Part shown: positions 1 through 39,982 of the stretch, one piece after another | Layout: the number at the start of each line of letters is the position of its first letter | How positions within the stretch are numbered: the stretch's first letter is position 1 | Source of the DNA: Candidatus Iainarchaeum sp. | Lineage (GTDB): Archaea; Iainarchaeota; Iainarchaeia; Iainarchaeales; GCA-2688035 | Direction of reading: 5' to 3' | Length of the DNA stretch: 39,982 bases | NCBI GenBank assembly: GCA_017610175.1 | Contig: JAFCCO010000015.1 | Location: 1-39,982 of the forward strand | Notes under the pieces: model-generated | Databases searched by the model: none | The model's input: only the letters and a program-made list of their open reading frames with translations | What the model was told of the DNA's origin: nothing | Position numbers and translations under genes: made by a program

Positions 1-531
1 CGCAAGAGGAGTGTTTAAAGCAGAAAAAAAGTCGGGCGAAGTGTTTGAATCATCAACTGTTGTTGAGGATAAAAAGGAACCAAACCAACTCCACTCATTC
101 ACATCATTGTTTGCAATATCAAGGTTTACATCCAAAGGAAAACTATTGTACAAAACATTCGAATCATACAAAGCAGGAGAGTAGTTTCCGTCGTGTGAAA
201 CAAAGTGCGCAGAATACTGAAAGAAACGGGTGGGGGAAAAGGCATTCAAATCCCAAACAGAACCAGCATTTGAGAACGGGACAGCAAAAACCGAGCCTGT
301 TTCACCGTCAGGTCCGGCAAAAACCTCACCAGCACACTCAGAGTCATCACAACCCCTCACCTGAAACAAAACATTAACATCTGCAGAATTGTCCACCGAA
401 TAAACCCCAAAAACATCGTGGATTGAATTGTACTGGGGAAGAACAATGCCAATGGCAAAAGCAAAAGCAAACTGAAAGCTAAGCAAAAGGCACACTGTTA
501 ACAGCAAAAAACCCTTTTTCAGCTTTCCCAT
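1..531 (-). CDS. Secreted/surface protein, 3'-partial (runs off the window start); absent from the ORF track
   Basis: Manual translation from ATG at 531 is open to base 1: MGKLKKGFLLLTVCLLLSFQFAFAFA (signal peptide) ...VNVLFQVRGCDDSECAGEVFAGPDG...FSPTRFFQYSAHF...SPALYDSNVLY...FPLDVNLDIANNDVNEWSWFGSF...DFFSALN. Confidence 0.85.
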   Translation of the reverse strand, partial: MGKLKKGFLLLTVCLLLSFQFAFAFAIGIVLPQYNSIHDVFGVYSVDNSADVNVLFQVRGCDDSECAGEVFAGPDGETGSVFAVPFSNAGSVWDLNAFSPTRFFQYSAHFVSHDGNYSPALYDSNVLYNSFPLDVNLDIANNDVNEWSWFGSFLSSTTVDDSNTSPDFFSALNTPLA

Positions 532-619
532 CTCATTTCCCCTTTCTCCTTTCTTTCTTCCCGGTAGTTTTCCCATTCCATTTTTCCTTTGACTTTTTTT
601 CCCTTTCCTTTTTTTTTCG

Positions 620-673
620 CTTCAAGATTCAAAATTCCAGATTACCAGATTCAAGACAGATTTTCAGATTCAA
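620..673 (-). repeat. Short tandem AATCT(G) repeats directly after the stop codon of the lectin-fold gene; candidate DGR cis element
   Basis: Minus strand reads TGAATCTGAAAATCTGTCTTGAATCTGGTAATCTGGAATTTTGAATCTTGAAG, five AATCT copies. Confidence 0.6.
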
Positions 674-783
674 GGCGCCGCGCAGCAGCGAAACCCGACG
701 CTGCAGGTCGCAAGGGCCGAATCGAAGCTCAAATAGGCACTGAACAAGCCCGCAATGCCCCCAATGCTCCAACCGCCGCCACG
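670..783 (-). other. Putative DGR variable repeat (VR)
   Basis: RGGGWSIGGIAGLFSAYLSFDSALATCSVGFRCC: fixed scaffold with NNY codons at positions where DGR templates carry AAY; 9 adenines in 111 nt, no codon ends in A; GC-rich 3' end CGCTGCTGCGCGGCGCC. Confidence 0.7.
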
Positions 784-1827
784 CAGAACAGCCCGATTCT
801 CCTTCGTTGAGCTTGTGTAAACCCCGTCGTTCCCATAATGCAAACTCTTTTCCCCGTTTCCCCACAGGGGAGGAGAAACATCGTCATTCGGATAATTCCA
901 GCCATTGTCAGCCGAGTCGGCGTTAACATCTACAACATCCGATGTCCAGTCGTAAACGTTTCCAATCAAATCAAAAACACCCTCTGCGGACACACAGTTT
1001 GAAGGGCTCTGGCTGTTGGTGCTTCCTGTATTGCACGCGGCCCCACCCCCCTGGGAATGACTTGGACAAGAATTTGTTGCGCCAACAACGCATGCGGCGT
1101 CTGTTACAGCGTCACTCAAACCGTAAACCTGTCCGTTGAGGTTTGCGGCAGCCATCCACTCTTCACTCGAGCACAAATGCTTTCCGGCAGCCGCACAGGC
1201 TGTTGCTGCATTTGTTTGTGAGATTGTTGTCCACGGTATTCTGCCGGCAACGCTTGCAGGAACCGGGCTTTCACCATAATGGGCTTCACTGCCTGCACTC
1301 CATTCAATGCTGTTGTCGCAGAAGGTTGCGTCAGAGTGGCTCGCCTCATACTTGTCAATGCAGAAGCCGCCAAGCTTTGGAATAAAAGCCATTCCTTCCG
1401 GGCAATTAAAATCCTTCAAGCCCCAAGAGATTGAGTTCCAGTCAACAACACTTCCGGCATCAAACACCCTGCTGTTATAATCACCCGAAGTGCTCCCCGC
1501 CGTCAATCCAACGAACCCGTTCCCGTCCAAAGAATTAAAATCAGTCCCAGAGTACGCGCCAGCATCAAACTCTGCCTCAGAATTCACATCCCAGTTAAAG
1601 TCAACATCAAAATTGGCTTCACCCACCAAATCCATTGAAACAGATGAAACGTTTGCATTCAAAGGAATGCTGAAAGAGCCGGCAGACCCCCCCGCCGCAA
1701 AGAAAGAAAAAGACTCACCGGACTCACCGCCGCCAAAAGTCGAAATTGTTGGCGCAAAAACAAGCAAACCAGCAAAAAGCAGGCAAGCAACAGCCACCAA
1801 CAAAAAAGGCTTCCAACGGCTTTGCAT
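670..1827 (-). CDS. Secreted or membrane-anchored protein with C-terminal FGE-sulfatase/C-type lectin (CLec) fold; likely DGR target
   Basis: N-terminal hydrophobic segment after MQSRWK (ATG 1827 preferred over 1881); FGE-type motifs CPEGM, FCIDKYEAS, A...C...GKHLCSSEEW, GVFDLIGNVYDW, AVLRGGGW, VGFRCC. Confidence 0.85.
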   Translation of the reverse strand: MQSRWKPFLLVAVACLLFAGLLVFAPTISTFGGGESGESFSFFAAGGSAGSFSIPLNANVSSVSMDLVGEANFDVDFNWDVNSEAEFDAGAYSGTDFNSLDGNGFVGLTAGSTSGDYNSRVFDAGSVVDWNSISWGLKDFNCPEGMAFIPKLGGFCIDKYEASHSDATFCDNSIEWSAGSEAHYGESPVPASVAGRIPWTTISQTNAATACAAAGKHLCSSEEWMAAANLNGQVYGLSDAVTDAACVVGATNSCPSHSQGGGAACNTGSTNSQSPSNCVSAEGVFDLIGNVYDWTSDVVDVNADSADNGWNYPNDDVSPPLWGNGEKSLHYGNDGVYTSSTKENRAVLRGGGWSIGGIAGLFSAYLSFDSALATCSVGFRCCAAP

Positions 1828-1970
1828 CCTGCCAAACAACTCAAACCCTTCACCAAACACGCCAAAACACAACCAAACCAATACGCGATTACCCTATCAA
1901 TACAATAACTCCCCCCCCTAAATAAACCTTTGCCCGCCCCTTGGGGGGGGGGGTTCCGGGAAAAGAGCGG

Positions 1971-2264
1971 TTAGTTTGTTCTCTTAAGGTATTTTTCTAA
2001 GTCTCGGTAGTCTTTTTTTCTTTCAAGAAGGCAGGCTATCAGGATGTTTGGTTCCAAAACAACGTAAATTAGTCTTGTTTCTTTTCCCTGCAGGCTTAAT
2101 CTTACTCTGGAAACTTTGTTGAATTTTTTAGAGCGGATTCTTTTGAATCTGAAGGGGTTTTCTTTAATTAGGGCAATTTTTTCCTTGATTTGTTTTTTGC
2201 TTTTTTCATCAAGTTCTTCAACTTGTTGGATGAAAAAATCCAGCGCGTTGAGGGTAAAACTCAT
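1971..2264 (-). CDS. RelE/ParE-family toxin (type II TA)
   Basis: 97 aa, basic, F..QVEELD.KSKKQIKEKI..IKENP...RVRLS...RLIY pattern; overlaps the upstream small gene by 4 nt. Confidence 0.75.
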   Translation of the reverse strand: MSFTLNALDFFIQQVEELDEKSKKQIKEKIALIKENPFRFKRIRSKKFNKVSRVRLSLQGKETRLIYVVLEPNILIACLLERKKDYRDLEKYLKRTN

Positions 2265-2515
2265 TCCAACGCCTTAAAAAGCTTTTTTTCTGAAACAACG
2301 TGTTTTTTTCTAATGCCGCTTTCAATAAGGCTGTCAATTAAGCCAATTTCTTTTTCAGAAAAGTTTTCGTCAAAATCGCTTTTTTCAAAAATCTTTTCAC
2401 GCAAGGAATCCATTGCAAGCTCTTGAATATTTCTATAGCCGTAGTTTTGTGCAAAAGATTCGGCTGAATCAAAAAGATTTTTACTCATTTTCAAATTAAG
2501 CTGTTTAGTAGCCAT
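2261..2515 (-). CDS. Antitoxin, ribbon-helix-helix type
   Basis: 84 aa, KQLNLKMSKNL...GYRNIQELAMDSLREK RHH pattern, directly upstream of the toxin. Confidence 0.7.
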   Translation of the reverse strand: MATKQLNLKMSKNLFDSAESFAQNYGYRNIQELAMDSLREKIFEKSDFDENFSEKEIGLIDSLIESGIRKKHVVSEKKLFKALE

Positions 2516-2530
2516 AGATATCTATAGATA
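2515..2530. promoter_or_regulatory. Palindromic operator at the TA transcription/translation start
   Basis: Overlapping palindromes TAGATATCTA and TATCTATAGATA abutting the antitoxin ATG; TTTAAA box at ~2541-2546. Confidence 0.5.
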
Positions 2531-2692
2531 CCATTGTTATTTTAAAGGTTTTCCATTGCCCTCCGCCCCAAAAAAATTAAAATCCCTGCATTGAATTACC
2601 CCTGCATTTGCCTGGCAAACGGCAAAAGGAAAGAATTAGTAAGGGCAGGGGCGAAGGCAAACCAATATTAATATTCCCGCACTAAACCCCTT

Positions 2693-3556
2693 ATGGAATA
2701 TACTGCAAACGATTCTCCCTCTAAAAACAAGGACGCAATCATCTCGCGCTACAGGCAGGAGCTTATTGTAGGGGGCTACAGCGCGCGCACAATCAAAATG
2801 TACCTTTTTTACCTGAAAGACTTTCTCGGCTCAACCCAAAAGCCGATGGATGAGGTTGTGCGCGAGGACATAATCGCATTCCTTGCAAAGAAAAAGGAGG
2901 AAAAGAACGCAAGCAACTCAACCATTTCACTAATTCACTCCTCCCTTAGGTTCTATTTCCACAACATCCTTGGTAAAAAAATTCTCGATGAAATAAAAAC
3001 CCCGCGCAAGGCAAAAAAACTACCTGTTACACTCACGCGGGACGAAATCAGGGACCTGATTAAGGCATCCAAGCCCAAGCGCAACCGCCTGATTGTTCAG
3101 TTTCTTTATTCCTCGGGAGCAAGGGTTAGCGAGTGTGTAAAGCTCAAAGTACCAGACCTCAATCTCAAAGAGAGAATTGCAATGGTGCGCGGCGGCAAGG
3201 GAAACAAGGACAGAGCCATCATTCTGTCCAAGGAGTGGATTAAGTATTTGAAGAAATATCTGGACCGCAAGAAGGTAAAATCCGAATTTGTCTTCAGCAA
3301 GAAAAACGGCAAAAAACTAAGCACTGATACTGTGCAACGGATTGTGAGAGAGGCTGCTGAAAAAGCGGGAATTCAAAAGCACATTACCCCCCACAGCCTG
3401 CGCCACTCATACGCAACCCATCTGCTGGAGGCCGGGGAAAATCTCAGAAAAATCCAGGAGCTGCTGGGCCACTCCAACCTAAACACCACCCAGATTTATA
3501 CCCATGTTTCAGTCAATGACCTTAAAAAAGTTGAAAGCCCGCTTGACAAGCTCTGA
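2693..3556 (+). CDS. xerA: XerA/XerD-type tyrosine recombinase
   Basis: SAM-like N-domain (YSARTIKMY), SGARVSE, GGKGNKDR, ITPHSLRHSYATHLLE, LLGHSNLNTTQIY with the full R-K-H-R-H-Y catalytic set. Confidence 0.92.
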   Translation: MEYTANDSPSKNKDAIISRYRQELIVGGYSARTIKMYLFYLKDFLGSTQKPMDEVVREDIIAFLAKKKEEKNASNSTISLIHSSLRFYFHNILGKKILDEIKTPRKAKKLPVTLTRDEIRDLIKASKPKRNRLIVQFLYSSGARVSECVKLKVPDLNLKERIAMVRGGKGNKDRAIILSKEWIKYLKKYLDRKKVKSEFVFSKKNGKKLSTDTVQRIVREAAEKAGIQKHITPHSLRHSYATHLLEAGENLRKIQELLGHSNLNTTQIYTHVSVNDLKKVESPLDKL

Positions 3557-3573
3557 CCCCGCAGTTCCACTAA

Positions 3574-3843
3574 TTAGCCTAATGTTTCCTGAAGGGCCTT
3601 AAGCTTTGCCACAATTTTGCGACCCTTTTGGGTGAGAACAATTGGTTTAACCCGCCCTGTTGATGAAACATCAATCAAACCAAATTCCTTAAACCCTGCT
3701 AAAACCTTAACCATATGGGGATAAGTGCAGTCCACTTCCTTTGCCAATTCAGAAGCATAGGTTGTTTCTGCATTATTAAATAAAGCTAACAGAACCTTTG
3801 CGGGTTTGTCCCTAAATAAAAAGTAAAAAAGCTCTTCCCCCAT
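3574..3843 (-). CDS. Winged helix-turn-helix regulator (MarR/ArsR-like)
   Basis: YASELAKEVDCTYPHMVKVL...FGLI...GRVKPIVLTQKG; ATG at 3843. Confidence 0.8.
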   Translation of the reverse strand: MGEELFYFLFRDKPAKVLLALFNNAETTYASELAKEVDCTYPHMVKVLAGFKEFGLIDVSSTGRVKPIVLTQKGRKIVAKLKALQETLG

Positions 3844-3906
3844 TAAAACACCCAAAAACTAAGGGTTTCGCCCTTAATAAACTTATCTCCTAAAAGCCAT
3901 AAATTA

Positions 3907-4031
3907 TTATGTATAAATTACAAAATATAAGTTATAAGCTGTTAATTATAAATAATAGAAAAATATGAATTATGTATACCCTAAACTTTGGTTTGATTGC
4001 CGCGGGCTTCCACTCTAAAAATTATGTATAC
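3907..4031. repeat. Direct repeats TTATGTATA (3907, 3970, 4022) in an AT-rich intergenic region
   Basis: AATTATGTATAC exact at 3968-3979 and 4020-4031; core motif also at 3907-3915. Confidence 0.6.
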
Positions 4032-4119
4032 TCCAGCCAAATTGGTTCATTATATCAAAAGAATAGGTTTAAATATGAAAAGTGTTTTATTATATATGAA
4101 TTTTTTAGGAGGACTTTCA

Positions 4120-4425
4120 ATGACAATGCGCTTATCAAAACTTTTTGGAATGGACATCTACACGGCCGGGGCCGAGTACAAAGGCAAAGTGTTCGATCTT
4201 GTTATCAATCTTGAAAAAGGCAAATTAGAAACTATTACTACAGCGCCTTTAAAACCAAGAAGCAAACAGGAAGCAAAAAAGATAATCAGCGAAAAAAGTA
4301 TTCCTTACAAGAATGTAAGAGCTGCTAAAGATATTATCATTGTTGCTGGTGGCAAATCTGCTGCTAAAGAAGCTGCAGCTGCTGAAGCACCAAAACGCGG
4401 TTATACTCGTTATTCAAGACGATAA
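4120..4425 (+). CDS. PRC-barrel domain protein (CdpB-like cell-division family possible)
   Basis: MRLSKLFGMDIYT..AEYKGKVFDLVINLEKG...IPYKNVRAAKDIIIV; Shine-Dalgarno AGGAGG at 4107-4112 supports ATG 4120. Confidence 0.85.
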   Translation: MTMRLSKLFGMDIYTAGAEYKGKVFDLVINLEKGKLETITTAPLKPRSKQEAKKIISEKSIPYKNVRAAKDIIIVAGGKSAAKEAAAAEAPKRGYTRYSRR

Positions 4426-4470
4426 ATAACCGTCATTTTTTTTATTTTTAATAACGTATATTTAAATTTA

Positions 4471-4495
4471 CTTATGTATTATCTTTATACATAAG
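4471..4495. promoter_or_regulatory. Perfect inverted repeat CTTATGTAT-N7-ATACATAAG
   Basis: Read directly; same core motif as the repeats at 3907-4031; upstream of ORF 4542. Confidence 0.6.
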
Positions 4496-4541
4496 ATAAG
4501 TTTGTATATAAGTATAAGAATAGTGGAAGAGTAGGGTGTGA

Positions 4542-5123
4542 ATGGGAGTCAAAGGTTATTTTATCCAATATAAATTTATAATTCCTGAGTCATTGAGCCA
4601 TTCATCATACACTTATCAGAAGCTTTTTAGGGCTCTTTATGGTTATACCCAGGCCGTTTTCAAATCAAATGGCAAAAATTATCACTATCATAGGCCAGGC
4701 ATTCTTTCAGAAGTGCCTTATATTAGGCCCGGCAAAAACTGTGTTATTATTCCCCCCGGTACATTCCAAAAGCTAATTGATTTCTTTAAAACAGGCCGCA
4801 ATCCAACCCACCACTGGAAGTGGAAAGGGGACTGGAAAGCGGTTTATTACATGAATGAAAAAGATATTGAGGAAAAAAAAGCAATTGACGCAGTTATTTC
4901 TTTAATCTTAAGAACCGATGCCTGGGGCAATAGCGAAAAAACAATTTCATTAATGGATGGAATCAAGCGGGGCGCTACAGGACCCCTTGCGGACCCCTAT
5001 AAATCAATCTTACTTTCAAAAGCAAAATCGATTGTTGGGTCTCCTTGGTTCAAGGATGTTTACTCTCTCTCACCGCAACTGAAAGAATTTTATGCAAACT
5101 ATAAATTGATTAAGGGAATTTAA
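4542..5123 (+). CDS. Hypothetical protein (aromatic/basic N-domain, possibly ferredoxin-like Cas2/VapD-type fold)
   Basis: 193 aa ORF, GGGTGTGA upstream of ATG; fold guess is weak. Confidence 0.7.
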   Translation: MGVKGYFIQYKFIIPESLSHSSYTYQKLFRALYGYTQAVFKSNGKNYHYHRPGILSEVPYIRPGKNCVIIPPGTFQKLIDFFKTGRNPTHHWKWKGDWKAVYYMNEKDIEEKKAIDAVISLILRTDAWGNSEKTISLMDGIKRGATGPLADPYKSILLSKAKSIVGSPWFKDVYSLSPQLKEFYANYKLIKGI

Positions 5124-5572
5124 CCCAATTCTACTTCTTTTTTATTTACTATAATTTTAACTTTCTGCGTTTCAGGTTCTTTCTCTTCTTTAGCTTCAAC
5201 CAAAAGAGGAATTTTTCTCCATTTTCTTCGGCCCCCCACACTTGTGGTTTCCATAAGACCCATATCCACAAAAGTTTTCAAATAAGGGTAAAGGCTTCTG
5301 AAGTTTTTATATTCAACCCCAAAGATCTCCTTTATCCTTCGTCTTATTTCTTCCATATCCACCCATTCTTCAAATCCAATCACGCTGTTTAGGTGGTATG
5401 CCTGAGTATTATCCCTAAAATTCAAAATATCCCATATGGAAACTATTGTGCTTTTTTCTTCTTTTTTTGATTCTACCGCGTATATAGTAGAATCTGCTTT
5501 ATTTTCACTCCAAATTTCAATACCTTTTATGGCGCGAAAAAAGCCTTTAATCAGGGATTTAATTACCATCAT
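5120..5572 (-). CDS. Hypothetical protein with probable winged-helix domain
   Basis: WVDMEEIRRRIKEIFGVEYKNFRSLYPYLKTFVDMGLMETTSVGGRRKWR resembles wHTH helices plus wing. Confidence 0.7.
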   Translation of the reverse strand: MMVIKSLIKGFFRAIKGIEIWSENKADSTIYAVESKKEEKSTIVSIWDILNFRDNTQAYHLNSVIGFEEWVDMEEIRRRIKEIFGVEYKNFRSLYPYLKTFVDMGLMETTSVGGRRKWRKIPLLVEAKEEKEPETQKVKIIVNKKEVELG

Positions 5573-5585
5573 TACTATTATAGTA

Positions 5586-5637
5586 CGTAATTACTTATAA
5601 TAATTACGGTAAGTTTCGTAATGATTGGTAATTACCA
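5586..5637. promoter_or_regulatory. GTAATTAC-based palindromes upstream of ORF 5120-5572
   Basis: CGTAATTA-N7-TAATTACG at 5586-5608; GGTAATTACC at 5627-5636. Confidence 0.55.
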
Positions 5638-6102
5638 CATTTTAGCGTTTTTAACAATTAAGTCTTTAAGTGAGCCATTATTATGCCTGATACTTGGGGG
5701 TTATTTTGTTGAGTTTTATGTTCCGGCTTGTTATGGCCCAAACAGAGTGCGGTTTTTTGCTATCTGGTTTCTTTTAGTGTTTTTGGCCGCAAGGTGAGAG
5801 GATATAAAATAGAGTATTTTGCCACCCTAACCGTATATTTAGTGCACAGCCTCAGTGTGTCTTTTGAGAGGCTTTGTTTTTTGGGTGTTTCCCCTTGGTG
5901 CTGGAAAACCGGAACTGTGGGGGTTAGTGAGGGGGCCCAATAAAATGGGATCTCAATAGATTTACTGGCGCCTTGCAGGCAGTGGGTTTCCGTTCATTGT
6001 GAGCGGCCTCAAAACTTGTGTTTTCAGGTGTTTTGGGGGTTATTCGTGTTTTTGAGAAAAAGTGATTGCCTAAAAAAAACCTTAATTTTTGGGCAAGGCC
6101 AA

Positions 6103-6177
6103 TAGCGGGGGAAGGATTTGAACCTTCGACCTTCGGGTTATGAGCCCGACGGGCACTCCTGGCTGCCCCACCCCGCT
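6103..6177 (-). tRNA. tRNA-Met initiator (CAT)
   Basis: AGCGGGG...GGGCTCATAACCC...TTCAAAT...CCCCGCTA; A1-U72 pair and three G-C pairs in the anticodon stem. Confidence 0.97.
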
Positions 6178-6368
6178 GAAGATATTATTAAGGCAAACCA
6201 TTTTAAAGTCTTTTTATTCAGCTTAAAAGCTCAAAATGGCTCAAAAAACAAAATTAAACCAATTTAATCTTGTTTAATGTTAATCGCAGCAAGATTAGGT
6301 CTTTTTATGCGAAAATAACGCGTTTTTAATTTATCTCAGCCCTACTTTTATTTGTCCAACAATTTGTG

Positions 6369-6905
6369 TTAAAGCGCCTTTTTAATTATCGTCTGCTCTG
6401 CCCGCAACGCCCCTAATTCGGTTTCTGTTTCTTTCAGGACTCGGGTATTATTCATCATTCCCATCACTTTTCCGCATTCTGGGCAGCGAAAACCGTATTC
6501 TGCGGCAATCTCAAAGGGCATTGGCCCGCAAGCAGCCCTGCATGAAAACCAGCCATAATTGGATTGCATCTGCTGTTTTGTTTCGAGTTTTTTCACATTC
6601 TCTTGAATTTCTTCAAGCAAAATTTCTGCAATCCTCTTTTTCTTAATGGCCCAAGTGTATGAATACCATCCGGTTTTGCTGTTCTTGCTTTTTTGGTAAC
6701 ATGCAACCCCCCTGTAATGCAGGCGGTTTAGAATTGTCCTCACTTCGGTTACTTTTAATTTCATTTTCTTTGCAAGTTCTTCGTCTGTAACATCTTCCCC
6801 CTTGCGTTCATAAATTTTTATTACCTTTAATGCGCCTTCTCCAGCCATTCGTGTAATTAGGTCTTGGGTAGACTGAAGGTTTATGATTTTTTTTGTTTTT
6901 GGCAT
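6369..6905 (-). CDS. tfe: Transcription factor E (TFIIE-alpha homologue)
   Basis: VTDEELAKKM..KVTEVRTILNRLH, GWYSYTW, Zn ribbon C..C...FRCPECG; ATG 6905 preferred. Confidence 0.93.
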   Translation of the reverse strand: MPKTKKIINLQSTQDLITRMAGEGALKVIKIYERKGEDVTDEELAKKMKLKVTEVRTILNRLHYRGVACYQKSKNSKTGWYSYTWAIKKKRIAEILLEEIQENVKKLETKQQMQSNYGWFSCRAACGPMPFEIAAEYGFRCPECGKVMGMMNNTRVLKETETELGALRAEQTIIKKAL

Positions 6906-6954
6906 TAAAGTCCCCGGCAGATATTTTTTAGCTGACAAACAAATAAAAACCAAT

Positions 6955-7482
6955 TCATCGTTTCACCACATTTTTTCCTTTTTTCATTGGCTTGACCCTT
7001 ATCTTGGCGCCGCTGAACTTCTTTTCCAGCTCTTTTCCGCCAAAAATTCGGTCAAGGGTAACCGCAAGCGCGGCAATTTCGCTATGCGGCTGCAGGGTAA
7101 CACTGATATTTAGGTCACTTAGCTCGTAAACCCCTGGTTCAACCTTTTGCGAACCCACAATCACAAGAATTTTTTCCTTATTTTTAATAGTTCTAATCTT
7201 CTTCTGCAGGCTAAGCCCGTACATGGTCAGATGGACCACAAAATAGCCTTTTTTTTTGTATTCTTCAACGGTTTTTTTCCAGCCGTCTGCAAATTCTACC
7301 TTAAACTTTCCGCCCCAGCGGGCTGAAACATCAGAAATGCTTTTTAAAATAGATTCGTCCCTTTCGCCGTCAATTATAATTTGCTTGGCTCCAAAGGCAC
7401 GGGCAACAAGGCAGCAGTGCGAGCTAACCCTGTAGTCTCTTACCGTGCGGTGGCCGTAGCGAAGAACAACAACTTTAGGCAT
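6955..7482 (-). CDS. trm56: tRNA (cytidine(56)-2'-O)-methyltransferase aTrm56
   Basis: VLRYGHR..RDYRVSSH..LVARAFGA, VHLTMYG, VGSQKV, QPHSEIAAL. Confidence 0.95.
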   Translation of the reverse strand: MPKVVVLRYGHRTVRDYRVSSHCCLVARAFGAKQIIIDGERDESILKSISDVSARWGGKFKVEFADGWKKTVEEYKKKGYFVVHLTMYGLSLQKKIRTIKNKEKILVIVGSQKVEPGVYELSDLNISVTLQPHSEIAALAVTLDRIFGGKELEKKFSGAKIRVKPMKKGKNVVKR

Positions 7483-7605
7483 CAATAAATATTCTTCTGC
7501 AAACCATTTTTATTTCTGATTGATTTTTTAGCAAAATTGGGGCACGGCGGCATTTGCCAAGTCACAGGTAACTATTTAATTGTTTTTTGTTGCAGAATTC
7601 ATTAT

Positions 7606-8898
7606 ATGTTTGACATAAAGCTTATTCGTGAAACCCCGGGAACAGTGCGGGAAAATCTTGGAAAGCGCCAGGAACCGGAATACCTCAAGTGGCTTGATGA
7701 ACTTATTGAAAAGGACACAGAGTGGCGCAGCCTTAAGCAGGAAGCGGACAAGCTTCGTGCAAGAAGAAACGCAATTTCAAAGGAAATTAATATTGTAAAA
7801 AAAGAGGGTAAGGATGCAAAAAAGCTTCTTGAAGAGGCCAAATCAATTCCTCAAAAAATTAAGGAAATTGAGGAAAAGTCAAAGGAACTTGCCGAAAAGA
7901 CCAACTGGTATTTAATGCGCCTGCCCAACCTCCTTAAGGAGTCGGTTCCGTTTGGAAAGAGCGACGAGGACAATGTTGTTGAAAAAGAGGTTGGCAAAAA
8001 GCCAAAGAGGAATTTTGAAATAAAGCACCACGGCCAGCTCGCCGCCGAACTTGATCTTGCCGACTTTGAGCGTGCGGTAAAAATTTCAGGCGCGGGATTT
8101 TTCTATCTCAAAGGGGACTTGGCGCTTCTTGATATTGCGCTTCAACGCTATGCGATAGACAAGCTGCGCAAAAAGGGGTATACCCTTATCCAGCCTCCAC
8201 ACCTTATGCGAACAGACGCCTATGAAGGGGTAGTTGACCTTGCGGACTTTGACACCGTAATGTATAAGGTGGATGGTGAGGACATGCGAATGATTGCAAC
8301 CGCAGAGCATCCCATGGCCGCAATGTACAAGGGGGAGATTCTTGAGGAAGAAAAGCTTCCAATAAAACTCTGTGGGGTAAGCCCGTGTTACAGGAGGGAA
8401 ATTGGAAAGCACGGCCTTGATGAGAGGGGCTTTTTCAGGGTGCACCAGTTTAACAAGGTTGAACAGTTTATTTTCTGCGCCCCGGAAGACGGCGAAAAAT
8501 ACTTCGAGGAAATTGCGCGGAATGCAGAGGAACTTCTTGAGGAGTTGGAGATTCCATACCAGCGAACAAATGTTTGCACCGGGGACCTTGGGATAATTGC
8601 GGCCAAAAAATATGATTTGGTTGGATATTCCCCCCGGGAAGACAAGTTTATTGAGCTAATGTCCTGCAGCAACTGCACAGGTTACCAGGCACGCAGGCTT
8701 GGCATTCGCTTTAGGAAAAAGGGCAGTACAGACAAAGAGGTTGTGCACACATTAAACAACACAATGATTGCAACAACCCGCTTTTTGCGTGTTTTAATTG
8801 AGAATTATCAGACAGAAAAAGGGACAATTGAGGTGCCAAAGGTGCTTCGCCCTTATATGGATGGATTGGAGGAAATCCCGTCAAAAAAGGCAAAGTAA
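7606..8898 (+). CDS. serS: Serine-tRNA ligase (standard type)
   Basis: MFDIKLIRE, coiled-coil arm, IATAEHP, CYRRE, GFFRVHQFNKVEQF, ELMSCSNCT, VHTLN. Confidence 0.97.
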   Translation: MFDIKLIRETPGTVRENLGKRQEPEYLKWLDELIEKDTEWRSLKQEADKLRARRNAISKEINIVKKEGKDAKKLLEEAKSIPQKIKEIEEKSKELAEKTNWYLMRLPNLLKESVPFGKSDEDNVVEKEVGKKPKRNFEIKHHGQLAAELDLADFERAVKISGAGFFYLKGDLALLDIALQRYAIDKLRKKGYTLIQPPHLMRTDAYEGVVDLADFDTVMYKVDGEDMRMIATAEHPMAAMYKGEILEEEKLPIKLCGVSPCYRREIGKHGLDERGFFRVHQFNKVEQFIFCAPEDGEKYFEEIARNAEELLEELEIPYQRTNVCTGDLGIIAAKKYDLVGYSPREDKFIELMSCSNCTGYQARRLGIRFRKKGSTDKEVVHTLNNTMIATTRFLRVLIENYQTEKGTIEVPKVLRPYMDGLEEIPSKKAK

Positions 8899-8957
8899 TG
8901 CTTTAAATACTTATTCAAACCAATTTTTTATGTAGTGCTTCTTTTATTGATGTGAAT

Positions 8958-9031
8958 GGGCCCGTAGCTCAGTCTGGTAGAGCACCTGGCTCTTAACCAG
9001 GGCGTCGAGGGTTCGAATCCCTTCGGGCTCG
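8958..9031 (+). tRNA. tRNA-Lys (CTT)
   Basis: GGGCCCGTAGCTCAG...CCTGG-CTCTTAA-CCAGG...GTTCGAATC...CGGGCTCG. Confidence 0.97.
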
Positions 9032-9091
9032 CTCACTTTTTTCTTTAAAAAGAAAAAGGTTCCTACATATAAATGAAGTATGCCCTTTGTT

Positions 9092-9165
9092 GGGCCCGTA
9101 GCTCAGTCTGGTAGAGCAGTGGCCTTTTAAGCCATGTGTCGAGGGTTCGAATCCCTTCGGGCTCG
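9092..9165 (+). tRNA. tRNA-Lys (TTT)
   Basis: GGGCCCGTAGCTCAG...GTGGC-CTTTTAA-GCCAT...GTTCGAATC...CGGGCTCG. Confidence 0.97.
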
Positions 9166-9208
9166 CTAAATGTCCTTTTAAAACTAAGGGGCGATAAAGT
9201 ATAGCGCC

Positions 9209-9282
9209 GGGACCATAGCTCAGTCTGGGAGAGCACACGGCTGAAGACCGTGGTGTCGCGGGTTCAAATCCCGCTGGTCCCA
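9209..9282 (+). tRNA. tRNA-Phe (GAA)
   Basis: GGGACCATAGCTCAG...CACGG-CTGAAGA-CCGTG...GTTCAAATC...TGGTCCCA. Confidence 0.97.
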
Positions 9283-9305
9283 TCCGGTATTTTGAGTGTT
9301 TTGAA

Positions 9306-9941
9306 ATGGTTGAAAAAAGCGCAATAAAGCTTGGAATTTGCATTCCACTCTACAATCAGGTGCCAAGCATTTTCTTCAAGACGTTCATCAACCTGTTTGT
9401 TTCATCTGCGCAAAAATATCAGGTAAAGCTCTTTACTGTTGACTCCACAGCGGTTGATGTTGCGCGCAATGTGCTTGTTGAAAATTTCTTAAAAAGCGAC
9501 TGCACACACCTTGTGTTTCTTGATTCGGATATGGTTCTTCCCCCAAATCTTGTGGATGTGCTGCTTGCGCATGACAAGGATTTTGTTTCCGCGCTGTATA
9601 TTCTGAGAAAAGCACACCGCCCATGTTACCGTTTTCGCGATGGCGATCATTATAAGGCTCCTGAAAAAGTTGAGCTAAATAAGTTAATCGAGATTGATGC
9701 GGTCGGATTGGGTTCATGCATAATTAAGCGTGAAGTAATTGAAAAGGTTGACAAAGAGAATGAGGGCAAGCCATTGTTCTGCAACAAATATTTATCCCGT
9801 ACAGAGATTAAGGGAGAGGACGTTATATTCTGCGAAGCGGTGAAGAAGGCAGGATTCTCAATATTTGTTGATACCGCTGTTTTGGCAGGGCACTTTGGCG
9901 GCATAATCCCTGAGTCGGCATTCAAAGGCATGCTCTATTAG
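9306..9941 (+). CDS. Glycosyltransferase family 2 (GT-A fold)
   Basis: ICIPLYN, ARN, LVFLDSD (DxD), GLGSCIIKREV, GEDVIFC. Confidence 0.85.
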   Translation: MVEKSAIKLGICIPLYNQVPSIFFKTFINLFVSSAQKYQVKLFTVDSTAVDVARNVLVENFLKSDCTHLVFLDSDMVLPPNLVDVLLAHDKDFVSALYILRKAHRPCYRFRDGDHYKAPEKVELNKLIEIDAVGLGSCIIKREVIEKVDKENEGKPLFCNKYLSRTEIKGEDVIFCEAVKKAGFSIFVDTAVLAGHFGGIIPESAFKGMLY

Positions 9942-9989
9942 AGGGCGTTGAAGCGCTTTTTTTAACTGTTTTGCATCAAGTGGTTTCTT

Positions 9990-11579
9990 ATGGGTGAAGA
10001 CGTTTTTTGGGCGGAAAAGCTTGCAAAAGAAATTGCCGGGCGGAAGAATTTCAAGTTCACTGCCAAGCAGGTTCCAAAGCTTGACGAGTGGACTGTTAAA
10101 AGCAGCAGTTCCCTTTCCGGCGTGCTGCATATTGGAAGGCTTTCTGATTTGATTCGCGGGGAAGCGGTAAGCCGCGCACTTGAAAAACAGGGCTTCAAAC
10201 AGAAATTTATTTACGTTACTGAGGACATGGATCCCTTAAGAAAGGTTCCCAAAGGTGTTCCGCAAGACTTTGAGCAGTATATCGGTGCGCCGGTCTGTGA
10301 CATCCCGGACCCTTTTGGATGCCACAACTCTTATGCCGAGCACTTTGTTTCAACTTTCTTTGATGTCCTAAACGACTTCCTTTTTGTCGAGCCCGATATT
10401 TACTCCATGCGCAAGGAATATGCAAAGGGGAGTTTTAATGACAGCATAAAGGTTCTGATGGAAAACGCAGACAAAGTGCGTGCGATTATTGAGAGCAAGC
10501 AGGATTCAGAGCTCCCCAGTGAGTGGTCTCCCTGGAAGCCTATTTGTGAAAAGTGCGGCAAAATCCAGACCACTGTGCTAACCAAAGTTGACGGGCTGAA
10601 AGTCAGTTACAAATGCCAGGATTATTCTTTTGAGAAGCACACCGCAAAGGGGTGCGGGTTTGAGGGCGAATCGGATTTGAAGAAGGCGAATGGAAAGCTT
10701 GTTTGGAAAAGCGAGTGGGCGGCGCAGTGGCTACATTGGAATGTATGTAGTGAGGGTGCGGGAAAAGAGTATGAGGCAAAGAACAGCGCCTTCTGGGTGA
10801 ATGCCGAAATATGTGAAAAGGTGCTTGGTTTTCCAATGCCTGTTCCAATTTTCTACGAGCATTTAATGGTTGATGGCGTGAAAATGTCAGCATCCCTTGG
10901 CAATGTTGTTTATCCAAAGGATTGGGCAACTGTTTCGCGCCCTGAAGCACTCAAGTACCTTTATATGAAGAAGATTATGAAGTCAAGAAGTTTTTCCTGG
11001 AGGGACATTCCTGTTATTGAGCTCGAGCTTGACCGTGCTCTTGCTTCAAAGGGCAACAGGCTTGTTGAATACTCAAAAATTAAGGGCCGCGGGTTAAGCG
11101 CTGTGCCGGTTGATTATTCAACCATTGCGTCACTTGTTCAGCTTTTTTCTGATGAGAAAGGAGTTTTGGGCGTGCTTTCTTCAATGGGGCTTTTGCCTGA
11201 AAAGCTTTCAAAGGGGGAAAAGGATTCCCTTTCTGAACGAATTGGGTTTGCAAGAATTTGGGTTGAAAAATATGCACCTGAAGAATCAAAGCTTTCTTTT
11301 CTTGAAACACTTTCGGATTCGCAGACAAGCGCGATGGATGCGGAAGCAAGAAAGCTTCTTTCCGACGTTGCAAATGAGGTTGAAACACTTTCCCTCGCGG
11401 ACGAAATTCAACAGGCTATTTTTGAAACGGCCAAGTCAAATACCGTGCCTCCAAAACAAATGTTTAAGGCAATTTATCTTTCACTTACTGGAAAGGAGTC
11501 CGGCCCCAGAGCTGGAATGCTTGTTCTTGCTTTGGGCAAGGAAAAGTGCCTTGCCCGTTTGAAAGAAGCCTCAGCCTGA
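9990..11579 (+). CDS. lysS: Lysine-tRNA ligase, class I
   Basis: FWAE, SGVLHIG (HIGH), DMDPLRKVP, GKLVWK.EW, KMSAS (KMSKS), GPRAG. Confidence 0.96.
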   Translation: MGEDVFWAEKLAKEIAGRKNFKFTAKQVPKLDEWTVKSSSSLSGVLHIGRLSDLIRGEAVSRALEKQGFKQKFIYVTEDMDPLRKVPKGVPQDFEQYIGAPVCDIPDPFGCHNSYAEHFVSTFFDVLNDFLFVEPDIYSMRKEYAKGSFNDSIKVLMENADKVRAIIESKQDSELPSEWSPWKPICEKCGKIQTTVLTKVDGLKVSYKCQDYSFEKHTAKGCGFEGESDLKKANGKLVWKSEWAAQWLHWNVCSEGAGKEYEAKNSAFWVNAEICEKVLGFPMPVPIFYEHLMVDGVKMSASLGNVVYPKDWATVSRPEALKYLYMKKIMKSRSFSWRDIPVIELELDRALASKGNRLVEYSKIKGRGLSAVPVDYSTIASLVQLFSDEKGVLGVLSSMGLLPEKLSKGEKDSLSERIGFARIWVEKYAPEESKLSFLETLSDSQTSAMDAEARKLLSDVANEVETLSLADEIQQAIFETAKSNTVPPKQMFKAIYLSLTGKESGPRAGMLVLALGKEKCLARLKEASA

Positions 11580-12320
11580 TTATTCCCCGAGCTCGTCCTC
11601 TATTTTTTGAACCCTTATTCCGGTTTCCGTTATGTCAAGCGGGTGCAAATCTTCTGAGTGCTTTGTTGCACGCATTTTTCTTACGTGGAGAATTCTGTTG
11701 CTCTGTGTCCCCACTCCCATGTAATGGAGTACAATAACGCCGTCAACAACATACTCTTCAACACCGTATTTTCCAAACTTGCCGGTTCCTTCCTGAACTT
11801 CACTTGTCAGAATGGACGTTACCCCGCTTCTCATTAGCATGTAGCTGAGCTTGAGGATGGCTTTTCTTACGTCATTCTCATTTTCAAAGTTGAATCCAAG
11901 CGCCGGTATGCTGTCAATTACAACGCGCTTTGCGCCGATTCTCTTTATGACCCGCATTACCTCCAGCAACAGCTTGTCAACATCAAAACCAGTTACCGGC
12001 AGCGAAAATTCTTCTTCCGAGGGCATTCCAAGTTTTGCAATGCTCCCGTCAATTAGTTGTATCATGTTTTGGTCTTCAAGCTTTTTGAGGTCCCAGCCAA
12101 ACCTTAGAACATCTTCCCTTATCAAATCAGGCCTTTCATCAAGAGTAACATATACTCCGGGCTCGTTCATTTCTTTTGCACCCCTGTATATGTATTCCAT
12201 GCAGAAAATTGTTTTTCCGGTTCCGCACCCTCCGCTCACAAGTATGCTTCTTCCGTCCGGAAAGCCCCCTTCTATTAGTTCATCAAGTCCTTTAATTCCA
12301 GTTTTTACTCTGTTCAACAA
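11580..12320 (-). CDS. KaiC-like RecA-superfamily ATPase (single domain)
   Basis: RVKTGIKGLDELIEGG, GGCGTGKT, RVVIDS, EYVVDGVI, VRKMRATKH. Confidence 0.9.
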   Translation of the reverse strand: MLNRVKTGIKGLDELIEGGFPDGRSILVSGGCGTGKTIFCMEYIYRGAKEMNEPGVYVTLDERPDLIREDVLRFGWDLKKLEDQNMIQLIDGSIAKLGMPSEEEFSLPVTGFDVDKLLLEVMRVIKRIGAKRVVIDSIPALGFNFENENDVRKAILKLSYMLMRSGVTSILTSEVQEGTGKFGKYGVEEYVVDGVIVLHYMGVGTQSNRILHVRKMRATKHSEDLHPLDITETGIRVQKIEDELGE

Positions 12321-12394
12321 ATACCACCTTTAAATTTTTAGTATGAGATTCTGTATTAATTACTGGTCTCACCTTAATATATTTTTTGTTTGGG

Positions 12395-14275
12395 CTATTT
12401 TCTCTCTACATTCAGCACATAGGGCAAAGCAGATATTTTTTCAATTGCCTTGTCCAATTGCCCTTTTTTTTGGATTCTCACATTGAACAGGCAGCTTGTT
12501 ATGCTGTTTTTGTTTGTTTTTGCGTTGGTTGAGTCAATTTTTATGCGGTTTTCTGAAAAAATTTTCAGAAGTTCCGGAAAAAGGGCTGCATTGTCTTTTG
12601 CCTCTATTGCAAGCGCGGTTTCATAGTTTTTTTCCGCGCCCAGCCATTCAACGGTAATCACTTTGGCCTTGTCCACCCCCTTAATCCCCGGGCAGCTTTT
12701 TCTGTGCACTGAAATTTTTCTCTTAGTTGTTTTGTACCCAATAATTTCGTCTCCGGGAAGGGGTTTGCAGCATTTGGCCATCCTTATGCTTAAGTCAGAG
12801 GTTGTTTTTTCAACGATTCTCGGCTTCTTTTTTCTGGAGGTGTGCTCCCTTATTCCAAGAGCCTGCTTTATTTTGCTTTTTGCCTTTTCTGTTTTGACAA
12901 AATTAAGCCACTGCCTCTTAACCTGTTTCTTTGGGCCGGTAATTATTTCAATTGTGTCTGAATTTTCAAGCACATGGTTTAGCCCAACAGCTTTGCCATT
13001 CACTTTTGTTCCTTTTGCCCGGCATCCAATATCGGAGTGTATTGCGTATGCGAAATCTATCGGGGTTGAGTTCTCCCTCAAAATTATGACCTGCCTTTTT
13101 GGAGTGAATACAAAAATCCGTTCCTCTCCGGACCTTGCTTTAAGGCTTTGTCTTAGGGCGCTTGATTCCTTGTGGGTTTTGTGCCAGTCCATCAACTGTT
13201 TAACCATTGTCAATTTTCTGTCAAAATATTTATCTTTGCGGTTTCCTTTGTACTGCCAGTGTGCCGCAAGCCCGACTTCGTCGTCCCAGTGCATTTGCCA
13301 TGTTCTGATTTGCACTTCTGCGGGCGCCCTGTTTTTTATAATTACGGTGTGGATGCTTTTGTACTTATTGTCTTTTGCGTCTGCGATGTAGTCGCGAAAC
13401 TTGTGTTCTATAGTTTGGTAGTTTGAATTGATTGTCCCAAGGGCCTTGTAGCAGTCTTCTACGCTGTTGCAGATTATTCTTGCGCCCTGCAAATCATATA
13501 TTTCGTTGAACGGCTTTCGCTTCATTTTTTTGAATATGCTGTAAAAGTGCTTTGCCCTTGCAAGCACAATAGTGTCAAGCCCATGTTTTTTCATGAGCTT
13601 TTCAAGTTCTTCCCCCAACTCCTTTGCGTCCTTTTCCCGCGTAACTCTTTTTGCGCCGAGAAGATCCTTTATTCTGTTGAATTCAACCCTGTAAAGCTGT
13701 TTGAATGCCAAGTCCTCCAACATCCATTCAAATTCGTTTATTCCAAGTTTGTGGCAGAGTGGGGCGTAAACATTTAGTGCAATCATTGCCTTTTGTTTCG
13801 CCTCTGTTTCATTGACAAATTCCTCGGCCATAAACCGGTCGATTGTTGAGGCGATTTTTATGAAAATTGTTCTAATGTCTTTTGCCGAGGCAAGCATAAT
13901 TGTTGACAAAAGCCCCCAGTCCACCCTGTCAAGATTTGCTTCCTCCACCACCCTGCTTTTTTGCTGTTCGTCAATTAGTTCCACAATGTCTTTTCCAAAC
14001 AGCTTTTCAATCTCTTTTCTTTCAGAATCGTCTTTGCAGTCGGCGTGGTGCAATAGCACAGCCGTTATCATCTCTTCGTCGGGCGAGAGCTTTGCCATTA
14101 TTTTTGCGGTATTAAGCAGGTGTTCTTTGAAGAGCCGCCCTGTTGGGGTAGTCTGCTGGCTAATAGAATTAGCTGCATATTCAAAAGTCTTTTTTAAGCG
14201 GGCAAAGTTTAGTTTTACCCCCTTTTCCCGTAGTTTTTCCTCCAGCTGGCTAAAGGAAGTTATTATCTCCTGCAT
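12395..14275 (-). CDS. Long RelA/SpoT homologue: degenerate HD, synthetase, TGS, Cys-containing domain and ACT
   Basis: YAPLCHKLGI, LEDLAF, RAKHFYSI..KM, DLQGARII, DYIA..K.N.YKSIHT, EVQIRT.QMH, GLAAHWQYK, IFVFTPK, TPIDFAYAIHSDIG, MAKCCKPLPGD, C-terminal ACT. Confidence 0.95.
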   Translation of the reverse strand: MQEIITSFSQLEEKLREKGVKLNFARLKKTFEYAANSISQQTTPTGRLFKEHLLNTAKIMAKLSPDEEMITAVLLHHADCKDDSERKEIEKLFGKDIVELIDEQQKSRVVEEANLDRVDWGLLSTIMLASAKDIRTIFIKIASTIDRFMAEEFVNETEAKQKAMIALNVYAPLCHKLGINEFEWMLEDLAFKQLYRVEFNRIKDLLGAKRVTREKDAKELGEELEKLMKKHGLDTIVLARAKHFYSIFKKMKRKPFNEIYDLQGARIICNSVEDCYKALGTINSNYQTIEHKFRDYIADAKDNKYKSIHTVIIKNRAPAEVQIRTWQMHWDDEVGLAAHWQYKGNRKDKYFDRKLTMVKQLMDWHKTHKESSALRQSLKARSGEERIFVFTPKRQVIILRENSTPIDFAYAIHSDIGCRAKGTKVNGKAVGLNHVLENSDTIEIITGPKKQVKRQWLNFVKTEKAKSKIKQALGIREHTSRKKKPRIVEKTTSDLSIRMAKCCKPLPGDEIIGYKTTKRKISVHRKSCPGIKGVDKAKVITVEWLGAEKNYETALAIEAKDNAALFPELLKIFSENRIKIDSTNAKTNKNSITSCLFNVRIQKKGQLDKAIEKISALPYVLNVERK

Positions 14276-14347
14276 ATCCTCTAAATTTTCTTGTATGAAA
14301 TGTTTAAATAGTTCTTTTTTATCTAAGTTAAAGCGATTAATGCAATA

Positions 14348-14683
14348 GTGTGTAACACGCGGGGCAAGGTAAGGAATGTTACATCGGCACAGCTTTCTTC
14401 TGAAATTTCAAAGAAGGGAGCGGTCTGGGTTGATGTCCTTAACCCTTCCCGTGAAGACCTTGATTTTCTTGAGGAATCCCTTGGAATTCACGGCCTTGCT
14501 CTTGAGAACTGTCTTGAGGAAACCCCGCACCCTAAGTTTGAGCCGTACGGCGGCCACTTTTTTATGACCACTCAGGAGCTGCACTACAATAAGGGGGCAT
14601 TAATTTTCAATGAGCTTGATATGATTCTTGGACCGGGTTTGGTTATTTCTTCGCTCTCGGGCTTATGGCCGCGGTTGGTTTAA
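14348..14683 (+). pseudogene. corA: Truncated CorA-family Mg/Co transporter (N-terminal third only)
   Basis: VWVDVLNPS.EDL..L...LGIHGLALENCL...PHPKFE matches the CorA N-terminus; stops at 111 aa, with no GMN motif or TM helices before tpiA. Confidence 0.8.
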
Positions 14684-14737
14684 TAATGATTTTCTTCTTT
14701 AAAAGAAAACATTGGCTTTAACAGGGGGGTATTTGTT

Positions 14738-15424
14738 ATGCAAATTAAGACACCGGTTTTGTTTATTAATTTCAAGACTTATGAGCAGTCGACCGGGGAA
14801 AACGCGGTTAAGCTTGCTAAGGCGGCAGAGGAAGCCGCAAATGAAGTGGGGGCATTAGTTGTTCTCGTTGTGCAGGCTGCAGACCTAAGACTTGTGTCTT
14901 CAAGTGTTTCACTCCCTGTTTTTGCGCAGCACATAGACCCGGTCTCATTCGGTTCAAATACCGGAAAAACTTTGCCAGAGGCTGTAAAGGCGGCGGGCGC
15001 CACCGGAACAGTTTTAAGCCACGCTGAAAACAAGCAAAATAACGAGTTTATTGAAAAGGCAATGGCCCGCGCCCGTGAAATGGGCTTTGATGTTATGGTT
15101 TGTGCAGAGGATCTTGAGCGCGCAAAGCAGATTGCGGCGATGAATCCAAAGCCTGATTTGATTGCGGTTGAACCCCCTGAACTTATTGGCGGGGACATAA
15201 GTGTTTCGACAGCACACCCTGAGCTCATTACCGATTCGGTTAAGGCCATTAAGGAAATTGCCCCAGGCATAGAGGTTATTACAGGGGCGGGAATTAAGAA
15301 TCAGGGGGATGTTGCAAAGGCAATCGAGCTTGGAACAGTCGGAGTTTTTGTTGCAAGCGGTATTGTTAAGGCTGAGAATCAGAAGGAAGCAATTATTGAT
15401 TTGCTGCGGGGGCTTAAGCAGTAA
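14738..15424 (+). CDS. tpiA: Triosephosphate isomerase, archaeal type
   Basis: INFKTY, FAQHID, SHAE, AVEPPELIG, GAGI, VASG. Confidence 0.96.
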   Translation: MQIKTPVLFINFKTYEQSTGENAVKLAKAAEEAANEVGALVVLVVQAADLRLVSSSVSLPVFAQHIDPVSFGSNTGKTLPEAVKAAGATGTVLSHAENKQNNEFIEKAMARAREMGFDVMVCAEDLERAKQIAAMNPKPDLIAVEPPELIGGDISVSTAHPELITDSVKAIKEIAPGIEVITGAGIKNQGDVAKAIELGTVGVFVASGIVKAENQKEAIIDLLRGLKQ

Positions 15425-15443
15425 AAATTGGAGGGATTTTTTT

Positions 15444-15752
15444 ATGGACGACAGAAACATTCAGGTTGCAAATTCACCAAACGTTGACGAAATAGACAAG
15501 GCGAAAATAAACTTAAGCCTCAACAAATGTTATGACACGCTTTACGGCATAGTTAACAACAAGATGCTGTTGAAGGTTCATTTCAAGGAGGATGAGGCGA
15601 CAGGCGCAAGAAAGAAACATTCAGTTAATCTGCATCTTTCAATTCCCGGAGTTGAGGTTACTGCAGTTGGTTTGGGCTGGAATTTGATAACTGCGTTGCA
15701 GGAAGCGATTGAAACTCTTGAAAGGGAGACAATTAAAAAAGTAAAATCTTAA
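15444..15752 (+). CDS. Stand-alone HPF/RaiA-like (ribosome hibernation factor fold) protein
   Basis: 102 aa; LKVHFK...GARKKHSVNLHL...VTA...GWNLITALQEAIETLEREI-type beta-alpha-beta-beta-beta-alpha pattern; GGAGGG upstream of ATG 15444. Confidence 0.65.
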   Translation: MDDRNIQVANSPNVDEIDKAKINLSLNKCYDTLYGIVNNKMLLKVHFKEDEATGARKKHSVNLHLSIPGVEVTAVGLGWNLITALQEAIETLERETIKKVKS

Positions 15753-15755
15753 GGC

Positions 15756-16244
15756 CTACTTCCTTTTTTTCTTTTTTGATTTAGGCGTTGCCTTTTTCTT
15801 AACGGGCTTTTTGGCCCTTGCCTTTGTTTTCTTTGCAGATTTTCGCGCGGTACTTTTCTTTGCAGGCTTCTTTGCCGCTTTTTTTGATTTTGCGGATTTT
15901 CTGCTTTTTTTGGGTTTTGCCTTTACTTTTTTCTTATTTGCCTTCTTCTTGGGTTTTGCTTTCTTTTTTGCAGGCTTCTTTGCCGCTTTTTTTGGTTTTT
16001 TGGCATTTGCCTTCTTTTTTGCCCTTCTCTTTGGGTTATTGGAGGGCCTTGCCCTTACAAGCGACGGCATAAATGTCTGGAAATCGTCCTCTTCTCCGCC
16101 TTCGTTTAGTTCTTTGCGCATTTCAGCAATAATGTCCTTTACTGTCATTTTTTCTTCAGTCAATGTAGTTCCTCCAGAAGAAGAATAATCAATTATGATG
16201 CGTTTTCTTATATTTATTCTTTTTCCTTTCTTCTTTTGGGCCAA
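15756..16244 (-). CDS. Lys/Ala-rich histone H1-like basic protein
   Basis: C-terminal ~90 aa of K/A/P repeats (KKAAKKPAKK twice) after a short mixed-charge domain; start uncertain (TTG). Confidence 0.7.
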   Translation of the reverse strand: MAQKKKGKRINIRKRIIIDYSSSGGTTLTEEKMTVKDIIAEMRKELNEGGEEDDFQTFMPSLVRARPSNNPKRRAKKKANAKKPKKAAKKPAKKKAKPKKKANKKKVKAKPKKSRKSAKSKKAAKKPAKKSTARKSAKKTKARAKKPVKKKATPKSKKKKRK

Positions 16245-16284
16245 AAAGGGAATGATTTAAATAAATTTAACCGTTAAAACAGCT

Positions 16285-16923
16285 ATGAAAAAGGCAGTTT
16301 TAACCGTGCTAGCTGTAATTGCATTAATTGCGCTGTTTTTTGTGCTTTTTTATTCAAGCCCTGTTGTGCTTTTGTCCGGAAAAAAGCCGGTTCAGGCTCC
16401 GGCAACAGACCTTAACTTTGCTGAATTTGATTCAAACACAGCCGCGCCCGAGCTGCCTGAGGGGCTTGGGTTTGCAGAGCTCTCAAACGGAAAAATCAGT
16501 CTTTATTCAAGGGATGGAGAGGTGCTTATTTCATTCCACGAACTTAATCCCTTCACTGAGGCGCCTGTTCTTGATGATTTGAGCAAGATGCCTGCGGGGT
16601 CAGAACTAACTGTTGATTACACTGAGTTGGGCGCAAGTGGATTCAAGTGGGGCTATCATTTCAAGCTTCCTTCGCTGAATTTTAGGGCCGGGTTGCTTGT
16701 TGAGGCGCAGAATAAAATTTCAATTCCCGATCCTGCAAGGGCAAGCCTGGTTGTGAACAGGACAAATCTTGATTTTGAGGATTTTGCCCAGTCGGGCTTT
16801 GGCCTTGTGCTTTCGCAAATCGATTCAAACACTGTTTTGATTTCTGTTTCCCGCGATTACAAAGAGGCTGACATAAATGTTGGAAACTGGGTTTACCTGG
16901 ACCCGTATGCTTTTTTGAATTAG
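16285..16923 (+). CDS. Hypothetical protein with N-terminal membrane anchor/signal peptide
   Basis: MKK plus hydrophobic helix; 212 aa. Confidence 0.75.
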   Translation: MKKAVLTVLAVIALIALFFVLFYSSPVVLLSGKKPVQAPATDLNFAEFDSNTAAPELPEGLGFAELSNGKISLYSRDGEVLISFHELNPFTEAPVLDDLSKMPAGSELTVDYTELGASGFKWGYHFKLPSLNFRAGLLVEAQNKISIPDPARASLVVNRTNLDFEDFAQSGFGLVLSQIDSNTVLISVSRDYKEADINVGNWVYLDPYAFLN

Positions 16924-16929
16924 AAAAAG

Positions 16930-17204
16930 TGTGGGCGTGCCTGAGAATGGGAGCAGGCATTAGGAAACAGTGGCATTGCCTTTGCTCGCTTCCGCTGTTC
17001 CCAAAGCATTTCCTGATGAAATTACCGTTGCTTTCTTCCGAACCTGGCGGGATTCATCTCAGCAAAAAATCTAAGGGGGCAGAAGGTCAACGCTACAGCA
17101 ATGGCTTTTTTCCTAAAGCGAGTGCCCCGCTTCACAGGCTTCGACTCCGGCATAAAGCGGATTTCCGGTTATAGGAGACCGCTAACTTCCCAGCCTAGCC
17201 CACA
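16930..17204 (-). ncRNA. ffs: Archaeal SRP (7S) RNA
   Basis: 5' GTGGGCTAGGCTGGGAAGTTAGCGG (Alu domain) pairs with 3' GCCCAC; helix 8 signature CCCGCCAGGTTCGGAAGAAAGCAACGG; T-tract after the 3' end; TATA-like box ~25 nt upstream. Confidence 0.92.
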
Positions 17205-17269
17205 GTATTATTGTGCCGAAAAGGGTTTTTTAAGGTTGCTTTCCCGCGCAAAAGCGGGAAGAACCCCCC

Positions 17270-18217
17270 TTACACGTCCTCTATCCCGTTTTCTGTTATG
17301 CGGTAGAGCGCCTCTCCGTCCGGGAGTGATGGTGAGTCAACAAGCTTTGCAACCCTTTTGTCGCCCTTGCTTTTTCTCAGGTATAGTCGGGTCTTGCTTG
17401 CGTGCGCCACAATGTTTCCGCCAACCGGTGCGGTCGGGTCTCCAAACATTATGTCCGGCCTTTCCATTACCTGGTTTGTCACAAGGACTGCGATGTTTTC
17501 CATTTCCGCAATTTTCATTAGCACCCTCATGTGCCTGTTTAGCTTCTGCTGCCTGCCCGCAAGCTGTCCCCTTCCCACAAATTCTGACCTGAATTGCGCC
17601 ATAAGCGAGTCAACAATCAAAAGCTTGATGTTTTTTTCCTTAATCATTTCTGTTGCTTTTTCTGCGAGAAGCATTTGGTGGTCTGAGTTGTAAGCGCGGG
17701 CCACAAAAATGTTTTTCAAAACCTTTTGGGGATCAAGCCCTAAAAATTTTGCAACCTGGGTCGTTCTTTCCGGCCTGAAGCTGTTTTCACTGTCAATGTA
17801 GAGGCAGTTTCCTCCAAGGCCGCCTTTTTCTTTTGGGAGCTGCACAGTAACTGAAGTTACAAAGCACCACTGTGATTTTCCGGAAGCGTACTTTCCGTAA
17901 ATTTCAGTTATGCTCTGTGTTTCAATTCCGCCCCCTATTAATGTGTCGAGCTCTTTGCTTCCTGTTGTGATTTTTCCAACAAGTTCCCTTTTCTTTGCAA
18001 GCACGTCCGCAGACTCGTAGCCCATTTCAAGCGCGTCCCTTGCCGCCTTGATTGCCTTGTCGGCGGTTATTTCCCCAAGGGTTGCCGCTTCCTGCAGTTC
18101 CATTGGCGATGCCACTGCAACGGCTTCAAGTGTTTTGTACCCCGCAGCCATAAGCTTTTCTGCCGCCTGTGGCCCTATTCCGGGCAAATCAGTTATGCTC
18201 TTTATTTCTTTTCCCAT
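17270..18217 (-). CDS. radA: DNA repair and recombination protein RadA
   Basis: DLPGIGP HhH, ITTGSKELD, GKYASGKSQ, FRPER, LLIVDS, LVDSPSLP; SD GAGGAG before ATG 18217. Confidence 0.97.
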   Translation of the reverse strand: MGKEIKSITDLPGIGPQAAEKLMAAGYKTLEAVAVASPMELQEAATLGEITADKAIKAARDALEMGYESADVLAKKRELVGKITTGSKELDTLIGGGIETQSITEIYGKYASGKSQWCFVTSVTVQLPKEKGGLGGNCLYIDSENSFRPERTTQVAKFLGLDPQKVLKNIFVARAYNSDHQMLLAEKATEMIKEKNIKLLIVDSLMAQFRSEFVGRGQLAGRQQKLNRHMRVLMKIAEMENIAVLVTNQVMERPDIMFGDPTAPVGGNIVAHASKTRLYLRKSKGDKRVAKLVDSPSLPDGEALYRITENGIEDV

Positions 18218-18340
18218 GATTAATCTCCTCCTTGCCCTGGCTTTTTGTGGCTTGCTTTTGGGAAAAAGCACGCCGCTTTAGTCGGGCACTACAAGAAGTT
18301 TGTTTGATTTCCTTTAAAAGCTTTTGAGAGTGGATTTCCA

Positions 18341-19657
18341 CTATTGGAATGAGATTTCCCTTGCATTGAATTCAAGTTCCTGTGAAAAGCTGTTCATTTT
18401 GGGAAAGCCTGTTGCCGTAATTTTTTTCCCAACAAGTGTTTCTTTCAGTTCTGCAATCAGCTGTTCTGCCGTGTTCACTTCAAGCCTTTTTGCAAGCTCG
18501 TCCTTGCTTAAGCCCATTGCTTTTTCTGCAACCTCCGCAAACAGCACTGCCTTAATTTCCCCGCCATCGTCTTTCAGCCTTAATCCAAGCACTGCTCTTA
18601 TGTCGGGCTCAACCTCGCCGCATGCTTCGCAGACATAGTTGCCATCCATTGCGTCAACTTTTTTCCCGCACTTCGGGCAGACGTTGAATCTTAATTTTCC
18701 CGGCATTATTTCCGCAACCTCTGCGCCAAGTCTAATGTACCTGTCCCCTTCCTTTAACTCTGAGATTTTCTTTTCCTTGAATTCAATTCCGCGCGCCTGC
18801 ATTTCGGATGCGGGCGGCAATGCATTGCCTCCGCCCGGGTTGCTTAAAATTCTTGCCCTGAACCCGAGGTGCAGTTCAACCCCCTTCATCCCGTCCTTTG
18901 TGTATGCGCCCTCAATTTTTACCGCTTCACCCAGTGGGTGCTTTTTTAGTTCGTCAACGATGTCGTTCCAGGCCGTTGCCCTGATTACCGCGCCCTCGTC
19001 CCCAATCATAAAGTTTGCAACCCTTCCCTTTCGCCCCTCTTTTTCAAAGTTTGTTTCGGGGAACACGCGAAGAATTCTTGCAATAACGCTTGCGTCGCTT
19101 TCCCTTACCTTTAGTTCCGCAAGCTTTACAAGGTTTTCATCAATTTTGGGAAGTTCCTCTCCCTTTCCCTCAGGGTTTACTTCCATTTTTCCGTTGTATG
19201 AAAGGTTTAGCTGGGGGGTTTCCTTGTATGCGGTAACATAGCAGTTTTGCAAAAGCAGTATTGTTCCGCGCTGCACTTTTTCCTCATCCAGTTTTTTAAC
19301 ATCCCTGCCCCAGATTGTAAGCCTTATTTCTCCCGTGGAGTCCGCAATTATTGCGCTGCAGAGCATTCCCTTTTTGCCGTTTTTCTCAAACTTTTTGGGG
19401 GAGAAAACCTGCTTTACGCGCGCAAGTGCTTCAACATTGTTCATTCCTTCCTTAAGCTGTGAAATTTCAAGCCTTTCAAGGGTTTTTTGCTCAAGATTTA
19501 ACTCCACACCGAGCTCTTTTGCAACCATTAATGCCGCGCCGCTCTCTGTTAAAAGCCCGGAGAATTTCTCCATTTTAACGTTTACAAGACCTTTTACCTC
19601 TTCTTCGGTCTTTTTGGTGGCTGAAATTATCTTTTGAAGGGTTTCTGCGCTTTCCAT
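18341..19657 (-). CDS. rpa: Replication protein A (multi-OB-fold ssDNA-binding protein with Zn finger)
   Basis: Repeated OB folds (IADSTGEIRLTIW, IGDEGAVIRATAW, LKDDGGEIKAVLF), CPKC...CEAC. Confidence 0.92.
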   Translation of the reverse strand: MESAETLQKIISATKKTEEEVKGLVNVKMEKFSGLLTESGAALMVAKELGVELNLEQKTLERLEISQLKEGMNNVEALARVKQVFSPKKFEKNGKKGMLCSAIIADSTGEIRLTIWGRDVKKLDEEKVQRGTILLLQNCYVTAYKETPQLNLSYNGKMEVNPEGKGEELPKIDENLVKLAELKVRESDASVIARILRVFPETNFEKEGRKGRVANFMIGDEGAVIRATAWNDIVDELKKHPLGEAVKIEGAYTKDGMKGVELHLGFRARILSNPGGGNALPPASEMQARGIEFKEKKISELKEGDRYIRLGAEVAEIMPGKLRFNVCPKCGKKVDAMDGNYVCEACGEVEPDIRAVLGLRLKDDGGEIKAVLFAEVAEKAMGLSKDELAKRLEVNTAEQLIAELKETLVGKKITATGFPKMNSFSQELEFNAREISFQ

Positions 19658-19755
19658 TCTATTAATTTGCTGACTGGAAAATTTTTTAATAGAAACAGCC
19701 AATTGTTATGTATAAGCTACGCTTTTTATTTGTTTTTGCTTACTCTTTCATCTGC

Positions 19756-20415
19756 ATGATTGAAGCAATTAAGCCAAACCTTTTCGTATTCTACAGCCCG
19801 AACCAGGGGAGCAATGCATACCTTTTGGTCGGCAAGAAGACAATTTTGATTGACACAAGCGACTCCAACAATTCCTCAACCCTTAAAGAGGAACTTAAGG
19901 AAATCGGTTTTGCCCCAAAGGACATTGACCTGGTTTTGTTCACGCACGGGCACTGTGACCACTTTTCCGGAGCAAAGCAGTTCCAAAAAGCAACCCTTAG
20001 GATGCACAGGCTTGATGCCGATTACGTTAACAACCACGATGAAATGTACACCGCCTCAAACATTTTTGAGTCAAAATATTTCCCCGAGATTTCGGCTTTC
20101 CTTGACGACAACGAAGTTATTGAGGCCAAGCCATTCAAGCTAAAGGTAATTAAAACACCGGGCCACACACAGGGAAGCGTTTGCTTTTATGACGCAGAGC
20201 AGAAACTTTTGTTCTCGGGCGATTTGATTTTCAAGTCAGGCGTTGGGCGATTTGACTTGCTTTCCGGAAACAAGCAGGATTTGGTGAAGTCAATCAAGTC
20301 GGTTGAAAAGCTTGACTTTGATTTGCTTTTGCCAGGCCACGGTTTGGTTGTTAAGGAACAGCAAAAGGAGAACATTGAATTTGCGCTGAAAACAATTTCA
20401 GGTTCATTTATATAG
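19756..20415 (+). CDS. MBL-fold metallo-hydrolase (glyoxalase II-like)
   Basis: THGHCDH, TPGHT, SGD, PGHG. Confidence 0.92.
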   Translation: MIEAIKPNLFVFYSPNQGSNAYLLVGKKTILIDTSDSNNSSTLKEELKEIGFAPKDIDLVLFTHGHCDHFSGAKQFQKATLRMHRLDADYVNNHDEMYTASNIFESKYFPEISAFLDDNEVIEAKPFKLKVIKTPGHTQGSVCFYDAEQKLLFSGDLIFKSGVGRFDLLSGNKQDLVKSIKSVEKLDFDLLLPGHGLVVKEQQKENIEFALKTISGSFI

Positions 20416-20446
20416 TTGTTTTAACCCATTAATTTTTGGTGAAACC

Positions 20447-21226
20447 ATGAAAGAGGGCAAGGTTTACAAAAAAATAACAAGGCTTATTGACGAGACCGGC
20501 GGGCTCACATTTATGCAGCTTGACCCTCCAAACTTTGATCCTGAGACAAGCGGGAAGATTGCAAAGATTGCCGAAGAGAATGGGGTTAATGCGCTTGCGG
20601 TCGGCGGCTCGGTTGGGGCGCAGGGCAGAATTCTTGACGACTCAATTAAGCGGATTAAGGAAAACTCTTCAATTCCGGTAATTCTTTTTCCGGGAAACAT
20701 CGCAACACTGAGCAGTAATGCCGACGCAATTTACTTCATGTCAATGCTGAACAGCAATGACCCCTACTGGATTTCGGGCGCGCAGATTGGCTCAAGCCTC
20801 CCCATTAAAAAAATGGGGCTTGAAGTGATTCCAACCTCTTACATTATTATCGAGCCGGGCGAAGCCGTTGGCTGGATGGGCCGAGCGCAATTGATTCCAA
20901 GGCACAAGTCCTACCTTGCGGCGGTTACAGCACTTGCAGGCGAATATCTTGGAAGCAAGCTTATTATTCTTGAATCAGGCGGCGGCTCTCCAACATGCGC
21001 TCCAAAAGAGATGATTGCAGCGACAAAGAAAGTGGTTGATGTTCCCCTTCTTGTTGCAGGTGGGGTAAGAACTGAGAAGGCGGCCTATGAAACAATCAAG
21101 GCAGGCGCCGACATTATTCAGGTTGGTTCCACTTTTGAGGCAAGCAAGGGCAACCTCAAGGAAATGGCCAAAAAGTTCAGCACAATCACCGGCGCCGTTA
21201 AAAAGGCCGGAAAGGAAAAAAGGTAA
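20447..21226 (+). CDS. Geranylgeranylglyceryl phosphate synthase (PcrB/GGGPS family)
   Basis: LDP, VGGS, PVILFPG, MSMLNS.DPYWI.GAQ, YIIIEPG, LESGGG, AGGVR, AGADII.VG. Confidence 0.93.
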   Translation: MKEGKVYKKITRLIDETGGLTFMQLDPPNFDPETSGKIAKIAEENGVNALAVGGSVGAQGRILDDSIKRIKENSSIPVILFPGNIATLSSNADAIYFMSMLNSNDPYWISGAQIGSSLPIKKMGLEVIPTSYIIIEPGEAVGWMGRAQLIPRHKSYLAAVTALAGEYLGSKLIILESGGGSPTCAPKEMIAATKKVVDVPLLVAGGVRTEKAAYETIKAGADIIQVGSTFEASKGNLKEMAKKFSTITGAVKKAGKEKR

Positions 21227-21230
21227 GGCC

Positions 21231-22133
21231 TTATTTTTCCAGCCCTGCAACGGTTTCAAAAACCGCTTTTTTAAGTTCAAACATTGGTTTCCACCCAAGC
21301 TTGCTTATTTTTACGGTGCTGTAATTTCTCTCCCTCACAAGCCGTTGGATGTGCTGTGGGAGCACAACTGTTTTTTTGCCGGTTACTTTTGAAACGGCAA
21401 GGTAAATGTATGAAAGGATTTTTCCAAGCCACACAGGAATTGTTTCAACCTCTCCTTTGAAGCCGAGTTCTTTTTTTATCAGCCCGTAAAGTTCCTTAAG
21501 CGTTGGCTTCTCTTTTCCCGCAACAATGTAAGTTTCCCCCGAGCACTCGCTTTTTCCAAGCACGAACAAAAGCGCTGAAACAAGGTCCTTTACATAAATC
21601 GTCTGGAACAGATTTTTTCCGGAGCCAATTAGCGGAAACTTTTTCTTCGCAAGCTTTGCAATCCCTTTCCAGTACCTGTTGGGCCCCAGAACGAGCGCGC
21701 TTCTGAGTATTGTTATTGGAAGCATTTCCTGGCTTTCCCAAACTATTTTTTCCCCTCTTGCCTTTGTTGTTTCGTACATTGTTTCAGGTTCAATTGCGGA
21801 ATGTTCGTCAACAAGCCCTTTAACCCGTGCATGCACTCCAACGGTGCTTAAGTAAATCAGCTGCTCAACACCGGCTTTTGCGCTTGCGTCCACAACGTTC
21901 TCCGTTCCCTTTACGTTAACCTCAAGCATTTGCTTTGGCTTTGTTTCGTCAAGCACTGCCGCAAGATGAAACACCGCGTTCTTTCCCTTGGCCACTTTTT
22001 TCAGCTGCGCAAGGTCAAGTATATCGTTGCCGAGTGCGGAATCAAAGCCGTCTACTTTGTGCCCTTTTTTCTTCAGCTCTGAAACAAGTTGCTTTCCTAC
22101 AAAGCCCTCGCTTCCGGTTACAAGGATTTTCAT
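21231..22133 (-). CDS. NAD-dependent epimerase/dehydratase (extended SDR)
   Basis: ILVTGSEGFVG, VFHLAA, NVKGT, YETTK (YxxxK). Confidence 0.9.
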   Translation of the reverse strand: MKILVTGSEGFVGKQLVSELKKKGHKVDGFDSALGNDILDLAQLKKVAKGKNAVFHLAAVLDETKPKQMLEVNVKGTENVVDASAKAGVEQLIYLSTVGVHARVKGLVDEHSAIEPETMYETTKARGEKIVWESQEMLPITILRSALVLGPNRYWKGIAKLAKKKFPLIGSGKNLFQTIYVKDLVSALLFVLGKSECSGETYIVAGKEKPTLKELYGLIKKELGFKGEVETIPVWLGKILSYIYLAVSKVTGKKTVVLPQHIQRLVRERNYSTVKISKLGWKPMFELKKAVFETVAGLEK

Positions 22134-23468
22134 AATGTCAAATTAATTTGGAAATTAATCTATTTAAACAGATACCACATATTTACCTATCAGCGGGTGT
22201 TTTTGTTGAATCACACAATTTTTTTGCTTTACACAAAGGTTCACGGTGATTTTGACAGCATTCCAAAGGACGTGAAAAACGTAATAGTCGGGATGTTTTT
22301 CTATGTTCTTGCATGGGGAATTTTTGACCCGTTTATCTCAATTTTTATCCACTCAATTGTCGGAAACTATTCCATTGCCGGCGTAATTTACGGCCTTTCG
22401 TTTTTGATTGGGGCGGGCTTTGCAATGCCTGTGGGAGACCTTGCCGACAAGGTGAACAAGATAAAGTATTCTTACAGGTCAATCTTGCTTTACCCTGTTG
22501 TTGGGCTTCTTTACTTTTTTGCGGCGCAGTTTTCCGGAGTGGTTGCACTTGCCCTTCTTTTGGCGGGCAGGGTTCTCAACGGAGTTCTTGCCCTGTTTTG
22601 GATAATGATTGAGGGGTTCATTAGGCTCAAGTCCCCTAAGGGGGAAACATCGGCAACATTCGGGCTTTATATCACAACTTACAAGCTTGCATATGTTGTT
22701 GCCCCATTGTTCACAATCCCGCTTGTTTTGTTTTTAGGAGTTGGTTTGGAAAATGTTCACCTGCTTGCTTTGGCGTTAATTCCTTTTCCAATCATTGCGG
22801 CGTTTATAATTTCAAGAACCAGGGACGGCGGGGAATCACTTAAGCAGGGAATCAACGATGTTGTTGTAAAGGACAGGGTCTTTTTGAAAGAGATTGCCGA
22901 CCTGAAGAAAATTGGCGCGCCGGCTTTTGTTTGCCTTCTCTTGGGTTTCTTCATTAAGGCAATTGACTCAATAATTTTTTTCCTTGTTCCGCTTTTTGCA
23001 ATCTCCCTTAATATGAGCCTTATCGAACTTTCAATTCTCTTCGCGCTCATAAATATTCCTTACCTTTTCTCGTTCTTTTTTGCAGAGCTTGCCGACAGCT
23101 TTGGCAAGGCAAATGTGATTGCGGTTGGGTTTGCAGCCTCCGCAATTGCCCTTATGGCAATCGGGCTCACGCCCTTGCTTGGAGCCACATTTTATGCAGC
23201 CTGCTTTGCGCTTGGATTGATTTTGGCTGTGTTGCGCCCTGCAGTCAACGGCCTGATAACTGACATAACTCCGCGTGCAAATGACGGGGAGATGACAGGG
23301 ACTTACACAATGGTTTTCAGAACAAGCGGGTTTGTAACCCCAATCGCTTTCGGGCTTCTTTCCGAGAGCTTTGGTTTGGCTTCCCCTTTTATGGCGCTCT
23401 CGGTTTTCCTGCTTGCAATGGCGGTTGTAACACTTATCGTAAAAAGAAAGATTGTTGTTAATATTTAG
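22089..23468 (+). CDS. MFS transporter (true start probably ~22200)
   Basis: ~12 hydrophobic helices; GDLADKVNK and ELADSFGK MFS loop motifs. Confidence 0.88.
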   Translation: MLSYKALASGYKDFHNVKLIWKLIYLNRYHIFTYQRVFLLNHTIFLLYTKVHGDFDSIPKDVKNVIVGMFFYVLAWGIFDPFISIFIHSIVGNYSIAGVIYGLSFLIGAGFAMPVGDLADKVNKIKYSYRSILLYPVVGLLYFFAAQFSGVVALALLLAGRVLNGVLALFWIMIEGFIRLKSPKGETSATFGLYITTYKLAYVVAPLFTIPLVLFLGVGLENVHLLALALIPFPIIAAFIISRTRDGGESLKQGINDVVVKDRVFLKEIADLKKIGAPAFVCLLLGFFIKAIDSIIFFLVPLFAISLNMSLIELSILFALINIPYLFSFFFAELADSFGKANVIAVGFAASAIALMAIGLTPLLGATFYAACFALGLILAVLRPAVNGLITDITPRANDGEMTGTYTMVFRTSGFVTPIAFGLLSESFGLASPFMALSVFLLAMAVVTLIVKRKIVVNI

Positions 23469-23482
23469 TTTGGTGAAAAAAA

Positions 23483-24538
23483 ATGCCTGAATTTGTTGAG
23501 ATTGACGGATCCATTGGAGAGGGAGGGGGCCAGGTTTTGAGGACAAGCTTTGCTTTGGCTGCGCTTCAGGGAAAGCCGATTAAAATTTCAAACATCCGTG
23601 CCTCGCGCCCCAAACCGGGCCTTAGTCCGCAGCACCTTACGGCACTTCAAACCCTTTCAAGCATTTGTGGGGCAGGGATTGAGGGGGCTTTGCGGGGAAG
23701 CGAAAGCGTTTCGTTCATTCCCGGTGAAATTAAGGATTCACAGCTTGCAATCAACATTGGAACAGCGGGAAGCATTTCACTTTTGCTCCAGCAGCTTCTT
23801 CCGGCCGCTCTAAAGTCCAAGTCAAGAATTCGCATTGTTGGTGGCACAAATGTTGATTGGTCTCCCCCGATTGAATTCATGCAGCATCTCTTTTTCCCTT
23901 TGCTCAAAAAAATGGGCGCAAAGTTTAATTTGAGCGTTTCAAAGCGCGGCTATTACCCCAAGGGCAGGGGGATAGTGACTTTTTTAAGCTCAAAGGCAAA
24001 GCTTCCGCTCAAGCCAATTAATCTTGATGAATTTCAGGGCCTGCAGGGGGTTTCTGTTTTTTCGCACTCAAGCAACCTTCCACGGGAAGTAAGCGTTAAT
24101 CAGGCGAAGTCCGCGGAAAACCTTATTCGCGCGGAATTTCCGGATGCAATATTTGCCGAAACCATTGAGTCAAAAAACCCCTCTGACACAATTGGAAGCG
24201 GGATAACACTCATTGCGTCTGACGCAGGCAGGAATAAGTTAAGCGGTTCCGCTCTTGGAAGGCGGGGAAAGCCAGCCGAGCAGGTTGGAAAGGAGGCTGC
24301 GGAAAAACTGCTTGCCCACATTAAGCAGGGAAAAGCGGTTGATTCATTTACCGCCGACCAGTTGATTCCGTTTATGGCTCTTGCAAAGGGATATTCAACA
24401 ATCCATTGCTCCAGACTTTCACAGCACTGCCTCACAAATATTACTGTGTGCGAAAAGCTTCTTGGGGTAAAATTTGGCGTCAAGGGCTTAATTGGGAAAC
24501 AGGCCGAGATTTCTGTTGAGGGAACGGCCTTTACCTGA
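23483..24538 (+). CDS. rtcA: RNA 3'-terminal phosphate cyclase
   Basis: IDGSIGEGGGQVLR, RPKPGL.PQH, GTAGS, GGTNV.WSP, RGYYPKGRG, ADQL, HCLTN. Confidence 0.96.
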   Translation: MPEFVEIDGSIGEGGGQVLRTSFALAALQGKPIKISNIRASRPKPGLSPQHLTALQTLSSICGAGIEGALRGSESVSFIPGEIKDSQLAINIGTAGSISLLLQQLLPAALKSKSRIRIVGGTNVDWSPPIEFMQHLFFPLLKKMGAKFNLSVSKRGYYPKGRGIVTFLSSKAKLPLKPINLDEFQGLQGVSVFSHSSNLPREVSVNQAKSAENLIRAEFPDAIFAETIESKNPSDTIGSGITLIASDAGRNKLSGSALGRRGKPAEQVGKEAAEKLLAHIKQGKAVDSFTADQLIPFMALAKGYSTIHCSRLSQHCLTNITVCEKLLGVKFGVKGLIGKQAEISVEGTAFT

Positions 24539-25679
24539 TTTTTTCAAGCAGGTAGCTTCTGTTTTTGAAGAACAACTTTCCCTGCTCGATTATCTTGTTT
24601 TCAGCCTCTTCATTGCTCATGTTGATTGTTTCCTGCACAAAAGAGTAATTTCTTCCAAGCCAGAGCGGAATCAATGCATCAATTACCCTGTCTGAATCTT
24701 CTTTAAATGAAGCAATGCAGTCGAACACTATTTGGCTCCAGAGCTCTGAATCAATTGCCGGAACATCCATTTCACCAACTTTGCCAAACGTTTCCTCGCT
24801 TAGAACTGCCTTCCAGTTTTCAAGCTGCCCGGACTTTCCCAGTTTAAAATTTTCAAGCATTTTTTCCGCGTTAACCTCGAGCTCCTGCGGCTCAACAAAG
24901 CCCTCTTTTTCAAGAACCTCTACATCGTTTACTTTTGTAAGTTTTTCCCATTTCTCGTGGTTTTCTGAAACGATTCCAAACAGCGTTCCCACAACCTGCT
25001 CAAACATTGGCTTAAGGTTTGCGCTTGGGTCCTTTGCGTCGTGAACCTTGCTCCCGAGGAAAACCTGCTTTACTTTAAAGCCGTTTAGCACGGCGTTTGA
25101 AGTCATGAAAATGTCTATTCCGAATTTTGCAACATTGCTTTGCCAGTCAGCCTTTTTCAGCCAGAACTCTGCAAGCCTTGCTGAGAACGAAAAGTCACCG
25201 CCAATCGGCTGCCTTATGTTGTGGCAGAACAGCCCGTAAGTTGTTGGAAAGCATATTTGGTTTGTTATTGTCCCATCGTATTTGTGCCTGCTGTAGTTTG
25301 GGGTGCAGTAGTCAACCCCGTTTACAAGAGGGGTTATCATTTTCTTAATCCATCCCCCGCGGATGCTTCTCAAATCCGAGTCCACAACAACAAAATATTT
25401 TGCGCCCTTTTCCAGCCCAATTTCCCAAATGTCCTTGAACGCACTCCCTTTTCCCGGAACCGGATTTTTGTATGTAACAAACAGCTTTTCGGTTTCTGTT
25501 TCAACGGCTTCAAACACTTCCTTTGTTTTGTCCGTGCTCCCCCCGTCCGAATTTACAATCAGGGCCTTTTTATTTGGAAAGAACTCTCTTAACCCCTTGT
25601 CAACCTGTTCCACAACAAAAGCGATTGTATCTGCATTGTTGTAGCTTGGAATTCCAACCAGAATTTCTATCTCACTCAT
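24531..25679 (-). CDS. GT-A glycosyltransferase, glucosylglycerate/mannosylglycerate synthase-like
   Basis: VGIPSYNNADTI, SDGGSTD, GKGSA, DSDLRSI, YSRHKYDGTITN, RQPIGGDF, FGIDIFMT, KVHDAKDP. Confidence 0.85.
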   Translation of the reverse strand: MSEIEILVGIPSYNNADTIAFVVEQVDKGLREFFPNKKALIVNSDGGSTDKTKEVFEAVETETEKLFVTYKNPVPGKGSAFKDIWEIGLEKGAKYFVVVDSDLRSIRGGWIKKMITPLVNGVDYCTPNYSRHKYDGTITNQICFPTTYGLFCHNIRQPIGGDFSFSARLAEFWLKKADWQSNVAKFGIDIFMTSNAVLNGFKVKQVFLGSKVHDAKDPSANLKPMFEQVVGTLFGIVSENHEKWEKLTKVNDVEVLEKEGFVEPQELEVNAEKMLENFKLGKSGQLENWKAVLSEETFGKVGEMDVPAIDSELWSQIVFDCIASFKEDSDRVIDALIPLWLGRNYSFVQETINMSNEEAENKIIEQGKLFFKNRSYLLEKIR

Positions 25680-25722
25680 TTAACCACAATCAATTTAAAT
25701 CACGCAAGCAATTAAATAGGTT

Positions 25723-26538
25723 ATGCCTGCAAAGAAACCAAAATTGCCTTCTCCAAAAAAACTTAGGGCAGGGCAGAAAAACCAAGGTGTAATTGCGCCA
25801 CTTAGGGGGAAGCGCACGGCAGAGAGGACTGCGCTTGCTGTTGCAATTCGCGGCACAAAACAGGGTCTGGTTTTCAAGGGGGGAGTAAGACAGCGCGACA
25901 AACTTTCAGCTTTCGGAGAGCACTATCTCTTTAGAAAAAAGGCCAAGGGAGAGGACCGGGCGGTTGACAACCCTTTCCGCTTTGTCGGGGGGGCGCATCG
26001 CGCAAGGAGCTTTTTCAAGGAAGGGGTTCTTGGGACAAGAATTGTTGACAAGGCCAGAACAACTTTGAGGCGCAAGGGAAAGCTCCGCATTCTTGATATT
26101 GGAAGTGCGGGTGGGCAATATTGGGCTCATTTTCTGAAAAAATTCAGTGCGGAGGAACGCGCCCGCATTGAAATTCACACACTTAACCCATCCAACCACT
26201 ACCGCCAGCTTCTCTCCGCGATAACTCCGCAGAGAAACCAGCATGTTGGGGTAATTGAAACAAAGTCGCCCCATAAGCTTGGCAAGTTTGATGTTGTTAC
26301 TGCATTTTATTCAATTGGTGAAAAGACCGGAACAACCGTTCATGATTCGTTCAGAAAAATTAAGGGTCTGCTTAGCCCCAACGGAACAAGCTATTCTTTC
26401 ATTGGCCACAAGGGGATGCGTGTTGAACCAACCCGCGCGGACCTGAACAAGGTGCTTGGAACGAGATTCAAGCTTGATTTGTTCAAGTGGGATAAGAAAA
26501 CCTTTAATCACCCGGTTGTTTTTACCAGGCAAAAGTGA
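25723..26538 (+). CDS. Basic protein with class I SAM-dependent methyltransferase-like domain
   Basis: ILDIGSAGG motif I, KFDVV, LLSPNG; K/R/P-rich N-terminus. Confidence 0.7.
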   Translation: MPAKKPKLPSPKKLRAGQKNQGVIAPLRGKRTAERTALAVAIRGTKQGLVFKGGVRQRDKLSAFGEHYLFRKKAKGEDRAVDNPFRFVGGAHRARSFFKEGVLGTRIVDKARTTLRRKGKLRILDIGSAGGQYWAHFLKKFSAEERARIEIHTLNPSNHYRQLLSAITPQRNQHVGVIETKSPHKLGKFDVVTAFYSIGEKTGTTVHDSFRKIKGLLSPNGTSYSFIGHKGMRVEPTRADLNKVLGTRFKLDLFKWDKKTFNHPVVFTRQK

Positions 26539-26568
26539 AAGCATGTCTGACTTTGAATCCTGCACTGC

Positions 26569-27381
26569 TTAAATTATCAGGAAAGAGAACAGTTCCGGGC
26601 TTAGCAGAATCAGCACGGTTCCTAAGAAGATGAACGGGCCGAATGGCGGCATATCCCTGTAAACTGGGACTTTTGAGATTCCTATTTTTTTGAGCTTTTC
26701 AATTTCCTTGTCTCCAATTATTCTCTTTATCCCCAGGCCGATTTTTCCCGCGATTTCCTTGTCTAGGAATTCAATCGCAACAACCTCATCCTCTTCAAGT
26801 TTCTTCAGTTCAACTTCTTTGAGGAAGAAGTTCTTTTTGATTCCCTTTTCAAATGCAAGGAATGCAAGCGCAAAAAGCGCTGCAACCGAGAACATTAGCA
26901 GGGCTGTCACTTCAATCATCCCAACAGAGTAAACAAAGTAAAAGTATGCCGCAATAACTGTTCCCAGTACACCAGACTTTAGAATCCCGTCCTTGTTTGC
27001 ATTCAGGTCAATTCCTTTTCTCCAGTATCTTGCAAGGTAGTATACTGAGTAGAACACCATTGAGAGCAGTGCTGCCGCAAGAAGCACGTGCATCACAAAC
27101 ACCCGCCCGTTCAGGTAGGGGAGAAGCATTGCAATTCCCGTAAACAGCTTTACATCCCCGCCCCCGATTTTTCCAAGCCAGTAAAGCACAAAGCCTATTG
27201 CAAAAACCAGTGCGGGGACAGCCAAAGCTGTCAGGTTAAATTCAACCAGGTTAATTATTAGCCCGGCGGCAATCATTGAGTAGGTTATTTTGTCGGGAAT
27301 CAGCCCTGTTTTTGCGTCGGTGTATGCCGCCAAACCTGTTCCAGCAAGCAGTATTGCTTCCTTCACAAGCAGCAGAACCAT
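26569..27381 (-). CDS. Prepilin/preflagellin peptidase (A24)
   Basis: AAYTDAKT..IPD, IGGGDVKL, C-terminal PFGPFI. Confidence 0.9.
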   Translation of the reverse strand: MVLLLVKEAILLAGTGLAAYTDAKTGLIPDKITYSMIAAGLIINLVEFNLTALAVPALVFAIGFVLYWLGKIGGGDVKLFTGIAMLLPYLNGRVFVMHVLLAAALLSMVFYSVYYLARYWRKGIDLNANKDGILKSGVLGTVIAAYFYFVYSVGMIEVTALLMFSVAALFALAFLAFEKGIKKNFFLKEVELKKLEEDEVVAIEFLDKEIAGKIGLGIKRIIGDKEIEKLKKIGISKVPVYRDMPPFGPFIFLGTVLILLSPELFSFLII

Positions 27382-27912
27382 TTATTCACCGTAGTATTCC
27401 TTGTTTACTATTGGGGCAAGGGCCATTATTACGCCCATTTCCTGCAGCAGGCTTCTTGGGACTTCTTTTTTTGTAAGCCGCCCTATTGCGCCGAGCTCAT
27501 CCTTTGCGTTTTCATCCCATTCTTCAAGGAATACGTCGCTTACCTCTTTGCCCTCGTTGATTATTTTGTCAACCACAACCTTTGGGTATTCAAAGGCAGG
27601 CGTTAACCCCAAATGAATTTGTTTTCCGTCAAATATTGCTATTGCCGCTGCATCAAGGTAGCCGGTTTTTGTCCCTTGAACCTTGAAGATTCCGGCCTCA
27701 ACCCCGACAGAGTAGTCGCACTTCTCTTTTTCCCAAGCTCTCTTTGCCCTGTTCTCTGCTCCCTTGATTGTTTCATCAAGCGACTGGGGCTGGTCACTCA
27801 CCCCTGATTTAACGGAGAAGCCCTTTATTTCAAATTCCTTAAAATATCTTGCAAAGGCTTTCTCAACAGCCTTAATTTTTGCCGGACTCTTTGATCCAAC
27901 GGCAACAATCAT
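27382..27912 (-). CDS. yjjX: Inosine/xanthosine triphosphatase (YjjX family)
   Basis: VAVGSKSPAKIKAV, SGVSDQP, GAENRA, GVEAG, GAIG.LT; ATG at 27912. Confidence 0.92.
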   Translation of the reverse strand: MIVAVGSKSPAKIKAVEKAFARYFKEFEIKGFSVKSGVSDQPQSLDETIKGAENRAKRAWEKEKCDYSVGVEAGIFKVQGTKTGYLDAAAIAIFDGKQIHLGLTPAFEYPKVVVDKIINEGKEVSDVFLEEWDENAKDELGAIGRLTKKEVPRSLLQEMGVIMALAPIVNKEYYGE

Positions 27913-28535
27913 TCCTTCCACTCCTTTTTTATTATGTGTTCCCCTTTCCTGTGCAGGTAATCCCTTACCCAGCCTGTTTCTTCTCGCAGCGCTGTCCTGA
28001 ATGTTCTCATGAATTCTGGGCCGCATGGTGCAAGAATTTTGTTTATTTCAGCGATTGCTTGTCTGCTGAATACAACTCTTGTTTCTCCCTTGAATGAAAT
28101 TCTTCCTGTTGCGTGAAGCCTTTCAAGCATTTTGCTTACCTTTTGCCTTTTTGCTTTTGCAGGCAGATCAATTGCGGCAAACGCCCTTCTTTCAGCCATT
28201 CCCCTGGCTATTGGTTCAAACTGTTTGGGTAGAACAACTTGCCCTGTTTTGTGGTGTGTTTTGAATATTTCTCTTAGCAGTGGTTTTGAAAGCCGCGTTA
28301 CAATTCTCCCACCTTTCCTTTCAATGGTTTCAATCTTTGGGCTTATTACCCTGTCAAGGAATGCAATGCGGTGGTGTTCAAGCGGGCCTATTTTTCCCCG
28401 GAATTCAATTCTTGTTACTCTTCCTCCCACTCTTACGGGATTTTTCCATTTCTTTGCTCTCGCTCCGTAAACAGGCCATTTATCCCTGCCTTCTTGTTTT
28501 TTGATTTTTCTTTTTGCGGCTTTTGGTTTAGCCAT
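27909..28535 (-). CDS. Hypothetical highly basic protein
   Basis: 208 aa R/K-rich ORF filling the gap between srp54 and yjjX, overlapping the yjjX start by 4 nt. Confidence 0.7.
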   Translation of the reverse strand: MAKPKAAKRKIKKQEGRDKWPVYGARAKKWKNPVRVGGRVTRIEFRGKIGPLEHHRIAFLDRVISPKIETIERKGGRIVTRLSKPLLREIFKTHHKTGQVVLPKQFEPIARGMAERRAFAAIDLPAKAKRQKVSKMLERLHATGRISFKGETRVVFSRQAIAEINKILAPCGPEFMRTFRTALREETGWVRDYLHRKGEHIIKKEWKE

Positions 28536-28548
28536 GTTTCAATACACC

Positions 28549-28971
28549 CTACTTTAGCCTGAACTTTTTCTTTTTCTTCTTTCCAAACATTTGCATTAGC
28601 TTGTTTGGGTCAAACCCTTTTTCGCTTTTAAGTTTTTTTTCGTCAAGTCCCTTGAACTTTTTGAACATCTTCTGCATTTGCTTGTATTGCTTGATTAATT
28701 CCCTTACGTCTGCTTCCTTTTTCCCGCTGCCCTTTGCAATCCTGAGAATCCTGTTTTTGTTCAAGAGATCGGGCTCCCTTTTTTCCTGGGGGGTCATGCT
28801 GTCCATTATGACCTTGAAGCCGTCGAGCTTTTCCCCGGTCATGTCAAGCACTTCTTTTGGGAGTTGCGCTTTCATTCCAAGCATTTCTGCAACCTTTGAG
28901 ATTGGCCCCATTTTTTTTGTTGCCTCAAGCTGTTTGTAGAACATTTCAAGGTTGAATCCCCCGTTCAGCAT
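28549..28971 (-). CDS. srp54: SRP54 M domain (C-terminal part of a split/frameshifted gene)
   Basis: FNLEMFYKQL...KKMGPISKV, IMDSMT..E..EP, RILRIAKGSG. Confidence 0.9.
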   Translation of the reverse strand: MLNGGFNLEMFYKQLEATKKMGPISKVAEMLGMKAQLPKEVLDMTGEKLDGFKVIMDSMTPQEKREPDLLNKNRILRIAKGSGKKEADVRELIKQYKQMQKMFKKFKGLDEKKLKSEKGFDPNKLMQMFGKKKKKKFRLK

Positions 28972-29866
28972 GTCCTCCGGAGAGAGTTTGCAAATCCCCG
29001 TAGCCCATTATCCTTGATAAGAACCTGTTTGCGTCAAACTCCTCCAAATCGTCAAGCTTTTCTCCTGTTCCAATAAATTTGACGTCTGCGTCTGTTTCGT
29101 TGCATGCAACAAGCGAGCCGCCTCCTTTTGCAGAGCCGTCCATTCTTGTAATTATCACTCCGTTTACCCCGACCGCGTCGTGGAATGCTATTGCCTGTTT
29201 CTTTGCAAGCTGCCCAACGTCTGCCCCAATCACAAGCCATTTGTCCTGCGGCTTAAACACCTTGTTGATTGCCTTTATTTCGCCGGCAAGCTCATCGTTG
29301 AGCGCGTCCCTTCCTGCGCTGTCAACAATTACCAAATCCGCTTTCTTAAGTTCCTTAATTCCATTTTCAACAATTTTGTGCGCGACCTTTTCTTTTGGGT
29401 CTCCGTAGAACGGAACCTTTAGTTTTGAGCTGAGCTGCTGCAGCTGTTCAAATGCGGCCGGCCTGTATGAGTCCGCACAAATCAGCCCGACGTTTAGTCC
29501 GCGCTTCATGTAGTATTTTGCAAGCTTTGCGGTCGTGGTTGTTTTTCCCATTCCATAAAGTCCGACAAGCAGGATTTTCTTCGGCTTTTCAGGCGCAGCC
29601 TTTGCGTCCCCTCCAAGCAGGCCCACAAGCTCATCGTATGAAACCTTGAGAACGTGCTCCCGCCTGGTTAATCCCTTCGGGATATTTTCCTTGAGCGCCT
29701 CTTCCTCTATTTTCTTGCTTATTTCCAGAACAAGTGAGATTTCAACGTCTGATGAAATAAGGGCCCTTTGAATGTCCTTTACCGCCTCTTTAATTGCTCC
29801 TTTGTCGAGGACTGTTGCCTTTCTTAGTCCCTCCATTGCGCCCCTTAATTTGTTTCCTAAACCCAT
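28946..29866 (-). CDS. srp54: SRP54 NG domain (N-terminal part; frame lost after MGYGDLQTL)
   Basis: IQRALISSDV, GLYGMGKTTT, DSYRPAA, DSAGR, TRMDGSAKGGG, GTGEK. Confidence 0.92.
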   Translation of the reverse strand: MGLGNKLRGAMEGLRKATVLDKGAIKEAVKDIQRALISSDVEISLVLEISKKIEEEALKENIPKGLTRREHVLKVSYDELVGLLGGDAKAAPEKPKKILLVGLYGMGKTTTTAKLAKYYMKRGLNVGLICADSYRPAAFEQLQQLSSKLKVPFYGDPKEKVAHKIVENGIKELKKADLVIVDSAGRDALNDELAGEIKAINKVFKPQDKWLVIGADVGQLAKKQAIAFHDAVGVNGVIITRMDGSAKGGGSLVACNETDADVKFIGTGEKLDDLEEFDANRFLSRIMGYGDLQTLSGGHAERGIQP

Positions 29867-29933
29867 CTATTCACCTTATAGTTAAATTCTGCGGGAAAAG
29901 CATTAAATATGGTTCTTGGCTTGCTGTTTTTAT

Positions 29934-31013
29934 ATGAACAGATATCTGTTGCTTAATTTTTTGCCGAATATTGCCATCGCCTCTTCTCTTCTGTTTATTC
30001 CAATAATTGCGCAGAATTTCGGGTTAAGCCTTTTTGAGCTTGGGCTAATCGGCTCGGCTTACAGCATCGGTTCGCTGATTTCCTATTATTTGTTTGGCTG
30101 GTGGAGTGACCGCACAGGAAACCGGGTTGGATTTGTTAAGATTGGATTGTTTGTTCTTGCAATCACAATTTACTCCCAGGTGCTGATGTCTGATTTCTTT
30201 TCAATGCTTGTGATTAGGTTCTTTGCCGGCTTTGCAATCGGAATTTTTACTTTTCCCCTTGTGGCTGCGGTAAGCGAGCTTGACGGGATGAAGAGAAAGC
30301 TTGCAGTCCTAACCTCTTTTGGTTCGCTTGGCTGGTTTGTGGGGCAGTTGGCCGGCGGGATTCTTCAGGACTTTTCGTTGATTTTTATTGCGGGGGCAAT
30401 TCTTTGCCTAATCTCGGGCTTTGTGGCTTTGACTTTCCCAAAAACCAGAAGCAGTAAGGTTTTTGTTTCAAAATTCCCTGTCTCCCTTATTAGGAAGAAT
30501 CTTCGGCTGTATCTTGCGGTTTTTCTGAGGCATGTCGGGGCGTGGACTGTTTGGATAATTTTTCCGCTTTATCTTCTCAGCATTGGGGCTGACATTTTTT
30601 GGATCGGGGCAATAAGTTCAATCAATCCGTTGGTGCAGTTTTTTGTAATGCGCTTTGTCGGCAAAATTACCGGCAGGGTTCGTGAAGCCACCATAATAAA
30701 GGTCGGGTTTTTGTTTGCCGCACTTACCTTTGTTGCGCTCTCGTTCACAACACATTTTTTGCAGGTAATTTTTGTTGAGCTTTTGCTTGGGGTTAGTTGG
30801 GCTTGCATTTACACAGGCTCGCTAATTCATCTTGCCTCAAACAACAATGAAAAGTCAACTGCAACTGCCTTGTTTGGAAGCACCACAAGGCTTTCCATGG
30901 TCATTGGGCCAATTATTGGCGGGTCAATCGCATTTTTGTTTGGATTCAGGGCAACAATGTATTTTGCGGTTGCCGCGTGCCTTGTTGCCCTGTTTATTTC
31001 GCGAAAATTGTAA
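29934..31013 (+). CDS. MFS transporter
   Basis: ~12 TM helices; GWWSDRTGNR motif A. Confidence 0.88.
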   Translation: MNRYLLLNFLPNIAIASSLLFIPIIAQNFGLSLFELGLIGSAYSIGSLISYYLFGWWSDRTGNRVGFVKIGLFVLAITIYSQVLMSDFFSMLVIRFFAGFAIGIFTFPLVAAVSELDGMKRKLAVLTSFGSLGWFVGQLAGGILQDFSLIFIAGAILCLISGFVALTFPKTRSSKVFVSKFPVSLIRKNLRLYLAVFLRHVGAWTVWIIFPLYLLSIGADIFWIGAISSINPLVQFFVMRFVGKITGRVREATIIKVGFLFAALTFVALSFTTHFLQVIFVELLLGVSWACIYTGSLIHLASNNNEKSTATALFGSTTRLSMVIGPIIGGSIAFLFGFRATMYFAVAACLVALFISRKL

Positions 31014-31064
31014 ACGCAAGGAATAAATACTAAATCGTATTAATTTATTGTAGGAGGCGATAAC

Positions 31065-31634
31065 TTGAGTTTAGAATTATATGTTGGACTTGGTCTGGTG
31101 GCAGTTATAGCAGTATTTCTTGTAATAACTTACAACGGTCTTATTACCGCAAGCAAGCGTGTGAACAATGCGTGGGCCCAGATTGACGTTCAGCTTAAGA
31201 GGCGTGCGGACTTAATTCCAAACCTTATTGAAACAGTTAAGGGTTATGCCCGCTTTGAAAAGAAGGTTCTTACAGAGGTTACAAAGGCAAGAACAGCAAT
31301 CATGGGCGCAAAGACCCCTGCCGAAGCGGCAAAGGGAGAGAACATGCTTACAGGTGCCCTGAAGACAATCTTTGCGGTTGCGGAAAACTATCCTACCCTT
31401 AAAGCCAACGAAAATTTCAAGGCTTTGCAGGAAGAGTTTGCAACAACTGAGAACAAGATTTCTTACGCAAGGCAGTTCTACAACGATTCGGTAATGCAGT
31501 TCAACACAGCAATCGCACTTTTTCCAAACAACGTTGTTGCAGGGATTTTTGGATTGGGTGCCCCAAGGCAGTACTTTGAGATCGAGGAATCGGCCAGAAA
31601 GGTTGTAAAGGCGGATTTTTCAGACATTGCATAA
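31065..31634 (+). CDS. lemA: LemA family protein
   Basis: TM helix then YNGL, AWAQIDVQLKRRADLIPNL.ETVKGY, AENYP.LKAN, TENKI..ARQFYN; SD AGGAGG with TTG start. Confidence 0.95.
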   Translation: MSLELYVGLGLVAVIAVFLVITYNGLITASKRVNNAWAQIDVQLKRRADLIPNLIETVKGYARFEKKVLTEVTKARTAIMGAKTPAEAAKGENMLTGALKTIFAVAENYPTLKANENFKALQEEFATTENKISYARQFYNDSVMQFNTAIALFPNNVVAGIFGLGAPRQYFEIEESARKVVKADFSDIA

Positions 31635-31645
31635 GGTGAGCTTTC

Positions 31646-32539
31646 TTGAGCTTTTATGAGGAAATTAAGGCAAACAACAGGACGACTTATTTCCTCTTCC
31701 TTGCTTTCTTTTTACTAATTATTATTTTAGGCATTGTAGCTTCATATCTTTTGGACAGTTACATTTTTGTCCTCCTCTTTGGGGTTTTTGCATTAATATA
31801 TATCGTTATTGCATACTACAAAAGCGACAGCATTATTACTGCTTTAAGCGGTGCAAAGCCCGCCGACCCGCAGAAGTTCAAGCAATTGCACAACATTGTT
31901 GAGGAGATGTGCATTGCTTCAGGCATGCCAAAGCCAAAGGTTTACGTAATTAATGATATTGCAATCAACGCGTTTGCAACCGGCCGTGACCCGCAACACA
32001 GTGTAATTTGTGTCACAACAGGCTGCCTGCAGAGGCTTAACCGCGCGGAACTCACGGGGGTTGTTGCGCATGAACTCTCCCACATTAAGAACAGCGACAT
32101 CAAGGTTATGACTATGGCTGCAATTCTTGTTGGCCTTGCGGTTTTGATGAGCGATTTCCTTTTGAGAATGTTTCTTTGGGGGAGTATGGGGCGGGGCAGT
32201 AACCGAAAGGGGGGCCAGATTGCGATAGCAGGAATAGTTATTGGGCTTGCTCTTGCGGTTCTTACTCCTGTAATTGCGCAGGTGATTAGGATGGCCATTA
32301 GCAGGAAGCGCGAATACCTTGCCGATGCAAGTGCTGCCCAAATAACCCGCTATCCTGCTGGGCTCGCGGGTGCGCTTTCAAAAATTAAGGGCGACAAGCA
32401 GCCGCTTAAAACAGCCAACAAGGCAACGGCCCACATGTACATTGCTAACCCCTTAAAGGGCCAGAAGATTTGGATGAAGAGTATGTTTGCAACCCACCCT
32501 CCTATTGATGAGCGGATTGCAAGGCTGCAGAAAATGTAA
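31646..32539 (+). CDS. htpX: M48 zinc metalloprotease HtpX
   Basis: NAFATG, AHELSH, SRKREYLAD, THPP. Confidence 0.95.
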   Translation: MSFYEEIKANNRTTYFLFLAFFLLIIILGIVASYLLDSYIFVLLFGVFALIYIVIAYYKSDSIITALSGAKPADPQKFKQLHNIVEEMCIASGMPKPKVYVINDIAINAFATGRDPQHSVICVTTGCLQRLNRAELTGVVAHELSHIKNSDIKVMTMAAILVGLAVLMSDFLLRMFLWGSMGRGSNRKGGQIAIAGIVIGLALAVLTPVIAQVIRMAISRKREYLADASAAQITRYPAGLAGALSKIKGDKQPLKTANKATAHMYIANPLKGQKIWMKSMFATHPPIDERIARLQKM

Positions 32540-32606
32540 CTTTTGGCTTCTGCTGTCGATGAAAACAAATAAATACCAGAGTGCAATATTTTATTTGGTG
32601 ATTTGA

Positions 32607-33083
32607 ATGGTTTTTGGATTTTTTGAGGGAAAGGTTGAGATGACCCTTGGCAAGACAAATTTTGCTTTTGGTGAAACGGTGAGCGGAAAGGTTTCATTAA
32701 AGCTTAAGAAGGCAAAGCAGGCAAGGCAGTTTAAGGTAACACTTCTTGGAGTGAGAGAGATTACAACTTATGGCCGCGATTCGAAGGGCAGGTCAACACG
32801 CAATAAGCGAAACGAAACAATCTATTCAACCGAGGCAATTCTTGACGGTGAAAAGCTTTACTCTCCTCCGGGTGGAGAGTATGAGTTTTCGCTTCAGCTT
32901 CCGCAAAAAACAGCTTTACCAACCCAGCAAAAGATTGAGGGCGCGGCCGGAACAGCGTTCACAGCATTTCAAATGCTTTCAGGAACCGGGATGTCTTCGC
33001 AGGACAAGTGGGTTGTTAGTGCGGTTCTTGATATTCCCAAGGGGATTGATATGAGCAAGAAGCTGCAGATTAGCGTGCAGTGA
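32607..33083 (+). CDS. Hypothetical protein, arrestin-N/SpoOM-like beta-sandwich
   Basis: F..GETVSGKV.L.LKK....R...V.L.G ... GEYEFSLQLP ... W.V.A.LDIP pattern. Confidence 0.6.
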   Translation: MVFGFFEGKVEMTLGKTNFAFGETVSGKVSLKLKKAKQARQFKVTLLGVREITTYGRDSKGRSTRNKRNETIYSTEAILDGEKLYSPPGGEYEFSLQLPQKTALPTQQKIEGAAGTAFTAFQMLSGTGMSSQDKWVVSAVLDIPKGIDMSKKLQISVQ

Positions 33084-33085
33084 AT

Positions 33086-34321
33086 TTATCCAATTATGCG
33101 GTCCAACACAAAGTCTGGCTCAAACTTTTGCAGGTCTGCATACTCCTGCCCTATTCCCACATAAATCACGGGCTTGTCAAGCTTGTAAATTAGGCTTATT
33201 ATTGTGCCGCCTTTTGCGTCGCAGTCAATTTTTGAGAGGACAAAGGCGTCAATGCCCGCAATGTTGTCATATTCCTGCGCCTGGTGCAAAAGTGCCTGCC
33301 CTGTGAATGCTTCTCCAACATAAATCTTCAAATCCGGCTGTGCAACCCTCACAATTTTCTGCAATTCCTGCATCAGGTTTTTGTCTGTTTCCTGGCGTCC
33401 TGCCGAGTCAATTATTACGACATCAATGTTTTTGCTTTTTGCGGCTTTGATTGCGTCAAATGCAACTGCTGCAGGGTCAGACCCATAATTGTGTTTCACA
33501 ACCCTTACCTCCAAGTTTGCCGCGTGCTTTTCAAGCTGTTCAATGCTTGCCGCCCTGAATGTATCGCTTGCGCTCCAAAGAACGCTTATTCCCTGTGCTT
33601 TGAGAAGGTGGGTTAGCTTTGCAAGTGTTGTTGTTTTTCCGGCGCCGTTTGGCCCGAGCATGAGTATTTTGAATGGCTTGTCTTTCTTTGCCTTGATTTT
33701 TTCAAGCAAATCAATTGGCTTTGTGCCCATCATGGATTTGAGCGAGTTCTTTATTGAATCTTTAAGTATTGCGTCTATGTCTTCGCCGCGCTTTATTTTC
33801 TTTCCAACAAGGTTTGTTTTGAGTTCCTTAACTATTTCTTCAGCAGTTGTTTGTTCAACGTCCGCTTCCAACAGCGAGAGTTCCAGTTCCCACAGCAATT
33901 CTGAAATTTCGCTTCCCTTGATTTCAATTTCGCGTGACAGGATGCTTTTGAGTTTGCTTACTTTTGAAACCTTTGCCTTTAGTTCGCGCTTTGGTTCCTC
34001 TTTTGCTTTTGGCGCTTTGGCAATTGGTTCAGTTTCAACTTCCTTAACCGCTTCAATCTCGTCCTCTGCCTCTTCGACAATCGGTTCCGGCTCGGGTTTG
34101 GTAATTTCAATTGGCTCTTCAATATGTTTTGGTTTTTCAACCGGCTTTAATTTTGTTTTCGGTTTTGGCTTTTTGGGTTCCCTTGGTTTTTTTTTTACCT
34201 CGGGTTTTTCTTCAATTGGTTCAGAAACAGGTTCGATGGCTTCTTTTGCGCCAACTTTTTCTTTTAGCTTTTCTTTGAAGCTGTTCAGTTTTTTTTTAAG
34301 GAGGTCGAACACTAGGCTCAC
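33086..34321 (-). CDS. ftsY: SRP receptor FtsY with charged N-terminal extension
   Basis: LLEADV, GPNGAGKTTT, DTFRAA, DSAGR, KIDCDAKGG, GIGQ.Y.DL; start may be GTG 34312. Confidence 0.96.
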   Translation of the reverse strand: MSLVFDLLKKKLNSFKEKLKEKVGAKEAIEPVSEPIEEKPEVKKKPREPKKPKPKTKLKPVEKPKHIEEPIEITKPEPEPIVEEAEDEIEAVKEVETEPIAKAPKAKEEPKRELKAKVSKVSKLKSILSREIEIKGSEISELLWELELSLLEADVEQTTAEEIVKELKTNLVGKKIKRGEDIDAILKDSIKNSLKSMMGTKPIDLLEKIKAKKDKPFKILMLGPNGAGKTTTLAKLTHLLKAQGISVLWSASDTFRAASIEQLEKHAANLEVRVVKHNYGSDPAAVAFDAIKAAKSKNIDVVIIDSAGRQETDKNLMQELQKIVRVAQPDLKIYVGEAFTGQALLHQAQEYDNIAGIDAFVLSKIDCDAKGGTIISLIYKLDKPVIYVGIGQEYADLQKFEPDFVLDRIIG

Positions 34322-34758
34322 TTTTTGTTTGCTTTTGCCTTCCTTTGCGTGCTTTGGATTACTGTTCCAAGGCTGTTGAGGTTTTGCACCGTTCTTGCCT
34401 CTTCGTTTTGGATTGCTGCAAGGTCTTTTTGGATTTCGTCTTTTCTTTTATCCAGTGCTTTGAGTGCGTCCTCTGTGCTTGCTTTTACAAGCACTCCCGC
34501 TCCCAATCCTGTTTTGACTTCGATGGTTGTTTCAAGTTTTGCTTCTGCATAGAGCCCTGCTCCGAGCGAGACCATTATTTTCTGGCTTTTTGCGGCATTT
34601 TTAATTGCTTTTAGGCTTTCTTCCGCACCAAGTGTTTCAACCAATAGCTGCTGGAGGTTTTTTCTCCTTGTTTCTGCAACCTGGAGTTTTGATTCCTCTT
34701 GCCTGTAAGCGTTTTGCACCTGCTGTCCGGTGAGCTTGACTTCTTTTCTTTCAGCCAT
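34318..34758 (-). CDS. pfdA: Prefoldin alpha subunit
   Basis: Coiled coil, IMVSLGAGLYAEA...TGLGAGV hairpins, coiled coil; conserved operon position. Confidence 0.9.
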   Translation of the reverse strand: MAERKEVKLTGQQVQNAYRQEESKLQVAETRRKNLQQLLVETLGAEESLKAIKNAAKSQKIMVSLGAGLYAEAKLETTIEVKTGLGAGVLVKASTEDALKALDKRKDEIQKDLAAIQNEEARTVQNLNSLGTVIQSTQRKAKANKK

Positions 34759-34946
34759 TACTCTTTCGCCTCGTTCACTTCTTCGATGGCTATTTGCCTT
34801 CGCTTTATTTTGTGTGTGCTTCCGATTCGGCTCATTATTTGGTCTATTGCATATTTTTCAGTTTCTGCTCTGGCCTGCATTGTAAATTTATGGTCTTTTC
34901 CTTTTTCTTTGTACTGGCCTTTTATTTCAAATACCGTCATATCCAT
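34758..34946 (-). CDS. rpl18a: 50S ribosomal protein eL20 (L18Ae/LX)
   Basis: FEIKG...F...RA..EKYA....S.IGSTHKIKRRQI.IEEV. Confidence 0.9.
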   Translation of the reverse strand: MDMTVFEIKGQYKEKGKDHKFTMQARAETEKYAIDQIMSRIGSTHKIKRRQIAIEEVNEAKE

Positions 34947-35608
34947 TACCTTCCGCTTAGTCCTTCGTCAATTCTTATAAGCTCGTGCCCTGTTGTTTTT
35001 TTTCCCGCAAGGGCTGCGTTGCTGTTTGCGATTATTCCGTTTCCTATAAACTTGTCGCCGAAGTTTGCCGTTGCAGCGCTCCCTTCAACCCCGGTTTCCT
35101 TTTTTAGGAGCTTAAATTCCTTTTCGGAAGCCATGGGGTTTACTATAAACCCTTTGTTGGTCAGCACTACGCTGCTTCCAACAAGGTCGCTTTCTGCTAT
35201 TACGGTTTCAACACATTCAACATTCAGGGTTTTTTCTATTTCCTTCCTTGTTTTTTTTCCGATTACTTTTGAGCAGAATGCTTTTTTGTCGTTGCATTCC
35301 ACCAGGTTTCCAATTGCTGTTAGGCCTGGAAGTTTTTTTATCTTTAATCCTTTTGATTCCAGTGCTTCAACTTCACTTTCTTCAATAATTTCTGAAACAA
35401 TAAACCCTTTCGAGTTTCCTGCGGCCAGTACCCCGAGCAGGTTGCTGTTTGCAAGTTTTGTTGAAATCAATTCAACTTCAAACAATTTTTCCAACTGCTT
35501 TCTTTCCTTTGCTTCAAGAGAGGGTGGAAGCAGTGCAATTTTGTCTGTTATTACAGCAAATACGCCCACAAACGGGCTGCTTTTGACTGTTCCAAGTTCG
35601 ATGTTCAT
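34946..35608 (-). CDS. eif6: Translation initiation factor 6 (aIF6)
   Basis: SPFVGVF, LLGVLAAGNSKG, AIGNLV.CND, TANFG, TTGHEL. Confidence 0.95.
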   Translation of the reverse strand: MNIELGTVKSSPFVGVFAVITDKIALLPPSLEAKERKQLEKLFEVELISTKLANSNLLGVLAAGNSKGFIVSEIIEESEVEALESKGLKIKKLPGLTAIGNLVECNDKKAFCSKVIGKKTRKEIEKTLNVECVETVIAESDLVGSSVVLTNKGFIVNPMASEKEFKLLKKETGVEGSAATANFGDKFIGNGIIANSNAALAGKKTTGHELIRIDEGLSGR

Positions 35609-35613
35609 TTACT

Positions 35614-36063
35614 TCACTTGCCGCCTCTCTTTATCTGAGTCAGTTCCGCGGCTTTTTCTTTGGTTTTCTTGTCTTCCTTTTTCTTCTCGATCTCGGCTTT
35701 TTCTTCTTTGGTTTCCTCTGTTTTTTCCTCAGCCTTTGCCTCTTCTTTCTTTTTCTTCTTTGGCTGTGCGATTTTTTCGCCTTTGAGGTAAACTTTTGCC
35801 TTGTTGTCTTCCTTTACAACCTTGATCTCAATCTTTCGCGGAATGTGTTCCCTTCCCTTTGCCCAAATTGCTTCGTTGAGTGCGTTGGAGATTGAAACAT
35901 CATCTGCTTTAATGCGGAAGTGCTTGAAGATGAACTTTTTGATAAAGTTAATTGCCCTGTATGCCCTTTTTGGCTTTGGGTTTTTGAAGACTTTGCTAAG
36001 TGAGACTACAAATTCCTTTGCTTCCTCTTTCTTTTCCTGTTTTTTTTCCTTCTTTGCTGCCAT
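35614..36063 (-). CDS. rpl31e: 50S ribosomal protein eL31 with K/E-rich tail
   Basis: KRAYRAINFIKKFI.KH, ISNALNEAIWAKG..HIPRKI. Confidence 0.93.
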   Translation of the reverse strand: MAAKKEKKQEKKEEAKEFVVSLSKVFKNPKPKRAYRAINFIKKFIFKHFRIKADDVSISNALNEAIWAKGREHIPRKIEIKVVKEDNKAKVYLKGEKIAQPKKKKKEEAKAEEKTEETKEEKAEIEKKKEDKKTKEKAAELTQIKRGGK

Positions 36064-36075
36064 TGCTTACACCTT

Positions 36076-36267
36076 TTAGTCCTTTTTCCTTTTTCTGAAC
36101 TCGGCTCCAAGACTTGTGTTGCGCCAGTTCCTGTGCTGCTTGGGGTTCCAGATTCTTTTTCCGGCCTTTTGCATAACCCAAACAGGGGCGTTTGTAAGCC
36201 CTGGTCCGATTTTCTTTCTTGCTGAAATCAGGAATTGTTTCAATTCTGAGTCTTTGTTTGTTGCCAT
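36076..36267 (-). CDS. rpl39e: 50S ribosomal protein eL39 (divergent)
   Basis: NAPVWVMQK...NPKQHRNWRNTSL; operon position. Confidence 0.85.
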   Translation of the reverse strand: MATNKDSELKQFLISARKKIGPGLTNAPVWVMQKAGKRIWNPKQHRNWRNTSLGAEFRKRKKD

Positions 36268-36273
36268 AGTCAA

Positions 36274-36576
36274 TCACTTTCGCTTAATATTAATCTCCTT
36301 TTTTTCCTTGAATTTTTTGAGGATTTCCTTCAGTTGCGCATCATTCAATTGCCCCGGAATTTGGCCTGCGTTGTGCAGGTACACAATGGCTTGAACCGCT
36401 TTAAGGTGCATTTCGTGGTTCACAAGCTTGATGTTTCCAAGCCTTACCCTTGCTTTTTCCGTGAGAATTTTTTTGATGCTTGCTTCAACTTGCTTTTCAG
36501 CTTCAGATTGCCTCCTGTATGCCTCTTGCAGTTCCTCATATTTTCTTTGCTTAATCTCGTCAAGTTCGGTTGTCAT
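36274..36576 (-). CDS. PDCD5-like DNA-binding protein
   Basis: ELDEIKQRK..ELQ, ILTEKARVRLGNIKLV, LKEILK, INIKRK. Confidence 0.92.
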   Translation of the reverse strand: MTTELDEIKQRKYEELQEAYRRQSEAEKQVEASIKKILTEKARVRLGNIKLVNHEMHLKAVQAIVYLHNAGQIPGQLNDAQLKEILKKFKEKKEINIKRK

Positions 36577-37250
36577 TTCTTTTCCCCTGCAGGTTCCTTT
36601 GCTTCTGTTTTCTCCTTTGCAGGTTCTTTTTTCTCTTCTTTTGCAGGCACAGGGTTTTCTTTTGCAGCCTTTGCTTCCGGCTTGGCTTCTGCCTTTGGCT
36701 TTGCGGCTTCCTTTGCTTTTTCTGCAGGCTTTTCCTCTGGCTTGGCTTCAACTTTTGCTTCTGCCTTTGGCTTTGCGGCAGCTTTTGCCTTGCTTGCCCT
36801 GTCATCTATTGCTTTTGCGTCTGCTTTAACTTTTTCGCTAAATATTTTGTAGACTTCTTTGGCTTTTGCTATAAGGAAGCTTTGTCCTTTTCCTGAAAGG
36901 GCTCTTCCTGCTTTTTCCTTTTTCAAAAGCCCTTTTTTCTCAAGTTCCTGCAAGCATGTTCTAATCACTTTTCCGCTTGCTTTGCTGAAGTGGTGTGGCT
37001 TTACTCCGCGGTTTCTTTTTCCGCCGTAGTATGTCCTAAGCCTGTTTGTTCCAATTGTTCCGTCTTTGTAAGCCCTGTACAGAATGCTTGCCATTCTTAC
37101 ATAAAACCAGTCTCTTCTCTGCGGGGCCCTTTCCCTGTGGCTTCCGCTCTTTACAAATTCCGTCCATGCAGGTTCTTCTATTCCCTGCGTTTTCAAATCC
37201 TGTGCAATCGCTTCAATTAGCTCTGTTGCCGGTACGTCATATATTCCCAT
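36573..37250 (-). CDS. rps19e: 30S ribosomal protein eS19 with long K/A/E/P tail
   Basis: YDVPA..LI, PAWTEFVKSG..RERAP, WFYVR.ASI, YGG..NRG, SGKVIR..LQELE. Confidence 0.96.
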   Translation of the reverse strand: MGIYDVPATELIEAIAQDLKTQGIEEPAWTEFVKSGSHRERAPQRRDWFYVRMASILYRAYKDGTIGTNRLRTYYGGKRNRGVKPHHFSKASGKVIRTCLQELEKKGLLKKEKAGRALSGKGQSFLIAKAKEVYKIFSEKVKADAKAIDDRASKAKAAAKPKAEAKVEAKPEEKPAEKAKEAAKPKAEAKPEAKAAKENPVPAKEEKKEPAKEKTEAKEPAGEKK

Positions 37251-37258
37251 TTATTCAC

Positions 37259-37299
37259 ACTCCTTTCGGAGCACCTTCTTCGCTCAACCCGAAGGGAGC
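37259..37299 (-). promoter_or_regulatory. Two tetraloop hairpins in the 5' leader of the eS19 operon
   Basis: GCTCCC-TTCG-GGTTGAGC (cUUCGg loop) and GCTCC-GAAA-GGAGT (GNRA loop) overlapping the SD. Confidence 0.65.
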
Positions 37300-37358
37300 A
37301 AAAAAAAGTACTTTTTCAATAAACTAAATGCCCCTGAAAACCTTTAAAAAGTCTTGCC

Positions 37359-37823
37359 TTAGACCACTCTTCGCCTTTTGAGGGGTGTTCTCACCGGTTT
37401 TCCCCTTGCAAGCCTTTTTCTTACCCTTTTTGGCTTCAGGACTTTTTCGGCGTCAACCCAGCGGTTTCTCCTTGCATCGTAAAATCCGCCCGCAACCTTT
37501 GTTATTCCCTTATGCTTTGCAAAAATCAGGTTTTCGGCTTCCCTTGCAAGTGCGACCTCAAGCTTTTCAGCACCGGTTTCGCTTATATTGAACCTTTTGG
37601 GGTCGATTGTAATGCTTGCGTTGGAAATGCTTAGCATGTCCCCGCCTGAGACACTGTGCACGTCGTACTTGGCTCTTCCAAGCCGTGCCGGGACCTTTAA
37701 CTTTTCCATTTTCCCGCTTGCCCCAAGCCTTGCTGTTTCCACAAAATCTATTCCTGTTTTGCCAACCCTTACTTCCAGCGCATGGCCCTTTAACTCTATT
37801 GTAGCCTTTTCCACTTTTTTCAC
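37359..37823 (-). CDS. Hypothetical basic protein
   Basis: 154 aa, GTG start, R/K-rich C-terminus, co-oriented with neighbours. Confidence 0.65.
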   Translation of the reverse strand: MKKVEKATIELKGHALEVRVGKTGIDFVETARLGASGKMEKLKVPARLGRAKYDVHSVSGGDMLSISNASITIDPKRFNISETGAEKLEVALAREAENLIFAKHKGITKVAGGFYDARRNRWVDAEKVLKPKRVRKRLARGKPVRTPLKRRRVV

Positions 37824-37864
37824 CTGAAAATTAATGGTTTTGCAGCTTTTAATTCTTTTCCCGG

Positions 37865-38296
37865 TTAGATTTCAATCTTTCCAATTTGGATGTCTGCAAA
37901 CAGCTTGGCAAGGTTGGCGGTCATTTCTGCCGGAAGGGCTTTGGGCGCAAACCATGCCATTTCGGCGCATTTGTGGGGTTCCATGTTTTCAAGTTTCCCG
38001 CCCACAATTCTTACCTCGTAAACAGGGTTGAACCAGTGCTGCTTTTCCTCTTTGAGGATGTGGTCAACTATTTTCAGCAGCCTTACAATTTCAACTTCCA
38101 GGCCCGCTTCCTCCAGAACCTCTCGCTTTACTGCCTGTTCCTGGGTTTCCCCAAACTCAAGCTTTCCGCCTGGAAAGGTCCATTTTCCAGGCTCGTTTCC
38201 GCATTGTTCTGTTCTTTTCAAAAAAAGTATTTCCCCTTTCTCGTTGCGCACCATTGCGCCCACTCCAACCCCTACAAAGTCGGTTCCTGGTTTCAT
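37865..38296 (-). CDS. NUDIX hydrolase
   Basis: Nudix box PGGKLEFGET.EQAVKREVLEEAG; NMEPHKC. Confidence 0.93.
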   Translation of the reverse strand: MKPGTDFVGVGVGAMVRNEKGEILFLKRTEQCGNEPGKWTFPGGKLEFGETQEQAVKREVLEEAGLEVEIVRLLKIVDHILKEEKQHWFNPVYEVRIVGGKLENMEPHKCAEMAWFAPKALPAEMTANLAKLFADIQIGKIEI

Positions 38297-38598
38297 GCCT
38301 GTTTCCTCTTAAATTCTGCACCGCATTCAAGGCACTTTATTTCAACCCATTTTTCCGCTTTCCTGATTTCAGCGTTCTTTCCCTTTGAAAGGAATTTGCC
38401 GCATTTTTTGCAGAATTTTGTTTTTAAATCAGTGGGGATTACTGCGCGGTTTCTTGTTCCAATCTTTCGCGCAAGTTCAACATACCGGTTTGCCCTTGCA
38501 GAATTTCCTTTTGCAAACTCTTTTCCGGCCAATTCAAAGAGCCTGTACATCCTTTCGGTTGCGAGCGCCTTAATGCCTGCCTTGCTTTCCCTCTTCAC
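38293..38598 (-). CDS. rnp4: Ribonuclease P protein component 4 (Rpp21)
   Basis: A.ERM.RLF.LA, RYVELARKI, FCKKC, CLECG. Confidence 0.93.
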   Translation of the reverse strand: MKRESKAGIKALATERMYRLFELAGKEFAKGNSARANRYVELARKIGTRNRAVIPTDLKTKFCKKCGKFLSKGKNAEIRKAEKWVEIKCLECGAEFKRKQA

Positions 38599-38614
38599 TT
38601 TTTCACCTGGTGAG

Positions 38615-38686
38615 TGCGACCGCCGGGACTCGAACCCGAAACGAGACCTTGGAAGGGTCTTATGTTAGCCATTACACCACGGTCGC
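38615..38686 (-). tRNA. tRNA-Gly (TCC)
   Basis: GCGACCGTGGTGTAATGG...GACC-CTTCCAA-GGTC...GTTCGAGTCCC.GCGGTCGCA. Confidence 0.96.
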
Positions 38687-38761
38687 ATCTGTAATTAATT
38701 TATCGGACCGCAATTTTTTAAAGCCATCTCTTTTAACTTTTTTTTGCATTATTTTGCTTAT

Positions 38762-39400
38762 ATGGTTGGAAAGCTTATTGTTATTGAGGGGGCTGATGCT
38801 TCGGGAAAGCAAACCCAAAGCGACCTGCTTATTGAGCGCCTTGCGGCCGAGGGATTTGAGGCCGAAAAAATTTCTTTCCCCCGCTATGAAACCTTTTTCG
38901 GCGGGCTTGTTAAAAAATATTTGAGCGGCGAGTTTGGGGAAATGGACTCTGTTCCGGCAGAACTTGCCTCGCTTTTGTATGCGCTTGACCGGTACAATGC
39001 CGTTGCCGAACTCAATGAAAGGCTTGAAGCCGGCAAAATTGTGATTGCCGACCGTTTTTCCGCGAGCAACATCGCGCACCAGGCGGCAAAGTTGCCTGAA
39101 AAAGAGCGCTCTTCATTTGTTGACTGGCTTAGGGGGGTTGAGTCAAGGCTTCCAAAGTCAAAGGTCACAATTTACTTGGATGTGCCTGTTCCAATTTCCC
39201 AGGAGCTTATGCAGAAGCAGGCGCGCGTTAAGGATTTGCATGAGCAAAACGTTGATTACCTTGAGGCCGTTCGCTCTGTTTACCTGAAACTTGCCGAAAC
39301 CAAGGGCTGGAAAAAGATTGACTGCGTGAAAAAGGGGAATCTTCTTTCAATTGCGGAAATCCAGGAATTGGTTTGGAAAGCGGTAAAACCACACCTTTAA
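38762..39400 (+). CDS. tmk: Thymidylate kinase
   Basis: LIVIEGADASGKQTQ, FPRY, LLYALDR, IADRF. Confidence 0.93.
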   Translation: MVGKLIVIEGADASGKQTQSDLLIERLAAEGFEAEKISFPRYETFFGGLVKKYLSGEFGEMDSVPAELASLLYALDRYNAVAELNERLEAGKIVIADRFSASNIAHQAAKLPEKERSSFVDWLRGVESRLPKSKVTIYLDVPVPISQELMQKQARVKDLHEQNVDYLEAVRSVYLKLAETKGWKKIDCVKKGNLLSIAEIQELVWKAVKPHL

Positions 39401-39434
39401 ATATTACCTTTGGCTATTTGTTTACTGATTCAAC

Positions 39435-39982
39435 ATGGATCTTGACTATGGTGAAATAATCAAGTTTTCGTTTTCCTGGCTTAAAACCAGGGAGTCGCTG
39501 AAGTATGCGGCCATCAAGTGGGGTGTTTCAATTGCGTTCTCGGTTCTTTTTGTCGCAATCTTTCTGCTTGTGTTCGGCGGGCTTATTGCAGATGTTCTTT
39601 CAAATCCGGCGGCATTTATTTCAAGCATTACGATTAATCCGGAAACTTTTGTGGCTGGGTTGATTGGCTCAATAATTGTTATTTCACTCGCTTTTGCTGC
39701 TCTTGCTTTTGTTAATTTTTTTGTGGAGTTCTACATTTACGTGCTGTTTAACTTTTTTGCATTCAGGTCTGCAAAACTTCCGGTTGCGGAGTTTAACTTT
39801 AACCGTTTGCTCAAGCTTATTGTGCTGCAGGTTGCGGTTTCGTTCCTTGTAACCCTTTCGTGGCTGCACAAAAAGGCGTGGATTATTTTGCTTGCATTTG
39901 CTTTGTCTGCAGTCCTGTTGCTGCTTGGGATAGTGAGCCCAATTTTTGGAATTGCGGGCGCGCTTGTTGCGGGCGTTTCAAT
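39435..39982 (+). CDS. Multi-pass membrane protein, 3'-partial; absent from the ORF track
   Basis: ATG 39435: MDLDYGEIIKFSFSWLK... followed by several hydrophobic helices, apparently open to the window end. Confidence 0.75.
   Translation, partial: MDLDYGEIIKFSFSWLKTRESLKYAAIKWGVSIAFSVLFVAIFLLVFGGLIADVLSNPAAFISSITINPETFVAGLIGSIIVISLAFAALAFVNFFVEFYIYVLFNFFAFRSAKLPVAEFNFNRLLKLIVLQVAVSFLVTLSWLHKKAWIILLAFALSAVLLLLGIVSPIFGIAGALVAGVS

Follow-up and report, generated by a model that had tools for sequence, protein, structure and literature searches.

The window, a 39,982-nucleotide stretch of DNA from Candidatus Iainarchaeum sp. that starts contig C7, begins with two minus-strand genes that, judged from their alignments to single-chain homologues, very probably originated by the fission of one giant surface-protein gene. 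It is moderately likely that the two encoded chains reassemble outside the cell. A wider proposal, which we hold tentatively, is that a DGR cassette cut a gene for nested domains, that the two exported chains rebuild interlocked sandwiches, and that the lectin is an exchangeable cartridge for a fixed 1500-residue stalk. The genes for head and stalk could then drift apart, as in genome G173, or lose the retroelement, as in the window, with the partnership kept.

Organization of the gene pair

The layout of gene 1 given in the preliminary description, in which a signal or transmembrane segment is followed by A1, B1, a C-type-lectin domain, and a stop codon, is borne out by the ORF, the positions of segment HMMs, and Pfam (Table 1). 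The layout of gene 2 is likewise confirmed, with ORF and HMM positions that place B2 and then A2 behind a signal peptide of its own; it shares its strand and reading frame with gene 1. The starts of the two genes are 1296 nt apart and therefore share a frame, and three in-frame stops lie between them. The segment HMMs include the window's own sequences, and only the positions of their matches count. Signal peptides were called by eye from hydrophobic N-termini. In alignments with P0018 and P0024, both single-chain proteins, the hydrophobic start of gene 1 falls on their N-terminal signal region, and the N-termini of P0006–P0008, P0011, and P0012 resemble the signal of gene 2.

Since the window begins contig C7, gene 2 is cut by the assembly. 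About 50 residues of A2 are missing beyond the contig end; the segment is complete in G027, G173, P0018, and P0024. Extension of the contig, proposed as a way to recover the remainder of gene 2, did not succeed: tblastn with long homologues found no contig in the window's own genome that continues the gene, and matched Ig-like repeats at the ends of contigs C11, C13, C22, C28, and C34. Searches of gene 1, gene 2, and their homologues identified no Pfam family that covers A or B. Gene 2 matched no Pfam family, and Laminin_G_3 had no Pfam match in either gene, only the tail-like stretch at 385–453 being present. Sequence searches for solved structures of A or B returned PDB matches to LamG columns only, and gene 1 gave only a weak FGE match. 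The end of gene 1 and most of the spacer match, in a gapped alignment, the stretch that follows the VR in G027; past the AATCTG motifs, this alignment is A-rich and heavily gapped.

Table 1. Features of the gene pair in the window, in the direction of transcription
Feature	Positions	Strand	Description
Gene 1	670..1827	-	ORF, 385 aa including stop; signal/TM, A1, B1, C-type-lectin domain, stop
Gene 1 N-terminal hydrophobic segment	1753..1827 (limits approximate)	-	Signal peptide or signal anchor, by eye
A1	1618..1719	-	Gene 1 residues 37–70, HMM position; first strands of outer beta-sandwich domain A
B1	1420..1596	-	Gene 1 residues 78–136, HMM position; first half of inner domain B
FGE-sulfatase / C-type-lectin fold domain	685..1302	-	Pfam PF03781, gene 1 residues 176–381
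DGR variable-region homologue	682..808	-	Last ~42 codons of gene 1; aligns with G027 TR
Four close AATCTG copies	638..670	-	Begin in gene 1 stop codon
Intergenic spacer	532..669	-	138 nt; G027 has Avd-TR-RT here (~1.85 kb)
Gene 2	1..531	-	ORF 3'-open at contig end; first 177 aa: signal peptide, putative LamG tail relic, B2, A2
Gene 2 signal peptide	454..531 (limits approximate)	-	Judged by eye from hydrophobic N-terminus
LamG tail relic (putative)	385..453	-	MAFFT against LamG tail; suggested by a short, ambiguous alignment
B2	142..384	-	Gene 2 residues 50–130, HMM position; second half of domain B
A2	1..141	-	Gene 2 residues 131–177, HMM position; later strands of domain A, incomplete

Nested order in single-chain homologues

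In the proteins P0018 and P0024, all the segments are found in one chain, in the order signal, A1-B1-[DUF2341 + Laminin_G_3]-B2-A2. Residues 8–135 of gene 1 are colinear with residues 13–135 of P0024 (35% identity, BLASTP E 2e-14) and with residues 9–125 of P0018 (BLASTP E 2e-13). A1 itself is colinear with residues 30–63 of P0018 and 42–75 of P0024. From gene 2, residues 52–176 align with 733–845 of P0024 (BLASTP E 5e-14), and residues 49–177 with 482–600 of P0018 (BLASTP E 3e-18). The alignments are colinear and do not overlap, which agrees with the perfectly nested order A1-B1-[lectin]//B2-A2 noted earlier. The products of the two genes thus match adjacent, ordered parts of single-chain homologues, as is characteristic of split proteins, and on this comparison the nested order is more than chance. 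P0018 and P0024 also join A1 to A2 and B1 to B2 in one chain around other inserts, as had been anticipated. Full nesting in one chain was seen in these two proteins, both of which were reached only via the gene 2 profile; a word-based search for A1-B1 in longer proteins gave none among 571 candidates at E ≤ 0.1. A single-chain protein of G069 has a weaker match to the second half of A2, and its A1 segment was recognised by eye only.

The B2-A2 profile matches 573 library proteins at E ≤ 1e-3, the best 150 of which form the census of homologues. The ORFs with B2 matches that were read are those of L003–L006 and G140:C52; those of G121, G064, G063, G100, G140:C188, and G140:C42 were left out. 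The HMM search for chains that join the two halves of domain B located B1 upstream of B2 in 94 of the 150 best matches. Among the 113 pairs of B1 with a following B2, 7 have the two segments contiguous (gap ≤ 18 aa) and 103 show a spacing of 150–700 aa; the non-contiguous pairs are separated by inserts mostly of LamG size. The remaining 56 of the 150 best matches contain B2 without a detectable B1 in the chain, and therefore B2 may fold without B1. P0006–P0014 are B2-first proteins, and some chains, such as P0025, P0026, P0033, P0036, and P0052, contain two B2 units.

The lectin domain of gene 1 occupies the position of the DUF2341/LamG inserts of the single-chain homologues, and nothing like it is encoded by gene 2. 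The mature N-terminus of gene 2 aligns, in both HMMER and MAFFT alignments, with the C-terminal tail of single-chain LamG inserts, and some of the LamG-type HMMER alignments start at profile positions 5–7, that is, before B2. Because of this similarity, the break probably fell inside a pre-existing LamG insert, which the lectin replaced. The earlier placement of the split in the innermost loop is correct with respect to the insert position, but a pre-existing insert probably takes the place of the bare loop.

Recurrence of the two-gene split

The same split is present in two related genomes, G027 and G173, which belong to different families of the same taxonomic order. The retroelement lies between the two genes in G027, and the genes are located on separate contigs in G173. 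The G027 orthologue of gene 1 is 61% identical, and the gene-1 family consists of five near-length proteins and G173:C60. Gene 2 is 51% identical to the N-terminus of a 1615-aa gene of G027 and 52% identical over 145 aa to a 1485-aa gene of G173 (tblastn). Both genes are kept together in three genomes (G000, which is the window's own, G027, and G173) from three families and in three arrangements, and such joint retention of the pieces is another trait of split proteins. The two genes are not always adjacent: in G173, unrelated genes lie downstream of gene 1.

When 215 genomes of the phylum were searched with A1-B1, four matched strongly (G000, G027, G173, and G140); a search with A2 matched G000, G027, and G173 strongly. 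Gene 1 of G140 is truncated at a contig end, and no gene 2 was detected in this 77%-complete genome. The mean pairwise identity among six gene-1 proteins is 0.61 for A1, 0.68 for B1, and 0.72 for the lectin scaffold, which makes A1 and B1 comparable to the scaffold in conservation. Public genome contigs contained no relative detectable with the gene 2 query, and a profile search of them returned the contigs of G027 and G173, one bacterial B2 match, and nothing else. The gene 1 query against public metagenome contigs identified the G027 locus in a further copy, together with a lectin protein that is unrelated.

Lectin domain and retroelement

The PF03781 match in gene 1 has an E value of 6e-14 and a score of 52.7 bits, compared to the cut-off of 23.3. 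As in DGR targets, the C-type-lectin fold is C-terminal and carries the VR homologue in its last strands. Gene 1 is 61–62% identical to the DGR targets of G027 and G173, in which the stretches orthologous to 682–808 are true VRs. The row of genes in G027 consists of gene 1, bAvd (E 9.6e-22), TR, RVT_1 (E 1e-24), and the 1615-aa gene 2, and 16 of the 17 mismatches between VR and TR in a 122-nt core are at TR adenines. In G173, Avd, TR, and RT are directly upstream of the 1485-aa gene 2 on C40, gene 1 is on C60, and all 20 mismatches over 119 nt are at TR adenines. The lectin is the DGR target in these two relatives. A related Avd-TR-RT is followed by housekeeping genes in G028, and the reverse transcriptases of G027, G173, and G028 belong to the DGR clade.

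A complete DGR with RT, TR/VR pair, and Avd was not found in the window or in its own genome, which is 90.25% complete and consists of 34 contigs with a total of 1.24 Mb. Repeat searches of the window identified no second copy of 682–808 that could be its TR, and no TR was detected by blastn (word size 7) in any of the 34 contigs. The 1.24 Mb contain no RVT_1 and no match to the G027 RT protein, and tblastn with the G027 Avd gave no match in the genome. Furthermore, none of the 22 other genomes in the window's family yielded an RT. The lectin had been called hypervariable, a term that these searches do not support for the window; its designation as DGR-targeted holds in G027 and G173, as judged from the adenine pattern of TR and VR, but not here, where RT, Avd, and TR were not found. 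Because the retroelement was not found in the window's own genome, the lectin head is probably now fixed, or is served by an unassembled element.

The VR homologue of the window has 17 non-adenine differences from either relative's TR at 114 positions. G027 and G173, each compared with the other's TR, have 15, which is about as many, and the count therefore does not bear on whether the window's VR homologue has decayed. The paired AATCTG motif occurs three times in the window, each time within 638–670, compared to 0.07 occurrences expected by chance, and recurs in the corresponding position behind gene 1 in both G027 and G173. Elsewhere, it was found at one other distinct place (L091) among 97 fetched loci, many of which overlap. 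The DNA behind the VR folds no better than shuffled sequences (z 0.97 in the window, 1.48 in G027, and 0.38 in G173). Among the non-coding cis elements suggested to follow the variable region, the hairpin is thus absent and a repeated motif is present.

Predicted complex of the two chains

The co-folding of both chains, suggested as a check for domains completed in trans, was performed with the G027 orthologues instead of the window's truncated pair. The complex of A1-B1 (116 aa) and B2-A2 (211 aa) reached ipSAE values of 0.78, 0.77, and 0.76 (median 0.77) with alignments in which both sides include pieces from the same single-chain proteins, and the best of three controls reached 0.00. The model passes the ipSAE mark. 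Of 80 solved complexes, 58 reach this mark, as do 2 of 110 mismatched pairs; these counts are only roughly valid here because our own alignments were used. The runs contain 445–467 contacts, at least 91% of which they have in common. The pLDDT in the complex is 81–83 for chain 1 and 78–80 for the partner; in the controls, the chains are poorly folded, with pLDDT of 34 and 41 for chain 1 and 44 for the partner. The model, which is a prediction and not a measurement, supports the docking of the G027 pair.

The modelled interface involves nearly all of the 116-residue piece and completes two domains, with no sign of a repeating subunit. The least-error pairs in the B domain connect B1 86–94 with B2 72–80 in antiparallel register. 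Those in the A domain connect A1 11, 22–23, and 38–40 with A2 182–185 and 195–196, and the modelled A1 contacts the C-terminal strands of A2. When the N-terminus of G027 gene 2 was predicted alone using AlphaFold2, the B2 core (residues 21–80) had pLDDT of 70–93 and A2 of 33–60. The AlphaFold2 prediction of gene 1 alone had a pLDDT of 27.8 with a five-row alignment and is therefore uninformative.

Proposed origin and alternative explanations

The ancestor of the pair would have been a single protein composed of a signal peptide, A1, B1, lectin-like inserts (DUF2341/LamG), B2, A2, a long stalk built of Ig-like domains, and a C-terminal membrane anchor, with domain B nested in domain A and the inserts nested in domain B. 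A DGR target module, formed by a C-type-lectin domain ending in a VR and followed in the relatives by Avd, TR, and RT, may have replaced most of the innermost insert. The products would be a gene 1 with signal, A1, B1, lectin, and stop, and a gene 2 with a new signal peptide, a short relic of the LamG tail, B2, A2, and the stalk. Both chains would be exported separately, and the A1-B1 piece of approximately 110 residues, presumably unable to fold alone, would zip onto B2-A2 and rebuild both beta-sandwiches. The lectin would thereby be held at the far tip of the stalk, as LamG is in the single-chain relatives, and in the relatives with a retroelement its last ~40 codons are rewritten. The analysis demonstrates the architecture, the homology, the repeated occurrence of the split, and the activity of the DGR in two relatives; the order of events, the export of both chains, and their reassembly are inferred.

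The fission could have occurred without subsequent reassembly, so that A1-B1 is a mere spacer or stalk of a free or membrane-tethered lectin and B2-A2 folds or functions alone. We consider this rather unlikely. B2 does occur without B1 in 56 of the 150 best matches, in some of them as two units, its core is confidently modelled alone, and the genes are not adjacent in G173. Against it, A1 and B1 are about as conserved as the lectin scaffold, and the pair is kept in three genomes, families, and arrangements. A2 alone scores pLDDT of 33–60, and the values of 34–41 for chain 1 and 44 for the partner in the controls rise to 78–83 when the two chains are modelled together. It is far less probable that the pair is an artefact or pseudogene, produced by a recent nonsense mutation or by a chimeric assembly join at 532–669. 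Three in-frame stops and a 138-nt spacer separate the genes, gene 2 carries a start of its own and a hydrophobic signal that resembles those of its homologues, and it contains nothing that corresponds to the lectin domain. The two-gene form is also found in independent assemblies and protein clusters (G027, G173, P0002–P0004, and P0006–P0008). These features stand against the shared strand and frame of the genes, the location of the locus at a contig end, and the lack of the G027 retroelement, all of which such an artefact would fit.

Fission followed by reassembly would be complemented, and not replaced, by a DGR acting in trans from an unassembled or unbinned contig, which would still diversify the lectin of gene 1. 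Such an arrangement has a modest chance of being correct. G173 has gene 1 and the cassette on different contigs, the AATCTG motif behind the variable region is retained in the window, the genome is 90% complete in 34 contigs, and repeats such as VR/TR often break assemblies. Against it, no RT, Avd, or TR was detected in 1.24 Mb, and the family's 22 other genomes gave no RT.

In most descriptions, a DGR target is a single protein with a rewritten C-terminal lectin. The locus suggests how a DGR could take over a ligand-binding position deep in a nested multi-domain protein: as the gene is broken by the DGR, the variable region stays at the 3' end, and the price of the break is a two-chain assembly outside the cell. 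If the assembly is real, it would be a natural case in archaea of split-domain complementation in which two nested sandwiches are completed once the pieces have been exported separately. It would also yield a testable criterion by which to find the hidden partners of DGR targets with "junk"-looking N-termini, and it would provide a compact natural scaffold for the display of variable binders on a fixed stalk. The window also suggests that a variable-region gene can outlast the retroelement and be maintained, as an orphan, together with its partner.

Comparison with known systems

The single-chain proteins P0018 and P0024, and the commoner B1-LamG-B2 proteins (L003–L006; 94 of the 150 best matches), share with the window the segments, their order, and the insert loop. 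They differ in that they are one chain, contain LamG/DUF2341 where the window has a C-type lectin, and lack a variable region. Split protein genes of Nanoarchaeota, in which one gene was fissioned into two cooperating ones, are also found in small archaeal genomes, and their products are cytoplasmic enzymes. Unlike in these splits, both pieces of the pair described here are predicted to be exported, and the cut is inside two nested extracellular domains beside a retroelement. Our literature search found no publication that joins DGRs with a split target or with domains completed in trans, although supplements may list such targets; the terms "split", "laminin", and "truncated" have no occurrence in the part of PMC8144416 available to us.

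The known DGR variable proteins with a C-terminal C-type-lectin fold of the FGE subclass include Mtd, TvpA, and the archaeal AvpA, and a hairpin or cruciform behind the VR is a DGR feature, according to the accessible part of PMC5006420. Like these proteins, gene 1 has a lectin of the FGE-sulfatase subclass with a VR homologue in its last ~40 codons, and the window's orthologues have adenine-specific TR/VR pairs, Avd, and RT. In contrast to Mtd, TvpA, and AvpA as described there, the N-terminal part of the window's target is half of two nested domains, the other half of which starts the next gene; the retroelement was not found in the window's genome, and there is no hairpin behind the VR homologue.

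Type V pili of Bacteroides have DGR-diversified tip adhesins (bioRxiv 10.1101/2024.11.15.621889, as far as its accessible text describes them). They resemble the window's pair in the combination of a diversified lectin head with a non-covalent beta-strand insertion into a separately encoded stalk outside the cytoplasm, which is predicted here. In type V pili, each pilin takes up one donor strand following proteolysis, and the pilins polymerise (bioRxiv 10.1101/2024.11.15.621889, same portion). The modelled pair does not have the features of donor-strand pilins, such as those of chaperone-usher and type V pili, or of archaeal cannulae, in which one missing strand of an Ig-like fold is provided by the next subunit and polymers are formed. 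Instead, a piece of approximately 110 residues would complete both nested sandwiches of a single giant stalk protein, with 1:1 stoichiometry, in an archaeon, and as a result of gene fission.

Two adjacent genes encode the halves of nested surface domains

Genes 1 and 2 follow one another on the minus strand at the beginning of contig C7, whose first 39,982 bases make up the window. They share a reading frame, their starts are 1296 nt apart, and a 138-nt spacer and three in-frame stops separate them. The C-terminal domain of gene 1 is an FGE-sulfatase/C-type-lectin domain (PF03781, residues 176–381, E 6e-14), and a Pfam scan gave no family match for gene 2. The hydrophobic N-terminus of each product, read by eye, forms a putative export signal. 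Together with the homology of segments A1, B1, B2, and A2, this confirms the two-gene, four-segment layout of the preliminary description.

Features of the window and BLASTP matches of the two genes to single-chain homologues
Feature	Position	Strand	Details
Gene 2	531 to base 1, off contig end	minus	only 177 aa seen
Four close copies of AATCTG	638–670	minus	directly behind gene 1 stop
Gene 1	670–1827	minus	385-aa ORF
VR homologue	682–808		
Sequence upstream of gene 1	1834–1900		84% identity over 68 nt to C28:52446–52513 of own genome, close to C28 end
Two overlapping small ORFs	1971–2264, 2261–2515	minus	resemble toxin–antitoxin pair
Tyrosine recombinase	2693–3556		Phage_integrase, E 5e-50
tRNA cluster	8958–9282		tRNA-Lys, tRNA-Lys, tRNA-Phe
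Long RelA/SpoT-type protein	12395–14275	minus	626 aa; HD_4, RelA_SpoT, TGS, ACT
Lys/Ala-rich coding repeats	15856–16032, 36657–36788		one in C-terminal extension of ribosomal protein S19e
Gene 1 match to P0024	residues 8–135		P0024 13–135, 35% identity, E 2e-14
Gene 1 match to P0018	residues 9–135		P0018 9–125, E 2e-13
Gene 2 match to P0024	residues 52–176		P0024 733–845, E 5e-14
Gene 2 match to P0018	residues 49–177		P0018 482–600, E 3e-18

The genome is an archaeal bin of 1.24 Mb in 34 contigs with a completeness of 90.25%, and the two genes have neighbours with archaeal housekeeping functions (TFIIE alpha, aTrm56, class I LysRS, RadA, RPA, S19e). The RelA/SpoT-type protein lies in these otherwise archaeal surroundings; archaea seldom have long RSH enzymes. 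The tyrosine recombinase adjoins the putative toxin–antitoxin ORFs, right beside gene 1. The sequence shared with C28 may represent a common promoter or a paralogous locus. Stalk-like Ig-like repeats, as in gene-2-type proteins, occur at the ends of contigs C11, C13, C22, C28, and C34; the genome has several giant surface proteins, the repeats of which fragment the assembly.

Single-chain homologues have the nested order

A profile was built from roughly 200 residues at the mature N-terminus of gene 2 and of its two orthologues; searched against 1.84 billion representative proteins, it matched 573 at E ≤ 1e-3. Among the best 150 of these, the single-chain proteins P0018 (901 aa) and P0024 (1180 aa) consist of a signal, A1, B1, DUF2341 with Laminin_G_3, B2, and A2, which bears out the nested order A1-B1-[insert]-B2-A2 proposed from the sequence. 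Their BLASTP matches identify gene 1 as the N-terminal 135 residues, and gene 2 as the part following the insert, of one kind of protein.

Small HMMs run on the best 150 of the 573 matches placed B1 upstream of B2 in one chain in 94 proteins, with 113 B1–B2 pairs. These are homologues that join B1 to B2, as sought by the preliminary description, and in seven pairs the halves directly adjoin, with at most 18 aa between them. The gap is 20–150 aa in one pair, 150–250 in 68, 250–350 in 23, 350–700 in 12, and longer in two. Four B1-LamG-B2 proteins from the window's phylum were read directly, and both of the two that were scanned had a Laminin_G_3 match. A protein of genome G069 has an apparent A1, recognized by eye only, then a different insert of ~170 aa and A2. 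No Pfam family covers domain A or B in Pfam scans, and no solved chain was matched by sequence.

The split recurs with a retroelement in relatives

The two-gene form, which the earlier reading had suggested looking for in related genomes, is present in G027 and G173, each from a different family. G027 belongs to the same taxonomic order as the window genome, and the whole array lies on one 10.6-kb contig: gene 1 (61% identity), bAvd (E 9.6e-22), template repeat (TR), reverse transcriptase (RT; RVT_1, E 1e-24), and gene 2, in this succession. The start of the 1615-aa gene 2 overlaps the RT stop, and the protein has a signal peptide followed by B2 and A2 at its N-terminus and a membrane anchor at its C-terminus. 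Between TR and VR there are 17 mismatches over a 122-nt core, and 16 of these fall on template adenines. In G173, contig C40 bears Avd, TR, RT, and gene 2 (1485 aa), and gene 1 (62% identity) is on C60 with unrelated genes behind it; all 20 mismatches between this VR and the C40 TR in 119 nt are at template adenines. Within its Ig-like repeat region, the C40 gene 2 homologue has a masked stretch, translated as X (L033 about 3200–3330). A fourth gene 1, in G140, is truncated by the end of its contig immediately ahead of the lectin, and no gene 2 of the window type was found in this genome (77% complete).

The phylum is represented by 215 genomes; strong matches to A1-B1 came only from the window genome, G027, G173, and G140, and to A2 only from the first three, with a weaker match to the second half of A2 in G069. 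Relatives of the G027 RT are present in 26 of the 215 genomes; the 22 other members of the window's family have none. In G028, a related Avd-TR-RT is followed by housekeeping genes, so gene 2 is not a constant component of the cassette. G028 has one Avd-TR-RT on C31, and its contigs C1, C2, C12, and C25 (L010, L013, L017, L018) give four short matches to the end of gene 1 with the variable region, all at contig ends; it probably has a multi-target DGR, with the assembly broken at its targets. In G013:C141 (L009 1018–2280), a closely related lectin domain (63% identity) follows an archaeal pilin-like N-terminus in a fusion protein with a C-terminal extension, so the same head serves other scaffolds; no retroelement was found in the locus read, which reaches ~1.4 kb past the gene end.

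The window lacks the retroelement

The 138 nt between the window genes compare with about 1.85 kb of Avd-TR-RT in G027. A gapped alignment from the gene 1 end through most of the spacer matches the G027 stretch behind the VR; past the AATCTG motifs, it is rich in A and has many gaps. The VR homologue was found only once in the window and its genome, and this 90.25% complete genome yielded no RT or Avd. The hypervariability claimed for the lectin is borne out by the TR/VR adenines in G027 and G173 and is no more than putative for the window gene 1; active diversification in its own genome is unlikely. Non-adenine differences between the window VR homologue and the relatives' TRs amount to 17/114, and the relatives differ about equally from each other's TR.

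The paired AATCTG motif occurs three times in the window, always behind gene 1 (0.07 expected). It is also present behind gene 1 in G027 and G173 (L019 1812–1832; L074 2897–2973). Elsewhere in the 97 loci fetched, which overlap in many cases, it has a single further distinct site (L091). The repeats may act in cis in homing or termination. DNA folding predicted no hairpin at this stretch in the three genomes.

Probable fission and possible reassembly of the halves

Genes 1 and 2 very probably arose by fission of one gene. The lectin occupies the insert position, as proposed, but the cut appears to lie within a LamG insert and not in a bare innermost loop. The mature N-terminus of gene 2 (385–453) aligns with the tail behind the LamG insert of single-chain forms, and HMMER alignments of some LamG-type matches begin at profile positions 5–7, in agreement with MAFFT. 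The lectin module would have replaced most of the LamG insert, inside which the gene was cut; this is the weakest step, because the alignment is short and ambiguous.

The window A2 is cut by the contig end, and the complex was therefore modelled with the complete G027 pair, A1-B1 (116 aa, 25-row alignment) and mature B2-A2 (211 aa, 28 rows). Three runs gave ipSAE values of 0.78, 0.77, and 0.76, compared to 0.00 for the best of three controls. Of 80 solved complexes, 58 attain the ipSAE mark, as do 2 of 110 mismatched pairs; these counts are only rough for this model because the author's own alignments were used. The runs share at least 91% of their 445–467 contacts, with pLDDT of 81–83 for A1-B1 and 78–80 for B2-A2; in the controls these fall to 34 and 41, and to 44, respectively. 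The surest contacts join B1 86–94 to B2 72–80 in antiparallel register, and A1 11, 22–23, and 38–40 to A2 182–185 and 195–196, so that each half meets its own other half. The co-folding supports, without showing, the predicted binding of A1-B1 to B2-A2. Pieces of the same single-chain proteins are present in both alignments, and halves of split genes tend to pass such tests anyway.

The alternative that A1-B1 is a decaying leftover is opposed by its conservation among six gene 1 proteins (A1 0.61, B1 0.68), which is similar to that of the lectin scaffold (0.72). Counting against reassembly, B2 occurs with no detectable B1 in 56 of the best 150 of the 573 proteins and is present twice in some of them; B2 may thus be able to stand alone. 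Modelled alone by AlphaFold2, B2-A2 has a mean pLDDT of 58.8, with 70–93 in the B2 core and 33–60 in A2. On balance, we lean towards reassembly of the two products outside the cell.

Comparison with known systems

Full-text searches, which covered main texts, gave no paper on a DGR target as half of a split, nested domain pair. The gene 1 lectin is orthologous to FGE-subclass DGR targets (PMC5006420), and the nearest functional parallel is the type V pilus of Bacteroides, the DGR-diversified tip adhesin of which is attached to the stalk through strand insertion (bioRxiv 10.1101/2024.11.15.621889).

Follow-up and report, generated by a model that had tools for sequence, protein, structure and literature searches.

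In DGRs, an RT–Avd complex reverse-transcribes a template repeat (TR) and misincorporates bases opposite the template adenines, after which the cDNA replaces the variable repeat (VR). The outcome is that AAY (Asn) codons of the template become many codons, while the scaffold around them stays fixed. DGRs of DPANN archaea are established, as are FGE-type C-type-lectin (CLec)-fold targets and remote targets (PMC4372165, PMC5006420, PMC5758913, PMC8144416, PMC8867640). The present study concerns a target gene at one end of a 39,982-nucleotide stretch of archaeal DNA, referred to here as the window. The systems closest to it are the DPANN/Woesearchaeota-type archaeal DGRs, represented here by the related genomes G027, G165, and G028 and by 19 of 76 fetched loci, with which the window shares an orthologous target, the scaffold and length of the VR, its C-terminal position, a block of AATCTG repeats, and a neighboring gene, gene X. 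In contrast to the DGRs of these relatives, the window's locus is missing bAvd, TR, and RT, none of which was found elsewhere in the assembly, so that its VR has no template with which it can be compared.

Two better known systems share some of these traits. TvpA of Treponema denticola, like the window's target, has its VR at the C terminus of a C-type-lectin fold of the FGE subclass, and the targets of the T. denticola DGR are described as able to lie far from the RT and to be served in trans, each remote target matching a TR in the same genome (PMC5758913, PMC5006420); in contrast, neither a TR nor an RT was found in the window's genome, and its host is a small-genome archaeon. In the Mtd/DGR system of Bordetella phage BPP-1, the mechanistic paradigm, AAY codons for the ligand-binding site of a CLec fold are rewritten specifically at adenines, as they probably were in the window, and in both the nonvariant 3′ end of the VR encodes the last strand (PMC4372165). 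Unlike BPP-1, the window has no evident GC-rich IMH with a hairpin or cruciform 3′ of the VR, carrying AATCTG direct repeats instead, and its host is cellular rather than a phage. DGR variable-protein homologs in DPANN genomes with no recognizable DGR have a precedent in the AvpA-like Woesearchaeota proteins to which Handa et al. (2016, PMC5006420) assign the entry "no DGR." AvpA itself, unlike the window's target, has a divergent CLec fold and an internal VR, and the available text of that study reports neither cassette-loss synteny nor a VR analysis for the "no DGR" proteins.

As DGR surveys are described, targets are identified through their match to a TR (PMC5758913, PMC8144416), and VRs that have no template therefore escape them. 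Our literature search brought up no description of a VR that had been orphaned through loss of its cassette; the supplementary tables of the surveys may list such cases, and the term "orphan" in the available text of PMC4372165 refers to orphan genes and not to orphaned VRs. What the locus adds to these systems is a clean syntenic contrast and a candidate flank element.

Results

A Predicted FGE-Type Protein with a DGR-Type Repeat at Its C Terminus

The target ORF (Table 1) is intact, and its product is predicted to be secreted or anchored in the membrane and to have an FGE-sulfatase/C-type-lectin-fold domain at its C terminus, a profile search having placed Pfam FGE-sulfatase (PF03781) at residues 194–399 of 403 (E 7.2e-14). 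The true start is likely to be the ATG at 1827 (M19), which is preferred because homology to relatives starts there; the G027 ortholog matched the window by tblastn at 679–1827, with 59.8% identity over 383 aa (E 8.6e-145). A database search returned 189 homologs at E ≤ 1e-10, the nearest 66% identical, with source names that point to DPANN archaea, and the target's 90% protein cluster holds one further member, identical except for L in place of M at the start. Fold assignment was made from sequence: an AlphaFold2 model based on a 16-sequence alignment was poor (mean pLDDT 49.7, pTM 0.54, VR region below 50), and the sole solved-structure match in a PDB sequence search was SUMF2 (aa 211–315, E 6e-4). 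A true FGE (SUMF1/FGE) enzyme was also considered. No sulfatase (PF00884) in the target's own genome scored above the Pfam cutoff (best 14.8 bits against a cutoff of 25), so that no substrate is evident and a true formylglycine-generating role is unlikely. We propose that the target is a surface-exposed ligand-binding protein built on an FGE-type C-type-lectin fold.

Upstream of the target by about 800 nt lies a tyrosine recombinase gene (Phage_integrase 5.3e-50, with an N-terminal SAM-like domain), whose product could be the Xer-type enzyme that serves housekeeping or, alternatively, an integrase belonging to a mobile island that carries the target. The two small overlapping ORFs between target and recombinase have a toxin–antitoxin-like layout, and no significant Pfam match was obtained for either.

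Table 1. Coordinates of the features discussed, in the window and at the G027 locus
Feature	Position	Strand	Description
Gene X, 5′ part	1..576	minus	ORF cut by contig end; first ATG 576; large secreted surface-protein gene
Intergenic spacer	532..669	minus	138 nt, from target stop (672–670) to likely gene X start; slot that holds bAvd-TR-RT in G027
AATCTG block	624..670	minus	four direct repeats (670–665, 662–657, 651–646, 643–638) plus one AATCTT (629–624)
Variable repeat (VR)	673..795	minus	41 codons, R363 to P403; from codon counts and alignment with relatives' VRs and TRs
Target gene	670..1881	minus	longest ORF 403 aa, TTG start 1881; predicted FGE-sulfatase/C-type-lectin-fold domain C-terminal
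Small ORF	1971–2264	minus	97 aa
Small ORF	2261–2515	minus	84 aa
Tyrosine recombinase	2693–3556	plus	287 aa
G027 locus, target	ends 1812
G027 locus, Avd	1950–2324
G027 locus, TR	about 2369–2482
G027 locus, RT	2669–3676
G027 locus, gene X	from 3669

The target ORF ends in RAVLRGGGWSIGGIAGLFSAYLSFDSALATCSVGFRCCAAP, and the scaffold of its VR can be written RAV.RGG.W..G..AGLF...L.........GFRCC, with some 13–14 variable codons. A sequence-only reading of the window had described the last 37 sense codons (673–783) as poor in adenine, with none ending in A, and counting confirms this: the 111 nt hold 9 A, no codon (0/37) ends in A, and 27 of the 37 have C or T in third position. The 14 NNY codons named in that reading are all present. 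Such a composition is rare. Across all of the genome's stop-to-stop ORFs with 150 aa or more, taken in six frames and so including spurious ORFs, 402,931 in-frame 37-codon windows were examined, of which 1,155 (0.29%) had at most 9 A and 272 (0.07%) had, in addition, no third-position A; the corresponding figures among 1,479 C-terminal windows were five and two. The hydrophobic N terminus of the target gene is equally poor in A (3–8 A per 60 nt), and low adenine is thus not by itself diagnostic of a DGR. The conserved R-G-G-x-W...A-G-L-F...L...G-F-R-C-C scaffold with variable residues between its fixed positions, also noted in the sequence-only reading, proved to be real: the 16-sequence alignment shows no variation at R367, G368, G369, G378, F380, and L384 and hardly any at G396 and F397, while the residues between scaffold positions vary in every homolog.

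Orthologs in Related Genomes Are Paired with Template Repeats

A match to the target was found in five of 41 related genomes, one of the five being the window's own (G000). Contig 19 of G027 carries, in order, a 61%-identical ortholog, bAvd (125 aa), a TR, an RT (336 aa), and gene X, with profile matches of 9.6e-22 for the bAvd domain of the Avd and 1e-24 for RVT_1 in the RT. Gene X of G027, the start of which overlaps the end of the RT gene, encodes a secreted protein of 1,615–1,625 aa. The TR is a noncoding copy of the end of the target gene and reads RAVIRGGNWNNGSNAGLFYINLNNAPGNSNNNIGFRCC, and the pattern of the template repeats of G027 and G165 is RGGNWNNGSNAGLF..NLNN..NNNIGFRCC. The Asn-rich template that had been guessed from the window by back-mutating its NNY codons comes close to these actual TRs of relatives. 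The G027 VR differs from its own TR at 16 of the 28 adenines, against 1 of 86 nonadenine positions.

In G165 the cassette has the same order as in G027, Avd-TR-RT-gene X, and sits at a contig end. The G165 ortholog, which is 57% identical to the window's target, lies on another contig amid unrelated genes, and its differences from the G165 TR fall at 20 of the 29 adenines and at 0 of the 85 other sites; because it matches the TR at all non-A sites from a different contig, it is a remote target. G028 holds a TR and, at contig ends, several VRs, of which VRa departs from the TR at 8 of 28 adenine sites and 0 of 86 others. A further G028 VR (L025, contig C12) differs from that TR at 16 of 28 adenine sites and at 13 of 86 nonadenine sites, so that either this target is in decay or its template is a second, unseen one. 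On a Woesearchaeota contig (L047), two identical VRs (2900–2998 and 6650–6748) with identical 3′ flanks surround one cassette, as the result of either target duplication or an assembly repeat.

The window's target is therefore, at 57–61% identity, orthologous to targets that are paired with a TR under an adenine-only rule. The proposal that a DGR-type VR forms the C terminus of an FGE/CLec-fold protein in a DPANN-type archaeon is supported accordingly, the orthologs in G027 and G165 being demonstrable DGR targets.

Adenine Sites of Foreign Templates Are Preferentially Changed in the Window

The VR of the window was compared with the TRs of G027, G028, and G165 in a 129-nt frame by Fisher test. 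These TRs are foreign and the tested sites double as ligand-contact codons, where diversifying selection of any kind would speed up evolution, so that the following values support a DGR origin rather than prove it: against the G027 TR, 24 of 32 adenine sites differed but only 25 of 97 other sites (p 1.4e-6); against the G028 TR, 23 of 32 and 28 of 97 (p 2.4e-5); and against the G165 TR, 25 of 33 and 25 of 96 (p 7.5e-7). Outside the VR (aa 150–362 compared with the G027 ortholog), adenine sites (65/176) and other sites (140/445) served as a control and showed no such bias (p 0.22). At TR-adenine sites the window has G 11 times, A 7, T 7, and C 3; about one-quarter of these sites are still A, as expected from unbiased rewriting. 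Orthology to working targets is a stronger argument for a DGR origin than this test. On comparative sequence evidence, the C-terminal 41 codons appear to be a genuine DGR variable repeat.

The Cassette Slot between the Target and Gene X Is Empty

In G027 the target and gene X are separated by 1,856 nt that contain the Avd, TR, and RT, a cassette of about 1.7 kb. In the window the order is target, 138 nt, gene X, with bAvd-TR-RT absent between them, and no remnant of a TR, Avd, or RT was found in the spacer. A BLAST comparison of the window's first 1,000 nt with the G027 locus gave alignments in the gene bodies, between VR and TR, and over the ~40 nt directly following the stop codon, and nowhere else. 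Gene X itself is identified by a tblastn match of residues 25–194 of the G027 protein to positions 4–471 (45.9% identical, E 6.5e-34), with no other match in the assembly. Its start is likely to be the second ATG, at 531, judged from the signal-peptide-like N terminus that this ATG would give (MGKLKKGF...).

At 670 nt from the VR the contig breaks off within gene X, the remainder of which is absent from the assembly. Although many contigs of the bin overlap one another by 114 nt, the ends of the window's contig (C7) overlap no other contig end. With the neighbor of this contig not in the bin and the rest of gene X missing, the DNA beside the locus is unsampled. The end-to-end overlaps in the G000 bin are of exactly 114 nt (for example, C1/C6, C8/C34, C8/C15, C11/C21, C5/C17, and C21/C33), and C3 overlaps itself and is possibly circular; the bin could be scaffolded further.

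No Cassette Is Found in the Assembled Genome

The assembly to which the window belongs comprises 1,240,584 bases in 34 contigs and is 90.25% complete. Profile searches of it gave 0 matches at E ≤ 1 for RVT_1 and for bAvd (PF22296), and tblastn gave no match at E ≤ 1 for the G027 RT and only noise (E 0.32 and 0.79) for the G027 Avd. Adenine-tolerant scans for a TR in windows of 150, 120, and 60 nt found none, the best other match having 22 non-A mismatches in 120, and 36-nt windows allowing at most two non-A mismatches returned 0 nonself matches. A BLAST of positions 640–900 against the whole genome for a second copy yielded the region itself and chance matches of 14–20 nt, and no TR. Among short predicted proteins (30–220 aa), a search with residues 352–403 for a TR-encoded ORF gave one word-sharing candidate and none at E ≤ 0.001, a weak search in that TRs are often not called as genes. 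The earlier statement that the window contains no RT or TR is thus upheld, and the same holds for the assembled genome. RT, TR, and bAvd, which together would define a complete DGR, are missing from the assembly, which at 90.25% completeness does not imply their absence from the organism.

Distribution of the Cassette and Its Target

Across the order, an RT of the G027 type was found in 26 of 196 genomes, and in 0 of the 22 other genomes of the window's family. The VR scaffold was found in 12 of the 196, eight with an RT and four without one (G000, G013, G060, and G063). In G060 and G063 the VR-like sequence stands at a contig start, so that their cassettes may simply be unassembled; these two genomes show that bins can lose cassettes. 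G013 is the only other family member with the target gene and has no RT. Its copy looks decayed: the repeat is one residue shorter, the ORF runs past GFRCC, and there is no AATCTG block. The public label of the G013 contig (L042/L021, C141) is that of a bacterial candidate phylum, yet G013 falls in the same family grouping as the window's archaeal genome and its target gene is 62% identical to that of the window; the label or the bin may be wrong.

Among the 76 homologous loci fetched from public genome contigs, the 19 with an RT have it in the fetched flank, and one more has an Avd at the contig end. The closest 25 loci (L039–L063) divide into 16 with an RT, one with an Avd only, and eight with neither, four of these eight being cut by contig ends. 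An adjacent cassette is the rule in this group, and copies that have no cassette recur. Fifteen pattern matches in public metagenome contigs led to two loci. One holds a gene of the G027 type on a contig of 1.6 kb, the other a fragment with 60% identity, and neither is a closer relative or strain variant of the target.

Direct Repeats Flank the VR

The AATCTG block begins at the final base of the target's stop codon, and nowhere else in the 1.24-Mb genome, on either strand, do three or more AATCTG fall within 60 nt; no stable hairpin was found 3′ of the VR (z 0.74). When at least two AATCT[G/T] within 100 nt 3′ of a repeat were counted as a flank, one was present at 13 of the 18 VRs whose locus has an RT, 0 of 16 TRs, 0 of 39 VR-like sequences from bacterial/CPR paralog loci, and 0.57% of random background windows. 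Repeats of the form (G/T)AATCTG(G) lie just 3′ of the VRs at L040, L041, L045, L047, L048, L050–L052, L057, and L060, as well as at L020 (1813–1845), and the remote target of G165 has five copies of the motif. The block is absent (0/3) from the homologs in RT-less genomes with readable flanks (L042, L044, and L061).

On the template side, 11 of 16 TRs are followed within 45 nt by the reverse complement CAGATT, and AATCTG/CAGATT is the longest complementary match between VR flank and TR flank in 9 of 19 pairs. Since the loci are related to one another, the counts for the VR and TR flanks are not independent. The two-copy pattern AATCTGN{2,14}AATCTG occurs in 159 of the 196 genomes of the order and is therefore too unspecific to be cross-tabulated with RT presence. 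In another DGR clade of the order (L156 in G072 and L158 in G071), a different repeat stands 3′ of the VR, with units such as CTGGACCACTGG and GCTCCTGG, and CTGG-containing direct repeats may be a general feature of these archaeal targets. The AATCTG block, a 3′ VR flank specific to the window's clade, is a lead to a putative target-side cis element.

Discussion

The window and its genome display directly a DGR-type target, an empty slot beside it, and assembled DNA that contains no cassette. The reading we favor, with confidence slightly above even, is that the VR is a frozen, orphaned repeat left behind by cassette loss, a possibility that the sequence-only reading had not raised. In the ancestral state, the VR would have been written by a bAvd-TR-RT cassette lying between the target and gene X. 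This cassette would then have been deleted at the locus, or the gene would have been inherited without it, so that the VR would now be a snapshot of its last rewrite, changing only by ordinary mutation, while the protein would still serve as a binding protein of fixed specificity. Consistent with loss are the empty slot, the absence of a cassette from a 90%-complete bin, the 0 of 22 RTs in the family, and the decayed copy in G013. On this reading, the contrast with the relatives would reflect a deletion here rather than an insertion in them. Against loss stand the ~10% of the genome that is unassembled, the existence of a remote target in G165, the retention of four to five copies of the AATCTG block, and the intact ORF. 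The block, kept here and absent in all three readable RT-less homologs, fits either a recent loss or a target that is still served.

The latter, one of the two options offered in the sequence-only reading, would be the case if the VR were still rewritten in trans from a bAvd-TR-RT cassette in the unassembled or unbinned ~10% of the genome, farther out than gene X, or carried by a virus or plasmid, which we regard as possible but doubtful. G165 offers a model, with its ortholog on a different contig from the cassette and differences confined to adenine sites (20/29 against 0/85), and remote targets, FGE-sulfatase ones among them, are documented (PMC5758913). The four to five AATCTG/T repeats of the window resemble those of VRs accompanied by an RT (13/18), whereas the three readable RT-less homologs have none; moreover, the ORF is intact, and the bin lacks the contig's neighbor as well as most of gene X. 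Set against an active remote target are the failure to detect an RT, Avd, or TR in a 1.24-Mb assembly that is 90.25% complete, the lack of an RT in all 22 other family genomes, and the emptiness of the slot at the very place where both informative relatives keep the cassette. The search for a short TR-like ORF among proteins of 30–220 aa, which found none, points the same way weakly, TRs often being uncalled. A special case of such a remote source, suggested in the sequence-only reading, is a cassette just beyond base 1. That the contig stops 670 nt from the VR and that its continuation is absent from the assembly would accommodate it, but synteny disagrees: base 1 lies inside gene X, which in G027 is 1,615–1,625 aa long and comes after the RT, so that a cassette past base 1 would be kilobases away and in an order unlike that of both relatives. 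We consider this case very improbable.

It is likewise hardly credible that the repeat has nothing to do with a DGR, being part of an ordinary FGE/SUMF-type enzyme or lectin-like protein that is A-poor by chance or composition and whose variability among homologs reflects diversifying selection. The equally A-poor N terminus of the gene, the reliance of the adenine-site test on foreign TRs, and SUMF2 as the only solved-structure sequence match (E 6e-4) are compatible with such a protein. Its 57–61%-identical orthologs, though, are paired with TRs under strict adenine-only rules, and the scaffold, the position of the stop codon, and the 3′ AATCTG block are common to the window and those targets; in addition, no sulfatase scores above the Pfam cutoff, and the composition of the repeat recurs in only 0.07% of genome windows.

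The flank repeats invite a more speculative reading, which we think rather unlikely. Targets of this clade might be marked by (G/T)AATCTG(G) repeats and not by a hairpin, and these repeats might pair with a conserved, complementary CCAGAUU in the spacer just 3′ of the template RNA, or a protein might read both, so as to guide the cDNA. The window would then hold a multicopy landing pad with no resident cassette, which could be re-armed by an incoming DGR with a matching template. If so, the incoming DGR could arrive by virus, by transfer, or from a hidden copy, and in these reduced genomes the gain and loss of targets would be independent of the gain and loss of cassettes. The AATCTG flank is, at the least, a cheap and testable candidate for target recognition in archaeal DGRs, a process that is poorly understood.

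Orphaned repeat or not, the locus and its G027 counterpart form a syntenic before/after pair, target-bAvd-TR-RT-gene X and target-gene X. The locus suggests that a hypervariable surface protein can outlive its mutator in small-genome DPANN archaea. If the VR is frozen, the lineage gave up rapid receptor variation; if the VR is still being rewritten, its target is a remote one and the cassette was missed in binning. Both outcomes are relevant to the way these episymbiotic cells deal with their hosts and viruses.
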